Shown: in pieces, positions 1 through 64,000 of the stretch
Layout: every line of letters begins with the position of its first letter
How positions within the stretch are numbered: position 1 is the first letter of the stretch
Source of the DNA: Escherichia coli
GTDB taxonomy: Bacteria > Pseudomonadota > Gammaproteobacteria > Enterobacterales > Enterobacteriaceae
Length of the DNA: 64,000 nucleotides
NCBI RefSeq assembly: GCF_003334385.1
Contig: NZ_QOWN01000003.1
Reading direction: 5' to 3' (one strand)
Position numbers and translations under genes: made by a program
Notes under the pieces: model-generated
What the model was told of the DNA's origin: nothing
Database searches by the model: none
What the model saw: only the letters and a program-made list of their open reading frames with translations

Positions 1-325
1 AACGCGAGGCATCGTCTTAACGAGGCACCGAGGCGTCGCATTCTTCAGATGGTTCAACCCTTAAGTTAGCGCTTATGGGGTTTACCCACGCCTTTCCGTT
101 ATGCATGGGGCGGTCAAATATCTCGGCTACGCTGATGAACACAGTGCAGAGCCTGATCAGGTGATCCTTATCGAAGCGGGGCAGTTTGCGGTGTTCCCTC
201 CAGAAAAGTGGCACAACATTGAAGCCATGACTGACGATACTTATTTCAACATTGACTTCTTCGTGGCTCCTGAAGTCCTGATGGAAGGTGCGCAACAACG
301 GAAAGTCATTCATAACGGGAAATGA
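1..325 (+). CDS. yeaR: YeaR-like DUF1971 protein, 5'-truncated by the window edge
   Basis: Frame is open from the window start to the stop at 323-325; C-terminal peptide ...VKYLGYADEHSAEPDQVILIEAGQFAVFPPEKWHNIEAM...; followed 3 nt later by yoaG as in the yeaR-yoaG operon. Full-length start lies outside the window. Confidence 0.65.
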
Positions 326-328
326 ATC

Positions 329-511
329 ATGGGCAAAGCAACGTATACCGTGACCGTCACCAATAACAGCAATGGCGTTTCTGTCGATTATGAAACAGAG
401 ACGCCGATGACTTTGCTGGTGCCAGAAGTGGCGGCTGAAGTGATAAAAGATCTGGTGAATACCGTACGTTCTTATGACACGGAAAACGAACATGATGTTT
501 GTGGTTGGTAA
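329..511 (+). CDS. yoaG: small protein YoaG (60 aa)
   Basis: 60-aa ORF directly downstream of yeaR on the same strand; size and position match yoaG. Confidence 0.75.
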   Translation: MGKATYTVTVTNNSNGVSVDYETETPMTLLVPEVAAEVIKDLVNTVRSYDTENEHDVCGW

Positions 512-658
512 TTATCACTGATCGTTGATGGCGCAATTTCTGCGCCATCGCAAAAAAAACCTCCGTGATGCTCGTCACAAATCTTGCCCTCCCGATGTTG
601 TGCTATGCTTTTTATCAGCGACTAACCCGCTAATGCAAAACAGATAAGTGAGGAAACA

Positions 659-907
659 ATGGGCATTCTGTCATGGATTATTTTTGGGCTTATTGCCGGT
701 ATTCTGGCGAAGTGGATCATGCCAGGTAAAGATGGAGGTGGATTCTTTATGACTATCCTGCTGGGGATAGTCGGTGCCGTAGTCGGCGGATGGATCAGCA
801 CGCTGTTTGGCTTTGGTAAAGTCGATGGCTTCAATTTTGGCAGCTTCGTGGTTGCCGTTATTGGTGCGATTGTCGTGCTATTTATCTACAGGAAGATTAA
901 AAGTTAA
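659..907 (+). CDS. yeaQ: GlsB/YeaQ/YmgE-family small membrane protein (82 aa)
   Basis: 82-aa ORF, glycine-rich and hydrophobic (MGILSWIIFGLIAGILAKWIMPGKDGGG...); correct synteny. Confidence 0.85.
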   Translation: MGILSWIIFGLIAGILAKWIMPGKDGGGFFMTILLGIVGAVVGGWISTLFGFGKVDGFNFGSFVVAVIGAIVVLFIYRKIKS

Positions 908-921
908 CGCTTAAATTGCAC

Positions 922-955
922 AAAGGCTGCACACAGGCAGCCTTTGCTATTTTTT
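922..955 (+). terminator. rho-independent terminator downstream of yeaQ
   Basis: Stem aaaggctgc (922-930) / gcagccttt (937-945), 6-nt loop, then T-run 949-955. Confidence 0.5.
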
Positions 956-965
956 AGAGGTGACG

Positions 966-1040
966 TTACCACCATCCCAGCTCAGTGCCGAGTACGACAA
1001 TAATCGCCACACCCATCATAATAATCGTTGTTTTTTTCAT
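966..1040 (-). CDS. yoaJ: small hydrophobic protein YoaJ (24 aa)
   Basis: Hand-translated minus-strand ORF ATG(1040)..TAA(966): MKKTTIIMMGVAIIVVLGTELGWW; below the ORF-track cutoff; position between yeaQ and yeaP matches the known small-protein gene. Confidence 0.5.
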   Translation of the reverse strand: MKKTTIIMMGVAIIVVLGTELGWW

Positions 1041-1042
1041 CT

Positions 1043-1141
1043 TTATGCTCCCGGGGCAGCATAGCCGCCAATAAAAAACCATGCTAAAAATACGACCGCT
1101 GTAATGAAGATTACAACCGGAAAAATAATACCGATTCGCAT
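1043..1141 (-). CDS. yoaK: small hydrophobic protein YoaK (32 aa)
   Basis: Hand-translated minus-strand ORF ATG(1141)..TAA(1043): MRIGIIFPVVIFITAVVFLAWFFIGGYAAPGA; single predicted TM helix; adjacent to yoaJ. Confidence 0.5.
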   Translation of the reverse strand: MRIGIIFPVVIFITAVVFLAWFFIGGYAAPGA

Positions 1142-1173
1142 GTTATCACCAATCAAAAGGATGTGAATACGCC

Positions 1174-2199
1174 TCAGGAATGTAGCGCTGGATGCGTGAC
1201 AAAAGGTGTTTTCTGTTTGTGTTTTTTCTCCTGATACATCGCAATATCGGCAGCATGCAGGGCACTGTCTGCATCGGTTGTTTCAGGATCGACTTCTACT
1301 ATGCCAAGACTGGCACCGGGATAATACAAATCAACATCACCTAAGTGATATTCTCCACGTATTTGCTGCTGAATGCGTTCTCGCAGCGACGAAATATCCG
1401 CATTCTCGTTGTTTAGTGAAACAACTAAAAACTCATCACTGCCGAGACGACCAATAACTTCGCCATTTTGCTGGAGCGTATTAAGGCGCTCGCCAACCTG
1501 AATGAGAAACAGATCGCCACTATTATGACCAAAACGATCATTGATTAATTTGAAGTTATCCAGATCGATAAACGCGATCATTATCTTATGGTTAAGATGC
1601 CGGGCGAGGGAAAACAGTGTCGTCAGATTTTCAAAAATCGCCCGCCGATTCGGTAGCCCGGTTAACGAGTCGGTATACGATTGCGCAATCAGCGCAGCAT
1701 TGGCTTCGCGCAGCTGTTCAACCAGTGCCTCTTTTTGAATATATTGTGCAATCAGTCCGGCGAATAACTGTAAAACCTGTTCCGCGCGTTCACTCCACTG
1801 GCGCTTCTCACTGCTGGCGGCGCAAAGCGTGCCATAGAATGATCCATCCGGTAAGTGAATTGGCGTGCTCAGAAATGTGGTGATGCCAAGATTGCGTGCC
1901 GCAATACAGTCACCCCAACGGTCGGGGACTTCATCGCTGAAAAAGCAGTTTTCATCAATGGCGCGTTTGCATAACGAGTAATCCCACGAGACGGTAAAAT
2001 TCTCCGGGATGTACATTTTCTGGCTGTTACGGGCAAACATAATATGCTGCAGGCGCGCTTCGACATCCACTTTGGTCAGGTAGGTTGATTCCATATCAGT
2101 GACCATTTCCAGCATCTCCAGAAGCTGTCGGACCAGACTTTCCAGTGACTGTTCTTTGGCAAGGGATTGCGAGACGCGGGCGATAATCTGATCTGACAC
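1174..2199 (-). CDS. yeaP: GAF-GGDEF diguanylate cyclase (DgcP/YeaP)
   Basis: ORF with GGDEF-domain signature (...GHNSGDLFLIQVGERL...GRLGSDEF...); longest ORF extends to 2328, but the GTG at 2199 gives the 341-aa product (MSDQIIARVSQ...) expected for YeaP. Confidence 0.8.
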   Translation of the reverse strand: MSDQIIARVSQSLAKEQSLESLVRQLLEMLEMVTDMESTYLTKVDVEARLQHIMFARNSQKMYIPENFTVSWDYSLCKRAIDENCFFSDEVPDRWGDCIAARNLGITTFLSTPIHLPDGSFYGTLCAASSEKRQWSERAEQVLQLFAGLIAQYIQKEALVEQLREANAALIAQSYTDSLTGLPNRRAIFENLTTLFSLARHLNHKIMIAFIDLDNFKLINDRFGHNSGDLFLIQVGERLNTLQQNGEVIGRLGSDEFLVVSLNNENADISSLRERIQQQIRGEYHLGDVDLYYPGASLGIVEVDPETTDADSALHAADIAMYQEKKHKQKTPFVTHPALHS

Positions 2200-2381
2200 G
2201 GAACAACTCCAGGATACGGCGGGTAAATGCTGATTATTTAATCTTTGCAGGCATGATAAAACATCATCAACAAAGATGAAACAAGACGTAATATGTTTTG
2301 AGTGAATGTAATAAAAATAGTGCTGCAAAACAAAACGATACCGCGATACTCTAATCTTGGATAAATATGTGAGATCAATAA

Positions 2382-2636
2382 ATGAAAATTATCAGTTTTG
2401 TTCTGCCTTGCTTGCTGGTCCTGGCTGGTTGTTCAACCCCTTCTCAGCCAGAAGCACCTAAACCGCCGCAGATTGGTATGGCAAATCCGGCGTCGGTCTA
2501 TTGCCAGCAGAAGGGCGGGACGCTCATTCCAGTGCAGACAGCGCAAGGGGTCAGCAACAATTGCAAATTACCGGGCGGTGAAACGATTGATGAATGGGCA
2601 TTGTGGCGGCGTGACCATCCGGCTGGTGAAAAATAA
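2382..2636 (+). CDS. yoaF: lipoprotein YoaF (DUF333), 84 aa
   Basis: Signal peptide with lipobox LLVLAGC; 84-aa ORF; synteny. Confidence 0.8.
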   Translation: MKIISFVLPCLLVLAGCSTPSQPEAPKPPQIGMANPASVYCQQKGGTLIPVQTAQGVSNNCKLPGGETIDEWALWRRDHPAGEK

Positions 2637-2657
2637 CCGCCGGATGCTGTACTAAAA

Positions 2658-3005
2658 TCACAAGCTACGTAGCCAGTCGGCCAGCACCAGCGCATGGTTC
2701 TGCGTGGTGTTTTTTGCTGAGTAGAGCAGGGTCAGCGGCTGTTTTTTGGCGATGTCCGCCAGCCGCTTTCCTTCTTGCTCGTGTTGCGCCAGTTCTGCAA
2801 GATATTGCTCGCGAAAGGTTGCATAATCGACGACTTCGCCGTGAAAGGCTTTGCGCAGTTCCGTTGACGGCGTGATTTCTTTATCCCACTCATCAAGGGC
2901 TAAATCGGTTTTTTTGATACCGCGCGGCCAGAGGCGGTCGACCAGTATGCGATAACCATCGCTCTGTTCAGCCGGATCATAAACGCGTTTGCACTGAATA
3001 TTCAT
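2658..3005 (-). CDS. yeaO: DUF488-family protein YeaO (115 aa)
   Basis: ORF 2658..3026; internal ATG at 3005 gives the 115-aa product MNIQCKRVYDPAEQSDGYRILVDRLWPRG... Confidence 0.8.
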   Translation of the reverse strand: MNIQCKRVYDPAEQSDGYRILVDRLWPRGIKKTDLALDEWDKEITPSTELRKAFHGEVVDYATFREQYLAELAQHEQEGKRLADIAKKQPLTLLYSAKNTTQNHALVLADWLRSL

Positions 3006-3059
3006 CGTGTTTGTTCTCCCTTTCACGCATGATTTGTTACGTCACTATAGCACCGGATA

Positions 3060-4241
3060 TTAGCGAATTTCTTTGTCTCTCCCGGCGCAAAGTCCGAAAA
3101 TCGCCATCAGTAGTGAAAGTATGGCAACACCCATAAGTGGTACAGACCAGTTACCGTTAGCATCGTGTATTTTACCCATCAGCGGCGGCCCACAGGCTGC
3201 CAACAAATACCCGACGGATTGTGCCATCCCCGAGAGTGCCGCCGCCTGATGCGCAGAACTAGCCCGCAGACCAATGAACGTCAACCCCAGTATCATTGTT
3301 GCGCCGGAACCAAAACCGAAAAGCAGAGTCCAGGTGATCGCGTGCGCTGGCATAAAGCAGAGCCCAACCGCGCCCACTGCGCACATCAAGGCAACGAACG
3401 CTGCAATACCACGCTGATCTTTCACATGATGTAAGAAAAGTGGGATCAGCAAACCGGGTGCTGCTGTGGCTAGTTGCAGCAAACCATGCAGTGAACCCGC
3501 CTGTGCTTCGCTATAGCCGTGACTGATGAGGATCGCCGGAAGCCAGCCAATAATCACGTAATAGACCAGTGAGTTGATCCCAAGAAACAATGTGACCTGC
3601 CAGGCAAGCGGCGAACGCCAGATACCCCGAGTATGTAAGGCGCGCGAGGTACTCAAATTTGCATGTTGTTGACTTCGCCACTGTGGCAGCCATAAAAAAA
3701 GAGCCAGCAGAGGAAAACACATCAGCATGAGCAACGCGCCTTGCCAGCCAAAACCGTTCAAAGCCAGCGGCACGACCATAGCCGATCCCAGTGCCGCTGC
3801 AGCTCCCATTGTCAGGGAATATGCGCCGGTAAGTCTGGCGACGGAATGAGGGAAATCGCGTTTAATTAATCCTGGCAGTAAGACATTGCCTAATGCAATC
3901 CCACCGCTAATGACCGCTGTACCGCCAAATAATAAGTAAGGCGAAGGGAGAGAGCGAATTGCGATACCAGCACAGATCAAAAGTAACGCGGCAAACAGGC
4001 TACGTTCCATACCAAAACGTCGCGCTACCGGGGCAGCCAAAGGTGAGATTAGCGCAAAGGCCAATAATGGCAGGGTGGTCAATAAGCCGGTTTGCGCTGT
4101 CGTCAGCGAGTAAGCGGAACGAATCGTATCCAGTAACGGTGCTGCGCCGGTAAAGGTGACGCGTAATGTTGTGGCAATCATCAGAATGCCAGCGATAAGG
4201 ACAATCCTGTTTTTGCCGCTTAATGAAGTTGAACAGGTCAT
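3060..4241 (-). CDS. yeaN: MFS transporter YeaN/NimT (2-nitroimidazole exporter)
   Basis: 393-aa polytopic membrane ORF; divergent from the AraC-type regulator yeaM. Confidence 0.85.
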   Translation of the reverse strand: MTCSTSLSGKNRIVLIAGILMIATTLRVTFTGAAPLLDTIRSAYSLTTAQTGLLTTLPLLAFALISPLAAPVARRFGMERSLFAALLLICAGIAIRSLPSPYLLFGGTAVISGGIALGNVLLPGLIKRDFPHSVARLTGAYSLTMGAAAALGSAMVVPLALNGFGWQGALLMLMCFPLLALFLWLPQWRSQQHANLSTSRALHTRGIWRSPLAWQVTLFLGINSLVYYVIIGWLPAILISHGYSEAQAGSLHGLLQLATAAPGLLIPLFLHHVKDQRGIAAFVALMCAVGAVGLCFMPAHAITWTLLFGFGSGATMILGLTFIGLRASSAHQAAALSGMAQSVGYLLAACGPPLMGKIHDANGNWSVPLMGVAILSLLMAIFGLCAGRDKEIR

Positions 4242-4337
4242 ATGCTTCTCATTGTTACAAACGAGGCTGTACCTTACCGTTTTTATTGTTATGTTGAATC
4301 AAGCTAAAATGACAAATTATCGCTAAGTTCGGACAAA

Positions 4338-5159
4338 ATGATGCACAGGTTGAATCTCAATGGCTATGAACCCGACCGACACCATGAAGCCGCGGTCGCA
4401 TTTTGTATTCACGCCGGAACGGATGAGTTAACCAGTCCTGTACATCAGCACCGCAAAGGACAGCTGATACTGGCGCTACATGGTGCAATTACCTGTACGG
4501 TGGAAAATGCTTTGTGGATGGTGCCGCCACAATATGCGGTTTGGATACCGGGCGGGGTGGAACATAGCAATCAAGTAACAGCTAATGCTGAACTCTGTTT
4601 TCTGTTTATCGAACCCAGCGCAGTGACAATGCCGACAACATGTTGCACATTGAAAATATCGCCCTTATGCCGGGAATTAATTTTAACCCTGGCAAACAGG
4701 ACGACGACTCAGCGTGCTGAGCCAATGACCCGCAGATTAATTCAGGTCCTGTTTGATGAACTCCCTCAGCAGCCACAACAACAGCTGCACCTGCCCGTTT
4801 CTTCTCATCCTAAAATCCGCACGATGGTGGAGATGATGGCGAAAGGGCCTGTCGAGTGGGGGGCATTGGGGCAATGGGCTGGCTTTTTTGCGATGAGTGA
4901 ACGCAATCTTGCCCGACTGATAGTAAAAGAGACGGGGTTGAGTTTTCGCCAGTGGCGTCAGCAGTTACAGCTGATTATGGCGCTTCAGGGATTAGTGAAA
5001 GGCGATACTGTACAGAAAGTTGCTCATACGCTGGGGTATGATTCAACAACGGCCTTTATTACTATGTTTAAGAAAGGCCTGGGGCAAACGCCAGGCCGAT
5101 ATATTGCGAGATTAACTACTGTTTCCCCACAATCAGCGAAACCAGACCCGCGGCAATAA
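4338..5159 (+). CDS. yeaM: AraC-family transcriptional regulator YeaM/NimR
   Basis: 273-aa ORF with C-terminal AraC-type HTH (...[27 protein letters not shown]...); divergent from yeaN. Confidence 0.85.
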
Positions 5160-5562
5160 GCGGCCCAACCGGTACGCCGCGAAACAGCGCTACGCCTAAA
5201 ACAGTGCCTACCAGCAGCCCGGCGACCAGTTGCGGCTGGCTGCCCATTAACGTCACGCCGCGCCCACCCAGCCAGGAGACAATCACGCCTACTGCAATCG
5301 CCACCAGTGATTTCCAGTTCAGAAACGAGTGAATCAAGGTTGAGGGCGGTAGCGTCCCGCTGGCGATGGGGGCCATAACGCCAATCGTCAGAATGATTAT
5401 CCCGATACTTAGCCCCTGTTTTTCAATCCACGGAAAAAAGGTGCTTAACGGTGTGACGCGGACAATGATTAACACCAGAATTGAAACGGCGACAGTGGTG
5501 TTATGACTGATAAAGCCCAGCGCAGCTAACCCGAGCAGGATCAGCAAAGTGACATCAAACAT
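5116..5562 (-). CDS. yeaL: UPF0756/DUF441 inner-membrane protein YeaL
   Basis: 148-aa highly hydrophobic ORF; 3' end overlaps the yeaM 3' end convergently. Confidence 0.8.
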
Positions 5563-5731
5563 CGTGGTTTCCTTGCCAAAAAATAATAAGCCTGCTTACT
5601 TTACGCTTGCTGCAGGAAGGAAGTAGAAAATCTTTACGTTTTTTGCATAAAAAATCAGGCGAACTGTCATCAAACTGCCATTTGTGCACGCTAACAATAA
5701 CGTGAAAACAGCTATCTCCCGGGGGCATGCT

Positions 5732-5836
5732 ATGAACGATCAAATGTTTGTCGAGACACTGATTATCACGTCATCGTTTTTTGCCATTGCTGTTGTACTG
5801 GTTTTGTCCGTTCTTCTTATCGAACGGACCGGCTAG
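5732..5836 (+). CDS. yoaI: small membrane protein YoaI (34 aa)
   Basis: Hand-translated ORF ATG 5732..TAG 5834-5836: [34 protein letters not shown]; GGGGG Shine-Dalgarno-like run at 5721-5725; sits between yeaL and yeaK. Confidence 0.5.
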
Positions 5837-6340
5837 TTACGCAGTGCGGCGGAAATTGACCAGTTCTGGTTGCGCAATGCGCAAATAATCCGCGGTTTTC
5901 AAAATAACGGATTTATCCAGCATGCCTGCATTGAAGGCGATTTCATCAAATCGTTCGAAGAGTAGAGGGTCGGCAACCAGTTTGAGTTTTGGATGGAAGC
6001 TGAAAGGGGGGATCGCGCCGAAGACACAGCCTGTGAGTTCATCGACTTCCGCCGGGCTGGCCAACGAAGCGCGTAATCCGCCTATATGGCTGGCGAGTTG
6101 GCTCAGATCGGCCTGTTGATCGGCTGCGAGGATCGCCAGAACATGTTGATTTACGCCATTGCCTTTGACTTTACATACCAGTGCCTTAGCACCCTGGCCT
6201 AGAGCGGTGCCACGAATTTCTGACACCGCTTCACATTTACCTACCGCTTCATGGGTAACGACGCGGAAGTCAGCACCTTCTTGTGATAATAAAGCGATTA
6301 ACCGCTGATGCGTCACGCTTCCTTTAGCCATTTCAGTCAT
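5837..6340 (-). CDS. yeaK: YbaK/ProX-family aminoacyl-tRNA deacylase YeaK
   Basis: 167-aa ORF; synteny. Confidence 0.85.
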   Translation of the reverse strand: MTEMAKGSVTHQRLIALLSQEGADFRVVTHEAVGKCEAVSEIRGTALGQGAKALVCKVKGNGVNQHVLAILAADQQADLSQLASHIGGLRASLASPAEVDELTGCVFGAIPPFSFHPKLKLVADPLLFERFDEIAFNAGMLDKSVILKTADYLRIAQPELVNFRRTA

Positions 6341-6382
6341 TTCACGCTCCTGAGATTACAAGCAAACAACCACAGAAGGTTA

Positions 6383-7873
6383 TCATGAACGGCTGTTTTT
6401 GTTCTGCTTATTGACATATAAACGCTCATCGGAAGCTTTATACGCATCATGTAACGTATCGTTTTCTTTCATCGCGTAAATACCGGAAGAGAAGCCGATC
6501 TCTTTCTGCGGCGCGATATGTTGCAGACGTTTTTCGATACGTTCAGGCAGTTGTGCTGCAATTTGCGGCGTCGAATCGACAAGAATGATGCAGAATTCAT
6601 CGCCACCGAGTCGGATGGCATAATCACTTTTACGAATCGACTGTTTAATCGCCTGAGCTAATAACGTAATCGCTAAATCCCCCTCCTGATGACCGAGGGT
6701 GTCATTTATTTGCTTTAACTTGTCCATGTCAATAGCAATAAACATCACCGAAGAACCGGATTGCACCAGTTTCTGCAACCGCTGCTCCAGTTCAGGGGTT
6801 AAAATTTTGCGATTATACAGTCCAGTCATCGCATCACTAATATTTTCTCGCGACACATTTTGGTATAAACGGAAGTGCATCCGCACCATATTCAGCAAAA
6901 TTAACGCCGTCAAAATCCAGAACAGAACGCTTTTCCACGAAGACGTGATAAAGTAAAGAATATCAATGGATAACGAGACACGAATGCCGCCCGGTAAGTC
7001 ATGGACGTAACTGACATACTGGAACAGATTATCTTCGCTCTGGTTGATGATAATGTCGCGCCCCGAATCGGTATCGGTTAGCGTGACATTGAGAAAACGC
7101 CAGAGGAGAGGGCGGTCATGAGTATAAAAGATATTCCGCAGATTGTTTTTGTTAATATCCAGCAGCACAATCCCTTTTAGCTGCCCTGCGACATATACCG
7201 GCGTCAGCAAACTCATCACGTTCTGTTTAGTACGCTGATCCTGGTAAATGCTCGACAATACGGTACGCCCGGTAAATACCTTTTCAATATCTTTGCGATC
7301 GATGCCAATACTTCCTGACTGCAGGAAGGACCAGTTATTCATCGCAAAGTATTCAACATTAACCGGCTCATAAAAATAGACATAGCGGTCATTGAGATCG
7401 AGATAATAGTGAAATTTCTCTTCGGCCATCCCAAGACCTGAACCGTAATCATCCTGGTGGCGGTTACCTTCCACTGCCTGATCAAAAGCGGGTAATAGTG
7501 CTGCAGCTTCCACAATTGTGTCGCAGTCAGTGGATGCGGTTTGTAGTGTGCCGCGTAAGCCCGGGTATTTATGGGCAGTCAGGTTTAAGCCATGGGTGTT
7601 ATTGGCAGACTCAAAAGCCTCGCAGATGGCGCGCCGCTGTTCTGGCGACACTTCCGACTGCTCAGCAGCGAGAGCGCGCATCACATGCGCGGCAATACTC
7701 TGATTCTGATACTTATCATAAAGAAAGGAGGAGTCTGCTTTCTGCACGATATAGCGCAGATAGGCACTCATTGCTCTGTCGCTGGCGACAAGTTCAAAAA
7801 TAAGGAAGGAAGATGTCAGCACAATGACACTTGCGGCGATAAAATGCCGGAGCATTCTATGGTGCAATTTCAT
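6383..7873 (-). CDS. yeaJ: membrane-anchored GGDEF diguanylate cyclase DgcJ/YeaJ
   Basis: C-terminal GGDEF domain with canonical RLGGDEF; longest ORF starts at 8053, but the ATG at 7873 (MKLHHRMLRHFIAASVIVL...) gives the expected 496-aa product with an N-terminal TM helix. Confidence 0.85.
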   Translation of the reverse strand: MKLHHRMLRHFIAASVIVLTSSFLIFELVASDRAMSAYLRYIVQKADSSFLYDKYQNQSIAAHVMRALAAEQSEVSPEQRRAICEAFESANNTHGLNLTAHKYPGLRGTLQTASTDCDTIVEAAALLPAFDQAVEGNRHQDDYGSGLGMAEEKFHYYLDLNDRYVYFYEPVNVEYFAMNNWSFLQSGSIGIDRKDIEKVFTGRTVLSSIYQDQRTKQNVMSLLTPVYVAGQLKGIVLLDINKNNLRNIFYTHDRPLLWRFLNVTLTDTDSGRDIIINQSEDNLFQYVSYVHDLPGGIRVSLSIDILYFITSSWKSVLFWILTALILLNMVRMHFRLYQNVSRENISDAMTGLYNRKILTPELEQRLQKLVQSGSSVMFIAIDMDKLKQINDTLGHQEGDLAITLLAQAIKQSIRKSDYAIRLGGDEFCIILVDSTPQIAAQLPERIEKRLQHIAPQKEIGFSSGIYAMKENDTLHDAYKASDERLYVNKQNKNSRS

Positions 7874-8053
7874 GATAAATGGCACTCCTTCGGTTAGTGA
7901 AACGAGAAAACCAGATAAAGTTCGATTGCGGCCTGGCACAGGGGCGCTAATTATACTCATCTCTGCGCCGCTGGGGAGGGGAAATTTAGGGGTAATAGTA
8001 ATAAATTGTATGCAAAAGCCACGCAAAAAGCATGGCTCTGAATATTTTTGCAC

Positions 8054-9529
8054 TTAAATATGATGAATAATCACTTTGTTGCCCCCCTCGCTTTTCGCTT
8101 CGCGTAAGGCTTTATCTGCTTCCGTCATGACAAGCGAGATATTACGCGTGTCACCCGTTGAAAAAACCGTGCCAATACTGATGGTCATTTGTTCAGGAAC
8201 ATCATATCTGTTACTAAAGCCGGTCAGGAGTTCGACATTTTTACGCATACGTTCCGCAATGATTTTTGCCTGGGCACTATTGAGTTCGGTAAATAGCAAG
8301 CCAAACACCTCACCCTCCAGTCGCGCTAAAATATCATCGGGGCGGATGCTTTGCTGGATAATATCGACAATTGAAACCAGCACTTTATCACCCACACGAT
8401 GTCCCCATTGGGCATTGATGCGTTTGAACTGATTAATATCAACCAGCATGACACAGAAGTCCTTAACAACAGGTCGCGACAATAATGACTCTACGCTGTT
8501 GAAAAAGTAGCGCCGATTATAAATATTGGTCAGCACATCATGAACTGCCAGTTTGCTGGAGAGTTGCAGCTCCTGAAAAATGTTATAAATCAGAAAAGAC
8601 ACAACAAACAGTTTACTGGAAACTTCAATCCCGCGACTGATATACCAGATAGTATAATTATACTCATCCAGAGTCAGTAGAAGTAAGTTGCAGCATAGCG
8701 ATGCCAGACATAATAATGCTATTAACGGCCATAGTTCGCTGGCTAATCGTGTGCGCATGATAATAAAGAACAGTAAAAATGCCCACAGACAAACCAATAT
8801 TTTTGTATAGTTGATTCCCCAGGTCGCAGTATGGTTGTCCGGACAGTAATCGACGACATACAAAGAATAGTCAGCGTTATAACTGCTCAGATTGTGTGCC
8901 AGAAGGGGAAAAACTAAAAAAGGGATCAGCGCCAGCAACAGGATTCCCGTTTTTTTCTTATTGTTGTCAAGGATGTTGTCTTTTCCATAACAAAAGAGCG
9001 CCAGCGAGGTTAAACAAATAAAACTGAGTTGGCGGAAAATATAGAAAATAGAAACATCATTCGACTTTGTCTGGATCAGTGTACTGCCGTTAATTGGTTT
9101 ATGGATAATTACAATGGTTTCAACTAAATAGATAAGGCCACTTAAAAATGCAAGGCTTAAAATGAGTGTTGGTAAAATTTGTTTGTTAGTGAAATATTTC
9201 ATTAACATGAAAAGAAAAATGACGGCGTTAAGGAAAAACAAAGCCACAACAACCATCAGGTAATTCATCTGTGGGATGAGTTTTACATTTGTGTTTTCGT
9301 TATATAAGGTAGTAATGCAAAATAAAATTAACGTCAGCAATAAACTGAAAATAAAAAAGCTTTGAGCTTTTAATTTTTGTGTACCCATAGAAACCATAAA
9401 AAGGAGAGCAATGTGAGTGCTGGATTTTATTGATGGCAGAGATATATAGTTTTGACCAGGATCAATTTTCGTTAACGATAAAAAATATTTAAAGAATAAC
9501 CCCATGGAAATACGTGTTGACTGAATCAT
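8054..9529 (-). CDS. yeaI: membrane GGDEF-domain protein CdgI/YeaI with degenerate active-site motif
   Basis: 491-aa ORF, multi-TM N-terminus, C-terminal GGDEF domain whose motif reads EGEVF (catalytically degenerate). Confidence 0.85.
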   Translation of the reverse strand: MIQSTRISMGLFFKYFLSLTKIDPGQNYISLPSIKSSTHIALLFMVSMGTQKLKAQSFFIFSLLLTLILFCITTLYNENTNVKLIPQMNYLMVVVALFFLNAVIFLFMLMKYFTNKQILPTLILSLAFLSGLIYLVETIVIIHKPINGSTLIQTKSNDVSIFYIFRQLSFICLTSLALFCYGKDNILDNNKKKTGILLLALIPFLVFPLLAHNLSSYNADYSLYVVDYCPDNHTATWGINYTKILVCLWAFLLFFIIMRTRLASELWPLIALLCLASLCCNLLLLTLDEYNYTIWYISRGIEVSSKLFVVSFLIYNIFQELQLSSKLAVHDVLTNIYNRRYFFNSVESLLSRPVVKDFCVMLVDINQFKRINAQWGHRVGDKVLVSIVDIIQQSIRPDDILARLEGEVFGLLFTELNSAQAKIIAERMRKNVELLTGFSNRYDVPEQMTISIGTVFSTGDTRNISLVMTEADKALREAKSEGGNKVIIHHI

Positions 9530-9637
9530 TTTTCCGAATGATTGTTTTCTGGAACTAAATTATGTAAAGGTTATGCTGTCATATTTAAAGCGATTGTAAG
9601 CTAATGTATGTAATAAATGAGATAATTTACAGTAAGC

Positions 9638-9671
9638 TAAAAATCAGCCAGGCGATAATGACCTGGCTGAT
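9638..9671 (-). terminator. rho-independent terminator downstream of yeaH
   Basis: Stem atcagccagg (9643-9652) / cctggctgat (9662-9671); on the minus strand the hairpin is followed by a T-run (A-run 9638-9642 on plus). Confidence 0.5.
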
Positions 9672-9675
9672 AGTT

Positions 9676-10971
<1,296 letters not shown>

Positions 10972-11071
10972 CTACATTTGCCAACTGTATGCTACGCCTG
11001 TGTTGCCGCTTCTCAGGCCCACGGTTCGCTGTCGTTGTAGGCCCGGTAACATGTGTACCGGGCCAGGGTTG

Positions 11072-13006
11072 TTAAGACGATTTACGTACGCGCAAATACC
11101 ATTCGCACAGTAAACGCACCTGTTTACGGGTGTAGCCTTTTTCCATCATACGGTCGACAAAGTCGTCGTGTTTCTTCTGCTCGTCGGTTGACGTTTTGGC
11201 GTTAAACGAGATAACCGGCAACAGCTCCTCGGTATTGGAGAACATTTTCTTCTCGATGACCGTGCGCAGTTTTTCATAGCTGGTCCAGTTCGGATTGCGT
11301 CCGCTGTTATTCGCTCTGGCGCGCAGTACGAAGTTAACAATCTCGTTGCGGAAATCTTTTGGATTACTGATCCCCGCCGGTTTCTCGATTTTCTCCAGCT
11401 CGGCGTTAAGAGACTCGCGGTCAAACAGCTGCCCGGTATCCGGATCGTGATACTCCTGATCCTGAATCCAGAAATCCGCGTAGGTAACATAACGGTCGAA
11501 AATGTTTTGCCCATATTCGGAATAGGATTCAAGGTAGGCCGTCTGGATCTCTTTGCCGATAAACTCGGCATATTTCGGGATCAGATAACCTTTCAGGAAC
11601 TCCAGATAGCGTTCTGCCTGCTCTTGTGGGAACTGCTCGCGCTCAATCTGCTGTTCCAGGACGTAGAACAGATGGACCGGGTTTGCTGCCACTTCTACAT
11701 GATCGAAGTTGAACACGCGGGAGAGGATCTTAAACGCAAAACGCGTCGACAGACCGTTCATCCCTTCATCGACACCGGCGTAGTCACGATATTCCTGATA
11801 CGACTTGGCTTTGGGATCGGTGTCTTTCAGACTTTCGCCATCATAAACCCGCATCTTTGAATAAATGCTGGAGTTTTCTGGCTCTTTCAGGCGCGAAAGA
11901 ATGGAAAAACGTGACAGTGTTTCGAGCGTGCCAGGGGCGCATGGGGCGTGAGTCAATTCACTGTGATTAAGCAATTTCTCGTAGATTTTGATCTCTTCGG
12001 AAATGCGCAAGCAATACGGCACCTTCACGATGTAAACACGATCGAGGAAGGCTTCGTTGTTTTTGTTATTACGGAAAGTGACCCATTCGGACTCGTTCGA
12101 GTGTGCGAGAATAATCCCGTTGAACGGCAGGGCGGAGATACCTTCCGTCCCGTTGTAGTTACCTTCCTGAGTGGCGGTTAACAAGGGATGCAGCACTTTA
12201 ATCGGTGCTTTAAACATCTCAACGAATTCCATGATCCCCTGATTGGCGCGGCACAGCGCACCGGAATAGCCGTAGGCGTCCGGGTCATTCTGCGCGTAGT
12301 GTTCGAGTTTACGAATATCGACTTTCCCAACCAGCGCGGAGATGTCCTGGTTGTTCTCATCGCCGGGTTCCGTTTTGGCGATAGCAATTTGTTGCAGAAT
12401 TGACGGCCAGACCTTCACTACCCGGAACTTAGTGATATCGCCACCAAATTCATGCAGGCGTTTTGCCGCCCACGGCGACATGATGGTGCCGAGATAACGG
12501 CGAGGAATGCCATACTCTTTTTCCAGAATCTGCGCATCTTCCTGCGGATTGAAAAGACAGAACGGATGATCGTTGACCGGGCTACGCTCACCGTTCGCGC
12601 TCAATACATAAATCGGTACGAGCTGCATTAATGATTTCAGTCGCTCAGCAAGCGATGATTTACCCCCACCCACAGGCCCCAGCAGATACAGGATTTGTTT
12701 CTTCTCTTCCAGCCCCTGAGCCGCGTGTTTCAGATAAGAGACAATCTGTTCAATCGCGTCTTCCATGCCGTAAAACTCTTCAAACGCCGGATAACGTGCA
12801 ATGACCCGGTTAGAAAAGAGTCGAGAAAGTCTGGGTTCCTGGGCTGTATCGACCATGACAGGCTCACCGATAGCCATCAATAGCCGCTCAGCCGCGTTGG
12901 CATAAGCACTGCGATCTTGCCGACAAGTGGTAAGAAACTCCTGCAGTGTGAACTCTTCGTCCTTGGCAGCTTCATATCGCTGGCGATAGTGATCGAATAT
13001 ATTCAT
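11072..13006 (-). CDS. yeaG: PrkA-family serine protein kinase YeaG
   Basis: 644-aa ORF with Walker-A-like LLGPVGGGKSSLAERL near the N-terminus; synteny with yeaH. Confidence 0.9.
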   Translation of the reverse strand: MNIFDHYRQRYEAAKDEEFTLQEFLTTCRQDRSAYANAAERLLMAIGEPVMVDTAQEPRLSRLFSNRVIARYPAFEEFYGMEDAIEQIVSYLKHAAQGLEEKKQILYLLGPVGGGKSSLAERLKSLMQLVPIYVLSANGERSPVNDHPFCLFNPQEDAQILEKEYGIPRRYLGTIMSPWAAKRLHEFGGDITKFRVVKVWPSILQQIAIAKTEPGDENNQDISALVGKVDIRKLEHYAQNDPDAYGYSGALCRANQGIMEFVEMFKAPIKVLHPLLTATQEGNYNGTEGISALPFNGIILAHSNESEWVTFRNNKNNEAFLDRVYIVKVPYCLRISEEIKIYEKLLNHSELTHAPCAPGTLETLSRFSILSRLKEPENSSIYSKMRVYDGESLKDTDPKAKSYQEYRDYAGVDEGMNGLSTRFAFKILSRVFNFDHVEVAANPVHLFYVLEQQIEREQFPQEQAERYLEFLKGYLIPKYAEFIGKEIQTAYLESYSEYGQNIFDRYVTYADFWIQDQEYHDPDTGQLFDRESLNAELEKIEKPAGISNPKDFRNEIVNFVLRARANNSGRNPNWTSYEKLRTVIEKKMFSNTEELLPVISFNAKTSTDEQKKHDDFVDRMMEKGYTRKQVRLLCEWYLRVRKSS

Positions 13007-13109
13007 GGTATGCCGTCCTTTCGTTTTTTAGCACAGGTTAAGAGCCGTTCATATGAATAGTAGAGGCTCCCGGAAGAGGTAAACTGAACGACGTCTCTTG
13101 CTAAAACAC

Positions 13110-13125
13110 AGCAACTCTCATGCCA
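13110..13125 (-). promoter_or_regulatory. candidate sigma54 (-24/-12) promoter for yeaG-yeaH
   Basis: Minus strand reads TGGCATG-AGAG-TTGCT, matching TGGCACG-N4-TTGCW with correct GG/GC spacing, about 100 nt upstream of the yeaG start; yeaG is described as NtrC/sigma54-dependent. Confidence 0.45.
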
Positions 13126-13441
13126 TTTTATCGACGATGAGAACAACGTGCCCGGTGATACACCTTCAAAATTAAGCGTAGATGGCAAATGGAAAACTTG
13201 CCTGCACGGCTTTCTTAATTTCAATGGCATATCAACAACTCATCCATAAATTTTGCATAATTAATGTAAAGACCAGGCTCGCCAGTAACGCTAAATTCAT
13301 TTGGCTGTAAGCGCGGTGTCATCCGCGTCAGGAAAATTAAACAGTTACTTTAAAAAATGAAAACGTAAAAAGGTTGGGTTTCGATGTATTGACGGGTAAA
13401 CTTTGTCGCCCGCTAAACATTTGTTTAAGGAATGATTAATT

Positions 13442-14188
13442 GTGACCAAACTCAAACTTCTGGCACTTGGAGTGCTTATCGCAACGTCTGCAGGCGTAGC
13501 GCACGCTGAAGGTAAATTTTCCCTGGGCGCAGGCGTAGGTGTCGTTGAACACCCATATAAAGATTACGATACCGATGTTTACCCAGTACCGGTAATCAAC
13601 TATGAAGGCGATAACTTCTGGTTCCGTGGCTTAGGTGGTGGTTACTACCTGTGGAATGACGCAACGGATAAACTTTCAATTACCGCTTACTGGTCGCCGC
13701 TTTACTTCAAAGCGAAAGACAGTGGCGATCACCAAATGCGTCACCTGGATGACCGTAAGAGCACCATGATGGCTGGTCTGTCTTATGCTCACTTTACCCA
13801 GTACGGTTACCTGCGTACCACCCTGGCTGGCGATACCCTGGATAACAGCAACGGCATCGTCTGGGATATGGCCTGGTTGTATCGTTACACCAACGGTGGC
13901 CTGACCGTGACTCCGGGTATTGGTGTGCAGTGGAACAGCGAAAACCAGAACGAATACTATTATGGCGTATCGCGCAAAGAGTCCGCTCGCAGCGGTCTGC
14001 GTGGCTATAACCCGAACGACAGCTGGAGCCCTTACCTGGAGCTGAGCGCCAGCTACAACTTCCTCGGCGACTGGAGTGTTTACGGTACCGCACGCTACAC
14101 CCGTCTGTCTGATGAAGTTACTGACAGCCCGATGGTGGATAAATCCTGGACTGGCCTGATTTCTACCGGGATCACCTACAAATTCTGA
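13442..14188 (+). CDS. mipA: MltA-interacting outer-membrane protein MipA
   Basis: 248-aa ORF with GTG start, signal peptide (LLALGVLIATSAGVAHA) and beta-barrel-like alternating hydrophobicity ending in ...TYKF. Confidence 0.9.
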   Translation: MTKLKLLALGVLIATSAGVAHAEGKFSLGAGVGVVEHPYKDYDTDVYPVPVINYEGDNFWFRGLGGGYYLWNDATDKLSITAYWSPLYFKAKDSGDHQMRHLDDRKSTMMAGLSYAHFTQYGYLRTTLAGDTLDNSNGIVWDMAWLYRYTNGGLTVTPGIGVQWNSENQNEYYYGVSRKESARSGLRGYNPNDSWSPYLELSASYNFLGDWSVYGTARYTRLSDEVTDSPMVDKSWTGLISTGITYKF

Positions 14189-14216
14189 TAATGCATCTTT
14201 CCAGGGCATTTTGTGC

Positions 14217-14246
14217 ATAAAAACAGGGCGTCACGCCCTGTTTTGC
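14217..14246 (+). terminator. rho-independent terminator downstream of mipA
   Basis: Stem cagggcg (14224-14230) / cgccctg (14234-14240), loop tca, then TTTT 14241-14244. Confidence 0.55.
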
Positions 14247-14277
14247 ATTACGGTGGTGCAATACCTGGGAGGAAACA

Positions 14278-15132
14278 ATGCAACAAAAAATGATTCAATT
14301 TAGTGGCGATGTCTCACTGCCAGCCGTAGGGCAGGGAACATGGTATATGGGCGAAGATGCCAGTCAGCGCAAAACAGAAGTTGCTGCACTACGCGCGGGC
14401 ATTGAACTCGGTTTAACCCTCATTGATACCGCCGAAATGTATGCCGATGGCGGTGCCGAAAAGGTGGTTGGGGAAGCATTAACCGGTCTGCGAGAGAAGG
14501 TCTTTCTCGTCTCTAAAGTCTATCCGTGGAATGCTGGCGGGCAAAAAGCGATAAATGCATGCGAAGCCAGTTTACGCCGTCTCAATACTGATTATCTCGA
14601 TCTTTACTTATTACACTGGTCTGGCAGTTTCGCTTTTGAAGAGACTGTCGCAGCGATGGAAAAATTGATCGCCCAGGGAAAAATCCGCCGCTGGGGCGTT
14701 TCTAACCTTGATTATGCTGATATGCAGGAACTCTGGCAGCTGCCGGGGGGAAATCAGTGTGCCACTAATCAGGTGCTTTACCATCTCGGTTCACGAGGAA
14801 TTGAGTACGATCTACTCCCCTGGTGCCAGCAACAGCAGATGCCGGTGATGGCTTACAGTCCGTTAGCCCAGGCCGGGCGGTTGCGCAATGGACTGTTAAA
14901 AAACGCGGTAGTCAACGAAATTGCACATGCTCACAATATCAGCGCGGCACAAGTATTGTTGGCGTGGGTGATCAGTCATCAGGGTGTGATGGCGATTCCA
15001 AAAGCGGCCACGATTGCCCATGTCCAACAAAATGCGGCTGTGCTTGAGGTCGAACTTTCTTCAGCGGAATTAGCTATGCTGGATAAGGCATATCCGGCAC
15101 CAAAAGGAAAAACTGCGCTGGATATGGTGTGA
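14278..15132 (+). CDS. yeaE: aldo-keto reductase YeaE
   Basis: 284-aa ORF with AKR-family features; synteny. Confidence 0.9.
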   Translation: MQQKMIQFSGDVSLPAVGQGTWYMGEDASQRKTEVAALRAGIELGLTLIDTAEMYADGGAEKVVGEALTGLREKVFLVSKVYPWNAGGQKAINACEASLRRLNTDYLDLYLLHWSGSFAFEETVAAMEKLIAQGKIRRWGVSNLDYADMQELWQLPGGNQCATNQVLYHLGSRGIEYDLLPWCQQQQMPVMAYSPLAQAGRLRNGLLKNAVVNEIAHAHNISAAQVLLAWVISHQGVMAIPKAATIAHVQQNAAVLEVELSSAELAMLDKAYPAPKGKTALDMV

Positions 15133-15133
15133 T

Positions 15134-15168
15134 GTTGTGTGCCGGATGCATTGCACCCGGCACACAAC
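15134..15168. other. 12-bp perfect inverted repeat between convergent yeaE and yeaD (terminator-like hairpin, no U-tract)
   Basis: gttgtgtgccgg (15134-15145) pairs with ccggcacacaac (15157-15168); the 11-nt loop itself contains the palindrome tgcattgca. Confidence 0.35.
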
Positions 15169-15179
15169 ATTAACGTAAA

Positions 15180-16064
15180 TTAACGTTTCGCAACGCGAAT
15201 GGATTGCGCCAGATGTGCAGGTTTCTCTTTGGTCACTTTTTGCGTTTCTGAAGCGTAAGCCGTTTCTACACAAACAAATGTTTTGTAGCCATCATCCGGC
15301 ATATCGCCCATGCTAATTGAAAGCGCCGGTCCCGGGTTCCAGCCGACAACGTTCAGATGATGCTGGTGGCCTACGGCGATAATACGATTCAGCGCTTCAT
15401 CATTAATCACGCTGCAATCTTGTGAATTCAGATACACGCGATCGGTACGGTCAGGGAAGGTCTGAATACCATCGGTCAGTACATTTTCTTTCGCGTCATT
15501 CACTTTATCAATGAAGCGATCGCCCAGCCCACTGACGCTTACCTTAGCGATATCACCCACGTTAAAGTAGGTATGCAGGGCAGAGGTGGTTTCAAATTCG
15601 CCATGTGATTCAAGATCGATTTCACAAGTTTTACCCACGCGGAAATGCGCTAACAGCGTAAAGTCGTGCGGCCAGAATTTTTTCGTCTCTTCGCTTTGCG
15701 TCAATTCAAAAGTCAGCGCTACGCCATCAGCATCTTCATGATGTGATTTCAGCGTCCACGGCAGGTTGCGGGCAAAACCGTGCGCAGGCAGACCTTGTTG
15801 TGCCGCCGGACCAAACCACGGCCAGCAAACCGGTACGCCACCGCGAATAGCGACGCCATTTTTGAACGGTGTGTTGTTGCTCAACCACAGAACTTCTTCT
15901 TCACCCGCAGGTTTCCACGAGAGAAGGTGTGCGCCCTGTAATGCAAAAGAGGCTTTTACCTGGGGATGATCGACCACAATGAGGTCCAGTTCATCCAGTT
16001 TACGACGGGAGAGGACAGGGGAGATTTGTTCGATGACCGGAAGGGCAAAAATTTTCTTAATCAT
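15180..16064 (-). CDS. yeaD: glucose-6-phosphate 1-epimerase (aldose-1-epimerase family) YeaD
   Basis: ORF 15180..16085; ATG at 16064 gives the 294-aa product MIKKIFALPVIEQISPVLSRR... Confidence 0.85.
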   Translation of the reverse strand: MIKKIFALPVIEQISPVLSRRKLDELDLIVVDHPQVKASFALQGAHLLSWKPAGEEEVLWLSNNTPFKNGVAIRGGVPVCWPWFGPAAQQGLPAHGFARNLPWTLKSHHEDADGVALTFELTQSEETKKFWPHDFTLLAHFRVGKTCEIDLESHGEFETTSALHTYFNVGDIAKVSVSGLGDRFIDKVNDAKENVLTDGIQTFPDRTDRVYLNSQDCSVINDEALNRIIAVGHQHHLNVVGWNPGPALSISMGDMPDDGYKTFVCVETAYASETQKVTKEKPAHLAQSIRVAKR

Positions 16065-16096
16065 GACGCAGTCCTTTAACTTCATTTTATCAGGTA

Positions 16097-16127
16097 AAAA
16101 AAAGAGCGACCGAAGTCGCTCTTTTTA
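16097..16127 (-). terminator. rho-independent terminator of gapA
   Basis: Stem agagcgac (16104-16111) / gtcgctct (16116-16123), loop cgaa, flanked by A8 and T5; on the minus strand a hairpin followed by a long U-run directly after the gapA stop. Confidence 0.6.
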
Positions 16128-16147
16128 GATCACAGTGTCATCTCAAC

Positions 16148-17155
<1,008 letters not shown>

Positions 17156-17484
17156 CTATTTGTTAGTGAATAAAAGGTTGCCTGTAAAATTACAAAAACC
17201 TTACGCAGCGTCAAGCGGAATCGTGTCAATCATTGCGACAAATCAATCCTGTGCCTAAGCATTACGCGACTGACTCGCCTCACTCTTCCTTTGGGCTTGA
17301 GACCACATGGGGTCGGCGCCCCGAATTTTAAAGGGCAATTACGATAAAAATGTGATTTTCATCACGATTTAGGTGCAGCCATTTCGTCGAGATCAAGTTT
17401 AGGACAAAATTTTGCCAGTTGGTGTTAATGTTTTGTTAGAATCGGTCACGTAATGTGAGCACGATTAAAGTGAGATGTGAGCAA

Positions 17485-17898
17485 ATGGCTAATAAACCTT
17501 CGGCAGAAGAACTGAAAAAAAATTTGTCCGAGATGCAGTTTTACGTGACGCAGAATCATGGGACAGAGCCGCCATTTACGGGTCGTTTACTGCATAACAA
17601 GCGTGACGGCGTATATCACTGTTTGATCTGCGATGCCCCGCTGTTTCATTCCCAAACCAAGTATGATTCCGGCTGTGGCTGGCCCAGTTTCTACGAACCG
17701 GTAAGTGAAGAATCCATTCGTTATATCAAAGACTTGTCACATGGAATGCAGCGCATAGAAATTCGTTGCGGTAACTGTGATGCCCATCTGGGGCATGTCT
17801 TCCCCGACGGGCCGCAGCCAACGGGCGAACGTTATTGTGTTAACTCTGCCTCTTTACGCTTTACCGATGGCGAAAACGGCGAAGAAATCAACGGTTGA
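17485..17898 (+). CDS. msrB: peptide methionine sulfoxide reductase MsrB
   Basis: 137-aa product from the internal ATG ([12 protein letters not shown]...) with CxxC zinc motifs ([21 protein letters not shown]) and the SelR motif. Confidence 0.9.
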
Positions 17899-17939
17899 AA
17901 AAACGATTCAGCAACTTATTCCACAGGAGCGGAAAAATT

Positions 17940-18212
17940 ATGAATCTTGATGACATTATCAACAGCATGATGCCTGAGGTATACCAGCGTTTGTCGACCG
18001 CCGTTGAACTGGGGAAATGGCCTGATGGCGTTGCGTTGACCGAGGAACAAAAAGAGAACTGCCTGCAACTGGTGATGCTGTGGCAAGCCCGCCATAATAT
18101 CGAAGCACAGCATATGACAATTGACACAAATGGTCAGATGGTCATGAAGAGCAAACAGCAGTTAAAAGAAGATTTTGGTATCTCAGCAAAGCCTATTGCC
18201 ATGTTTAAGTAA
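17940..18212 (+). CDS. yeaC: DUF1315-family protein YeaC (90 aa)
   Basis: ORF overlapping the msrB stop; ATG at 17940 (MNLDDIINSMMPEVYQRL...) gives the expected 90 aa. Confidence 0.8.
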   Translation: MNLDDIINSMMPEVYQRLSTAVELGKWPDGVALTEEQKENCLQLVMLWQARHNIEAQHMTIDTNGQMVMKSKQQLKEDFGISAKPIAMFK

Positions 18213-18581
18213 GTGGTTCATCCCCTTTTTGCCTCGGCTATGAAGGGGATAGCCAACAATGACCCCACGACTCATCTCAATTATCTCGCCATGACCTGGC
18301 TAAGTCCCAGTCCGATCTCTTGCCGTCCCGTTCACAACTGAATGACTTCTCCTGAACTTAAGTCTCAGACCTATTTGGCCGGTAATCCCTCTCGAATTTG
18401 CTCTTTTTGCGCCCCGCCTTCCATCAACCTGTAACAGACCCAGCCATTTTCTGCGTAATTGTGATCTGAGTTGTAAAACGCAGATCATTATCTGTGCTTT
18501 ACAGATTTAATGTTGACCTCAAAAATCATGTGGGTAAGTATGATGGCCATCTAAGCAAAACTAAACACAGAGGATGACGCA

Positions 18582-19658
18582 ATGAAAGCACTGGCTCGGT
18601 TTGGCAAGGCCTTTGGCGGCTACAAGATGATTGATGTCCCACAACCCATGTGTGGCCCGGAAGATGTAGTGATTGAAATTAAAGCCGCGGCAATCTGCGG
18701 CGCAGACATGAAGCACTACAATGTCGATAGCGGTTCTGATGAGTTTAACTCTATCCGCGGCCATGAGTTCGCAGGTTGTATTGCGCAGGTTGGTGAAAAA
18801 GTCAAAGACTGGAAAGTGGGGCAACGCGTCGTATCGGATAACAGCGGTCACGTTTGCGGTGTTTGTCCGGCCTGTGAACAAGGTGATTTTCTGTGTTGTA
18901 CAGAAAAAGTAAACCTTGGTCTGGATAATAATACCTGGGGCGGTGGTTTTTCCAAATATTGTCTGGTTCCTGGTGAAATTCTCAAAATTCATCGTCATGC
19001 GTTGTGGGAAATCCCTGATGGTGTTGATTATGAGGACGCAGCCGTACTTGACCCTATCTGTAATGCCTACAAATCCATCGCGCAGCAATCGAAATTCCTT
19101 CCTGGTCAGGATGTGGTCGTCATCGGCACTGGCCCACTCGGGCTGTTCTCCGTACAAATGGCGCGAATTATGGGGGCGGTAAATATCGTCGTCGTTGGTC
19201 TGCAAGAAGATGTGGCGGTCCGCTTCCCGGTTGCAAAAGAACTGGGTGCGACGGCAGTAGTAAATGGTTCTACCGAAGATGTGGTGGCGCGCTGCCAGCA
19301 AATTTGTGGCAAAGACAATCTGGGACTGGTGATTGAATGCTCCGGTGCCAATATCGCACTGAAACAAGCCATCGAAATGCTCCGCCCGAACGGGGAAGTG
19401 GTACGCGTTGGAATGGGCTTCAAACCTCTTGATTTCTCGATTAATGACATTACCGCCTGGAACAAAAGCATCATTGGGCATATGGCCTATGACTCCACCT
19501 CATGGCGTAACGCTATCAGGCTATTAGCCAGCGGCGCTATCAAAGTCAAACCGATGATCACGCATCGTATCGGCCTGTCGCAATGGCGCGAAGGGTTTGA
19601 TGCGATGGTCGATAAAACCGCAATCAAAGTGATCATGACTTACGACTTTGATGAATAA
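18582..19658 (+). CDS. ydjL: Zn-dependent medium-chain alcohol/polyol dehydrogenase YdjL
   Basis: 358-aa ORF with MDR-family zinc and NAD motifs (GHEFAGCIAQVG, VVVIGTGPLG); first gene of the ydjLKJIHG cluster. Confidence 0.9.
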   Translation: MKALARFGKAFGGYKMIDVPQPMCGPEDVVIEIKAAAICGADMKHYNVDSGSDEFNSIRGHEFAGCIAQVGEKVKDWKVGQRVVSDNSGHVCGVCPACEQGDFLCCTEKVNLGLDNNTWGGGFSKYCLVPGEILKIHRHALWEIPDGVDYEDAAVLDPICNAYKSIAQQSKFLPGQDVVVIGTGPLGLFSVQMARIMGAVNIVVVGLQEDVAVRFPVAKELGATAVVNGSTEDVVARCQQICGKDNLGLVIECSGANIALKQAIEMLRPNGEVVRVGMGFKPLDFSINDITAWNKSIIGHMAYDSTSWRNAIRLLASGAIKVKPMITHRIGLSQWREGFDAMVDKTAIKVIMTYDFDE

Positions 19659-19684
19659 CCACTCTCCTGAAGGAACGTTATCGC

Positions 19685-21064
19685 ATGGAACAGATAACAA
19701 AACCGCATTGTGGTGCACGGCTGGATCGCTTACCGGATTGCCGCTGGCATTCATCAATGTTTGCCATCGTCGCGTTTGGCTTGCTTGTCTGCTGGAGTAA
19801 TGCCGTTGGTGGCTTGATCCTCGCGCAGCTGAAAGCGTTGGGCTGGACAGATAATTCCACCACAGCCACATTCTCAGCAATCACGACCGCCGGAATGTTT
19901 CTCGGTGCGCTGGTGGGCGGCATCATTGGCGACAAAACCGGTCGCAGAAATGCGTTCATCCTCTATGAGGCCATTCATATTGCCTCGATGGTTGTCGGTG
20001 CTTTCTCACCGAATATGGATTTCCTTATTGCCTGCCGTTTTGTGATGGGAGTTGGGCTGGGAGCTTTACTGGTTACGCTGTTTGCTGGTTTCACCGAATA
20101 TATGCCCGGTAGAAATCGTGGAACGTGGTCAAGTCGGGTTTCCTTTATTGGCAACTGGTCATATCCGCTCTGTTCATTGATAGCGATGGGACTCACGCCG
20201 CTGATTAGTGCAGAGTGGAACTGGCGGGTACAACTGCTTATCCCTGCAATATTGTCGCTTATCGCTACGGCGCTGGCCTGGCGCTACTTTCCTGAATCCC
20301 CGCGCTGGCTGGAATCGCGCGGACGGTATCAGGAAGCCGAGAAAGTCATGCGGAGTATAGAAGAAGGCGTCATACGCCAGACGGGTAAACCTTTGCCGCC
20401 TGTGGTTATTGCTGATGACGGTAAAGCGCCACAAGCGGTGCCGTATTCAGCCTTACTGACAGGAGTATTACTGAAACGCGTGATATTAGGCTCTTGTGTG
20501 CTGATTGCCATGAACGTTGTGCAGTACACACTAATTAACTGGTTGCCAACAATATTCATGACCCTGGGGATTAATTTAAAAGACTCGATTGTTTTAAATA
20601 CCATGAGTATGTTTGGCGCGCCATTTGGTATTTTTATTGCCATGCTGGTGATGGATAAAATTCCGCGTAAAACAATGGGTGTGGGGCTATTAATCCTGAT
20701 TGCGGTGCTCGGATATATCTATTCACTGCAAACCAGTATGTTGCTCATAACGTTGATTGGTTTCTTCCTGATTACTTTCGTCTATATGTACGTTTGCTAT
20801 GCCTCGGCAGTGTATGTCCCTGAAATCTGGCCGACAGAGGCCAAACTCCGTGGCTCCGGTCTGGCGAATGCGGTAGGGCGAATCAGTGGTATTGCCGCAC
20901 CTTATGCCGTTGCAGTGCTGCTCAGTAGTTATGGCGTTACGGGAGTCTTTATTCTTCTGGGGGCGGTTTCAATTATTGTCGCAATTGCTATCGCCACCAT
21001 TGGAATCGAAACCAAAGGTGTCTCCGTTGAAAGTTTAAGTATTGATGCAGTAGCCAATAAATAA
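19685..21064 (+). CDS. ydjK: MFS transporter YdjK
   Basis: 459-aa polytopic ORF; paralogous to the downstream ydjE. Confidence 0.9.
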   Translation: MEQITKPHCGARLDRLPDCRWHSSMFAIVAFGLLVCWSNAVGGLILAQLKALGWTDNSTTATFSAITTAGMFLGALVGGIIGDKTGRRNAFILYEAIHIASMVVGAFSPNMDFLIACRFVMGVGLGALLVTLFAGFTEYMPGRNRGTWSSRVSFIGNWSYPLCSLIAMGLTPLISAEWNWRVQLLIPAILSLIATALAWRYFPESPRWLESRGRYQEAEKVMRSIEEGVIRQTGKPLPPVVIADDGKAPQAVPYSALLTGVLLKRVILGSCVLIAMNVVQYTLINWLPTIFMTLGINLKDSIVLNTMSMFGAPFGIFIAMLVMDKIPRKTMGVGLLILIAVLGYIYSLQTSMLLITLIGFFLITFVYMYVCYASAVYVPEIWPTEAKLRGSGLANAVGRISGIAAPYAVAVLLSSYGVTGVFILLGAVSIIVAIAIATIGIETKGVSVESLSIDAVANK

Positions 21065-21080
21065 TACGGGTGGATTCAAA

Positions 21081-22124
21081 ATGAAAAATTCAAAAGCAAT
21101 ATTGCAGGTGCCGGGCACAATGAAAATTATTTCAGCAGAAATACCAGTGCCTAAAGAAGATGAAGTTTTGATTAAAGTAGAATATGTCGGTATTTGTGGT
21201 TCAGATGTACATGGTTTTGAATCAGGCCCGTTTATTCCGCCTAAAGACCCAAATCAAGAAATTGGCCTGGGTCATGAATGCGCCGGGACGGTTGTGGCTG
21301 TGGGAAGCCGCGTGCGCAAATTTAAACCGGGGGATCGGGTAAATATCGAACCTGGCGTTCCTTGCGGTCACTGTCGTTACTGTCTGGAAGGCAAATATAA
21401 CATCTGCCCGGACGTTGATTTTATGGCGACACAACCCAACTACCGCGGCGCATTAACGCACTATCTGTGTCATCCGGAGAGCTTTACTTACAAACTGCCC
21501 GACAATATGGACACGATGGAAGGGGCGCTGGTGGAGCCTGCCGCAGTCGGGATGCATGCCGCGATGCTGGCAGATGTTAAACCGGGTAAGAAGATAATTA
21601 TTCTGGGAGCAGGTTGTATTGGTTTGATGACGTTGCAAGCGTGCAAATGCCTGGGAGCAACGGAAATTGCCGTCGTTGATGTGCTGGAAAAACGTCTGGC
21701 AATGGCGGAACAGCTTGGTGCGACAGTGGTTATTAACGGCGCAAAAGAAGACACTATTGCACGCTGTCAGCAATTTACCGAAGACATGGGCGCAGATATT
21801 GTTTTCGAAACAGCGGGTTCTGCGGTCACCGTTAAACAGGCACCTTATCTGGTAATGCGCGGCGGTAAAATTATGATTGTTGGTACTGTACCCGGCGATT
21901 CGGCAATCAATTTCCTCAAAATCAATCGCGAAGTCACTATCCAGACGGTATTCCGCTATGCCAATCGTTATCCGGTCACGATTGAAGCTATTTCTTCAGG
22001 GCGATTCGATGTGAAATCGATGGTGACGCATATTTACGATTATCGGGATGTACAACAGGCATTTGAAGAGTCAGTTAACAACAAACGCGACATTATTAAA
22101 GGCGTTATTAAAATTAGCGATTAA
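21081..22124 (+). CDS. ydjJ: Zn-dependent alcohol/polyol dehydrogenase YdjJ
   Basis: 347-aa ORF with MDR motifs (GHECAGTVVAVG, IIILGAGCIG). Confidence 0.9.
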   Translation: MKNSKAILQVPGTMKIISAEIPVPKEDEVLIKVEYVGICGSDVHGFESGPFIPPKDPNQEIGLGHECAGTVVAVGSRVRKFKPGDRVNIEPGVPCGHCRYCLEGKYNICPDVDFMATQPNYRGALTHYLCHPESFTYKLPDNMDTMEGALVEPAAVGMHAAMLADVKPGKKIIILGAGCIGLMTLQACKCLGATEIAVVDVLEKRLAMAEQLGATVVINGAKEDTIARCQQFTEDMGADIVFETAGSAVTVKQAPYLVMRGGKIMIVGTVPGDSAINFLKINREVTIQTVFRYANRYPVTIEAISSGRFDVKSMVTHIYDYRDVQQAFEESVNNKRDIIKGVIKISD

Positions 22125-22144
22125 TTAATACGGGAGAACAGAAC

Positions 22145-43850: not shown

Positions 43851-44399
43851 TTAAGAACGTTTTTCAGGAATACGGCACAGCCCCTGAGCGGGAATGTCCA
43901 TGGCAGAATTAAAACGGGCTGACAGATTTTGCAGGCCGATCAATGCCGTCAGTTCGGTGAGCGCCTGAGCGTCAAAATGCGCAGCCAGTCGGGTACGCAG
44001 GGCATCATCGACCGTTGGCGGCGTTACGCTTGCGGCTTCGGCGTACTCCAGCGCCAGCCGTTCTTCATCGCTAAAGAGCGGGCTTTGCCGCCAGTCAGCC
44101 ACTGCCAGCAGTTTATCGCTGCTGCCGGTGCGCTCGGCGACTTTCATACTGGTGATATCCACACAAAACTCACACAGGCACATTTGCGCAATGCGCGCGC
44201 TGACAAGCGATCGTACTACCGGATCGAGCGGTGAGCGTTTGCGCTCCAGCCAGCCAACAAACATCGACACCAGATAAAAGATAAACGGGATCCGCCCCCA
44301 CCAGCGAATGGGGCTTAGCACCTCGCCGTAATGGCGACGATGCAGCCACGCCTGTGGACGTAAAATTAAAGGAATTTTGCTAAGCGGCGGTAAACCCAT
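43851..44399 (-). CDS. ynjA: AhpD-like/carboxymuconolactone-decarboxylase-family protein YnjA
   Basis: 182-aa ORF; synteny within the ydjXYZ-ynjABCD gene string. Confidence 0.8.
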   Translation of the reverse strand: MGLPPLSKIPLILRPQAWLHRRHYGEVLSPIRWWGRIPFIFYLVSMFVGWLERKRSPLDPVVRSLVSARIAQMCLCEFCVDITSMKVAERTGSSDKLLAVADWRQSPLFSDEERLALEYAEAASVTPPTVDDALRTRLAAHFDAQALTELTALIGLQNLSARFNSAMDIPAQGLCRIPEKRS

Positions 44400-45106
44400 C
44401 AGGCATTCCTCTTCTGGCGTTCAAGCCATATTTTCTTCGCCATAAAAATCACCACGGTCAGGGCAAACAGAATAAACAGTCCGGTGACAAACCAGAAAGT
44501 ACCGCCTGTTAACATGCTGCCCGCCCAGGAATAAACAATAGTTGCCGGTAACTGACCAAGCCCGGTGGCGATAAAAAACGAGCGAAAACGTATTGAAGTC
44601 AAACCGGCAGCATAGCTGATTGGATCGAAAGGGACAAAAGGCAATAACCGACAGACCAGAATGGTGTGTTTGCCGTAGCGAGTGAAAAAGCCGTCCATAC
44701 TGTCAAGCACGGTTTTGCCGGTTAATTTTTCCACCACTTCGCGGCCCATCACTCTGGCGATAAAAAAGCACAGCGCCGCGCCGGCCATCGAACTGGTCCA
44801 CGACAGCAAGCCGCCCCAGAACGCGCCAAACAGCGACGCATTGGCAAAGGTGATCAAAAACGCAGGTAGCGGTGCAGCAATGGCCTGCAAAATCATCAAC
44901 AAGAACGAGACAACTGCCGCCAGTGCGCCGTAAGACTGAATAAAGCGTTCTATACCCTGTTGGTCCACGGCGGCAAACGCCGCAACGCTGCGATTGATAA
45001 ACTCATGGACGCCGGGAAGCAGCGCCCATGCCAGCAGCATAGCGAACAACAGGATGATGAGGGTTATACGGTAGTACCAGATTTTTCGCGATTGCATCAT
45101 CATCAT
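44399..45106 (-). CDS. ydjZ: DedA/TVP38-family inner-membrane protein YdjZ
   Basis: 235-aa polytopic ORF; stop overlaps the ynjA start. Confidence 0.8.
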   Translation of the reverse strand: MMMMQSRKIWYYRITLIILLFAMLLAWALLPGVHEFINRSVAAFAAVDQQGIERFIQSYGALAAVVSFLLMILQAIAAPLPAFLITFANASLFGAFWGGLLSWTSSMAGAALCFFIARVMGREVVEKLTGKTVLDSMDGFFTRYGKHTILVCRLLPFVPFDPISYAAGLTSIRFRSFFIATGLGQLPATIVYSWAGSMLTGGTFWFVTGLFILFALTVVIFMAKKIWLERQKRNA

Positions 45107-45120
45107 CCTTTATCCTGGCT

Positions 45121-45798
45121 TTATTCGGCGATTTTAAAGGTAACCGTTGCCAGCGTGTTATCCGCCGGGAGAACTGAGGCATTGCCTTTGAATTTAACTT
45201 CACCACGTTTTTCAACCGCACCATAAGTGTATGTTGCATTGCTGACGATGCCGACCGGGCAGCTATCCAGACACACCAGGCAACCCGTTTTCTTCTCTTC
45301 TGCTGCCGTTAAATTACCGCCAAAGCGCATGTCCAGTTTCTTGCCATTACTGTCAACAATCACTTCATCGAAGGAATACGCTTTTGCCGCCCCTTGCCAG
45401 TTGACCGAAATATCCAGTTTGCTGCCTGTGACATGAGTCGTTTCTTTATTATCCATCGTCATGTTTTCGCCCGGCGTACCACCTGCCTCTTTCAGGGCTT
45501 CATAAAATGCTTTCGGGGTCGCATAACCCATAAACAGCGATTTATGTCCGTTGGAGCCATCTTTAAACACAATACCGTGACGAGTGTCGTCGGTGAGGAA
45601 ACGACCATTAATTTGCACCAGCATGGTTACCGTATGGTTATTGGCATCGACACGCAGCGGTTGGCTGTTCGAAAGTCCGTCGTATTCCACTTTTGCCGCC
45701 GCATTCTCTTGTTGATCGCAGCCGCTAAGCCCAGCAACAGCCAGTAAACAGAGTGCAGCCAGTCCTTTTTTCCATGACACTGAATAATGTTGCAACAT
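45121..45798 (-). CDS. ydjY: putative lipoprotein YdjY
   Basis: ORF 45121..45960; ATG at 45798 gives 225 aa (MLQHYSVSWKKGLAALCLLAVAGLSGCDQQ...) with a lipobox LSGC. Confidence 0.7.
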   Translation of the reverse strand: MLQHYSVSWKKGLAALCLLAVAGLSGCDQQENAAAKVEYDGLSNSQPLRVDANNHTVTMLVQINGRFLTDDTRHGIVFKDGSNGHKSLFMGYATPKAFYEALKEAGGTPGENMTMDNKETTHVTGSKLDISVNWQGAAKAYSFDEVIVDSNGKKLDMRFGGNLTAAEEKKTGCLVCLDSCPVGIVSNATYTYGAVEKRGEVKFKGNASVLPADNTLATVTFKIAE

Positions 45799-45802
45799 CG
45801 TT

Positions 45803-46513
45803 CTATCCTTCATTTTTTGGGTGAGTAAGTGGGCTGCGGCGCGAAGCAGACAGATCCACATGTTTGTGTCGGGCGTAGAGTTTTGCGAGCTGGACGAGAA
45901 TAAACAGCGCCAGGCCCGCCAGACAGAGTTGTAAAATAAAGCGCAGCGTAATGCCTTCATTGGCGAGATCGCTTGCCATCACGGTATAAATAACAATACC
46001 GGGTAGGGTCGTGAGTGCCGAAATAAGGGTATAAGGCCAGAAGGCGATTGTGGTTAATCCGTAAGCGTAATTTTGAATATTGTAAGGAAACAACGGGATT
46101 AAGCGGGTCAGAATAAGAAAATCAATACCGTTACGCGCAATGCCTTTTTCAATGGCCTGGAAGGTATTGCTATGGCCAACGTATTTCAGCAGTAAATCAC
46201 GTCCCAGCCAGCGCGCCAGCAGGAATGAGCACGAGGAGGCCAGCGTGGCGGCAATTAATGAGAGTAGTGTCCCTAAGAGCGGGCCAAAAACTATTCCTCC
46301 CGCGATCACCAGTATGCTTCCTGGTAACAGCAAGAGGGTGGCAATGATGAATAACAGAATATAGAGGCTATAGCCGAAAAATCCGCTCTGGCGGATGAGT
46401 GTCTGTAAGTGGGGTAAATCGGTGAGCAGATCGAATAAACCGAAAGCGTGGATAGCGTAAATGACCAGCGCAAAAATAAGACAGGCAAAAAGAAATTTAC
46501 GCTCAGCGTTCAT
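45803..46513 (-). CDS. ydjX: DedA/TVP38-family inner-membrane protein YdjX
   Basis: ATG at 46513 gives 236 aa (MNAERKFLFACLIFALVIY...). Confidence 0.8.
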   Translation of the reverse strand: MNAERKFLFACLIFALVIYAIHAFGLFDLLTDLPHLQTLIRQSGFFGYSLYILLFIIATLLLLPGSILVIAGGIVFGPLLGTLLSLIAATLASSCSFLLARWLGRDLLLKYVGHSNTFQAIEKGIARNGIDFLILTRLIPLFPYNIQNYAYGLTTIAFWPYTLISALTTLPGIVIYTVMASDLANEGITLRFILQLCLAGLALFILVQLAKLYARHKHVDLSASRRSPLTHPKNEG

Positions 46514-46679
46514 CGTGGAGTTTCCTATATCAAACTTGATAATAGAGAAGTGGTCAGACAACTAAAAACGCAGAGACGGTATAACAAAGGACGGCAGGCA
46601 ACAAATCATTACTGACAGTTTGTTGATTTTTCTCAAGGTTAATTCTCCTGACCCAGTTTGAGCCAGGAGAGCTGCTAAA

Positions 46680-47486
46680 TTAGCGGCGGAAGGTCGCCCA
46701 GACGGGGGCGTGATCGGACGGTTTTTCCATGCTGCGGATTTCATAGTCGATGCCGGTTTCTACGCAACATTCTGCCAGCGGTTGGCTGGCGAGCAGCAGG
46801 TCGATGCGCAGACCACGGTTATCGTCAAAACCTTTTGAGCGGTAATCAAACCATGAGAAACGATCTGCTGTTTGCGGATTCGCATGGCGGAAGGTATCGA
46901 CCAACCCCCAGCTCATCAGCCTGTCCATCCATTCGCGCTCTTCCGGCAGGAAAGAGCATTTACCGGTACGCAGCCAGCGCTTACGGTTTTCTTCGCCAAT
47001 GCCGATATCCAGATCTGTAGGGCTGATATTCATATCGCCCATAATCAGTACCGGATTATCACGTTTGAGTTCGGTTTCCAGGTAGTTTTGCAGATTCTGA
47101 TAAAACTGCGCTTTTGCCGGGAATTTTATCGGATGGTCGCGGCTTTCACCCTGCGGGAAGTAACCGTTGATCACGGTGACATTACCCAGCAGTGAGGGGA
47201 TTTCCGCCATAATAATCCGCCGCTGCGCCTCTTCGTCGTCACCGGGAAAGCCGCGACGCACGGCAATCGGCGTCTCTTTGGTCAGCAGCGCCACGCCATA
47301 ATGGCCTTTCTGCCCGTGATAAAACACGTTGTAGCCGAGCTTCGCCACCTCTTCGAGCGGAAACATATCGTCATGAACTTTTGTCTCCTGCAGGCCAATC
47401 ACATCCGGTTGGTGCTTTTCGACGATGGCTTCAAGCTGGTGAGGTCTGGCGCGCAGGCCGTTGATATTAAAAGAGACAAATTTCAT
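46680..47486 (-). CDS. xthA: exodeoxyribonuclease III
   Basis: 268-aa product [36 protein letters not shown]... (EEP fold). Confidence 0.9.
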
Positions 47487-47843
47487 AGTCGCTGCCATTT
47501 ATTCAGATAAAGAGTGCGTGGATGGTAGCAGAATTTCGCGTTGCTTACCGCCTGTTGTTAAGTGATTTGATCGATGGTTGTTAATGATGTCAACGATGGC
47601 GCAAAAAATGCCCGCTTTTGGTGCGCGCTGCGTCAGAATGGCGCAGTAATTTCCAGTAAATTTCGTCAATGATCACAATTCCAGAATTATATTTTACTTC
47701 TGCATAACATTGCGTTTTTTATTCTTTTTATTCACCCACATCGCAAACGTATTCACTTTATATGCACTTTAAATGCATATGGTTTGGTTATAACTCCTTG
47801 ATTTCCAGTTAGCCTCCGCCGTTTATGCACTTTTATCACTGGC

Positions 47844-47859
47844 TGGCACGAACCCTGCA
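47844..47859 (+). promoter_or_regulatory. candidate sigma54 (-24/-12) promoter of the ast operon
   Basis: TGGCACG-AACC-CTGCA at 47844-47859 matches TGGCACG-N4-TTGCW, about 70 nt upstream of the astC start; AT-rich upstream region with ARG-box-like palindromes (e.g. tatgcactttaaatgcata). Confidence 0.5.
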
Positions 47860-47895
47860 ATCTACATTTACAGCGCAAACATTACTTATTATTAA

Positions 47896-53959
<6,064 letters not shown>

Positions 53960-53963
53960 TACT

Positions 53964-53989
53964 TACCCGCAGAAATCATTCTGCGGGTA
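53964..53989 (+). terminator. terminator-like hairpin after astE
   Basis: Stem tacccgcaga (53964-53973) / tctgcgggta (53980-53989), followed by a moderately T-rich tail. Confidence 0.4.
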
Positions 53990-54288
53990 TTAAGTTGCTT
54001 TCTTATAAATTAATACAGATTAATCCTGGTTATTTGCTTTATTTATCACCAGTCATCCGGTATAGTTCTTCATAATCTCTGCAAAATCATCGTGTTGTAA
54101 TATTCTCTCATCACTCTCCATCAAATTTTCTTTTTTTCTCCATAATTGGCGCAAAAGTGTTTTTTACACTTTCATTGTTTTACCGTTGCTCTGATTAATT
54201 GACGCTAAAGTCAGTAAAGTTAATCTCGTCAACACGGCACGCTACTTAAGAAAGCCGTAATAAATAACTGAAAGGAAGGATATAGAAT

Positions 54289-54774
54289 ATGCGTAAATTA
54301 ACTGCACTGTTTGTTGCCTCTACCCTGGCTCTTGGCGCGGCTAACCTGGCCCATGCCGCAGACACCACTACCGCAGCACCGGCTGACGCGAAGCCGATGA
54401 TGCACCACAAAGGCAAGTTCGGTCCGCATCAGGACATGATGTTCAAAGACCTGAACCTGACCGACGCGCAGAAACAGCAGATCCGCGAAATCATGAAAGG
54501 CCAGCGTGACCAGATGAAACGTCCGCCGCTGGAAGAACGCCGCGCAATGCATGACATCATTGCCAGCGATACCTTCGATAAAGTAAAAGCTGAAGCGCAG
54601 ATCGCAAAAATGGAAGAACAGCGCAAAGCTAACATGCTGGCGCACATGGAAACCCAGAACAAAATTTACAACATCCTGACGCCGGAACAGAAAAAGCAAT
54701 TTAATGCTAATTTTGAGAAGCGTCTGACAGAACGTCCAGCGGCAAAAGGTAAAATGCCTGCAACTGCTGAATAA
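54289..54774 (+). CDS. spy: periplasmic ATP-independent chaperone Spy
   Basis: 161-aa ORF with signal peptide and LTxxQ-type helical repeats (LNLTDAQKQQIREIMK, LTPEQKKQFNANFEKRL). Confidence 0.9.
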   Translation: MRKLTALFVASTLALGAANLAHAADTTTAAPADAKPMMHHKGKFGPHQDMMFKDLNLTDAQKQQIREIMKGQRDQMKRPPLEERRAMHDIIASDTFDKVKAEAQIAKMEEQRKANMLAHMETQNKIYNILTPEQKKQFNANFEKRLTERPAAKGKMPATAE

Positions 54775-54797
54775 TCTTTCAGCCAAAAAACTTAAGA

Positions 54798-54860
54798 CCG
54801 CCGGTCTTGTCCACTACCTTGCAGTAATGCGGTGGACAGGATCGGCGGTTTTCTTTTCTC
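54798..54860 (+). terminator. rho-independent terminator of spy (nested hairpins plus T-tract)
   Basis: Outer stem accgccg (54798-54804) / cggcggt (54843-54849) encloses inner stem gtccac / gtggac, followed by ttttcttttctc. Confidence 0.5.
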
Positions 54861-54898
54861 TTCTCAAACAGTTGTAAAAAAAGCCTGATCACCACTAA

Positions 54899-56399
<1,501 letters not shown>

Positions 56400-56484
56400 T
56401 GTTGACTCCGAATGCTGGTTATCTATCCAGTGTAACAGGCGGGAAGCGATTAAAAAAGAGGCGGGTCGATGACAAAGGTTACAC

Positions 56485-56592
56485 CGTCTGACGTGCTACG
56501 CCTGTCAGGCCTATTCGACTCCTGCAATGTATTGAATTTGCATAGTTTTATAGGTCGAATAAGGCGTTCACGCCGCATCCGGCGTGAACAAA
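56485..56592. repeat. REP/BIME element between cho and nadE
   Basis: ...gacgtgctacgcctgtcaggcctattcgactcctgcaatgtattgaatttgcatagttttataggtcgaataaggcgttcacgccgcatccggcg...: inverted REP units flanking a conserved ctgcaat-attgaatttgca core also seen at about 63.66 kb. Confidence 0.6.
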
Positions 56593-56628
56593 TTACTCTT
56601 TTTCGCACAATCCAATATGTGCAAATTA

Positions 56629-57456
56629 TTACTTTTTCCAGAAATCATCGAAAACGGTAATTGGCGGACGGCGTTTATGTTCGGTTTTCAGATACCAGTT
56701 CTCTATTGTTCTGGCGACCTGTTGAGGTACGTTTTTCCCTTCCAGATAGTCGTCGATATTGTCATAGGTCACGCCGAGTGCCACTTCATCTGGCAGAGAA
56801 GGGCGATCATCTTCCAGATCGGCCGTTGGCGCTTTCTTATAAAGGTGTTCCGGGCAAGCTAATGCCGCCAGTAACTGTTTACCCTGACGTTTGTTGAGAC
56901 GATACAGCGGATTAATGTCCGTACCGCCGTCACCATATTTAGTGAAGAATCCGGTAATGGCTTCTGCTGCATGATCGGTGCCCACCACGACACCGCTGGT
57001 CATACCCGCAATGCTATATTGTGCTTTCATCCGCTCACGCGCTTTTTCATTGCCACGGACAAAATCGCTCAGTTCAATGCCTGCTTCCCGCAATGCCTGT
57101 TCGCTGGCCAATACCGCGCCCTTGATATTAACGGTTAATACGCGATCCGGTTGAATAAAGGCAATGGCATCCTGGCAATCTTGTTCGTCGGCCTGAACAC
57201 CATAGGGCAGGCGTACGGCAATAAATTGCAGTGATTCGTTGCCGGTTTCCAGGCGCAGCTCATTAATCGCCATCTGGCACAGCTTTCCGGCAAGCGTGGA
57301 GTCCTGACCGCCGCTGATCCCGAGCACCAGTGATTTAATGAACGGATAAGTTTGCAGGTAGCTTTTCAGAAAATCGACACTACGACGAATTTCCTCTTCA
57401 GCATTAATCTGCGGTTTTGCGCCCAGCGCCTTTATTATTTGTTGTTGCAATGTCAT
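56629..57456 (-). CDS. nadE: NH3-dependent NAD+ synthetase
   Basis: 275-aa product [31 protein letters not shown]... with PP-loop motif SGGQDS. Confidence 0.9.
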
Positions 57457-57657
57457 TGAACCCCTCCAGACAGAAAAGACAAAACTTCCTTAAAGCTAAC
57501 CCGTTGCTACTGAAACGACAAGCGACAGCGGGCTGAATGGTGGTTAAAACGTCATACAGGAATCCTCTGAAAGCGGAGCCGTTTCGTTCACGGGCTTGAA
57601 AAAGCGCCCAATGTATTCCAGGCTTATCTAACACGCTGATAAACAAGAGGACGGAAT

Positions 57658-57996
57658 ATGAACAAGAATATGGCAGGAATTCTGAGTGCAGCGGCGGTAT
57701 TAACCATGCTGGCGGGTTGTACGGCTTATGATCGTACCAAAGACCAGTTTGTACAGCCTGTGGTGAAAGACGTCAAAAAAGGCATGAGCCGGGCGCAGGT
57801 TGCACAAATTGCGGGTAAACCTTCGTCTGAAGTGAGCATGATCCATGCTCGCGGTACTTGCCAGACCTACATCCTGGGTCAACGTGATGGTAAAGCAGAA
57901 ACCTACTTTGTCGCGTTAGATGATACCGGACATGTCATCAACTCCGGTTATCAGACCTGTGCTGAATACGACACTGATCCACAGGCTGCGAAGTAA
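57658..57996 (+). CDS. osmE: osmotically inducible lipoprotein OsmE
   Basis: 112-aa ORF with lipobox LAGC. Confidence 0.85.
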
Positions 57997-58028
57997 TCAA
58001 TTCGTCTGAAAGCTTGAGTAACAACGGA

Positions 58029-58054
58029 AACCGGCCATTGCGCCGGTTTTTTTT
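58029..58054 (+). terminator. rho-independent terminator of osmE
   Basis: aaaccggc-cattgc-gccggtttttttt: 5-bp core stem ccggc/gccgg extended by A/T pairs, followed by a T8 run. Confidence 0.55.
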
Positions 58055-58063
58055 GGCCTGAGT

Positions 58064-58112
58064 TCTTAATTATCTTCGCGAATTATTTGCCCGAAATGTG
58101 AAGAGGGTCATA
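58064..58112 (+). promoter_or_regulatory. candidate chb operator region (NagC-like operator plus CRP-like site)
   Basis: cttaattatcttcgcgaattatttgc (58064-58090) is an AT-rich dyad around a CGCG core; TGTGA-agaggg-TCATA (58097-58112) matches the CRP consensus at 9 of 10 half-site positions. Confidence 0.35.
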
Positions 58113-58294
58113 ACCACAGGTCAAGGAGAAACAATTTATAAGGTCAAAGAAATACTATTGCTCAGGTCTATACCGTATACTCCTTTCAGCCACAAAAAAA
58201 GTCATGTTGGTTTCGCAAGTTACCCAGAGCATGGAAGCAGGTTAAGGCTTGCGGAGTGTCTGGCTGACAGATAATCGTCGATGAGGGCAGTTTT

Positions 58295-58615
58295 ATGGAA
58301 AAGAAACACATTTATCTGTTTTGTTCTGCGGGCATGTCTACCTCTTTACTGGTATCAAAAATGCGCGCACAGGCAGAAAAATATGAAGTTCCGGTCATTA
58401 TTGAAGCATTTCCGGAAACACTGGCTGGTGAAAAAGGTCAGAATGCCGATGTCGTGTTATTAGGGCCGCAGATTGCTTATATGTTGCCCGAAATCCAGCG
58501 TTTGTTACCCAACAAACCGGTTGAAGTAATTGACTCGCTGCTTTATGGCAAAGTCGATGGTTTAGGCGTGCTTAAGGCTGCGGTTGCAGCGATTAAAAAA
58601 GCCGCAGCAAATTAA
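58295..58615 (+). CDS. chbB: PTS chitobiose-specific EIIB component
   Basis: 106-aa [26 protein letters not shown]... (lactose/cellobiose-family IIB, active Cys). Confidence 0.9.
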
Positions 58616-58699
58616 TTTATTTTAAATTTTCCCGTCAAAGAGTTATTTCATAAATCAATACCGCAATATTTAAATTGCGGTTTTTAAGGGTATTTTTCT

Positions 58700-60058
58700 A
58701 TGAGTAATGTTATTGCATCGCTTGAAAAGGTACTCCTCCCTTTTGCAGTTAAAATAGGAAAGCAGCCACACGTTAATGCAATCAAAAATGGCTTTATTCG
58801 CTTAATGCCGTTAACCCTTGCGGGGGCCATGTTTGTATTAATTAACAACGTTTTTCTAAGCTTTGGGGAGGGGTCGTTTTTTTATTCCTTAGGTATTCGC
58901 CTCGACGCCTCAACCATTGAAACACTTAATGGTCTGAAAGGTATTGGCGGCAACGTATATAACGGAACATTAGGAATAATGTCTTTAATGGCACCGTTCT
59001 TTATTGGCATGGCGCTGGCAGAAGAGCGTAAAGTCGATGCGCTGGCGGCTGGGTTGTTATCCGTTGCAGCATTTATGACCGTCACCCCATATAGTGTCGG
59101 TGAGGCCTATGCGGTTGGTGCAAACTGGTTAGGTGGGGCGAATATCATCTCCGGGATTATTATTGGCCTGGTGGTGGCAGAAATGTTTACCTTTATTGTC
59201 CGCCGCAATTGGGTCATTAAACTGCCCGACAGCGTACCTGCTTCAGTATCGCGTTCCTTCTCGGCATTAATTCCCGGCTTTATTATTCTTTCCGTGATGG
59301 GGATTATTGCCTGGGCGTTGAATACCTGGGGCACCAACTTCCATCAGATCATTATGGATACCATCTCAACCCCACTGGCATCGTTGGGTAGCGTGGTGGG
59401 CTGGGCCTATGTGATCTTTGTTCCACTGCTCTGGTTCTTCGGTATTCATGGCGCGCTGGCGCTGACCGCACTGGACAACGGCATTATGACGCCGTGGGCA
59501 CTGGAAAATATCGCGACCTATCAGCAATATGGTTCCGTCGAAGCGGCGCTGGCAGCCGGTAAGACCTTCCATATCTGGGCCAAGCCGATGCTGGACTCCT
59601 TTATTTTCCTTGGGGGCAGTGGTGCGACTTTAGGCCTGATCCTGGCTATCTTTATCGCCTCTCGCCGTGCTGATTATCGTCAGGTGGCAAAACTGGCGCT
59701 GCCGTCCGGCATCTTCCAGATTAACGAACCGATTCTGTTTGGTCTGCCAATTATCATGAACCCGGTGATGTTTATCCCGTTTGTACTGGTACAACCGATT
59801 CTGGCGGCAATCACCCTCGCAGCGTACTACATGGGCATTATTCCTCCGGTGACCAATATTGCACCGTGGACCATGCCAACCGGTCTGGGAGCCTTCTTTA
59901 ACACCAACGGTAGCGTCGCCGCATTGCTGGTCGCACTCTTCAACCTTGGCATCGCAACGTTAATTTATCTGCCCTTTGTTGTGGTGGCTAACAAAGCACA
60001 AAATGCGATTGATAAAGAAGAGAGCGAAGAAGATATCGCTAACGCCCTGAAATTTTAA
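58700..60058 (+). CDS. chbC: PTS chitobiose-specific EIIC permease
   Basis: 452-aa polytopic ORF. Confidence 0.9.
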
Positions 60059-60108
60059 TCGATGCCGGTACGGGTAATCGTGCCGGTAAGAAAAGAGAGG
60101 AACGATGT

Positions 60109-60459
60109 ATGATGGATCTCGATAACATTCCCGATACGCAAACGGAAGCTGAAGAGCTGGAAGAAGTGGTGATGGGGCTGATCATCAACTCCGGACAAGC
60201 GCGCAGCCTGGCGTATGCGGCACTGAAACAGGCGAAGCAGGGCGATTTTGCCGCAGCAAAAGCCATGATGGATCAGTCACGGATGGCATTGAATGAAGCG
60301 CATCTGGTACAGACGAAACTGATTGAAGGCGATGCGGGCGAAGGTAAGATGAAAGTGAGTCTGGTGCTGGTCCACGCTCAGGATCATTTAATGACGTCCA
60401 TGCTTGCGCGTGAACTGATTACTGAATTAATTGAGCTTCATGAAAAACTGAAGGCATAA
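60109..60459 (+). CDS. chbA: PTS chitobiose-specific EIIA component
   Basis: 116-aa helical ORF. Confidence 0.9.
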
Positions 60460-60466
60460 GGAGTCG

Positions 60467-61309
60467 ATGATGCAGCCAGTGATTAACGCGCCGGAAATTG
60501 CCACTGCCCGAGAACAGCAGTTGTTTAATGGCAAAAACTTCCATGTGTTTATCTATAACAAAACTGAGAGTATCAGCGGACTGCATCAGCACGACTATTA
60601 TGAATTTACTCTGGTATTAACCGGGCGTTATTTCCAGGAGATTAACGGTAAGCGCGTGTTACTGGAACGGGGCGATTTTGTTTTTATTCCGTTAGGTTCG
60701 CACCATCAAAGTTTTTATGAGTTTGGTGCCACGCGCATATTGAACGTTGGGATCAGTAAACGCTTTTTTGAGCAGCATTACCTGCCATTGTTGCCTTATT
60801 GCTTTGTCGCTTCGCAGGTATACCGGACCAATAACGCTTTTCTCACCTATGTGGAAACAGTGATTTCTTCATTGAATTTCCGCGAAACAGGGCTGGAAGA
60901 GTTTGTTGAGATGGTTACTTTTTATGTCATTAACCGTTTACGTCATTACCGCGAAGAACAGGTGATTGATGATGTACCGCAGTGGCTGAAAAGTACGGTA
61001 GAAAAGATGCATGATAAAGAGCAGTTTAGTGAATCGGCGCTGGAGAATATGGTGGCGTTGTCAGCCAAATCACAGGAATATTTGACGCGAGCGACTCAAC
61101 GATATTATGGCAAAACGCCAATGCAGATTATTAATGAAATCCGTATTAATTTTGCCAAAAAACAACTGGAAATGACCAACTATTCAGTGACGGATATTGC
61201 GTTTGAGGCCGGTTATAGTAGCCCGAGTTTGTTTATTAAAACGTTTAAGAAATTAACGTCCTTTACGCCTAAGAGCTATCGTAAGAAATTGACTGAATTT
61301 AATCAGTAA
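60467..61309 (+). CDS. chbR: AraC-family dual regulator of the chb operon
   Basis: 280-aa ORF with C-terminal AraC HTH. Confidence 0.9.
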
Positions 61310-61413
61310 GTCGTTATACCTGACAATTCACATATCTGTCCTGTTGCTGGATTATTTATGTCCGGGGGGGCAGATATGCCAGATATCAGTATTCTGTACT
61401 GAAGGGAGAAATT

Positions 61414-64000: not shown

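Follow-up and report, generated by a model that had tools for sequence, protein, structure and literature searches.

The interval between the genes yeaQ and yeaP on a 64,000-nucleotide stretch of Escherichia coli DNA (NCBI RefSeq assembly GCF_003334385.1, contig NZ_QOWN01000003.1), hereafter called the window, contains two very short open reading frames (ORFs) in tandem on the minus strand. Are these frames genes, are their products made together, and what might a pair of such small membrane proteins do?

Identity and Gene Layout

The first of the two frames, yoaK, lies at 1043..1141 on the minus strand and runs in a six-frame ORF list from an ATG at 1141 to a TAA at 1043-1045, encoding a peptide of 32 aa, MRIGIIFPVVIFITAVVFLAWFFIGGYAAPGA. 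The second, yoaJ, at 966..1040 on the same strand, starts with an ATG at 1040, ends with a TAA at 966-968 and encodes 24 aa, MKKTTIIMMGVAIIVVLGTELGWW. They are separated by the two nucleotides AG at 1041-1042. Read on the minus strand, the interval 890..1260 shows ...GGTGATAAC ATG CGA ATC GGT ... CCG GGA GCA TAA AG for the yoaK part, followed by ATG AAA AAA ACA ACG ... GGA TGG TGG TAA for yoaJ and then by a G+C-rich hairpin. The flanking genes are yeaQ (659..907, plus strand) and dgcP, also known as yeaP (1174..2199, minus strand). Both frames, the encoded peptides and the 2-nt spacing are, to the letter, those that a first-pass annotation of the window had given. It had also named the frames yoaJ and yoaK, and here PGAP coordinates, NCBIfam equivalogs and Table S1 of PMC10470546 all agree with it.

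The assignment draws on several resources. A colinear RefSeq/PGAP record carries coding sequences at 966..1040 and 1043..1141, the same coordinates as in the window. The segment 600..1300 was matched at an identity of at least 95% in 5419 of 5426 complete E. coli genomes, and 950..1175 is 100% identical to a K-12 genome, among others; in all 39 sampled full-length E. coli matches, the two frames are annotated as "yoaK: YoaK family small membrane protein" and "yoaJ: protein YoaJ." YoaK scores 69.1 bits against the NCBIfam equivalog NF033821 (cut-off 32), with residues 1-32 aligned to model positions 1-32, and YoaJ scores 60.4 bits against the equivalog NF011343, or PRK14760 (cut-off 54), with residues 1-24 on model positions 1-24. 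YoaK orthologues of at least 90% identity carry a precomputed match to the Pfam family PF28021:YoaK. A Pfam-A profile search with YoaK returned only noise, the searched copy of Pfam-A being one without PF28021, and a sequence search of the PDB found no solved structure with the YoaK or YoaJ sequence. Both peptides are letter-identical to the YoaJ and YoaK listed in Table S1 of PMC10470546.

Compared with E. coli K-12, the locus is the same in every respect considered: DNA, peptides and neighbours are all equal. The K-12 genes, at around 1.873 Mb of that genome, have the identifiers b4676 (yoaK) and b4675 (yoaJ), and both were reportedly first described by Hemm and coworkers in 2008 (Mol Microbiol 70:1487). 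The interval thus holds the catalogued E. coli genes yoaK and yoaJ, for which entries already exist in RefSeq, NCBIfam, Pfam and UniProt, besides several papers. For E. coli, no new biology is established here, as both genes were annotated and tagged years ago.

Visibility of Short Frames

The first-pass annotation had further pointed out that the two genes are invisible in a conventional ORF table, and this is borne out: no ORF of at least 60 aa overlaps 908..1173, so a table with a 60-aa threshold misses both yoaK and yoaJ. With a threshold of 20 aa, both appear in extended form, as 966..1082 (38 aa, yoaJ) and 1043..1156 (37 aa, yoaK), because such a list begins each frame with the earliest start codon that follows a stop. 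The in-frame upstream ATG is missing in 74-75 of 82 related loci. Judged by this comparison, it is the internal ATGs of the annotation that are conserved as starts, and the longer extensions are not. Short ORFs are common by chance, and ORFs alone prove nothing: 63 ORFs of 20-40 aa overlap the first 3 kb of the window. The yoaK-yoaJ pair can nevertheless serve as a positive control, showing that a 60-aa cut-off hides real genes and that such genes are recognizable from the sequence alone. A further gene of fewer than 60 codons that such a cut-off hides, yoaI, is located at 5732..5836 in the same window.

Conservation and Coding Capacity

The abundance of chance ORFs raises the alternative that the two frames are accidental features of a non-coding spacer, or that only one of them is a gene, yoaJ for example being an artefact confined to Escherichia. 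Database look-ups lend this alternative some substance. In an exact-sequence look-up, YoaK belongs to a cluster of 141 members at 90% identity, with representatives in Escherichia, Salmonella, Citrobacter and Enterobacter, whereas YoaJ is the only member of its own 90%-identity cluster. Moreover, several assemblies of Salmonella, Enterobacter and Citrobacter contain no gene call for yoaJ. Yet, an intact ORF of 24 aa directly follows yoaK on all examined Salmonella, Enterobacter and Citrobacter contigs, whether or not a gene was called there.

For a wider sample, one genome per bacterial species was scanned with the back-translated YoaK motif FL.WF..GGYA. The scan gave 115 loci, from which approximately seven chance matches in unrelated bacteria were discarded; together with loci collected earlier and the window itself, a YoaK-like ORF was present in 112 loci. 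It is followed by a yoaJ of exactly 24 aa in 82 of these 112, which belong to 17 named genera of the Enterobacteriaceae, including Citrobacter, Enterobacter, Escherichia, Huaxiibacter, Klebsiella, Kluyvera, Leclercia, Lelliottia, Pseudenterobacter, Pseudocitrobacter, Raoultella, Salmonella, Silvania, Trabulsiella and Yokenella, among others. When truncated loci are set aside, 82 of 84 yoaK loci of the paired type possess an intact 24-aa yoaJ. The two exceptions are frameshifts, one in C. sedlakii in an A-run at the 5' end of yoaJ and one in a single C. amalonaticus assembly at the 3' end of yoaK. Five more YoaK loci end just past the yoaJ start, at the edge of the fetched DNA.

The substitution pattern has the signature of protein-coding DNA. 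Entropy at third codon positions is 1.29 in yoaK and 1.27 in yoaJ, as opposed to 0.14 and 0.28, respectively, at second positions. The pooled Nei-Gojobori dN/dS of yoaK is 0.057; as the search pattern had fixed 11 of its codons, this value is partly biased, and it becomes 0.079 when these codons are omitted. For yoaJ, the corresponding in-frame value is 0.149. In the +1 and +2 frames, dN/dS is 1.8 and 3.4 for yoaK and 1.1 and 2.9 for yoaJ. Synonymous codons of both genes change freely, which gives no sign of a second, overlapping constraint. The 82 pairs include 78 distinct yoaJ nucleotide sequences and, hence, are not misassembled copies of a single sequence. The first-pass annotation had proposed conservation of the frames in related genomes as a check, and both frames are indeed kept, under purifying selection, in the 82 loci.

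The conservation of the frames across species, together with the substitution pattern, indicates that yoaK and yoaJ are coding and more than chance ORFs. The chance-ORF alternative is refuted by these two tests and retains a negligible probability: yoaJ stays intact in 17 named genera despite five types of junction with yoaK (see below), its dN/dS is far lower in frame than out of frame, and tagged versions of the proteins have been detected according to the literature. The missing yoaJ calls have an explanation as well. YoaJ orthologues of the Salmonella, Enterobacter, Kluyvera and Raoultella type score 41-52 bits and, therefore, fall below the 54-bit cut-off of NF011343, which is why yoaJ is often left unannotated outside Escherichia. 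These scores agree with the absence of gene calls in several Salmonella, Enterobacter and Citrobacter assemblies. That yoaJ is kept far beyond Escherichia as the partner of yoaK may be of modest use to annotators and to those working on microproteins.

Features of the Peptides

Both peptides contain one strongly hydrophobic stretch, with best 15-residue Kyte-Doolittle means of 3.10 and 2.52, and their basic residues are exclusively N-terminal (R2 in YoaK; K2 and K3 in YoaJ). This supports the single transmembrane (TM) helix that the first-pass annotation had predicted for each of them. The orientation of YoaK calls for a refinement, as it has been reported as "dual" rather than simply with the N terminus inside and the C terminus outside (N-in/C-out).

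YoaK of the window conforms to the pattern M-[RK]-x-G-x-x-F-P ... F-L-x-W-F-x-x-G-G-Y-A-x-P and has all the residues that are invariant among 45 distinct orthologous peptides, although the invariance of FL.WF..GGYA among these peptides was given by construction, since this segment doubled as the search pattern. YoaJ has the N-terminal M-[RK]-K-[TS]-T and the C-terminal G-x-x-x-G-W-W that characterize its orthologues and is encoded by a 24-aa ORF directly after yoaK. Invariant residues in YoaJ are M1, K3, T5, A12, G18, G22 and W24, and W23 is found in 59 of 60 distinct peptides.

The Junction Between yoaK and yoaJ

At the junction in the window (1041..1045, minus strand), the TAA of yoaK (1043-1045) is followed by AG (1041-1042) and then by the ATG of yoaJ (1038-1040). 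A Shine-Dalgarno (SD) sequence for yoaJ, GGGAG, is found at 1048..1052 on the minus strand, inside the yoaK codons for Pro30-Gly31-Ala32, and one for yoaK, GGTGAT, at 1145..1150 on the same strand, 4 nt 5' of the yoaK ATG. The calculated duplex of the yoaJ site with the anti-SD sequence has an energy of -6.6 kcal/mol in the window and a mean of -7.65 kcal/mol over 59 distinct upstream sequences. For yoaK, the mean is -6.0 kcal/mol, and the control, consisting of random 17-mers from the same loci, gave -2.4 kcal/mol. A G is present at position -9 of yoaK in 62 of 63 distinct upstream sequences.

The distance between the two genes is tightly constrained, with an offset within -4 to +3 nt in all 82 loci, and the sequence that realizes it varies. 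An overlap of 4 nt (offset -4; ATGA or GTGA) is found in 12 loci, for example in Kluyvera and Pseudocitrobacter, and a 1-nt overlap (offset -1; TAATG or TGATG) in 11 loci, for example in Klebsiella, Raoultella and Trabulsiella. Stop and start codons are directly adjacent (offset 0; TAAATG, TAAGTG and similar) in 31 loci, including those of Enterobacter, Leclercia and Lelliottia. The 2-nt spacer (offset +2) of the window occurs in 23 loci, among them those of Escherichia, Salmonella and most Citrobacter, with the junctions TAAAGATG, TAACAATG and TAACGATG, and a 3-nt spacer (offset +3; TAAATCATG and similar) in five loci, as in the C. amalonaticus group. Thus, the relative frame of yoaK and yoaJ shifts between lineages, yet both frames stay open.

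From this geometry alone, translational coupling of the two genes may be inferred. Ribosomes that terminate on yoaK would re-initiate on yoaJ, and YoaK and YoaJ would, in consequence, be made together in a roughly fixed ratio.

Transcription Unit

The upstream cistron, dgcP (1174..2199, minus strand), encodes a diguanylate cyclase with GAF and GGDEF domains, and its stop codon lies 32 nt before the yoaK ATG. A terminator scan of the minus strand found no terminator-like site in the gap between the two genes (1142-1173). Downstream, the scan identified the G+C-rich hairpin at 921..946, between the convergent genes yeaQ and yoaJ, as an intrinsic terminator. It has a clear T-tract on the plus strand and a weaker U-tract for the yoaJ transcript; the RNA of the minus strand has a folding energy of -20.2 kcal/mol (z = -3.4 relative to shuffled sequences). 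An equivalent hairpin is located 3' of yoaJ in Salmonella, Enterobacter and Citrobacter. The expression of yeaP is said to be sigma-S dependent, a finding credited to Weber (2006) and Sommerfeldt (2009). For a promoter of yoaK-yoaJ itself, a consensus scan gave only a chance-level match that ends on the yoaK ATG. An RNA-seq-based operon database illustrates newly detected operons of three genes with yeaP-yoaK-yoaJ (PMC4620388). Hence, yoaK-yoaJ is the distal end of a dgcP(yeaP)-yoaK-yoaJ unit that stops at the hairpin at 921..946, which also terminates yeaQ. It appears almost certain that yoaK and yoaJ are two real genes that are co-transcribed behind dgcP, with translation of yoaJ probably coupled to that of yoaK, and that yield single-pass inner-membrane microproteins.

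Small hydrophobic peptides in E. coli include toxins of type I systems, such as Hok, Ldr, Ibs and TisB, the synthesis of which is silenced by an antisense RNA, and YoaK and/or YoaJ could be toxin-like peptides of this kind. They are similar to these toxins in size and hydrophobicity, Hok, Ldr and Ibs likewise being small peptides with a single TM segment, and Hok toxins are also degraded by RseP (PMC10470546). In addition, a sigma-70-like consensus scan gave a weak match antisense to yoaJ, at 994..1022. However, the scan found two promoter-like matches where 3.6 are expected from shuffled sequences, and an Rfam search of both strands of 1..5000 of the window at E <= 1 matched no family, the described toxin-antitoxin RNAs included. 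The gene arrangement also differs: yoaK-yoaJ is single-copy, syntenic, vertically inherited and located distally in an operon behind an enzyme gene, whereas type I toxin genes usually stand alone and in multiple copies. Furthermore, chromosomally tagged YoaK accumulates in stationary phase (10.1101/511675), and no toxicity was reported for over-produced tagged YoaJ and YoaK in a study in which HokB caused severe growth inhibition (PMC10470546). A role of YoaK or YoaJ as type I toxins is, therefore, highly improbable.

Linkage to dgcP

The operon structure could mean that YoaK and YoaJ serve DgcP, as dedicated accessory subunits that tether the enzyme to the membrane or modulate its activity and, in this way, localize the synthesis of c-di-GMP. 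Besides the co-transcription of the three genes in E. coli (PMC4620388), gene order speaks for such a role. Among the 69 loci with enough upstream sequence to be assessed, 58 have a dgcP orthologue with 52-91% identity that immediately precedes yoaK on its strand, mostly with a gap of 17-57 nt, and the order dgcP-yoaK-yoaJ is thus kept across many genera. The gene on the other side is less constant: the pair faces a convergent yeaQ downstream in Escherichia, Salmonella, Citrobacter, Enterobacter, Leclercia and Lelliottia but not in the group of Klebsiella, Raoultella, Kluyvera and Trabulsiella.

Against a dedicated accessory function, the pair is intact and under selection in the other 11 of the 69 assessable loci, where no intact dgcP is found. 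These are the loci of three Salmonella species or subspecies, of the C. amalonaticus/sedlakii group, of E. asburiae TN152 and of K. ascorbata, in which dgcP is truncated. T. guamensis also lacks dgcP; it was left out of the 69 as it offers too little upstream sequence. In C. amalonaticus, T. guamensis and E. asburiae TN152, short blastn matches revealed that remnants of the dgcP 3' end are still present ahead of yoaK, indicating that dgcP was deleted there rather than that the pair was inserted elsewhere. The spacer between yoaF and dgcP in E. coli and those between yoaF and yoaK in Salmonella, where it measures 196 nt, and in C. sedlakii were too diverged for their alignment to be read. As the pair is kept without intact dgcP, in those lineages, at least, it should have a role that is independent of DgcP. 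As far as gene order tells, yoaK-yoaJ travels with dgcP without depending on it, and it outlives the repeated loss of this gene. That YoaK and YoaJ are dedicated DgcP subunits is, thus, rather unlikely.

A more elaborate scheme is conceivable. YoaK and YoaJ could form an obligate, stoichiometrically co-translated heteromer that ancestrally links the soluble DgcP to the inner membrane and so makes c-di-GMP signalling local, and that has a second, DgcP-independent target for which it is kept under selection in Salmonella and Citrobacter after the loss of dgcP. The conserved order of the three genes and the junction from yoaK to yoaJ, always within -4 to +3 nt, would fit this scheme, which we consider quite unlikely.

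YoaK Without YoaJ

YoaK-type peptides also occur on their own. A solo subfamily is represented by 23 loci in Kosakonia, Pluralibacter, Phytobacter, Superficieibacter and other Enterobacteriaceae. It has the consensus MRIGIAFPILVFIVAVAFLAWF..GGYATPGS and still scores 67.9 bits on NF033821. Solo peptides resemble YoaK in belonging to the same NCBIfam family, in their length (31-34 aa) and in the motif FP...F...A..FL.WF..GGYA. In contrast to the paired genes, they are encoded at variable, non-syntenic loci that lack yoaJ, dgcP and yeaQ over 2.5 kb around them. Their neighbourhoods were inspected for a functional clue and proved heterogeneous. The existence of YoaK without YoaJ implies that peptides of this type need no YoaJ in principle, which complicates models of an obligate pair, such as the heteromer considered above.

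Together with the breadth and the coupling geometry of the pair, its survival after dgcP loss and the gap in the annotation of yoaJ, this subfamily is one of the small additions of the present analysis to what was known of these genes. Like the wide conservation of yoaJ, the solo subfamily and the persistence of the pair without dgcP may be of modest use to annotators and microprotein researchers.

Protein Evidence

YoaJ and YoaK are described in the literature as small membrane proteins. According to the entries on YoaJ in PMC4597795 and in Table S1 of PMC10470546, Fontaine et al. (2011) confirmed experimentally that it is integral to the membrane in the N-in/C-out orientation, and this orientation has been put to use in a periplasmic display tag. 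YoaK is predicted to be N-in/C-out, but its experimental record reads "dual" (Table S1 of PMC10470546). On immunoblots, chromosomally tagged YoaK is visible in stationary phase, with an expression in the lower range of the first-generation small proteins (10.1101/511675). The level of YoaJ is said to increase after treatment with diamide (Hemm 2010, as quoted in PMC12542507).

Both peptides were classified as "class II" substrates of RseP, since they were cut in vitro and, in some tag formats, in vivo, with results that were tag-dependent and inconsistent (PMC10470546). Co-immunoprecipitation of HA-MBP-YoaJ with RseP is the sole interaction on record (PMC4597795); beyond this, the literature reports no partner or phenotype for YoaK or YoaJ.

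Comparison With Known Small Subunits

YoaK and YoaJ could constitute a small membrane module of two helices that binds a larger envelope protein and modulates it in stationary phase or under stress and that may be turned over by RseP. The role of such a module would not be strictly DgcP-dependent, as the pair is kept where dgcP has been deleted. By analogy with AcrZ, MgtS, CydX and KdpF, there is an even chance that YoaK and YoaJ act in this manner, as a pair on a larger envelope protein.

NCBIfam and Pfam-A profile searches detected no sequence similarity of YoaK or YoaJ to any of these four proteins. They also differ in that CydX, KdpF, AcrZ and MgtS have known partner complexes whereas none has been reported for YoaK and YoaJ, and the neighbouring DgcP is a soluble enzyme that is dispensable for retention of the pair. 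The likeness lies in the overall design: CydX (encoded in cydABX), KdpF (in kdpFABC), AcrZ and MgtS are, like YoaK and YoaJ, inner-membrane proteins of fewer than 50 aa with a single TM segment and operon-linked genes, and CydX was screened alongside YoaK as a class II substrate of RseP (PMC10470546).

Conservation of the yoaK-yoaJ Pair

The small-protein genes yoaK and yoaJ do not depend on the presence of their upstream neighbor dgcP (yeaP) to persist. In several separate lineages, the pair is intact, and dgcP is missing or truncated. Among the genomic loci fetched around YoaK-like ORFs (L-numbers), this arrangement was found in Salmonella (L002, L036, and L091), the Citrobacter amalonaticus/sedlakii group (L008, L010, L045, L046, L067, and L108), E. 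asburiae TN152 (L056), T. guamensis (L088), and K. ascorbata (L044). C. amalonaticus, T. guamensis, and E. asburiae TN152 still carry short remnants derived from the 3' end of dgcP.

Intact yoaJ genes encoding 24 amino acids but lacking a gene call are present in Salmonella (L002 and L003, both at 3102-3176), Enterobacter (L004, L006, and L007, all at 3100-3174), and Citrobacter (L010, about 3100-3177). YoaJ peptides of the Salmonella, Enterobacter, Kluyvera, and Raoultella type score 41-52 bits against the NCBIfam YoaJ model NF011343. Since these scores are below the cut-off of the model, which is 54 bits, PGAP would leave such orthologs unnamed.

Disrupted versions of the pair were also encountered. 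In C. sedlakii NBRC 105722, yoaJ is disrupted at its 5' A-run, which has A6 in place of A7 (L046, about 3414-3440), and in C. amalonaticus AUH_CA_2023_1 the yoaK frame continues through yoaJ (L108, 2033-2219). The frameshift variants among the database proteins are P0017, P0018, and P0031, of which P0018 is an in-frame YoaK-YoaJ fusion. These variants may represent sequencing errors in homopolymers or, alternatively, real pseudogenes and fusions.

A Solitary YoaK Subfamily

A second YoaK subfamily, recognizable by the sequence MRIGIAFPILVFIVAVAFLAWF..GGYATPGS, is represented in Kosakonia, Pluralibacter, Phytobacter, Superficieibacter, and related bacteria (L012, L016, L021, L025, L035, L050, L055, L058, L059, L062-L064, L074, L076, L080, L082, L084, L087, L090, L095, L117, L118, L120, and L121). 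Its genes are solitary and located at variable loci, with no yoaJ, dgcP, or yeaQ close by. One of these loci, L064, lies on a contig labeled Chryseobacterium sp. 18061 (CACSKA010000001.1), yet its solo YoaK is of the Enterobacteriaceae type. Two other loci, L121 from "Citrobacter sp. 18056" and L090 from "Enterobacteriaceae bacterium 89", encode the same peptide, and the Chryseobacterium record is probably mislabeled or contaminated.

Start Codons and Neighboring Genes

In the window, the mechanical ORF list lengthens yoaJ and yoaK to 38 and 37 amino acids, respectively, by using earlier start codons (966-1082 and 1043-1156, both on the minus strand). The N-terminal additions of these longer versions are not conserved. 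The "G-D" preceding YoaK in the extended ORF is the Shine-Dalgarno sequence GGTGAT read as codons.

The annotated membrane protein gene yoaI (5732-5836, plus strand), encoding 34 amino acids, is likewise missed at the 60-amino-acid ORF threshold. In the homologous genome match H1, E. coli WCHEC050613 (NZ_CP019213.3, 2072659-2074136), yeaQ, which adjoins yoaJ, is interrupted by an IS1 element; the annotation lists an IS1 transposase and two yeaQ fragments, the counterpart of which is the yeaQ gene at 659-907 in the window.

Follow-up and report, generated by a model that had tools for sequence, protein, structure and literature searches.

A rare natural missense allele of Escherichia coli dgcP replaces the second glycine of the GGDEF active-site motif with serine

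In the Escherichia coli DNA analysed here (one stretch of 64,000 nucleotides, hereafter the window), the diguanylate cyclase gene dgcP, also called yeaP, encodes GSDEF where the active-site (A-site) motif GGDEF would be expected. An earlier note on this DNA had pointed out the motif and left two options, that GSDEF is normal for this enzyme or that it reflects a G-to-A change specific to the strain, with a misread glycine codon as a further alternative. The questions raised by the locus are which of these holds, and whether a cyclase with this motif would still make c-di-GMP. The coordinates of the gene, its domains and its variant codons are specified in Table 1.

Table 1. Position of dgcP, its domains and its variant codons in the window
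Feature	Position	Strand	Details	Basis
dgcP (yeaP) coding sequence	1174..2199	minus	341 aa, GTG start, GAF-GGDEF diguanylate cyclase	ORF list and translation
A-site motif	1429..1443	minus	GSDEF in place of GGDEF, residues 253-257 of dgcP	direct reading and alignment to solved cyclases
Codon 254	1438..1440	minus	AGT (Ser), SNP at 1440 (plus strand T; K-12 C), G254S	
Codon 335	1195..1197	minus	ACG (Thr), SNP at 1197, A335T, in the C-terminal tail outside the Pfam GGDEF domain	
GGDEF domain	1210..1677	minus	residues 175-330	Pfam PF00990, E = 4.4e-40
GAF sensor domain	1735..2151	minus	residues 17-155	Pfam PF13185 (GAF_2) and PF01590 (GAF)

Reverse-complement reading of the motif gave GGC AGT GAT GAG TTT (G-S-D-E-F, within ...NGEVIGRLGSDEFLVVSL...), which bears out the earlier note. 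Its remarks on two neighbouring genes were also accurate: dgcJ/yeaJ (6383-7873, minus strand), described as carrying a canonical RLGGDEF, reads AIRLGGDEF, and cdgI/yeaI (8054-9529, minus strand), described as degenerate with EGEVF, reads ARLEGEVF. The best PDB matches of the window DgcP were diguanylate cyclases, and in HMMER alignments Ser254 was placed opposite the second glycine of GGDEF in TpbB (7a7e) and in the Thermotoga protein 4urs. Judged by the intact GG[D/E]EF A-site that marks competent cyclases, the window protein falls short at this residue. The rest of its GGDEF domain is the K-12 sequence, so that the substrate- and metal-binding residues are intact; a published listing gives K-12 YeaP the complete KNDHDR signature (PMC3484386).

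The RxxD I-site motif, which serves c-di-GMP binding and is expected five residues before the A-site, is absent: the window DgcP has Q-N-G-E (residues 244-247) where TpbB has R-E-S-D, and QNGE also occupies this position in K-12 DgcP. Pfam searches of the protein returned the GAF and GGDEF domains only, with no EAL or other output partner domain. Lacking both an RxxD I-site and an EAL partner, the window DgcP is unlike the known receptor-type degenerate GGDEF proteins. Moreover, degeneracy is fixed in such receptors (PopA, PelD and EAL-adjacent domains), whereas GSDEF in DgcP is carried by about 0.1% of complete E. coli genomes.

The window gene was compared with dgcP of K-12 MG1655, where it lies in a collinear position between yoaF and yoaK-yoaJ-yeaQ. 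The two genes are identical at 1024/1026 nucleotides, and the proteins share their GAF and GGDEF domains and 339/341 residues. The window protein falls in the same 90% cluster as the K-12 protein, annotated 'diguanylate cyclase DgcP'. Both nucleotide differences, G760A (G254S) and G1003A (A335T), are G-to-A changes on the coding strand and both are nonsynonymous; K-12 DgcP (WP_001310896.1) has G254 and A335 where the window protein has S254 and T335. Codon 254 of MG1655 is GGT (Gly), and YeaP of CFT073 has been tabulated as ...RGGDEF, the YeaP of both CFT073 and K-12 being GGDEF and treated as a verified cyclase (PMC3484386). With glycine in both, GSDEF is not the normal state of DgcP. The possibility raised in the earlier note that reference YeaP proteins also carry GSDEF was thus not borne out, and of its two options the G-to-A change stood while the normal feature did not, since K-12, CFT073, most E. 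coli and other genera have GGDEF.

DgcP orthologues of other Enterobacteriaceae also retain the second glycine. GGDEF was present in 123 of the 127 motif-bearing DgcP-like cluster representatives, which have 63-98% identity and span Escherichia, Citrobacter, Enterobacter, Leclercia, Lelliottia, Kosakonia and others. GDDEF as the norm of E. fergusonii and GRDEF as the norm of E. cloacae were considered and rejected, all other listed motif-spanning cluster members being GGDEF; the two representatives with these motifs are rare alleles.

For a wider view of the position, phmmer was run against 1.84 billion representatives, and 263 GGDEF-domain stretches from 144 of the top proteins were aligned. 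The second motif residue was glycine in 246 domains, serine in 11, alanine in 4 and another residue in 2, serine being the commonest replacement (11/17), in a sample that is biased because such a search favours two-domain proteins by score and the query itself has GSDEF. All eight GSDEF cases were the second GGDEF domain of a protein that also has a motif of the canonical GG[DE]E type (exactly GG[DE]EF in six, GGDEL in one and gapped in one); an EAL domain adjoined the GSDEF domain in 7/8, and none (0/8) was a stand-alone sensor-cyclase. These eight proteins (P0188, P0197, P0207, P0219, P0233, P0279, P0302 and P0312) are large and multidomain and come from diverse bacteria. The pattern suggests that domains with serine at the second position form a conserved degenerate subtype; regulatory GGDEF domains without catalytic activity are classically found in just this arrangement, as a second domain before an EAL domain.

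The tandem-GGDEF proteins (mostly GGDEF-GSDEF-EAL) and PFLU5960 of Pseudomonas fluorescens have the same five-residue motif as the window DgcP. In them GSDEF is a fixed feature and, in all but PFLU5960, belongs to a second domain in a protein that also carries a canonical-type motif; in the window GSDEF is polymorphic and belongs to a sensor cyclase with a single GGDEF domain.

The frequency of the serine codon in E. coli was determined with a 30-base query centred on codon 254, every 28-base seed word of which spans the variant. AGT was found in five of 5,426 complete genomes and GGT, in the same 28-base context, in 4,987; the remaining ~430 vary elsewhere in this context, and codon 254 is unscored in them. 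The five carriers are the chicken isolate VTB97420v and the human isolates 2012EL-2448, 2015C-3121, 2018-166 and STEC2018-553. A literature search on the serotype or lineage of the four clinical isolates yielded no useful information. The two that were fetched (VTB97420v and 2012EL-2448) encode WP_001590211.1, a protein with H63 and S254. In this divergent GSDEF haplotype, the 2012EL-2448-type locus (L008, L013 and L014), an IS605-family TnpB/InsQ gene adjoins yeaQ, where K-12 has yoaG-yeaR.

The H63+S254 protein was present in 2,608 collection blocks and its GGDEF counterpart in 74,352. By exact-sequence look-up, the window protein (S254+T335) occurs on 8 contigs, including those encoding NCBI entries OWD72911.1 and HAH1511592.1. 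WP_001590211.1 has the same G254S, through the same G760A transition, as the window allele; it differs in its H63, A335 background and its at least three nucleotide haplotypes, the window allele with T335, on 8 contigs, being much rarer. Altogether G760A was found on four haplotypes: the window type (K-12-like with G1003A), a K-12-like type with T187C, one with 17 differences from K-12 and one with 20. The substitution has thus arisen, or been transferred, several times. On sequence grounds, G254S can be taken as established to be a real, derived and rare allele (~0.1% of complete genomes) that arose repeatedly. A G-to-A change was one of the two options of the earlier note; its restriction to one strain does not hold, given the four haplotypes and the fixation of the change in a well-sampled clade.

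Other A-site variants also segregate in dgcP: G254D (GDDEF, 4+2 contigs), D255N (GGNEF, 67 blocks), E256K (GGDKF, 14 contigs) and GGDEL (142 contigs). Proteins P0005, P0168 and P0169 are among those with GGDEL, GGNEF, GGDKF or GDDEF. Active-site loss in dgcP is thus a recurring polymorphism. The gene is interrupted by IS1 (IS1A) in the chicken isolate EF7-18-51 (NZ_CP063487.1) and has been reported as disrupted by IS5 in LS5218 (PMC5699524), two disruptions which show that loss of dgcP is tolerated.

At codon 254 the only variants found were serine and aspartate, both derived by transitions; G254R, G254C, G254A and G254V were not found in the collection look-up. The DgcP 90% cluster holds 5,737 distinct sequences. 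With only transition-derived residues at the codon and so many sequences in the cluster, the recurrence of G254S is as mutation supply in a deeply sampled species would give, and alone it is no sign of selection.

The strain background of the window allele was reconstructed from close relatives. Comparison of the whole 64 kb with MG1655 gave 24 SNPs, in which transitions and transversions are mixed: 15 nonsynonymous (one of them nonsense), 4 synonymous and 5 intergenic. Besides those in dgcP, the nonsynonymous changes include nimT G112S, yeaG R520H, yeaD P214S, ydjK Q294L, ansA L202F, ydjA R149L, ynjE L66P, astD T164S, astB P116L, and celF P46A and I212V. AR_0149 was compared as well over the first 26.5 kb, and there every difference except one was private to the window lineage. 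G254S is thus accompanied in this strain by further private nonsynonymous changes that remain unpurged, and this nonsynonymous skew looks like recent mutation on which selection would not yet have acted.

A special targeting of dgcP was considered and rejected: two SNPs in 1 kb are within expectation (0.39 per kb; P(≥2) ~0.06 per gene over ~60 genes), and celF also has two. Chemical mutagenesis or a laboratory-strain origin, which the two G-to-A changes in dgcP might recall, was likewise set aside: the 24 differences mix transitions and transversions, and a laboratory origin also conflicts with an IS186 insertion in yeaR and some SNPs that the strain shares with the natural isolates AR_0149 and SCU-104.

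An IS186/IS421 element has inserted in yeaR, and its terminal 76 bases make up positions 1-76 of the window; the yeaR remnant extends from 77 to ~310. The same insertion is present in the complete genomes AR_0149 and SCU-104 and there is none in MG1655. The ydjE gene (25935-27293, plus strand), encoding an MFS transporter, carries a G-to-T change at 26613 that gives a premature stop (E227*). This stop is shared with one complete genome, SCU-104, whose ydjE is annotated as a pseudogene with an internal stop. In SCU-104, ydjK is annotated as frameshifted by one base missing relative to window position 20809, whereas the window ydjK has Q294L instead. SCU-104 shares three further non-K-12 positions with the window.

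Despite the shared IS186::yeaR, AR_0149 and SCU-104 encode the K-12 DgcP protein; relative to K-12, AR_0149 and SCU-104, G254S is private to the window lineage. An intermediate protein with GGDEF and T335 (P0002) occurs on 13 contigs, and S254 without T335 on the K-12 background was absent from the assembly collection. From the presence of this intermediate, the absence of the opposite one and the K-12-type DgcP of the relatives, the order of changes was IS186::yeaR (with the ydjE stop, as SCU-104 shares it), then A335T, then G254S.

In GGDEF domains the motif folds into a tight beta-hairpin where the substrate binds. Systematic mutagenesis of WspR has reportedly found the motif to be almost invariant. 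In Vibrio fischeri, the G410A mutant of CasA, altered at the second glycine, phenocopies the deletion (PMC8576532), and GADEF or GAEEF serves as the routine dead-enzyme control across the cyclases of this species (PMC10402110). In Shigella flexneri, DgcP in which GG was changed to AA gave no c-di-GMP signal, the wild-type enzyme being a slow, weak producer (PMC11327459). The engineered GADEF and GAEEF proteins resemble the window DgcP in carrying a small residue at the same motif position; they differ in that the residue is alanine, introduced by design into other proteins, while the window has a natural serine. The searched literature gave no enzymatic data on glycine-to-serine at the second position in DgcP or any other cyclase; its second-position variants were the engineered GADEF and GAEEF only, and GSDEF came up in one relevant paper, that on PFLU5960. 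The paper on the WspR structure makes no comment on the second glycine, and DgcP is not named in the Römling-lab papers on variants. Since replacement of the second glycine by alanine kills activity elsewhere, Ser254, which is alanine plus a hydroxyl, most likely abolishes or greatly reduces catalysis by DgcP.

We therefore favour, with reasonable though not full confidence, the reading that GSDEF is a real, derived, lineage-specific missense allele of dgcP, tolerated by the cell, with cyclase activity lost or strongly lowered. The course of events is read as follows: in a small phylogroup-A clone near K-12 and the ST10 complex, after the earlier A335T, a GGT to AGT transition put serine in place of the second glycine in the GG[DE]EF catalytic hairpin. 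Synthesis of c-di-GMP by DgcP would be abolished or strongly reduced, leaving a folded GAF-GGDEF protein that gives nothing, or much less, to the growth-phase c-di-GMP pool. With about a dozen cyclases to draw on, E. coli probably tolerates the loss, which would be nearly neutral or mildly deleterious. Against inactivation, serine is a small residue, and the abundance of H63+S254 and the four haplotypes would also fit a harmless or a favoured variant.

That the GSDEF enzyme is still active or partly active, a near-silent polymorphism of the kind of AGDEF or SGDEF, is unlikely. Motif tolerance is context-dependent, and AGDEF, SGDEF, HGDEF and MGDEF variants keep activity, although the documented tolerance concerns the first position only (PMC3974145); AGDEF of VCA0965 and SGDEF of ECA3270 are, like GSDEF in the window DgcP, single-residue departures from GG[DE]EF, but at the first, more tolerant glycine, whereas DgcP is changed at the second. 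The GSDEF site of PFLU5960 has been called 'imperfect'; a mutation nearby nevertheless produces a wrinkly phenotype of the c-di-GMP type, and the implication of this protein in c-di-GMP-dependent wrinkly spreaders hints at some activity (PMC4395868). The prominence of serine among the residues that replace the second glycine in diverse GGDEF domains agrees with some activity, as does the far greater abundance of H63+S254 compared with the certainly dead D255N and E256K alleles; clonal expansion of one lineage can, however, account for that abundance. Weighing against activity are the loss of CasA function on glycine-to-alanine change at the same position and the use of this change as a dead control in many cyclases, the retention of glycine by every sampled orthologue species, and the confinement of the fixed natural GSDEF domains found to second, mostly EAL-adjacent positions, never in a stand-alone sensor-cyclase.

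A stronger form of this idea holds that GSDEF is a functional second-position variant, either active or altered in regulation or partner binding, that has been recurrently favoured in E. coli. We regard it as distinctly improbable. Were it true, DgcP(G254S) would provide the first demonstration that a natural stand-alone cyclase can do without the second glycine, and the favoured variant would include a widely sampled clade with clinical Shiga-toxin-producing isolates.

There is, in our estimate, only a slim chance that loss or alteration of DgcP has been positively selected in some lineages, for example through lower c-di-GMP during growth in a host. The four haplotypes that carry G760A, the further A-site variants and the IS insertions known in dgcP, and the heavy sampling of one GSDEF clade (which includes four human clinical isolates, at least one labelled STEC) would fit such selection. 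However, recurrent transitions are expected anywhere, given hundreds of thousands of genomes and the size of the DgcP cluster; the restriction of the variants at codon 254 to serine and aspartate points to mutation supply and not to selection for serine, and the window strain has a general excess of private nonsynonymous changes.

Finally, there is a close to negligible chance that faulty sequencing or assembly produced the serine codon: the window comes from a draft contig, of which it forms the first 64 kb, but two Logan assemblies from independent runs (SRR3823653 and SRR10357324) and several NCBI assemblies carry the same two nucleotide changes, and G254S is also present in the five complete genomes, so that the AGT codon is very unlikely to be a misread glycine codon, contrary to the alternative offered in the earlier note. 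Over its first 5,199 bases the window is identical to the start of this contig (QOWN01000003.1, GCA_003334385.1), which evidently broke at the IS186 copy; the window opens with an IS186 end inside yeaR because it starts where the contig starts.

The GSDEF variant, most likely a tolerated allele with lost or strongly reduced activity, is a missense change that occurs rarely in nature in an already known gene; it belongs to a known class of active-site variants and is no novel enzyme type. It has little general weight, since DgcP is characterised, degenerate GGDEF motifs are well known and the allele is rare. The recurrent G254S nevertheless offers a natural test of serine in place of the second glycine of GG[DE]EF, and in inventories of c-di-GMP enzymes drawn from genomes, DgcP of the window strain or of the H63+S254 clade is not safely counted as active. 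DgcP of K-12 is among the more strongly expressed growth-phase cyclases (PMC5635695), and deletion of dgcP in CFT073 lowers biofilm on glycerol (PMC3484386); from these two observations, a modest loss of c-di-GMP input is the expected phenotype. If the variant is inactive, the lineages that carry it would be without one strongly expressed growth-phase cyclase, and their balance between biofilm and motility might shift slightly.

Follow-up and report, generated by a model that had tools for sequence, protein, structure and literature searches.

In the SafA–PhoQ, MgrB–PhoQ and PmrD–PmrA pairs, a small protein induced by one two-component system alters the activity of another, and YoaI of Escherichia coli follows the same logic. 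YoaI differs from SafA, MgrB and PmrD in its target kinase, shares no homology with them and has an extra post-transcriptional input from Mg2+; it is an activator, whereas MgrB is an inhibitor. Parallels are also found at EnvZ itself. MzrA acts from the periplasmic side. Located in the inner membrane, MzrA (127 aa) binds EnvZ and increases the output of OmpR-P, and YoaI likewise targets EnvZ; MzrA and SamT each couple another signal to EnvZ–OmpR, as YoaI does. MzrA is larger than YoaI, and no sequence relationship of MzrA or SamT to YoaI was found or would be expected. In comparison with MzrA, YoaI is proposed to act through the cytoplasmic residue Glu31 (PMC11429745).

The gene yoaI is already known, and so are the way it is regulated and what it does. 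It has been in the annotation since the small-protein surveys of 2008, its membership of the Pho regulon was confirmed in 2012 and 2023, and its function in EnvZ–OmpR signaling was published in 2025. PhoB binding and regulation, translation, membrane localization, and the binding and activation of EnvZ all come from published experiments. A PhoB-bound site lies upstream of yoaI, and the RNA-seq values of the gene were 12,266 in the wild type and 28 in ΔphoB, which corresponds to PhoB-dependent transcription of ~440-fold; the occupancy of the locus by RNA polymerase and sigma-70 also depends on PhoB (PMC10294691). Vellappan et al. (bioRxiv 2024.09.13.612970, then Sci Signal 2025; PMC11429745) showed with a PyoaI-YFP reporter that promoter activity was PhoB dependent and PhoQ independent. 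In the same study, initiating-ribosome footprints at the yoaI ATG (Ribo-RET) rose roughly 12-fold in low Mg2+, and chromosomal YoaI-SPA was found in membrane fractions in amounts that increased as Mg2+ fell.

The link to EnvZ was also established there. A bacterial two-hybrid assay gave a YoaI–EnvZ signal, and no interaction with PhoQ or PhoR was detected (PMC11429745). Deletion of yoaI lowered PomrB, a reporter of EnvZ–OmpR, by 1.4–2-fold, which is a modest phenotype, and the strongest effects came from plasmid overexpression, under which PomrB was induced >7-fold in a manner that required envZ (PMC11429745). YoaI changed ompC and ompF reciprocally, ompC going up and ompF down, and the E31A and E31Q substitutions abolished EnvZ binding and activation without changing protein level or localization (PMC11429745).

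Identification of yoaI in the window

The window is the whole 64-kb stretch of E. coli DNA analyzed here. The original prediction had read a 34-codon frame in it, from ATG to TAG, as the membrane peptide gene yoaI, with a G-rich Shine–Dalgarno-like run 5′ of the ATG, a stop codon abutting that of yeaK on the opposite strand, and a length below the cutoff of the ORF list. Translation of the + strand gave exactly this 34-aa product, which falls short of the 60-aa default of the list; the G-rich run is present (GGGGG), and one stop codon follows immediately on the other, which leaves an intergenic distance of 0 nt. The name and the membrane assignment also held, as judged by the RefSeq annotation and a full-length family match. 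In RefSeq, the gene annotated at the matching bases, flanked by yeaL and yeaK, is yoaI (WP_000999630.1), with the product name "small membrane protein YoaI". The yoaI coding sequence of a 100%-identical genome matched that of the window base for base, and the genes of this neighborhood were, in order, yoaF, yeaO, nimT, nimR, yeaL, yoaI, yeaK, dgcJ and cdgI. When compared with YoaI of E. coli K-12 (WP_000999630.1), the amino acid sequence, position, Pho box and Shine–Dalgarno motif were all the same. The coordinates of the features are collected in Table 1.

In a profile search, the peptide matched the NCBIfam equivalog NF041475 with 79.8 bits (E = 1.1e-22; curated cut-off, 45 bits), and residues 1–34 aligned with profile positions 1–34 of 34. 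YldA (NF041476) and YoaK (NF033821) are of similar size to YoaI and have a single hydrophobic helix. The second-best profile was that of YldA, at 14.1 bits against a cut-off of 45, a score that reflects the compositional likeness of transmembrane helices and not membership. Among 5426 complete E. coli genomes, a 451-nt query around yoaI was matched in 5412 and the coding sequence alone was found in 5356.

Table 1 Features of the yoaI locus and its surroundings (positions in the window unless stated otherwise)
Feature	Position	Strand	Description and basis
yoaI coding sequence	5732..5836	+	ATG 5732-5734, TAG 5834-5836, 34 aa; sequence, RefSeq annotation and family match
yeaK (mischarged aminoacyl-tRNA deacylase)	5837..6340	-	ORF and annotation; stop reads TTA on the + strand, 5837-5839
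Pho box (PhoB binding site) CTGTCATCAAACTGCCAT	5664..5681	+	two TGTCA-type half-sites 11 bp apart
Presumed -10 hexamer AACAAT	5693..5698	+	inferred from sequence and the usual Pho-promoter geometry
Shine–Dalgarno-like GGGGG	5721..5725	+	6 nt 5′ of the ATG
Predicted hairpin GTCCGTTC-N8-GAACGGAC	5809..5832	+	perfect 8-bp stem within the 3′ coding end of yoaI
YoaI transmembrane helix	about residues 9-30 of the peptide		single; C-terminal tail E31-R32-T33-G34
RF02751 ES036 (CssrF) matches	56507-56549, 63653-63695	-	42.9 and 55.5 bits

Hydropathy of the peptide and chance expectation

The window contains 165 ATG ORFs of 30–50 aa, so a 34-codon ORF is not significant by its length alone, and the significance of the yoaI ORF rests on its conservation. 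Of the 165, 3 contain a 19-residue window whose hydropathy is 2.5 or higher, and yoaI was the only one that also had a Shine–Dalgarno-like motif. Residues 9–30 of YoaI make up an uncharged segment of 22 residues that averages 2.69 on the Kyte–Doolittle scale. As to topology, the short C-terminal tail that follows this segment would probably be cytoplasmic.

Conservation of the yoaI reading frame

Loci were collected by anchoring on yeaK, which avoids a bias towards yoaI-bearing genomes, and 80 loci from different Enterobacteriaceae species were sampled. A homologous ORF of 31–35 aa was found in 42 of them, in Escherichia, Salmonella, the Citrobacter koseri and amalonaticus groups, Enterobacter, Lelliottia, Trabulsiella, Yokenella, Kosakonia, Cedecea and Pluralibacter. 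The yeaL–yoaI–yeaK synteny of the window, with yoaI and yeaK convergent, recurred in 40 of the 42 loci, in which the stop codons lay −4 to +30 nt apart; at the remaining two (L028 and L030) yoaI was ~2.2 kb from yeaK.

The codon analysis covered 40 loci, the two Kosakonia loci being omitted because of their differing N-terminus. The first 32 codons were intact in all 40. Mean pairwise differences per site were 0.30, 0.14 and 0.51 at codon positions 1, 2 and 3, respectively, and pN/pS was 0.345, whereas each shifted frame gave a higher value, about 1 in one and about 2 in the other. I12, F16 and S26 were invariant (40/40), and V27 and E31 were each retained in 39 of 40 loci. In a published set of 57 gammaproteobacterial YoaI orthologues, S26, V27 and E31 were invariant (PMC11429745). 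Judged by these substitution patterns, the yoaI reading frame is clearly under purifying selection, and the check on frame conservation suggested with the original prediction thus came out in its favor in about 40 species.

Within E. coli, the yoaI DNA of the window is one of several alleles whose differences are mostly synonymous. One allele with differences at 5 of the 105 nt encodes an identical protein, and another with 6 nt differences carries the single change V21A. A phmmer search of 1.84 billion representatives returned 23 hits to YoaI at E ≤ 1e-3. Several of these were longer calls of 42–94 aa in which the YoaI match lay at the C- or N-terminus, and they are most likely over-extended gene calls.

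Patchy distribution at the yeaK–yeaL site

At the other 38 of the 80 species loci, yoaI was missing from the yeaK–yeaL site; these include Klebsiella, the Citrobacter freundii group, Raoultella, Kluyvera, Atlantibacter and Pseudocitrobacter. Among the yeaK–yeaL spacers that could be measured, those without yoaI were mostly 60–190 nt long, compared with about 260–330 nt for those with it. The spacers of these 38 loci were also searched, on the strand that yoaI would occupy, for small hydrophobic ORFs that might be diverged relatives; none was convincing, and a single 23-aa ORF in Kluyvera cryocrescens is no exception. Because yoaI is absent from the yeaK–yeaL site in these 38 species, its role there would be dispensable or replaced.

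A disrupted allele was also observed. In E. coli strain A30 (NZ_CP092500.1, 1891270–1892355), an IS5-family transposase lies within the 3′ end of yoaI. After L28, the product runs into an ...SVLRLC ending and lacks Glu31, the residue needed for EnvZ binding; its RefSeq name is still YoaI.

Promoter and Pho box

The Pho box CTGTCATCAAACTGCCAT upstream of yoaI differed from the consensus CTGTCATAAAACTGTCAT by 2 mismatches and was the sole match in 64 kb, where 0.03 would be expected by chance. The published PhoB ChIP-seq motif TGTCATCAAACTGCCATT, assigned to yoaI/yeaL by Fitzgerald et al. 2023 (PMC10294691), was located at 5665–5682 and overlaps the Pho box by 17 nt. In most orthologous loci, a TGTCAT-N5-TGTCAT-type element starts 61–76 nt 5′ of the start codon.

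In Pho promoters, the Pho box takes the place of the −35 element and lies about 10–12 bp upstream of the −10. On this geometry, the hexamer AACAAT is the presumed −10 element of yoaI, and transcription would start near 5705, giving a leader of about 27 nt. A generic sigma-70 scan found no −35/−10 pair at the yoaI promoter, and no match would be expected from it, because a PhoB-dependent promoter lacks a −35 element.

Translation start

A G-rich motif (GGGG, GGAG or GAGG) is found in most yoaI orthologues at the place equivalent to that of the Shine–Dalgarno-like run in the window. The frame is also open further upstream, from GTG 5684, which would give a 50-aa ORF, and the start could therefore have been mis-annotated or the ORF could be a chance one that is not translated. 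For the latter, earlier studies did not detect YoaI-SPA in rich medium or under several stresses, as quoted in the later report (PMC11429745). Against the longer product, GTG 5684 comes after the Pho box but before the presumed −10 and the likely start of transcription, and it would therefore not be part of the mRNA. The family profile covers residues 1–34 of 34, and nearly all orthologues begin at the same M/V-N-D position with a Shine–Dalgarno-like motif just 5′ of it. Ribo-RET placed an initiating ribosome at ATG 5732, and YoaI-SPA was detected in low Mg2+ (PMC11429745). The 50-aa start and the chance ORF were both rejected on the conservation, the full-length profile match and the published Ribo-RET and western blot, and their combined probability is close to nil. 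Translation, the other check named with the original prediction, is thus supported for the start at ATG 5732 by the published Ribo-RET and YoaI-SPA western blot (PMC11429745).

A mini-ORF, ATG-CTA-TGA, lies at 5727–5735 (+), and its stop overlaps the yoaI start codon. It was rejected as a real ORF, since its ATG is 1 nt from the Shine–Dalgarno-like run, which is too close, and since it is absent in other species; it is probably meaningless.

Structure of the leader and the type I toxin alternative

With regard to the Mg2+ effect, a leader structure that sequesters the Shine–Dalgarno motif was sought and none was found; the region 5705–5775 folded worse than shuffled sequences (z = +1.18). A simple hairpin that occludes the Shine–Dalgarno motif would not explain the Mg2+ effect, because this region is unstructured. 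A long-range pairing of the motif that appeared in a 261-nt fold was rejected: it uses sequence antisense to yeaK and disappeared in shorter folds.

The properties of YoaI also call to mind the type I toxins. YoaI is short and very hydrophobic, like Ibs, Ldr, TisB and DinQ, and its overexpression causes a lag phase of 8–10 h that is independent of EnvZ and Glu31 (PMC11429745), which would fit a peptide that mainly damages the membrane. However, a type I toxin is recognized by an antitoxin that is an antisense RNA or sRNA and by a long, structured leader that controls translation, and neither was found at yoaI: the Rfam scan gave no hit to such an RNA family at this site, and the predicted leader is short (about 27 nt) and unstructured. 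The gene is single-copy and syntenic, and what is conserved is the specific residues S26, V27 and E31, not generic hydrophobicity. Cells survive the roughly 440-fold induction of yoaI, which belongs to an ordinary nutritional regulon (PMC10294691), and the lag is gone in ΔphoQ, which argues for a specific pathway (PMC11429745). A type I toxin identity was rejected on the Rfam scan of the locus, the leader fold, the residue-specific conservation and the induction within the regulon, and we regard it as highly improbable. Since the lag requires PhoQ but neither EnvZ nor Glu31, YoaI would have at least one further target.

Taken together, the stretch 5732–5836 is almost certainly the genuine, translated, single-copy chromosomal yoaI, which encodes a PhoB-induced single-pass inner-membrane peptide that stimulates EnvZ.

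The convergent pair yoaI–yeaK

A terminator scan found no intrinsic terminator-like site between yoaI and yeaK or 3′ of yoaI. Because no intrinsic terminator follows yoaI, its transcripts would have to run antisense into yeaK. The yeaK–yoaI pair is among the 165 convergent overlaps ("excludons") found in ≥50% of 58 MG1655 transcriptomes (PMC12288877), and the arrangement in the window, overlapping transcripts without a terminator between them, is that by which a convergent excludon is recognized. The yeaL–nimR and yeaO–yoaF pairs are also catalogued as convergent transcript overlaps in MG1655 (PMC12288877). In the window, nimR (4338..5159, +) is convergent with yeaL (5116..5562, −), with a 44-nt overlap of the coding sequences at 5116–5159.

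This arrangement raises the possibility that yoaI–yeaK is a putative excludon in which PhoB-driven read-through lowers yeaK by transcriptional interference or by RNase III cleavage of the duplex, the peptide being secondary or additional. The absence of any spacing between the two stop codons, the lack of a terminator-like site downstream of yoaI and the catalogued overlap all point in this direction. When Fitzgerald et al. compared the two strains by RNA-seq under phosphate limitation, yeaK was lower in the wild type (389/413) than in ΔphoB (709/655), that is, log2 −0.8 or about 1.7-fold, with an adjusted p of 0.0115 (Table S1), while yoaI stood at about 12,000 compared with about 28 in ΔphoB (PMC10294691). 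This drop is compatible with interference by the induced yoaI transcription; the effect is weak and possibly indirect. The change in yeaK is small, however, and is one among many indirect effects of a phoB deletion. The YoaI peptide is itself under selection and has its own demonstrated activity, so its coding function is not secondary. Moreover, many genera have 20–30 nt between the two genes, and in several Enterobacter-type loci a separate hairpin is located at the stop or just after it, which suggests that termination is normally provided. Overall, an excludon of this kind seems unlikely, and the coding function of yoaI remains the preferred reading.

The hairpin at the 3′ end of yoaI

The predicted hairpin at the 3′ coding end of yoaI (Table 1) has arms that encode S26-V27 and E31-R32, the codons of the most conserved YoaI residues. 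The E. coli alleles that were aligned all keep it, their differences being confined to the loop and flanks. In two Escherichia lineages (L005 and L006) it was weakened or broken by synonymous or nearby changes, and a counterpart sought in other genera was absent. The hairpin found in several Enterobacter-type loci is another one, placed at the yoaI stop or just 3′ of it. No T-run follows the E. coli hairpin on either strand. A conserved structural RNA was rejected, the hairpin being broken in these two lineages and absent in other genera.

It is a tentative and rather doubtful proposal that read-through from yoaI lowers YeaK, the tRNA-editing deacylase, in phosphate starvation and that the hairpin serves as a putative processing or stabilizing element for one or both mRNAs. 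The overlap of the two transcripts is itself already catalogued, and the effect of read-through on yeaK is the only reading in which novelty is left.

Other small genes and features of the window

Two further genes for small membrane proteins lie near the start of the window, beside yeaQ (659–907, +), and both are known. The first, yoaK, is encoded at 1043–1141 (−) as MRIGIIFPVVIFITAVVFLAWFFIGGYAAPGA and matched NCBIfam NF033821 (YoaK) with 69.1 bits against a cut-off of 32. Just downstream of yoaK, at about 966–1040 (−), MKKTTIIMMGVAIIVVLGTELGWW is encoded within a 38-aa ORF (966..1082) as a small membrane-protein gene. This second peptide is probably YoaJ.

Only two Rfam hits reached the gathering threshold in the 64 kb, and both were to the RF02751 ES036 (CssrF) sRNA. 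If the window is colinear with a near-identical genome, they would lie near spy/ves and celF/chbG. The presence of two copies of this 43-nt model suggests a repeated element that is REP-like or terminator-like, not a dedicated sRNA. The dgcJ frame at 6383–8053 (−) is open from a GTG and encodes 556 aa, and in RefSeq the dgcJ of the identical region has 1491 nt (496 aa); this difference in length is a matter of ordinary start-codon choice.

Discussion

The ORF, its family membership, its synteny, the Pho box and the Shine–Dalgarno motif were observed in the present analysis, as was the signature of purifying selection on the frame. Combined with the published work, they fit a simple sequence of events. 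Under phosphate limitation, phosphorylated PhoB binds the Pho box and brings RNA polymerase to a promoter without a −35 element. A short, presumably unstructured leader with its GGGGG Shine–Dalgarno motif then drives translation from ATG 5732, and the peptide enters the inner membrane, probably with the E31-R32-T33-G34 tail in the cytoplasm. Through Glu31, YoaI binds the sensor kinase EnvZ and raises the output of EnvZ–OmpR, with omrB and ompC going up and ompF down. In low Mg2+, the abundance of the protein also increases by a post-transcriptional route that is independent of PhoQ.

As a case, yoaI is a real gene of fewer than 60 aa that can be recognized from raw sequence, and it has little significance beyond this. 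For the cell, YoaI joins PhoR–PhoB to EnvZ–OmpR, linking phosphate and Mg2+ starvation to the control of the envelope and porins. Its patchy presence at the yeaK–yeaL site suggests that this connector is a piece of lineage-specific wiring and not part of the core machinery.

Follow-up and report, generated by a model that had tools for sequence, protein, structure and literature searches.

The adjoining genes cdgI (yeaI) and dgcJ (yeaJ) of E. coli are, very probably, two independent and already characterised members of the c-di-GMP network that are neighbours by happenstance. They lie in the window analysed here, a stretch of 64,000 nucleotides whose K-12 counterpart is the 1.816-1.880 Mb region of MG1655, in reverse orientation, with 24 SNPs and no indel over 63.9 kb. 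It is neither K-12 itself nor strain VTB97420v, as about 10 SNPs over 13-20 kb separate it from each of them. Gene identity, domains, motifs, synteny and selection were established in this analysis, and c-di-GMP binding, lack of expression and autoinducer-2 (AI-2) sensing are taken from the literature.

Both genes are carried by the minus strand, with yeaI upstream of yeaJ and a spacer of 180 bp between them. The original prediction had called yeaI the gene next to yeaJ, which is correct as to their adjoining, but not as to their order. As annotated in K-12, cdgI encodes 491 aa (8054..9529, minus strand), and dgcJ, read from the ATG at 7873, encodes 496 aa (6383..7873, minus strand). The two proteins are 100% identical to K-12 CdgI (YeaI, b1785) and DgcJ (YeaJ, b1786), gene order and spacing are the same, and a single synonymous SNP (window position 7466), with no difference at the protein level, distinguishes the dgcJ sequences. 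A 556-aa open reading frame starting at a GTG (6383-8053) was discarded as yeaJ, being a mechanical over-extension, while the ATG at 7873 gives the K-12 protein. In other Escherichia, codons 1 to 44-47 of cdgI are unconserved or have no open frame, and Met48 (9388) is the probable conserved start. Directly 3′ of the yeaH stop, a terminator-like hairpin with an 11 bp stem and a T-run (9643..9671, minus strand, from the consensus scan and the sequence) is predicted to set the yeaGH operon apart from cdgI.

CdgI has the MASE4-then-GGDEF architecture of the DgcT/DgcX/CdgI family. The integral-membrane sensor domain MASE4 (aa 88-319, 8573..9268, minus strand; Pfam PF17158, E=1.4e-48) is followed by a GGDEF domain (aa 328-485, 8075..8548, minus strand; Pfam PF00990, E=1.3e-44), which matches solved GGDEF domains with E values down to 1.5e-21. 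The EGEVF that had been noticed at the GGDEF-equivalent position of yeaI was indeed found there: this degenerate A-site (aa 405-409, 8303..8317, minus strand) aligns column for column with the GGEEF of solved cyclases, and corresponds to G368-F372 of PleD. CdgI was not filed as a cyclase because EGEVF stands where the GG(D/E)EF signature aligns. The I-site RPDD (aa 396-399, 8333..8344, minus strand), which precedes the A-site position by five residues, is intact and corresponds to PleD R359-D362. Alignment over the full length of the domain with the reference diguanylate cyclase, Caulobacter PleD (PDB 1W25, E=2.7e-18), showed that CdgI has equivalents of D327, K332, N335, H340, D344, R359, D362, R366, G369, E370, F372 and K442, but differs by G368E, E371V, Y439R, R446G, D329N and D336A.

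That EGEVF marks an inactive A-site and that CdgI binds c-di-GMP, as had been predicted, is already published and is not new. Sarenko et al. 2017 (PMC5635695) described the A-site as degenerate and the I-site as intact, and found that the purified GGDEF domain binds c-di-GMP (their Fig. S4B); Cimdins-Ahne 2023 (PMC10459773) termed CdgI catalytically non-functional. To this, the alignment adds the other losses listed above. A full-text literature search for “EGEVF” found nothing. Caulobacter PopA and Pseudomonas PelD are degenerate GGDEF receptors that bind c-di-GMP via the I-site. Like CdgI, they have a non-catalytic GGDEF fold with RxxD and bind c-di-GMP, but their N-terminal domains and outputs differ, and the comparison stands at the level of the GGDEF fold.

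It nevertheless had to be considered whether CdgI is still a weak diguanylate cyclase in spite of its EGEVF, and adds to the c-di-GMP pool. Spurbeck et al. 2012 listed YeaI with ‘verified diguanylate cyclase activity’, and reported that the cyclase WspR complements a yeaI deletion in no-salt LB, but not in glycerol medium. Deletion of yeaI also raises motility and early biofilm, according to Sanchez-Torres 2011 as cited by later papers. The listing and the WspR complementation make residual or indirect effects of CdgI on c-di-GMP conceivable, and the equivalents of D327, K332, N335, D344, E370 and K442 are all retained in the protein. However, the signature has lost Gly at its first and Glu at its fourth position, and the Y439 and R446 equivalents are gone likewise. 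Across Escherichia CdgI proteins the A-site reads EGEVF, EGDVF, EGEEF, DGEVF, EGNVF or EGKRF, with free variation at positions 370 (E/D/N/K) and 371 (V/E/R), which fits a site no longer serving catalysis. The later papers (PMC5635695, PMC10459773) also treat the protein as non-catalytic, and we consider a residual cyclase highly unlikely.

In DgcJ, a GAPES1 domain (aa 31-304, 6962..7783, minus strand; Pfam PF17155, E=7.8e-151) precedes the GGDEF domain (aa 346-494; PF00990, E=6.1e-40), and the protein scored 747.7 bits with the NCBIfam equivalog DgcJ, for a cut-off of 500. The RLGGDEF announced for yeaJ was recovered within the Pfam GGDEF domain, as an intact GGDEF A-site at aa 423-427 preceded by RL (6593..6607, minus strand, from alignment to PleD). 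Since the motifs of CdgI and DgcJ both sit in bona fide domains, they are not chance strings. The I-site of DgcJ is RKSD (6623-6634, minus strand), and its A-site segment RKSDYAIRLGGDEF is invariant among 9 orthologues. Together with the GG(D/E)EF signature, DgcJ holds all of the PleD ligand equivalents D327, N335, D344, E370, E371 and K442. The R446 equivalent is N in DgcJ, and Q in the active DgcP.

Sensing of AI-2 by YeaJ is likewise in the literature and not new. In Salmonella and EHEC O157:H7, its GAPES1 domain was reported to bind AI-2 and the protein to be an AI-2-stimulated cyclase, Y210 and D239 being necessary for AI-2 binding; for the Salmonella orthologue, c-di-GMP synthesis was also reported (Li et al. 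2022, PMC9637222). A check against Salmonella YeaJ showed that DgcJ keeps both Y210 and D239. The Salmonella Typhimurium protein is 68% identical to DgcJ, and has in common with it the GAPES1 and GGDEF domains, RKSDYAIRLGGDEF, these two residues and the yeaGH-to-yeaK context. Salmonella Typhimurium differs by having no cdgI between yeaH and yeaJ, and upstream regulatory DNA unrelated to that of E. coli dgcJ. By analogy with the Salmonella and EHEC proteins, rather than from this exact allele, DgcJ would be an active inner-membrane diguanylate cyclase whose periplasmic GAPES1 domain senses AI-2, upon which c-di-GMP would rise.

The original prediction went further, and took a cyclase beside a degenerate paralogue to be a recurring arrangement for local c-di-GMP signalling. 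This proposal found no support. The adjacent pairs that we noticed within E. coli associate a cyclase with an EAL phosphodiesterase (dosC-dosP, pdeI-dgcI), not with a degenerate GGDEF protein. By a rough estimate, with 19 of some 4,300 genes encoding GGDEF proteins, an adjacent GGDEF pair would arise by chance in ∼8% of genomes. CdgI and DgcJ are, moreover, not close paralogues. The identity of their GGDEF domains is 23%, among the lowest paralogue values for CdgI, compared to 45% with DgcT, its nearest K-12 paralogue, and their N-terminal domains are unrelated; a tandem duplication was therefore rejected. DgcT (YcdT) and DgcX combine MASE4 and GGDEF as CdgI does, and DgcT has the same RPDD I-site, but they are active cyclases with GGEEF, Y439 and R446, where CdgI has EGEVF, R and G.

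The distribution of the two genes also speaks against a functional pair. DgcJ orthologues are present in many Enterobacterales genera, whereas those of CdgI turned up in Escherichia and a few Citrobacter-like genomes only. The distant ones came from a protein search; a contig scan with CdgI peptide patterns gave 5 Escherichia loci only, because such patterns do not extend beyond close relatives. In Salmonella and C. freundii, dgcJ lies between yeaH and yeaK without cdgI, functional and conserved, so that the two genes do not co-occur as a module would. No cdgI remnant was detected in the yeaH-yeaJ spacer of these genomes, tblastn matches being to the GGDEF domain of yeaJ itself. On the other side, all the examined genomes that have cdgI (E. 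coli, cryptic clades, E. whittamii, E. fergusonii and Citrobacter sp. Awk 4-like) keep it adjacent to dgcJ. The syntenic Citrobacter-like cdgI orthologues, however, have GGEEF and all catalytic residues. Adjacency is therefore older than the degeneration of CdgI, and the starting point was two apparently intact cyclases.

The Escherichia cdgI genes do not appear to have been left to decay. The RxxD of the I-site is kept in 16 of the 17 CdgI-type orthologues examined at the yeaH-dgcJ locus, the exception reading HPDD. The dN/dS ratio is 0.10-0.13 for cdgI (0.07-0.10 for the GGDEF part) and 0.02-0.04 for dgcJ; with a value of about 0.1, cdgI is still under purifying selection. This selection, as well as A-site drift and I-site retention, is among the modest additions of the present work. 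It also bears on whether cdgI could be a decaying, functionless relic, tolerated because it is silent. The absence of detectable protein under laboratory conditions would agree with a relic, as would a dN/dS 3 to 4 times that of dgcJ, the IS1 insertions, deletions and cdgI-dgcJ fusions found in some strains, and the absence of the gene from Shigella flexneri. But the dN/dS is far under neutrality, GGDEF domain included, the open reading frame is intact in five Escherichia lineages with the I-site conserved in all but one, cdgI was reported in 61 of 61 E. coli genomes surveyed, and a specific activator, SrsR, targets it (PMC9181523). Among the alternatives, we regard this as the least credible. 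Our preferred reading, of two independent genes, is that cdgI is a sister of dgcT/dgcX rather than of dgcJ, that it stood beside dgcJ while its GGEEF was still intact, and that the A-site was lost in the Escherichia lineage, the gene being under purifying selection since.

The spacer between the two genes points in the same direction. Directly 3′ of the cdgI stop lies a conserved stem-loop followed by UUUUG (8016..8038, minus strand; MFE -19.4 kcal/mol, z=-4.15), with 95% of cells paired and compensatory changes in 5 of its 9 pairs (7 species). We read it as terminator-like, or possibly as a 3′-end stabiliser. Further downstream, TGAGTATAATTAG (7947..7959, minus strand, from the cross-species alignment) contains a perfect TATAAT (7950-7955), which precedes the ATG of dgcJ by 76 nt. 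Within it, TGAGTATAATT is identical at each of the 7 loci in the alignment, which range from E. coli to Citrobacter, in a spacer otherwise 77%-identical, while the two trailing bases vary. This TATAAT is a candidate -10 element of a dgcJ promoter. Hairpin and TATAAT were detected by cross-species alignment only: a consensus promoter and terminator scan gave no excess over shuffled sequence except for the yeaH terminator, called no strong terminator between cdgI and dgcJ, and missed the TATAAT because a -35 match is absent. The covarying hairpin and the invariant TATAAT suggest that cdgI and dgcJ are separate transcription units.

Expression data do not bring the two proteins together either. 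CdgI was undetectable under standard conditions, where 25 of 29 GGDEF/EAL proteins, DgcJ included, were quantifiable; cdgI is listed among CsrA-repressed genes, and is toxic when overproduced (PMC5635695). A spontaneous cdgI-dgcJ' deletion had a minor phenotype only, and a literature search returned no report of interaction or epistasis between CdgI and DgcJ. There are nonetheless arguments for c-di-GMP made by DgcJ being read by CdgI, or fed back through it, for instance by c-di-GMP-dependent binding to the GGDEF domain of DgcJ. Besides the conserved adjacency and the binding of c-di-GMP by CdgI, a span of 8.4 kb holds three GGDEF genes (cdgI, dgcJ and dgcP), and PMC5635695 describes two-hybrid contacts of the CdgI GGDEF domain with several other GGDEF domains, among which DgcJ may or may not be. 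Weighed against the separate distribution, the age of the adjacency, the distant relationship of the proteins, the spacer and the expression data, such a local pair appears improbable.

The third gene, dgcP (yeaP), is a case apart. It encodes a 341-aa protein with GAF and GGDEF domains (1174..2199, minus strand). The GSDEF that had been noticed in it, at a distance given as about 5 kb, is present in this window (aa 253-257), but the distance from the end of yeaJ is 4.2 kb, and GSDEF is a strain allele. K-12 dgcP has GGDEF, and relative to it the protein carries G254S (codon AGT, 1438-1440) as well as A335T. A 61-mer with the Ser codon had an exact match in 1 of the 5,288 complete genomes that gave a match, and the exact protein was found on 4 contigs in a 15-billion-protein collection. 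GSDEF is therefore a rare allele, and not the normal E. coli sequence. As a natural variant, G254S could probe the importance of the second glycine of the signature.

With both cdgI and dgcJ being named and catalogued members of the K-12 c-di-GMP network, their pairing carries little weight as a discovery. What CdgI does can be proposed as follows. It is a GGDEF protein anchored by MASE4 whose catalysis has very probably been lost, through EGEVF and the missing Y439 and R446 equivalents, and as the RxxD I-site is retained, c-di-GMP is bound and not made. Its output is most likely that of a receptor or effector, and a possible route is the formation of heteromers with other GGDEF domains in the rare conditions where it is expressed (relieved CsrA repression, activation by SrsR). 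A bolder version, which we hold to be unlikely, is that CdgI is an Escherichia-specific, neofunctionalised cyclase, acting as a c-di-GMP-gated dominant-negative partner of GGDEF proteins, possibly of DgcJ, and braking AI-2-driven synthesis. The Citrobacter orthologue of cdgI offers a natural “still-active” control for tests of CdgI function. If the brake were real, it would constitute a feedback on AI-2-driven c-di-GMP synthesis when CsrA repression is lifted.

Both genes of interest lie on the minus strand, dgcJ (yeaJ, b1786) at 6383-7873 and cdgI (yeaI, b1785) at 8054-9529, and both are covered by the coordinates of the original prediction. The window was found to be collinear, in reverse orientation, with positions ~1,815,914-1,879,837 of K-12 MG1655, with 24 SNPs and no indels over 77-64000, and its CdgI and DgcJ proteins are identical in sequence to their K-12 counterparts. 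The window begins inside the end of an IS4-family element present in multiple copies (positions 1-76), which is annotated as IS421 in strain UMNK88 and resembles IS186. It sits in yeaR (junction 76/77, remainder of the gene at ~77-325), which is split relative to K-12, and several further E. coli genomes share this very junction.

A 556-aa ORF with a GTG start (6383-8053) was discarded as dgcJ, being a mechanical extension: K-12 annotation and sequence place the start at the ATG at 7873. Pfam domains are MASE4 (E=1.4e-48) and GGDEF (E=1.3e-44) for CdgI, GAPES1 (E=7.8e-151) and GGDEF (E=6.1e-40) for DgcJ. DgcJ matches an NCBIfam equivalog (747.7 bits, cut-off 500), and the generic GGDEF domain model was the sole NCBIfam match on CdgI. 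Since the N-terminal 44-47 residues annotated in K-12 (cdgI codons 1-47, 9389-9529) are not conserved in other Escherichia lineages, where this stretch has no Met, an in-frame stop, or a start equivalent to Met45/Met48 (MGTQK), translation probably begins at Met48 (window 9388), which would make the protein ~444 aa long.

Motifs were placed by alignment to solved GGDEF domains and to PleD, whose sequence was confirmed against PDB 1W25, 2WB4 and 9G85. At the position of PleD G368-F372, CdgI has EGEVF (aa 405-409, window 8303-8317) and DgcJ has GGDEF; the original prediction, which had set these two motifs at equivalent positions, was therefore right. CdgI further differs from PleD at D329 (N), D336 (A), Y439 (R) and R446 (G), and retains the equivalents of D327, K332, N335, H340, D344, R366, E370 and K442. 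Its I-site, RPDD, is intact, five residues upstream of the A-site; that of DgcJ is RKSD. The proposal that YeaI is catalytically inactive and a c-di-GMP receptor is correct as well, but was published before (Sarenko et al., PMC5635695; Cimdins-Ahne et al., PMC10459773), and its EGEVF motif was already tabulated by Spurbeck et al. in 2012 (PMC3484386).

Rescue of a yeaI deletion by WspR in one medium (Spurbeck 2012, PMC3484386) could alternatively mean that CdgI keeps some residual cyclase activity. This is unlikely, because several catalytic residues are lost and the A-site drifts among orthologues: in Escherichia CdgI sequences position 368 is always E or D and position 446 always G, positions 370/371 vary across the genus (EGEVF, EGDVF, EGEEF, DGEVF, EGNVF), and a 64%-identical metagenomic relative carries EGKRF. 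The I-site, for its part, is retained in all CdgI sequences but one. This exception, at 7001-8473 of locus L012 (Escherichia sp. MOD1-EC7003), is an orthologue 97% identical to that of the window with HPDD for RPDD, and from its sequence might have lost c-di-GMP binding. Sanchez-Torres et al. reportedly observed in 2011 that E407A, within EGEVF, abolished the YeaI effect. If so, the degenerate site would still matter structurally or for nucleotide binding.

No supporting evidence was obtained for the further claim that the neighbours form a dedicated local cyclase-receptor pair, and paralogy, co-occurrence and order of events speak against it, as transcription signals may do too. Among the GGDEF domains of the K-12 proteins compared, that of CdgI is 45% identical to DgcT and 23% to DgcJ, one of its lowest values, which rules out tandem duplication. 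DgcJ has orthologues in Salmonella, Citrobacter, Klebsiella, Kluyvera, Buttiauxella, Hafnia, Lelliottia, Enterobacter and further genera, and our orthologue searches returned CdgI only from Escherichia (coli, albertii, fergusonii, whittamii and cryptic clades) and from a small number of Citrobacter-like genomes. The dgcJ genes of Salmonella and C. freundii are immediately flanked by yeaH and yeaK, and neither cdgI nor a remnant of it occurs between yeaH and dgcJ. Citrobacter sp. Awk 4-like genomes have, between yeaH and dgcJ, a syntenic MASE4-GGDEF gene whose product is 57-62% identical to CdgI, with GGEEF, Y439, R446 and all other catalytic residues present. The adjacency is thus older than the degeneration, having already existed while both genes carried intact catalytic motifs. 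The other adjacent c-di-GMP pairs seen in E. coli, dosC-dosP and pdeI-dgcI, combine a cyclase with an EAL phosphodiesterase, not with a degenerate GGDEF protein. Our literature search found no report of cdgI-dgcJ interaction or epistasis, and spontaneous deletion of cdgI-dgcJ' had little effect (PMC8117528).

As to transcription signals, a strong terminator-like hairpin lies 3' of yeaH (9643-9671), and a stem-loop (8016-8038; -19.4 kcal/mol, z=-4.15) directly follows the cdgI stop codon. Across seven species, 95% of cells in the latter are paired, with compensatory changes in 5 of the 9 pairs, making it a candidate terminator or 3' stabiliser. The segment TGAGTATAATT (7947-7959), which carries a perfect TATAAT and lies 76 nt 5' of the dgcJ start codon, is invariant, the remaining spacer being 77% identical, and is a candidate -10 element of a dgcJ promoter; it is kept, like the stem-loop, from E. 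coli to the Citrobacter-like genomes. The hairpins and the invariant TATAAT, together with the different protein levels of CdgI and DgcJ, suggest that dgcJ may have its own promoter. CdgI is undetectable under standard conditions, is toxic upon overproduction, and its gene is among those listed as CsrA-repressed (Sarenko et al., PMC5635695). cdgI is activated by SrsR/YgfI, which binds in the spacer between yeaH and cdgI (PMC9181523).

Nei-Gojobori dN/dS values, computed for the window against three other Escherichia lineages, were 0.10-0.13 for cdgI (MASE4 part 0.09-0.10, GGDEF part 0.07-0.10), 0.02-0.04 for dgcJ, about 0.03 for yeaK and below 0.01 for yeaH. cdgI, with its degenerate domain, clearly evolves under purifying selection and is more relaxed than its neighbours. 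This selection, the conserved I-site and the reported presence of cdgI in all 61 E. coli genomes of the Povolotsky and Hengge survey, as cited in PMC5635171, argue against a decaying relic. Compared with L025 (E. fergusonii) and L020, the window shows DgcJ and CdgI diverging much faster than the adjacent genes: its DgcJ and CdgI are 67% and 78% identical to those of E. fergusonii, and the adjoining YeaH 97%. This points to fast evolution or to allelic replacement of both sensor genes. Some E. coli strains encode in-frame CdgI-DgcJ fusions (P0026, P0035), deletions having joined the MASE4 N-terminus to GAPES1-GGDEF, and others carry IS1 insertions in the cdgI-dgcJ region; rearrangement seems to recur at this locus.

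The GSDEF motif noted for yeaP (dgcP; 1174-2199, minus strand, GAF and GGDEF) is indeed present in the window (codons 253-257, 1429-1443; Ser codon AGT at 1438-1440), but departs from the usual E. coli sequence: DgcP of K-12 has GGDEF, the two proteins differing by G254S and A335T. An exact match to 61 bases around the Ser codon as the centre was found in only one of the 5,288 complete E. coli genomes with a match, chicken isolate VTB97420v, a different strain from the one that yielded the window, and just 4 contigs in a collection of 15 billion proteins encode the exact protein. GSDEF is a rare natural allele in DgcP. The only paper found to mention a GSDEF cyclase describes the site as "imperfect" yet able to bring about a c-di-GMP phenotype once an activating mutation is present (PMC4395868); G254S possibly reduces cyclase activity.

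Salmonella YeaJ and its EHEC orthologue sense autoinducer-2 via GAPES1, in which Y210 and D239 are key (Li et al. 2022, PMC9637222); both residues are present in the window DgcJ, which is most likely a membrane cyclase responsive to AI-2. CdgI is most likely a MASE4-anchored, non-catalytic receptor binding c-di-GMP via its I-site. In two-hybrid assays its GGDEF domain shows strong heteromeric contacts with those of several other proteins (Sarenko et al., PMC5635695), and the best current hypothesis for its output, which is Sarenko's, is that c-di-GMP would modulate such heteromerisation. The motifs and the biochemistry of the two proteins are already known; what is gained here is the evolutionary order, in which adjacency came first and degeneration followed in the Escherichia lineage only, along with estimates of selection, a conserved hairpin and candidate -10 element between the genes, and the finding that GSDEF is rare in dgcP.

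Follow-up and report, generated by a model that had tools for sequence, protein, structure and literature searches.

A putative CRP-activated and YdjF-gated control region upstream of the ydjLKJIHG operon of Escherichia coli

The ydj genes of this E. coli strain lie on the plus strand of the analysed stretch of 64,000 nucleotides (hereafter the window) in the order ydjL (ATG at 18582), ydjK, ydjJ, ydjI, ydjH, ydjG and ydjF. The spacer between the stop codon of yeaC (18212) and ydjL measures 369 bp and holds the control region of the ydjLKJIHG sugar-acid operon. Direct reading and alignment place a Shine-Dalgarno sequence, GAGGA, at 18570–18574, so that the ribosome-binding and start signals of ydjL together span 18570–18584 on the plus strand. 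Comparison with K-12 MG1655 revealed differences only at 18337 and at 18497, the latter being the centre of the operator designated O2 below, with 18440–18496 identical; because K-12 is otherwise identical across the elements described here, published K-12 experiments apply to the window sequence. An Rfam scan of 17800–18900 at a permissive threshold returned no RNA family. Directly 3′ of the yeaC stop codon, a hairpin without a U-tract is predicted at 18214–18255 (−22.2 kcal/mol, z = −3.2), and its stem (ATCCCCTT / AAGGGGAT) is retained in other Escherichia species with a differing loop.

The ydj cluster (18213–27300 of the window) is accessory within the species. Of 5426 complete E. coli genomes, only 4331 match 80% or more of a query spanning 18150–18650, and in strain XJ5.2 pncA follows directly after yeaC. 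In addition, the reading frame of the transporter gene ydjE (25935–27293), downstream of ydjF, is interrupted in this strain by a stop at codon 227 (26613–26615), so that ydjE looks like a pseudogene here.

Outside E. coli, a YdjL scan of a genome collection recovered 24 Enterobacterales loci, from Escherichia, Citrobacter, Klebsiella, Raoultella, Yokenella, Intestinirhabdus, Budvicia, Symbiopectobacterium, Enterobacillus, Serratia and one MAG, together with approximately 17 Firmicute, Actinobacterial and Negativicute loci (76–85% protein identity). YdjL proteins at this level of identity were encoded in Lachnospiraceae, Eubacteriaceae, Atopobiaceae, Anaerococcus, Megamonas and Enterococcus (loci L022–L045, L059 and L063) in the same gene order; in many of the non-enterobacterial clusters, ydjL and ydjK are separated by an additional Ribul_P_3_epim gene. 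The combination of YdjL identity and shared gene order across phyla points to horizontal transfer.

The promoter region was aligned across 25 Enterobacterales genomes representing more than 10 genera. Similarity sets in abruptly at approximately 18457; further upstream the DNA is unrelated between genera and the neighbouring genes are different. Downstream of this boundary, TGTGA (18460–18464), C18466, A18482, A18484, T18498, A18501, TT (18506–18507), TTGA (18513–18516) and A18540 are invariant in all 25 genomes. The distance from TGTGA to TTGAC is 53 bp in 24 of the 25, and there are essentially no indels between TGTGA and the −35 hexamer. An earlier note on this DNA had named a CRP-like site, a 7-bp inverted repeat and a −35-like TTGACC within this stretch, and direct reading located all of these elements where that note had placed them.

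A sigma-70 promoter of ydjL is predicted at 18513–18541 on the plus strand, comprising the −35 hexamer TTGACC (18513–18518), a 17-bp spacer and the −10 hexamer AAGTAT (18536–18541), with transcription predicted to start at approximately 18548–18549. Across the orthologues the −35 is conserved as TTGAC(C/T) and the −10 as AA(G/T/C)TAT (AAGTAT / AATTAT), and the same 17-bp architecture was found in Serratia, Enterobacillus, Symbiopectobacterium, Klebsiella and Citrobacter. The proposal that TTGACC serves as a −35 thus gains support from its conservation together with that of a −10 located 17 bp downstream. A simple promoter and terminator scan reported two 9/12 promoter-like matches (TTTACA-17-AAAAAT on the plus strand and another on the minus strand) and no terminator; the conserved ydjL promoter was missed by this scanner because it matches at 8 of 12 positions.

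The sole transcription start for ydjL in the literature (Adams et al., listed as 'ydjL 5′ UTR' under non-inducing conditions) is G18105, which lies inside yeaC, upstream of the elements described here, with a −10-like CATAAT at 18093–18098, 7 nt upstream of it. Adams et al. also report a Rho-dependent 3′ end at K-12 position 1861188, 144 nt into ydjL (approximately 18726 of the window). This upstream start and Rho-dependent 3′ end imply that the transcripts reaching ydjL in laboratory media come from upstream and are terminated, which is consistent with a silent ydjL promoter. As to the start site that the earlier note would have had mapped, the published start under non-inducing conditions is compatible with the proposed elements. 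In the study of Naydich et al. (2019), a ydjL promoter fragment that was off in vitro switched on in the course of mouse gut passage.

The last gene of the conserved order, ydjF (25060–25818), encodes a protein similar to the DeoR/GlpR family, with its best NCBIfam similarity to the GlpR and AgaR models, below every equivalog cut-off. Orthologues of YdjF were found by searching 10-kb loci, flanks of ±3 kb having been too short (tblastn empty). Proteins with HTH_DeoR and DeoRC domains occupy the ydjF position in the Klebsiella, Citrobacter, Budvicia, Enterobacillus, Atopobiaceae and Eubacteriaceae clusters, and the distant clusters keep the order ydjL...ydjG-ydjF and end with a 252-aa HTH_DeoR/DeoRC protein. 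Across three phyla, the helix-turn-helix segment VTEETIRRDLEKLE is identical between E. coli YdjF and the distant DeoR proteins. A full-text literature search for YdjF found no binding study.

To derive a matrix for the presumed operator units, unbiased expectation-maximisation was applied to 12 Firmicute and Actinobacterial ydjL promoters, and the motif ATCT[T/G][T/C]GAAA.A.ACA emerged de novo. These non-enterobacterial promoters contain one to three ATCT(G/T)(T/C)GAAACAGA-like units just upstream of the −35, spaced 20–21 bp apart, as in loci L023, L026 and L036. When the matrix was run over the 64-kb window, the best matches were upstream of ydjF (20.1 bits), at O2 in the ydjL promoter (17.6 bits), at 12202–12217, away from the cluster (14.4 bits), and at 18889–18905 inside ydjL (14.0 bits), the mean maximum score of shuffled windows being 13.9 bits. 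The related pattern TCTGTG-N3-CACAGA with up to three mismatches was uninformative overall, with 21 matches in the window versus 21.5 expected; the useful matches are those with at most one mismatch (18491 and 18890) and the one upstream of ydjF.

O2, the main YdjF-type operator of the ydjL promoter, is the palindrome ATCTGTGcttTACAGAT (also read as ATCTGTgctttACAGAT) at 18490–18506, which has one mismatch to TCTGTG-N3-CACAGA. Read on its two strands, it provides the second and third best unit-matrix matches in 64 kb (17.6 and 15.4 bits), and it scores 7.8–22 bits in all 25 Enterobacterales genomes. Its start lies 23 bp upstream of the −35; the same 23 bp separate unit and −35 at the ydjF promoter of E. 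coli and in five other Enterobacterales, with 24 bp in five Firmicutes. The transfer of the motif from other phyla, the shared regulator helix and the fixed distance to the −35 together assign O2 to YdjF, and on these sequence grounds 18490–18506 is, with high confidence, taken as a YdjF operator. In O157:H7 strain EDL933, alignment to 18481–18506 showed that the second GATC has been lost (CAGATTA) and that the right half of O2 has changed from ACAGAT to ACATGT; given this changed half, YdjF control may be altered in O157:H7.

A weaker unit, O1 (AGTTGTAAAACGCAGA here, AGTTGTGAAATGCAGA in most genera), lies on the plus strand at 18469–18484, 21 bp upstream of O2. It scores 2.2 bits in E. coli and up to 10.6–13.0 bits in Citrobacter, Klebsiella and Serratia; TTG, AA and A18482/A18484 are its conserved parts. 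O1 overlaps the right half of the CRP-like site and contains the right arm of the inverted repeat, and 18469–18484 is assigned as a YdjF operator unit with moderate confidence. A possible third unit, O3 (ATTTTTGAGGTCAACA, minus strand, 18511–18526, 10.2 bits), lies 21 bp from O2 and overlaps the −35 and the promoter spacer, where positions 18519, 18522–18523 and 18526 are at least 90% conserved. A comparable match of 10.1 bits occupies the same relative position in the ydjF promoter (24991–25006). O3 is speculative and may be an artefact, because the training set included some sequences overlapping the −35. The centres of O1 (18476.5), O2 (18497.5) and the possible O3 (18518.5) are 21 bp apart, and a repeat finder also linked 18472–18485 to 18490–18503 as a 14-nt repeat. 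A distal fourth unit considered at 18448–18463 (TTCTGCGTAATTGTGA) was rejected, as it scored negatively and is conserved within Escherichia only.

The promoter region of ydjF itself (24970–25021, plus strand) combines a unit, ATCTGTGATTCAAACAG (24970–24986), with a −35 TTGAAA (24993–24998), a 17-bp spacer and a −10 GATAAT (25016–25021). No other position in the 64-kb window matches the unit matrix as well as this unit, which starts 23 bp upstream of the −35 and has conserved counterparts in Citrobacter, Klebsiella, Budvicia and Enterobacillus. Shimada et al. (2014; PMC3946193) list TTGAAA-17-GATAAT as the RpoD constitutive promoter of ydjF, and the ydjL promoter is not on their list. The ydjG-ydjF spacer (24947–24977) also contains three copies of TGTGA, at 24951, 24960 and 24973; other genera conserve only the third, which is part of the operator unit. 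These three copies may explain why a Crp genomic SELEX study (PMC3105977) lists ydjF among its targets; ydjL is absent from that list, and its absence counts against a CRP site at ydjL.

A further candidate operator lies within the ydjL coding sequence at 18889–18905 (codons 103–108), 399 bp from the centre of O2. The palindrome TTCTGTGTTGTACAGAA departs from the TCTGTG-N3-CACAGA pattern at one position, reaches 14.0 and 11.6 bits under the unit matrix and encodes F-L-C-C-T-E. The 7-codon window that includes it (18885–18905) shows the lowest synonymous divergence of the 343 ydjL windows among 25 Enterobacterales (0.071 versus a mean of 0.442), and its rare Thr codon, ACA, is never exchanged among the 25 genomes. 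These features would fit an auxiliary operator for YdjF, analogous to those within glpD.

Upstream of the YdjF-type units, the CRP-like 22-mer AATTGTGATCTGAGTTGTAAAA occupies 18457–18478, with its core 16-mer at 18460–18475 and its centre at 18467.5. The left half, TGTGA (18460–18464), matches at all five positions and is followed by the spacer tctgag (18465–18470) and the right half TTGTA (18471–18475), which matches at two of five positions in E. coli and at one of five in most genera. Relative to the predicted start, the centre falls at −80.5 (start at 18548) or −81.5 (start at 18549), close to the classical position of −82.5. A 22-bp CRP weight matrix was built from 19 classic sites (leave-one-out range 4.8–17.1 bits). 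With this matrix 18457–18478 scored 10.6 bits, the best value in the spacer (next 6.25), rank 7 in the 64-kb window and within the range of the known sites, while the aligned position scored 5.2–12.0 bits in all 25 Enterobacterales genomes. Matches of at least 10.6 bits numbered 7 in the window versus 4.15 ± 1.6 per shuffled 64 kb, or approximately 0.024 per spacer, and 16-mers with one perfect CRP half and at least two of five matches in the other numbered 38, or 0.22 per 370 bp. As these statistics are near chance, the motif sequence alone is weak evidence for a site; TGTGA and the −35 are taken to be more than chance because they are conserved across genera.

The two strongest CRP-matrix matches in the window lie elsewhere, at 17348–17369 in the gapA-msrB spacer (18.0 bits) and at 13438–13459 (17.5 bits), the latter overlapping the start codon of mipA; the mipA-yeaG pair is a Crp SELEX target (PMC3105977). 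In Klebsiella and Citrobacter (loci L068 and L071; 7979–9703), yeaC is separated from ydjL by an HNH gene and by a divergent gene of the GH18 (chitinase-like) type, and Citrobacter and Klebsiella have a better CRP-like site, AAATGCGAAGGGGTTCACG (TGCGA-N6-TCACG), approximately 76 bp further upstream and approximately 190 bp before the ydjL ATG. This site is absent from E. coli and stands in front of the divergent GH18 gene, which it therefore probably serves. Likeness of the elements to CytR, GalR/LacI-type, Cra and FNR sites was judged by eye, as an inference only, and gave no convincing match.

Experimental evidence for Crp acting at this promoter comes from K-12. In Li et al. (2021; PMC8085971), ydjLKJIHG is a newly validated Crp-activated operon with lower expression in the transcriptome of a crp deletion strain, and Crp-cAMP retarded a ydjL promoter fragment in a mobility shift assay at 300–600 nM Crp, a result that refers to the fragment as a whole; a Crp site was also predicted in silico for the ydjL promoter. 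The catabolite control suggested by the earlier note is supported by this published crp dependence and Crp-cAMP shift, by the CRP-like site being the sole reasonable match in the spacer and by the invariance of TGTGA in 25 of 25 genomes. The TGTGA element is probably a CRP site.

Taken together, 18457–18541 seems likely, by a modest measure, to form a CRP-activated, YdjF-gated control region of ydjLKJIHG built in three layers, the layout of which is carried by the sequence, its conservation, the transfer of the motif across phyla and the published Crp dependence and binding. The first layer would be the sigma-70 promoter, in which TTGACC is a good −35, AAGTAT a weak −10 and 17 bp separate the two. 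The second would be an array of YdjF units in steps of 21 bp, or two helical turns, with O2 near −50, O1 near −71, possibly a third unit over the −35, and further units inside ydjL (approximately +350) and before ydjF. The third would be the CRP site near −80.5 to −81.5, with a consensus left half and a non-consensus right half overlapping O1. Without inducer, YdjF oligomers would fill the array, possibly looping to the site within ydjL, so that RNA polymerase and its alpha C-terminal domain would be blocked and CRP hindered. An intermediate of the ydj pathway would be expected to release YdjF, after which CRP-cAMP could activate the weak promoter from upstream in a class I-type manner. In this scheme we infer the exact CRP site, the start site, the binding of YdjF to the units and repression by YdjF.

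The sign of YdjF action could be the reverse. FucR is a DeoR-family activator, and YdjF may likewise activate from O2 at approximately −50 by recruiting RNA polymerase, in which case the gate would consist of activator plus inducer and CRP could co-activate. The location of the operator always 23–24 bp upstream of the −35, across phyla, is typical of activators, and the fixed position of O2 near −50 accordingly counts against the repressor model. The weak −10 would also suit an activator; however, the −35 is already near consensus, and a multi-unit array, a possible unit over the −35 and a unit in ydjL fit repression by oligomerisation and looping, as with GlpR and DeoR. Most characterised members of the DeoR/GlpR family are repressors, although YdjF does resemble the model of the L-fucose operon activator (1e-40). 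The presence of the ydjF promoter, and not the ydjL promoter, on the RpoD constitutive promoter list (PMC3946193) can be read both ways: it would fit activation of ydjL by YdjF, but it also shows that the ydjF promoter, with the same operator, binds RNA polymerase alone. On this evidence, activation by YdjF is considered fairly unlikely.

The assignment of the outermost element to CRP can be questioned in a similar way. TGTGATC could belong to the distal end of the YdjF array or could be bound by another factor of enterobacteria, with the crp effect being indirect or reflecting weak, non-specific binding. YdjF-type units contain T(C/T)TGTGA and so mimic CRP half-sites: units from bacteria without CRP reach 10.5 bits with the CRP matrix (L036, an Atopobiaceae genome), L037 has ATTTGTGAAACAG, and the CRP and YdjF motifs therefore resemble each other. 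The non-consensus right half, the three TGTGA copies in the ydjF spacer and the high Crp concentration in the mobility shift point the same way. However, in all 25 genomes the TGTGA region receives a negative score from the unit matrix, and the step between TGTGA and O1 is 12 bp instead of 21 bp. Enterobacillus has lost O1 but keeps TGTGA, and the ydjL promoters of the CRP-less Firmicutes and Actinobacteria show nothing comparable at that position. Furthermore, Crp-cAMP shifts the fragment, which has no better site. A non-CRP identity for TGTGATC is thus judged unlikely.

The earlier note had considered repressor-gated expression consistent with its elements, among them the 7-bp inverted repeat TGATCTG-N12-CAGATCA (18462–18468 and 18481–18487; each arm includes one GATC, at 18463–18466 and 18483–18486); on one reading, this repeat would itself be the operator of a dimeric repressor. 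TTGACC begins 26 nt past the end of the right arm. Allowing one mismatch lengthens the repeat to 11 nt (18462–18472 / 18477–18487), a form expected by chance 0.053 times per spacer (perfect 7-bp inverted repeats with gaps of up to 20 are expected 0.33 times), and ATCTG, present in both arms, is the outer part of the O2 half-sites. Yet the arms have been disrupted separately from one another in C. youngae, in Citrobacter FP75, 18056 and wls619, and in Yokenella, Budvicia, Serratia and Enterobacillus, as well as within E. coli in EDL933 (CAGATTA) and JNE12-007 (TGATCTC), with no compensating changes in the orthologues, and the 12-bp spacing differs from the 3–7 bp of the conserved palindrome. 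It is therefore quite improbable that the inverted repeat acts as an operator. Gating by a repressor is itself plausible, given the operator-like elements nearby, but the wrong element had been chosen, the conserved palindrome being 18490–18506. That the elements are functionless chance matches is highly improbable: the motif statistics stand at chance level, but this reading is already contradicted by the invariance of TGTGA and the −35 in 25 genomes with unrelated upstream DNA, and by the published Crp binding and crp dependence (PMC8085971).

The distribution of the elements also allows a history to be proposed, to which we give somewhat less than an even chance. The cis module, comprising YdjF units, the 23–24 bp distance to a promoter with a 17-bp spacer and ydjF autoregulation, may have moved horizontally with the ydj cluster between Firmicutes/Actinobacteria and Enterobacterales. 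The latter would then have added the CRP half-site upstream and an operator inside ydjL kept by synonymous-codon selection, implying looping repression over approximately 400 bp.

The proposed arrangement resembles several known systems. In the glp regulon (glpD, glpFK and glpTQ), the DeoR-family repressor GlpR binds tandem operators of approximately 20–21 bp beside or overlapping a CRP site, and auxiliary operators within glpD act at a distance. The ydjL promoter likewise has a DeoR/GlpR-family regulator gene, tandem 21-bp units, an overlapping CRP-like site and an intragenic candidate unit. In contrast to glp, the ydj unit (ATCTGTG-N3-CACAGAT type) bears no relation to the half-site of GlpR, YdjF falls below the equivalog cut-offs and the ydj arrangement is known here from sequence. 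In the gutABD (srlAEBD) operon, the sites of CAP and of the DeoR-family regulator GutR/SrlR reportedly overlap each other and a Dam GATC. Similarly, the CRP half-site and the O1 arm of ydjL each hold a GATC, whereas the gut CRP site is next to the −35 (approximately −41 to −44) and that of ydjL is near −81. The two Dam sites at ydjL (18463–18466 and 18483–18486) are separated by 20 bp and fall within the presumed binding sites of CRP and YdjF; 24 of the 25 genomes retain the first. By analogy with gut, the two are candidates for protein-protected, under-methylated GATCs.

Class I CRP-dependent promoters place CRP at −61.5 (lac) or, in a synthetic series, at −71.5, −82.5 and −92.5. The ydjL promoter shares with them a single upstream CRP-like site, a recognisable −35 and a fixed distance between the two in 24 of 25 orthologues, but departs from the class I optimum in that its predicted centre is off by 1–2 bp, its right half is non-consensus and operator units lie in between. 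More generally, the pairing of CRP with a local DeoR-family regulator, phased units, autoregulation and perhaps an intragenic operator is a standard E. coli design found at glp, gut, aga, ula and deo, so that the layout of ydjL confirms a known design and reveals none that is new. Li et al. (2021; PMC8085971) studied the same operon and fragment, and the available part of that paper does not describe YdjF operators, promoter hexamers or conservation. The Crp dependence is thus already published, and the YdjF operator, the hexamers of the ydjL promoter and the intragenic site appear to be undescribed, given that the literature search for YdjF yielded no binding study.

ydjLKJIHG is among the few carbohydrate clusters of E. 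coli K-12 for which substrate and regulation are unclear, and it is silent in culture and on in the mouse gut. The operator motif, the predicted promoter and the candidate CRP site provide concrete targets for experiments, and release of YdjF offers a route to the inducer. As the ydjL promoter has already been used as the trigger of a gut biosensor, a map of its parts could help to tune that trigger.

Follow-up and report, generated by a model that had tools for sequence, protein, structure and literature searches.

Two intergenic repeats beside nadE and katE of Escherichia coli identified from their sequence as copies of BIME-1

Analyses of the nucleotide sequences of two intergenic repeats located at 56.5 kb (nadE-cho) and 63.6 kb (chbG-katE) of the window, by which we mean the whole 64-kb stretch of E. 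coli DNA that was analysed, indicated that both are ordinary copies of BIME-1, an enterobacterial mosaic element that is already known. BIME-1 is reportedly the RIB (reiterative IHF BIME) of Boccard & Prentki 1993, and is said to have been named RIP (repetitive IHF-binding palindromic element) by Oppenheim et al. 1993. We hold this identification, together with the general mechanism proposed below for the two repeats, with high confidence.

Location and anatomy of the repeats

The window is E. coli K-12-like and corresponds to the reverse complement of the MG1655 chromosome from approximately 1.81 to 1.87 Mb; a 1-kb query around the 56.5 kb repeat showed 100% identity to K-12 strains, and the MG1655 gene order (katE, chbG...nadE, cho...gdhA, ynjI) agrees with that of the window. 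MG1655 positions were obtained as 1879914 minus the window position, a conversion that reproduced the ends of nadE, cho, katE, chbG, gdhA and ynjI. The 56.5 kb repeat is located 3' of nadE and upstream of cho. The genes that border the repeats, including a third one at 36.1 kb, are as follows.

55512-56399, - strand: cho, start at 56399
56629-57456, - strand: nadE, stop codon at 56629-56631
stop at 63528, + strand: chbG, convergent with katE
end at 63786, - strand: katE, convergent with chbG
either side of the 36.1 kb repeat: convergent pair ynjI (+ strand) and gdhA (- strand)

The segments 56470-56592 and 63616-63738 form a direct repeat with 81% identity, the largest and longest in the window, and both carry the exact core CTGCAATRTATTGAATTTGCA (56522-56542 and 63668-63688). 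No further match to this core was found in the window when up to three mismatches were allowed, with 0.02 expected from shuffled sequences. Chance similarity of the two repeats was rejected on the basis of this expectation and of the multicopy occurrence of the core in E. coli genomes.

A consensus was derived by scanning TGCAATNNATTGAATTTGCA in one genome per species, which gave 97 copies among the matches listed. Among these matches, bona fide copies were present in E. coli, E. albertii, E. whittamii, two further Escherichia species and three Pseudocitrobacter species, and further lone TGCAATNNATTGAATTTGCA matches without REP arms were scattered in unrelated taxa. Alignment of the 97 copies revealed that conservation extends well beyond the REP arms, with the layout A, Y REP, L linker, Z1 REP and B.

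A: consensus AGACTGATGACAAACGCAAAATT
Y REP: consensus GCCTGATGCGCTACGCTTATCAGGCCTAC
L linker, 35 nt: consensus ATGATTTCTGCAATATATTGAATTTGCATGATTTT
Z1 REP: consensus GTAGGCCGGATAAGGCGTTCACGCCGCATCCGGC
B: consensus ATGAACAAAGCGCACTTTGTCAACAATCTGA

The names A and B for the outer motifs are reportedly those of Gilson et al. 1991. The A motif and the reverse complement of B agree at 12 of 14 positions, and the whole unit is thus an imperfect palindrome. Both window copies could be mapped segment by segment on this layout, so that the alignment to a REP/BIME consensus which the first-pass annotation had proposed as a check bore out its reading for these two loci. The full repeat unit is approximately 150 bp long, and each of the two loci carries one Y-L-Z1 unit and no tandem array. 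Positions identical to the consensus are given in brackets.

56463-56615, + strand (Y to Z1): nadE-cho BIME-1, complete but diverged
56463-56485: A (13/23)
56486-56514: Y REP (23/29)
56515-56549: L linker (28/35)
56550-56583: Z1 REP (31/34)
56584-56615: B (22/31)
63609-63760, + strand: chbG-katE BIME-1, well preserved, between convergent chbG and katE
63609-63631: A (21/23)
63632-63660: Y REP (28/29)
63661-63695: L linker (29/35)
63696-63729: Z1 REP (34/34)
63730-63760: B (25/31)

By definition, BIME-1 consists of a Y and a Z1 REP in inverted orientation whose GTAG/CTAC ends point toward the linker (PMC3333891). In the chbG-katE copy the arms face inward with CTAC...GTAG, and paralogues from other genomes align to approximately 63601-63775 of the query. 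The nadE-cho copy, which lies 14 nt past the nadE stop codon and 64 nt upstream of the cho start, has eroded tags, GTAG being changed to ATAG on the Z1 side and CTAC to CTAT on the Y side. A CTG-N10-CAG box is present on the cho side of this copy, its A end being 33 nt upstream of the box. The first-pass annotation had placed this repeat at 56485-56592, a span that covers Y, L and Z1 and misses the outer motifs of the real unit (56463-56615). It had also described REP arms with GCCTGATGCG and GCCTAC tails at all three loci; a REP pair is indeed found at each of them, while the left arm at 56.5 kb departs from that description and reads GTCTGACGTG...GGCCTAT. By the criterion of an imperfect palindrome of 30-40 nt with a conserved GTAG beside the stem foot, every arm at 36.1 kb and 63.6 kb is a REP, and so is the Z1 arm at 56.5 kb save that its tag reads ATAG. 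In spite of its erosion, the Y arm at 56.5 kb formed the same hairpin on the + strand (-11.8 vs -13.2 kcal/mol) and a weaker hairpin on the nadE-sense strand (-7.7 vs -11.5 kcal/mol). Folding of the element region gave values well below those of shuffled controls, with z = -5.6 for the nadE-sense RNA and z = -2.95 for the DNA, and recovered the REP hairpins.

The chbG-katE spacer is a composite filled with repeats. Besides the BIME-1 copy, the following features were identified.

63540-63570, + strand: solitary Z-type REP GCCAGATGCGGCGTGAACCTTGCATCCGGC, 12 nt past the chbG stop codon (match to the REP-arm pattern)
63586-63606: G+C-rich hairpin GGCGGCGTAACTGCGCCGC between the solitary REP and BIME-1, read from the sequence
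63763-63786: G+C-rich hairpin GAGGCGGCGCAATTGCGCCGCCTC directly past the katE stop and adjoining the B end of BIME-1, read from the sequence

The solitary REP is an inverted repeat of the neighbouring Z1 arm, with 81% complementarity to 63700-63730. The hairpin at 63586-63606, which was not called as a terminator by the terminator scan, is a further component of this composite spacer, and the hairpin at 63763-63786 lies within a sub-threshold match to naRNA4 (39.7 bits vs a gathering score of 59.5).

The repeat at 36.1 kb has a different constitution.

36098-36190: inverted REP pair with CTAC/GTAG ends inward, between convergent ynjI and gdhA
36098-36126: Z-like arm
36127-36160: linker, 34 nt
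36161-36190: Y arm

Its Z arm is 5 nt shorter than Z1. Alignment of its linker with the L consensus on either strand gave 17-19 identities out of 35, and since the score of the better strand was reached by 6.4% of shuffled sequences, which is not significant, an L-type core at this locus was rejected. A scan of the doublet with up to one mismatch found no match to the IHF consensus, and the linker is single-copy, with 3503 of 5426 E. coli genomes having it at one place each. The apparent match to the core at 36.1 kb (CTGCAAT...GAATTG) arises because the true core is itself partly palindromic (CAATnnATTG). From its sequence, this locus is a separate BIME-like REP doublet without the IHF core and is not a demonstrable BIME-1; with a Y arm, a short Z-like arm and a 34-nt linker that is not of the L type, it comes closest to the atypical BIMEs, a loosely defined class. 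The core that the first-pass annotation had considered common to three loci is therefore held, as an exact 21-nt sequence, by the 56.5 kb and 63.6 kb repeats only, and of its BIME-type reading of the 36.1 kb locus there remains a BIME-like REP pair whose core is not demonstrably shared.

The conserved centre of the linker

Since the 97-copy sample had required the core, it cannot gauge how well the core is conserved, and a second sample of linkers was therefore collected from metagenome contigs with a pattern consisting only of the Y tail and, at a distance of 30-40 nt, the Z1 head. This arm-only scan gave 121 matches and 66 distinct linkers, of which 62 were L-like. Alignment of the L-like linkers revealed that the block GCAATnTATTGAATT is conserved at 90% or more, that the TGCA found 3' of it is conserved at approximately 70-80%, and that the outer parts of the linker reach only 40-60%. 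The reverse complement of the block, which is the strand running from Z1 to Y, is ATTCAATAnATTG and has 12 of the 13 positions of the IHF consensus WATCAANNNNTTR. The corresponding sites in the window, at MG1655 positions of about 1823377-1823389 (nadE-cho) and 1816231-1816243 (katE-chbG), are given below; the 36.1 kb doublet, a predicted negative for IHF, is at 1843724-1843816 of MG1655.

56525-56537, - strand: IHF-consensus core in the nadE-cho L linker, reads ATTCAATACATTG (12/13 vs WATCAANNNNTTR)
63671-63683, - strand: IHF-consensus core in the chbG-katE L linker, reads ATTCAATATATTG (12/13 vs WATCAANNNNTTR)

Both matches are thus imperfect. In each element this is the sole site with at most one mismatch, the background in the window being 1.2 such sites per kb, and it falls on the block that is at least 90% conserved in the arm-only linkers. 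According to Nunvar et al. (PMC2817692), IHF interacts with the sequence between the REPs of BIME-1, and the same point appears in Delihas (PMC3184786), who cites Oppenheim et al. 1993. The conserved centre of L is accordingly a predicted IHF site, and the constraint on it probably acts on the DNA sequence. That the centre is held at 90% or more while the outer linker varies freely, and that an arm of the potential RNA hairpin described below decays without compensation, suggests that L is constrained as a protein-binding site on DNA, a structured RNA agreeing less well with this pattern. Part of the core conservation could reflect recent ancestry or another constraint, because three of the four N positions of the consensus are also conserved. 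The BIME-type element with a nucleoid-protein site that had been suggested for the 56.5 kb and 63.6 kb loci therefore corresponds to a Y and a Z1 REP around an L linker with a putative IHF site.

Distribution of the element and alternative readings

BLAST searches with the 48-nt core indicated that it occurs at a median of at least 12 and up to at least 30 places per E. coli genome, and at no fewer than 19-23 places in the 12 listed genomes that carry an identical copy. Both window copies are extragenic and sit past the 3' ends of genes. Among 55 copies whose gene context could be classified from crude ORF calls, 32 lay between co-directional, 19 between convergent and 4 between divergent genes, and 51 of the 55 follow at least one gene 3' end. 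By the same crude calls, the element occurs in both orientations with respect to the upstream gene (19 vs 13).

The nadE-cho copy was found in 5417 of 5426 complete E. coli genomes, and orthologues at the same site are present in E. whittamii and Escherichia sp. E1V33. As it is fixed in E. coli and orthologous in two other Escherichia species, this copy is old. Since the Y arm is intact in E. whittamii and in Escherichia sp. E1V33, the E. coli lineage has eroded Y, A and B and kept the core (21/21). Whether the 56.5 kb copy is active at present is uncertain, given the decay of its Y arm and the poor match of its A and B ends.

The chbG-katE arrangement, on the other hand, is polymorphic and was found in 1931 of 5426 E. 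coli genomes. In strain THO-008, the source of the only repeat-free allele found, an unrelated 46-nt hairpin spacer replaces the 257-nt composite spacer, and since the whole spacer is replaced, this allele gives no precise boundaries of the element. Strain UTME-6 is identical to the window over approximately 330 nt at chbG-katE save for the linker and the adjoining Y tail, and the variant linker that it carries has a 100% identical counterpart elsewhere in more than 2000 genomes. The sequence of this allele indicates a probable ectopic gene conversion between BIME-1 paralogues.

Three other explanations of the shared core have to be weighed against a BIME-1 with a DNA-binding site. The core may be a small-RNA gene or module, conserved to keep an RNA hairpin with a function in trans or in the binding of an RNA chaperone, and the Rfam searches bear directly on this. 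The model RF02751, ES036 (CssrF), matches both cores on the - strand with 55.5 bits at 63.6 kb and 42.9 bits at 56.5 kb, above the gathering score of 37.6.

63653-63695, - strand: Rfam ES036 match, 55.5 bits, covering the IHF-consensus core

Both nadE and katE have the - strand as their sense strand, so that transcription of their 3' regions would include the module and an ES036-type RNA at the two loci would be a 3' UTR or read-through product; CssrF was detected as a northern band of approximately 290 nt derived from the dacB/yhbZ spacer of Shigella flexneri (PMC3071730), and many REP elements are transcribed (PMC4550694). Alignment revealed, however, that the 43-nt model, matched end to end at both loci, is made up of the L linker together with the CTAC end that belongs to the Y REP, and so of a repeat whose copies number at least 12-30 per genome; RF02751 thus in effect models the BIME-1 linker, a dispersed DNA repeat. 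The variable orientation of the element relative to the upstream gene also speaks against an RNA gene, as does the outcome of the promoter and terminator scans, in which neither spacer gave a promoter-like or terminator-like site. This outcome and the Rfam classification of the core as an sRNA also count against the main explanation. The ES036 hairpin itself (TGCAA, a 10-nt loop and TTGCA) was evaluated on the 62 arm-only L-like linkers: 76.5% of the cells were paired as compared with 73.4% in shuffled alignments, with 6 of 500 shuffles equal to or above the observed value, and the covariation score was 0.186 vs 0.156, reached by 24 of 500 shuffles. Four of the five inner pairs had no two-sided change, which was seen at the closing pair only and in three sequences; inner pairs were unpaired in 3-17 of the 62 sequences, and the 3' arm of the hairpin decays uncompensated while the centre is held. 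Because the covariation support was weak the RNA-structure explanation was downgraded, and we consider the small-RNA reading very unlikely.

A purely selfish, non-autonomous mobile element of the REPIN or MITE type, whose core is kept for the transposition machinery or through youth and not for use by the host, would agree with the palindromic build of the unit (12/14 between A and the reverse complement of B), with the cleavage of REP, BIME and linker sites by TnpA-REP in vitro (PMC3333891), with the restricted occurrence of the chbG-katE arrangement and its repeat-free 46-nt counterpart, and with the linker of the UTME-6 allele, whose identity to a paralogue points to ectopic conversion. Against it stands the age of the nadE-cho copy, in which the core is intact at 21 of 21 positions while Y, A and B have decayed; moreover, the constant centre within a freely varying outer linker argues for selection on the centre rather than for youth. 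Mobility of this kind is in any case compatible with host use as an IHF site and does not exclude it, and as an exclusive explanation we regard it as extremely improbable.

The repeats might instead encode a family of small proteins (LSGL...GRIRRSRRIR peptides), as mechanical ORFs of 63 and 71 amino acids span the two elements and specify similar peptides.

56469-56660, + strand: mechanical ORF over the nadE-cho element
63606-63821, + strand: mechanical ORF over the chbG-katE element

The near-identical peptides quoted in the first-pass annotation are correct translations of these ORFs. Neither ORF is annotated in the CDS table of MG1655 (RefSeq NC_000913.3), however, and the PGAP rows listed had, besides nadE and cho, no feature under the core or the nadE-cho spacer, except for an oddly named CDS in strain cS100a. 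The ORF at 63.6 kb begins at TTG and extends antisense into katE, the 63-aa ORF gave no NCBIfam match, and the 66 distinct linkers include 13 of 34 nt, 36 of 35 nt and 14 of 36 nt, which shifts the reading frame. The similarity of the two peptides is fully explained as a by-product of the DNA repeat; the first-pass view of these ORFs as non-coding is upheld, and we give the coding explanation practically no weight.

Proposed mechanism, known systems and significance

The sequence analysis established the anatomy of the two repeats, the family to which they belong by sequence, their occurrence in many copies, where in L the conserved block lies, and their extragenic location past gene 3' ends. 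The action of BIME-1 at the two loci may be proposed as follows. Bound to L, the nucleoid protein IHF would introduce a sharp bend between the Y and Z1 REPs and so provide the 3' end of a transcription unit with a fixed architectural site. In RNA that contains the element, either as the 3' UTR of nadE or by read-through from chbG or katE, the REP stem-loops may block 3' exonucleases and attenuate transcription. The copies would spread and be homogenised as non-autonomous repeats by means of the REP-associated transposase and ectopic gene conversion. The literature credits REP stem-loops with the stabilisation of upstream mRNA and with transcription attenuation, names gyrase and Pol I among the proteins bound by REPs, and describes the cleavage and recombination of BIMEs by TnpA-REP. 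Both window copies may be occupied by IHF, with a possible effect on the expression of nadE, cho or katE, and we infer that the REP hairpins in the 3' regions of nadE and of katE/chbG could influence transcript ends. No transposase gene (RAYT) was found within the 64-kb window.

Descriptions of BIME-1/RIB/RIP elements and of the IHF site in L go back to 1991-1993, and the copies in the window are ordinary representatives. They share with the described elements the inverted Y and Z1 REPs, a linker of approximately 35 nt with an IHF-consensus site, GTAG ends that point inward, a single unit per locus, the position at 3' ends of transcription units and the conserved outer flanks; nothing essential differs, the 56.5 kb copy being an eroded member. 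BIME-2 and atypical BIMEs (naRNA4/REP325) have the REP building blocks, the alternating orientation and the extragenic position in common with the window copies. BIME-2, however, consists of tandem arrays of Y and Z2 REPs joined by short S linkers and has been linked to gyrase, whereas the window copies are single Y-L-Z1 units with a 35-nt L, and the naRNA4 model, which derives from BIME-2, stays below threshold here. The window copies also resemble REPINs, hairpin-forming REP doublets mobilised by RAYT/TnpA-REP, in having inverted REPs around a spacer within a larger palindrome and in being non-autonomous and multicopy; unlike REPINs, the nadE-cho copy is ancient and fixed, and BIME-1 is not known to be mobile. 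An internal IHF site is found both in BIME-1 and in the Correia element of Neisseria, a MITE. If ES036/CssrF is regarded as a small-RNA gene of a single locus, the window cores differ from it as parts of a dispersed DNA repeat with no promoter or terminator of their own detected.

It is conceivable, and in our estimation improbable, that the L core doubles as a shared 43-nt RNA module when BIME-1 is transcribed from Z1 to Y. Transcription in that direction corresponds to the nadE 3' UTR and to read-through from katE, and has the same orientation as ES036/CssrF. If this were true, at least 20 RNAs derived from 3' UTRs would be present per cell with a common hairpin that binds or titrates an RNA-binding nucleoid protein or chaperone, and an IHF site at the DNA level and a function at the RNA level would be superimposed on one sequence.

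As a discovery the identification of the two repeats as BIME-1 carries little weight; it is of practical use for annotation. Neither + strand ORF should be entered as a gene, caution is needed with matches to the Rfam ES036 'sRNA' here and at similar loci, which represent the BIME-1 linker, and the ynjI-gdhA repeat is a REP doublet and not an IHF-binding BIME-1. The conservation profile of the linkers collected by their arms only provides a clean sequence-level argument for constraint on L.

Rfam family RF02751 and the parts of BIME-1

Comparison of the window with Rfam revealed that family RF02751 (ES036/CssrF, labelled an 'sRNA') matched the centres of both BIME-1 copies:

63653-63695, minus strand, RF02751 match in the chbG-katE copy
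56507-56549, minus strand, RF02751 match in the nadE-cho copy

In effect, the 43 nt that RF02751 models consist of the L linker of BIME-1 and the CTAC terminus of the Y REP, and every BIME-1 copy is therefore expected to match this family. Covariation support for the RF02751 hairpin was small. The consensus sequences of the outer motifs A and B both contain TGACAA/TTGTCA (window 63617-63622 and 56470-56475), which matches the -35 hexamer at 5 of 6 positions and faces outward at each end of BIME-1; no complete promoter was called for these -35-like hexamers in A and B.

Tandem units and matches in non-enteric assemblies

While the BIME-1 elements of E. coli K-12 have been described as single copies, Escherichia sp. 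MOD1-EC7003 carries the Y-L-Z1 unit, with its IHF-type core, in tandem arrays of 4-7 or more units with periods of 107, 115 and 162 nt. These arrays, probable members of the 'atypical BIME' class, were found at five loci of this genome:

L074, 2719-3380
L076, 7909-8600
L077, 13968-14635
L082
L083

The E. coli core pattern was also matched in very short contigs of non-enteric assemblies:

L017, Desulfosporosinus sp. OT, 262-nt contig, full E. coli-type BIME-1 sequence
L019, Alkalicoccobacillus porphyridii, 720 nt, full E. coli-type BIME-1 sequence
L061, Methylobacterium frigidaeris, 261 nt, core pattern match

The Desulfosporosinus sequence was near-identical to the chbG-katE copy of K-12, and all three contigs are probably E. 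coli contamination of the respective assemblies.

The nadE-cho spacer

Analysis of the Y arm at 56486-56514 indicated that it has been eroded in E. coli by six substitutions. One compensated pair, along with G-T wobbles, maintains the same hairpin on the plus strand, and on the nadE-sense strand the substitutions weaken it. One further feature was located between the A end of BIME-1 and the start codon of cho, an SOS gene:

56415-56430, CTG-N10-CAG box (CTGGTTATCTATCCAG)

In its nucleotide sequence this box resembles a LexA operator, and the IHF-consensus core of the nadE-cho BIME-1 is situated about 95 bp upstream of it.

Two deviating forms of this locus were observed. At 1618-1828 of L081, the nadE-cho locus of Escherichia sp. 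MOD1-EC7003, cho-internal sequence is joined straight to the L core; a deletion, one of whose endpoints lies in the linker, has removed the A motif, the Y REP and the 5' portion of cho. In E. coli cS100a (NZ_CM176582.1, 2168536-2168999; matches H1/H28) a 201-nt query around the element was spread in two pieces over 464 nt, where PGAP places an 'E3 binding domain-containing protein', and this may reflect an insertion, a duplication or an assembly artefact.

The chbG-katE spacer among strains

The 257-nt chbG-katE spacer of the window is almost wholly filled by a solitary REP, two G+C-rich hairpins and BIME-1. The solitary REP, of Z type (63540-63570), begins 12 nt past the chbG stop codon, close enough for the reported effect of REP sequences on terminating ribosomes (PMC12306157). 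The 3' part of chbG (63230-63535) was itself unusually divergent: 80-90% identity was seen in 1114 genomes, and 2212 of the 5426 lacked a megablast match.

A short, repeat-free spacer is present in some strains; that of E. coli THO-008 (L244, 899-946) is 46 nt long and holds one unrelated hairpin, without REP or BIME. In the spacer of E. coli 96_1414B (L243, 879-1579) the Y REP of BIME-1 appears to be interrupted by an insertion sequence, since similarity to the window ends inside this REP, at about 63658, and the annotation places an IS621 transposase gene (IS110 family) 192 nt beyond that point.

Alignment of the E. coli UTME-6 spacer (L245) with window 63490-63820 revealed about 330 nt that were identical except for some 14 differences, all within L or the neighbouring tail of the Y REP. 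Because the differences are so confined, and because the variant linker is 100% identical to a BIME-1 copy that more than 2000 genomes carry elsewhere on the chromosome, the sequence of this allele indicates short-tract ectopic gene conversion between BIME-1 paralogues.
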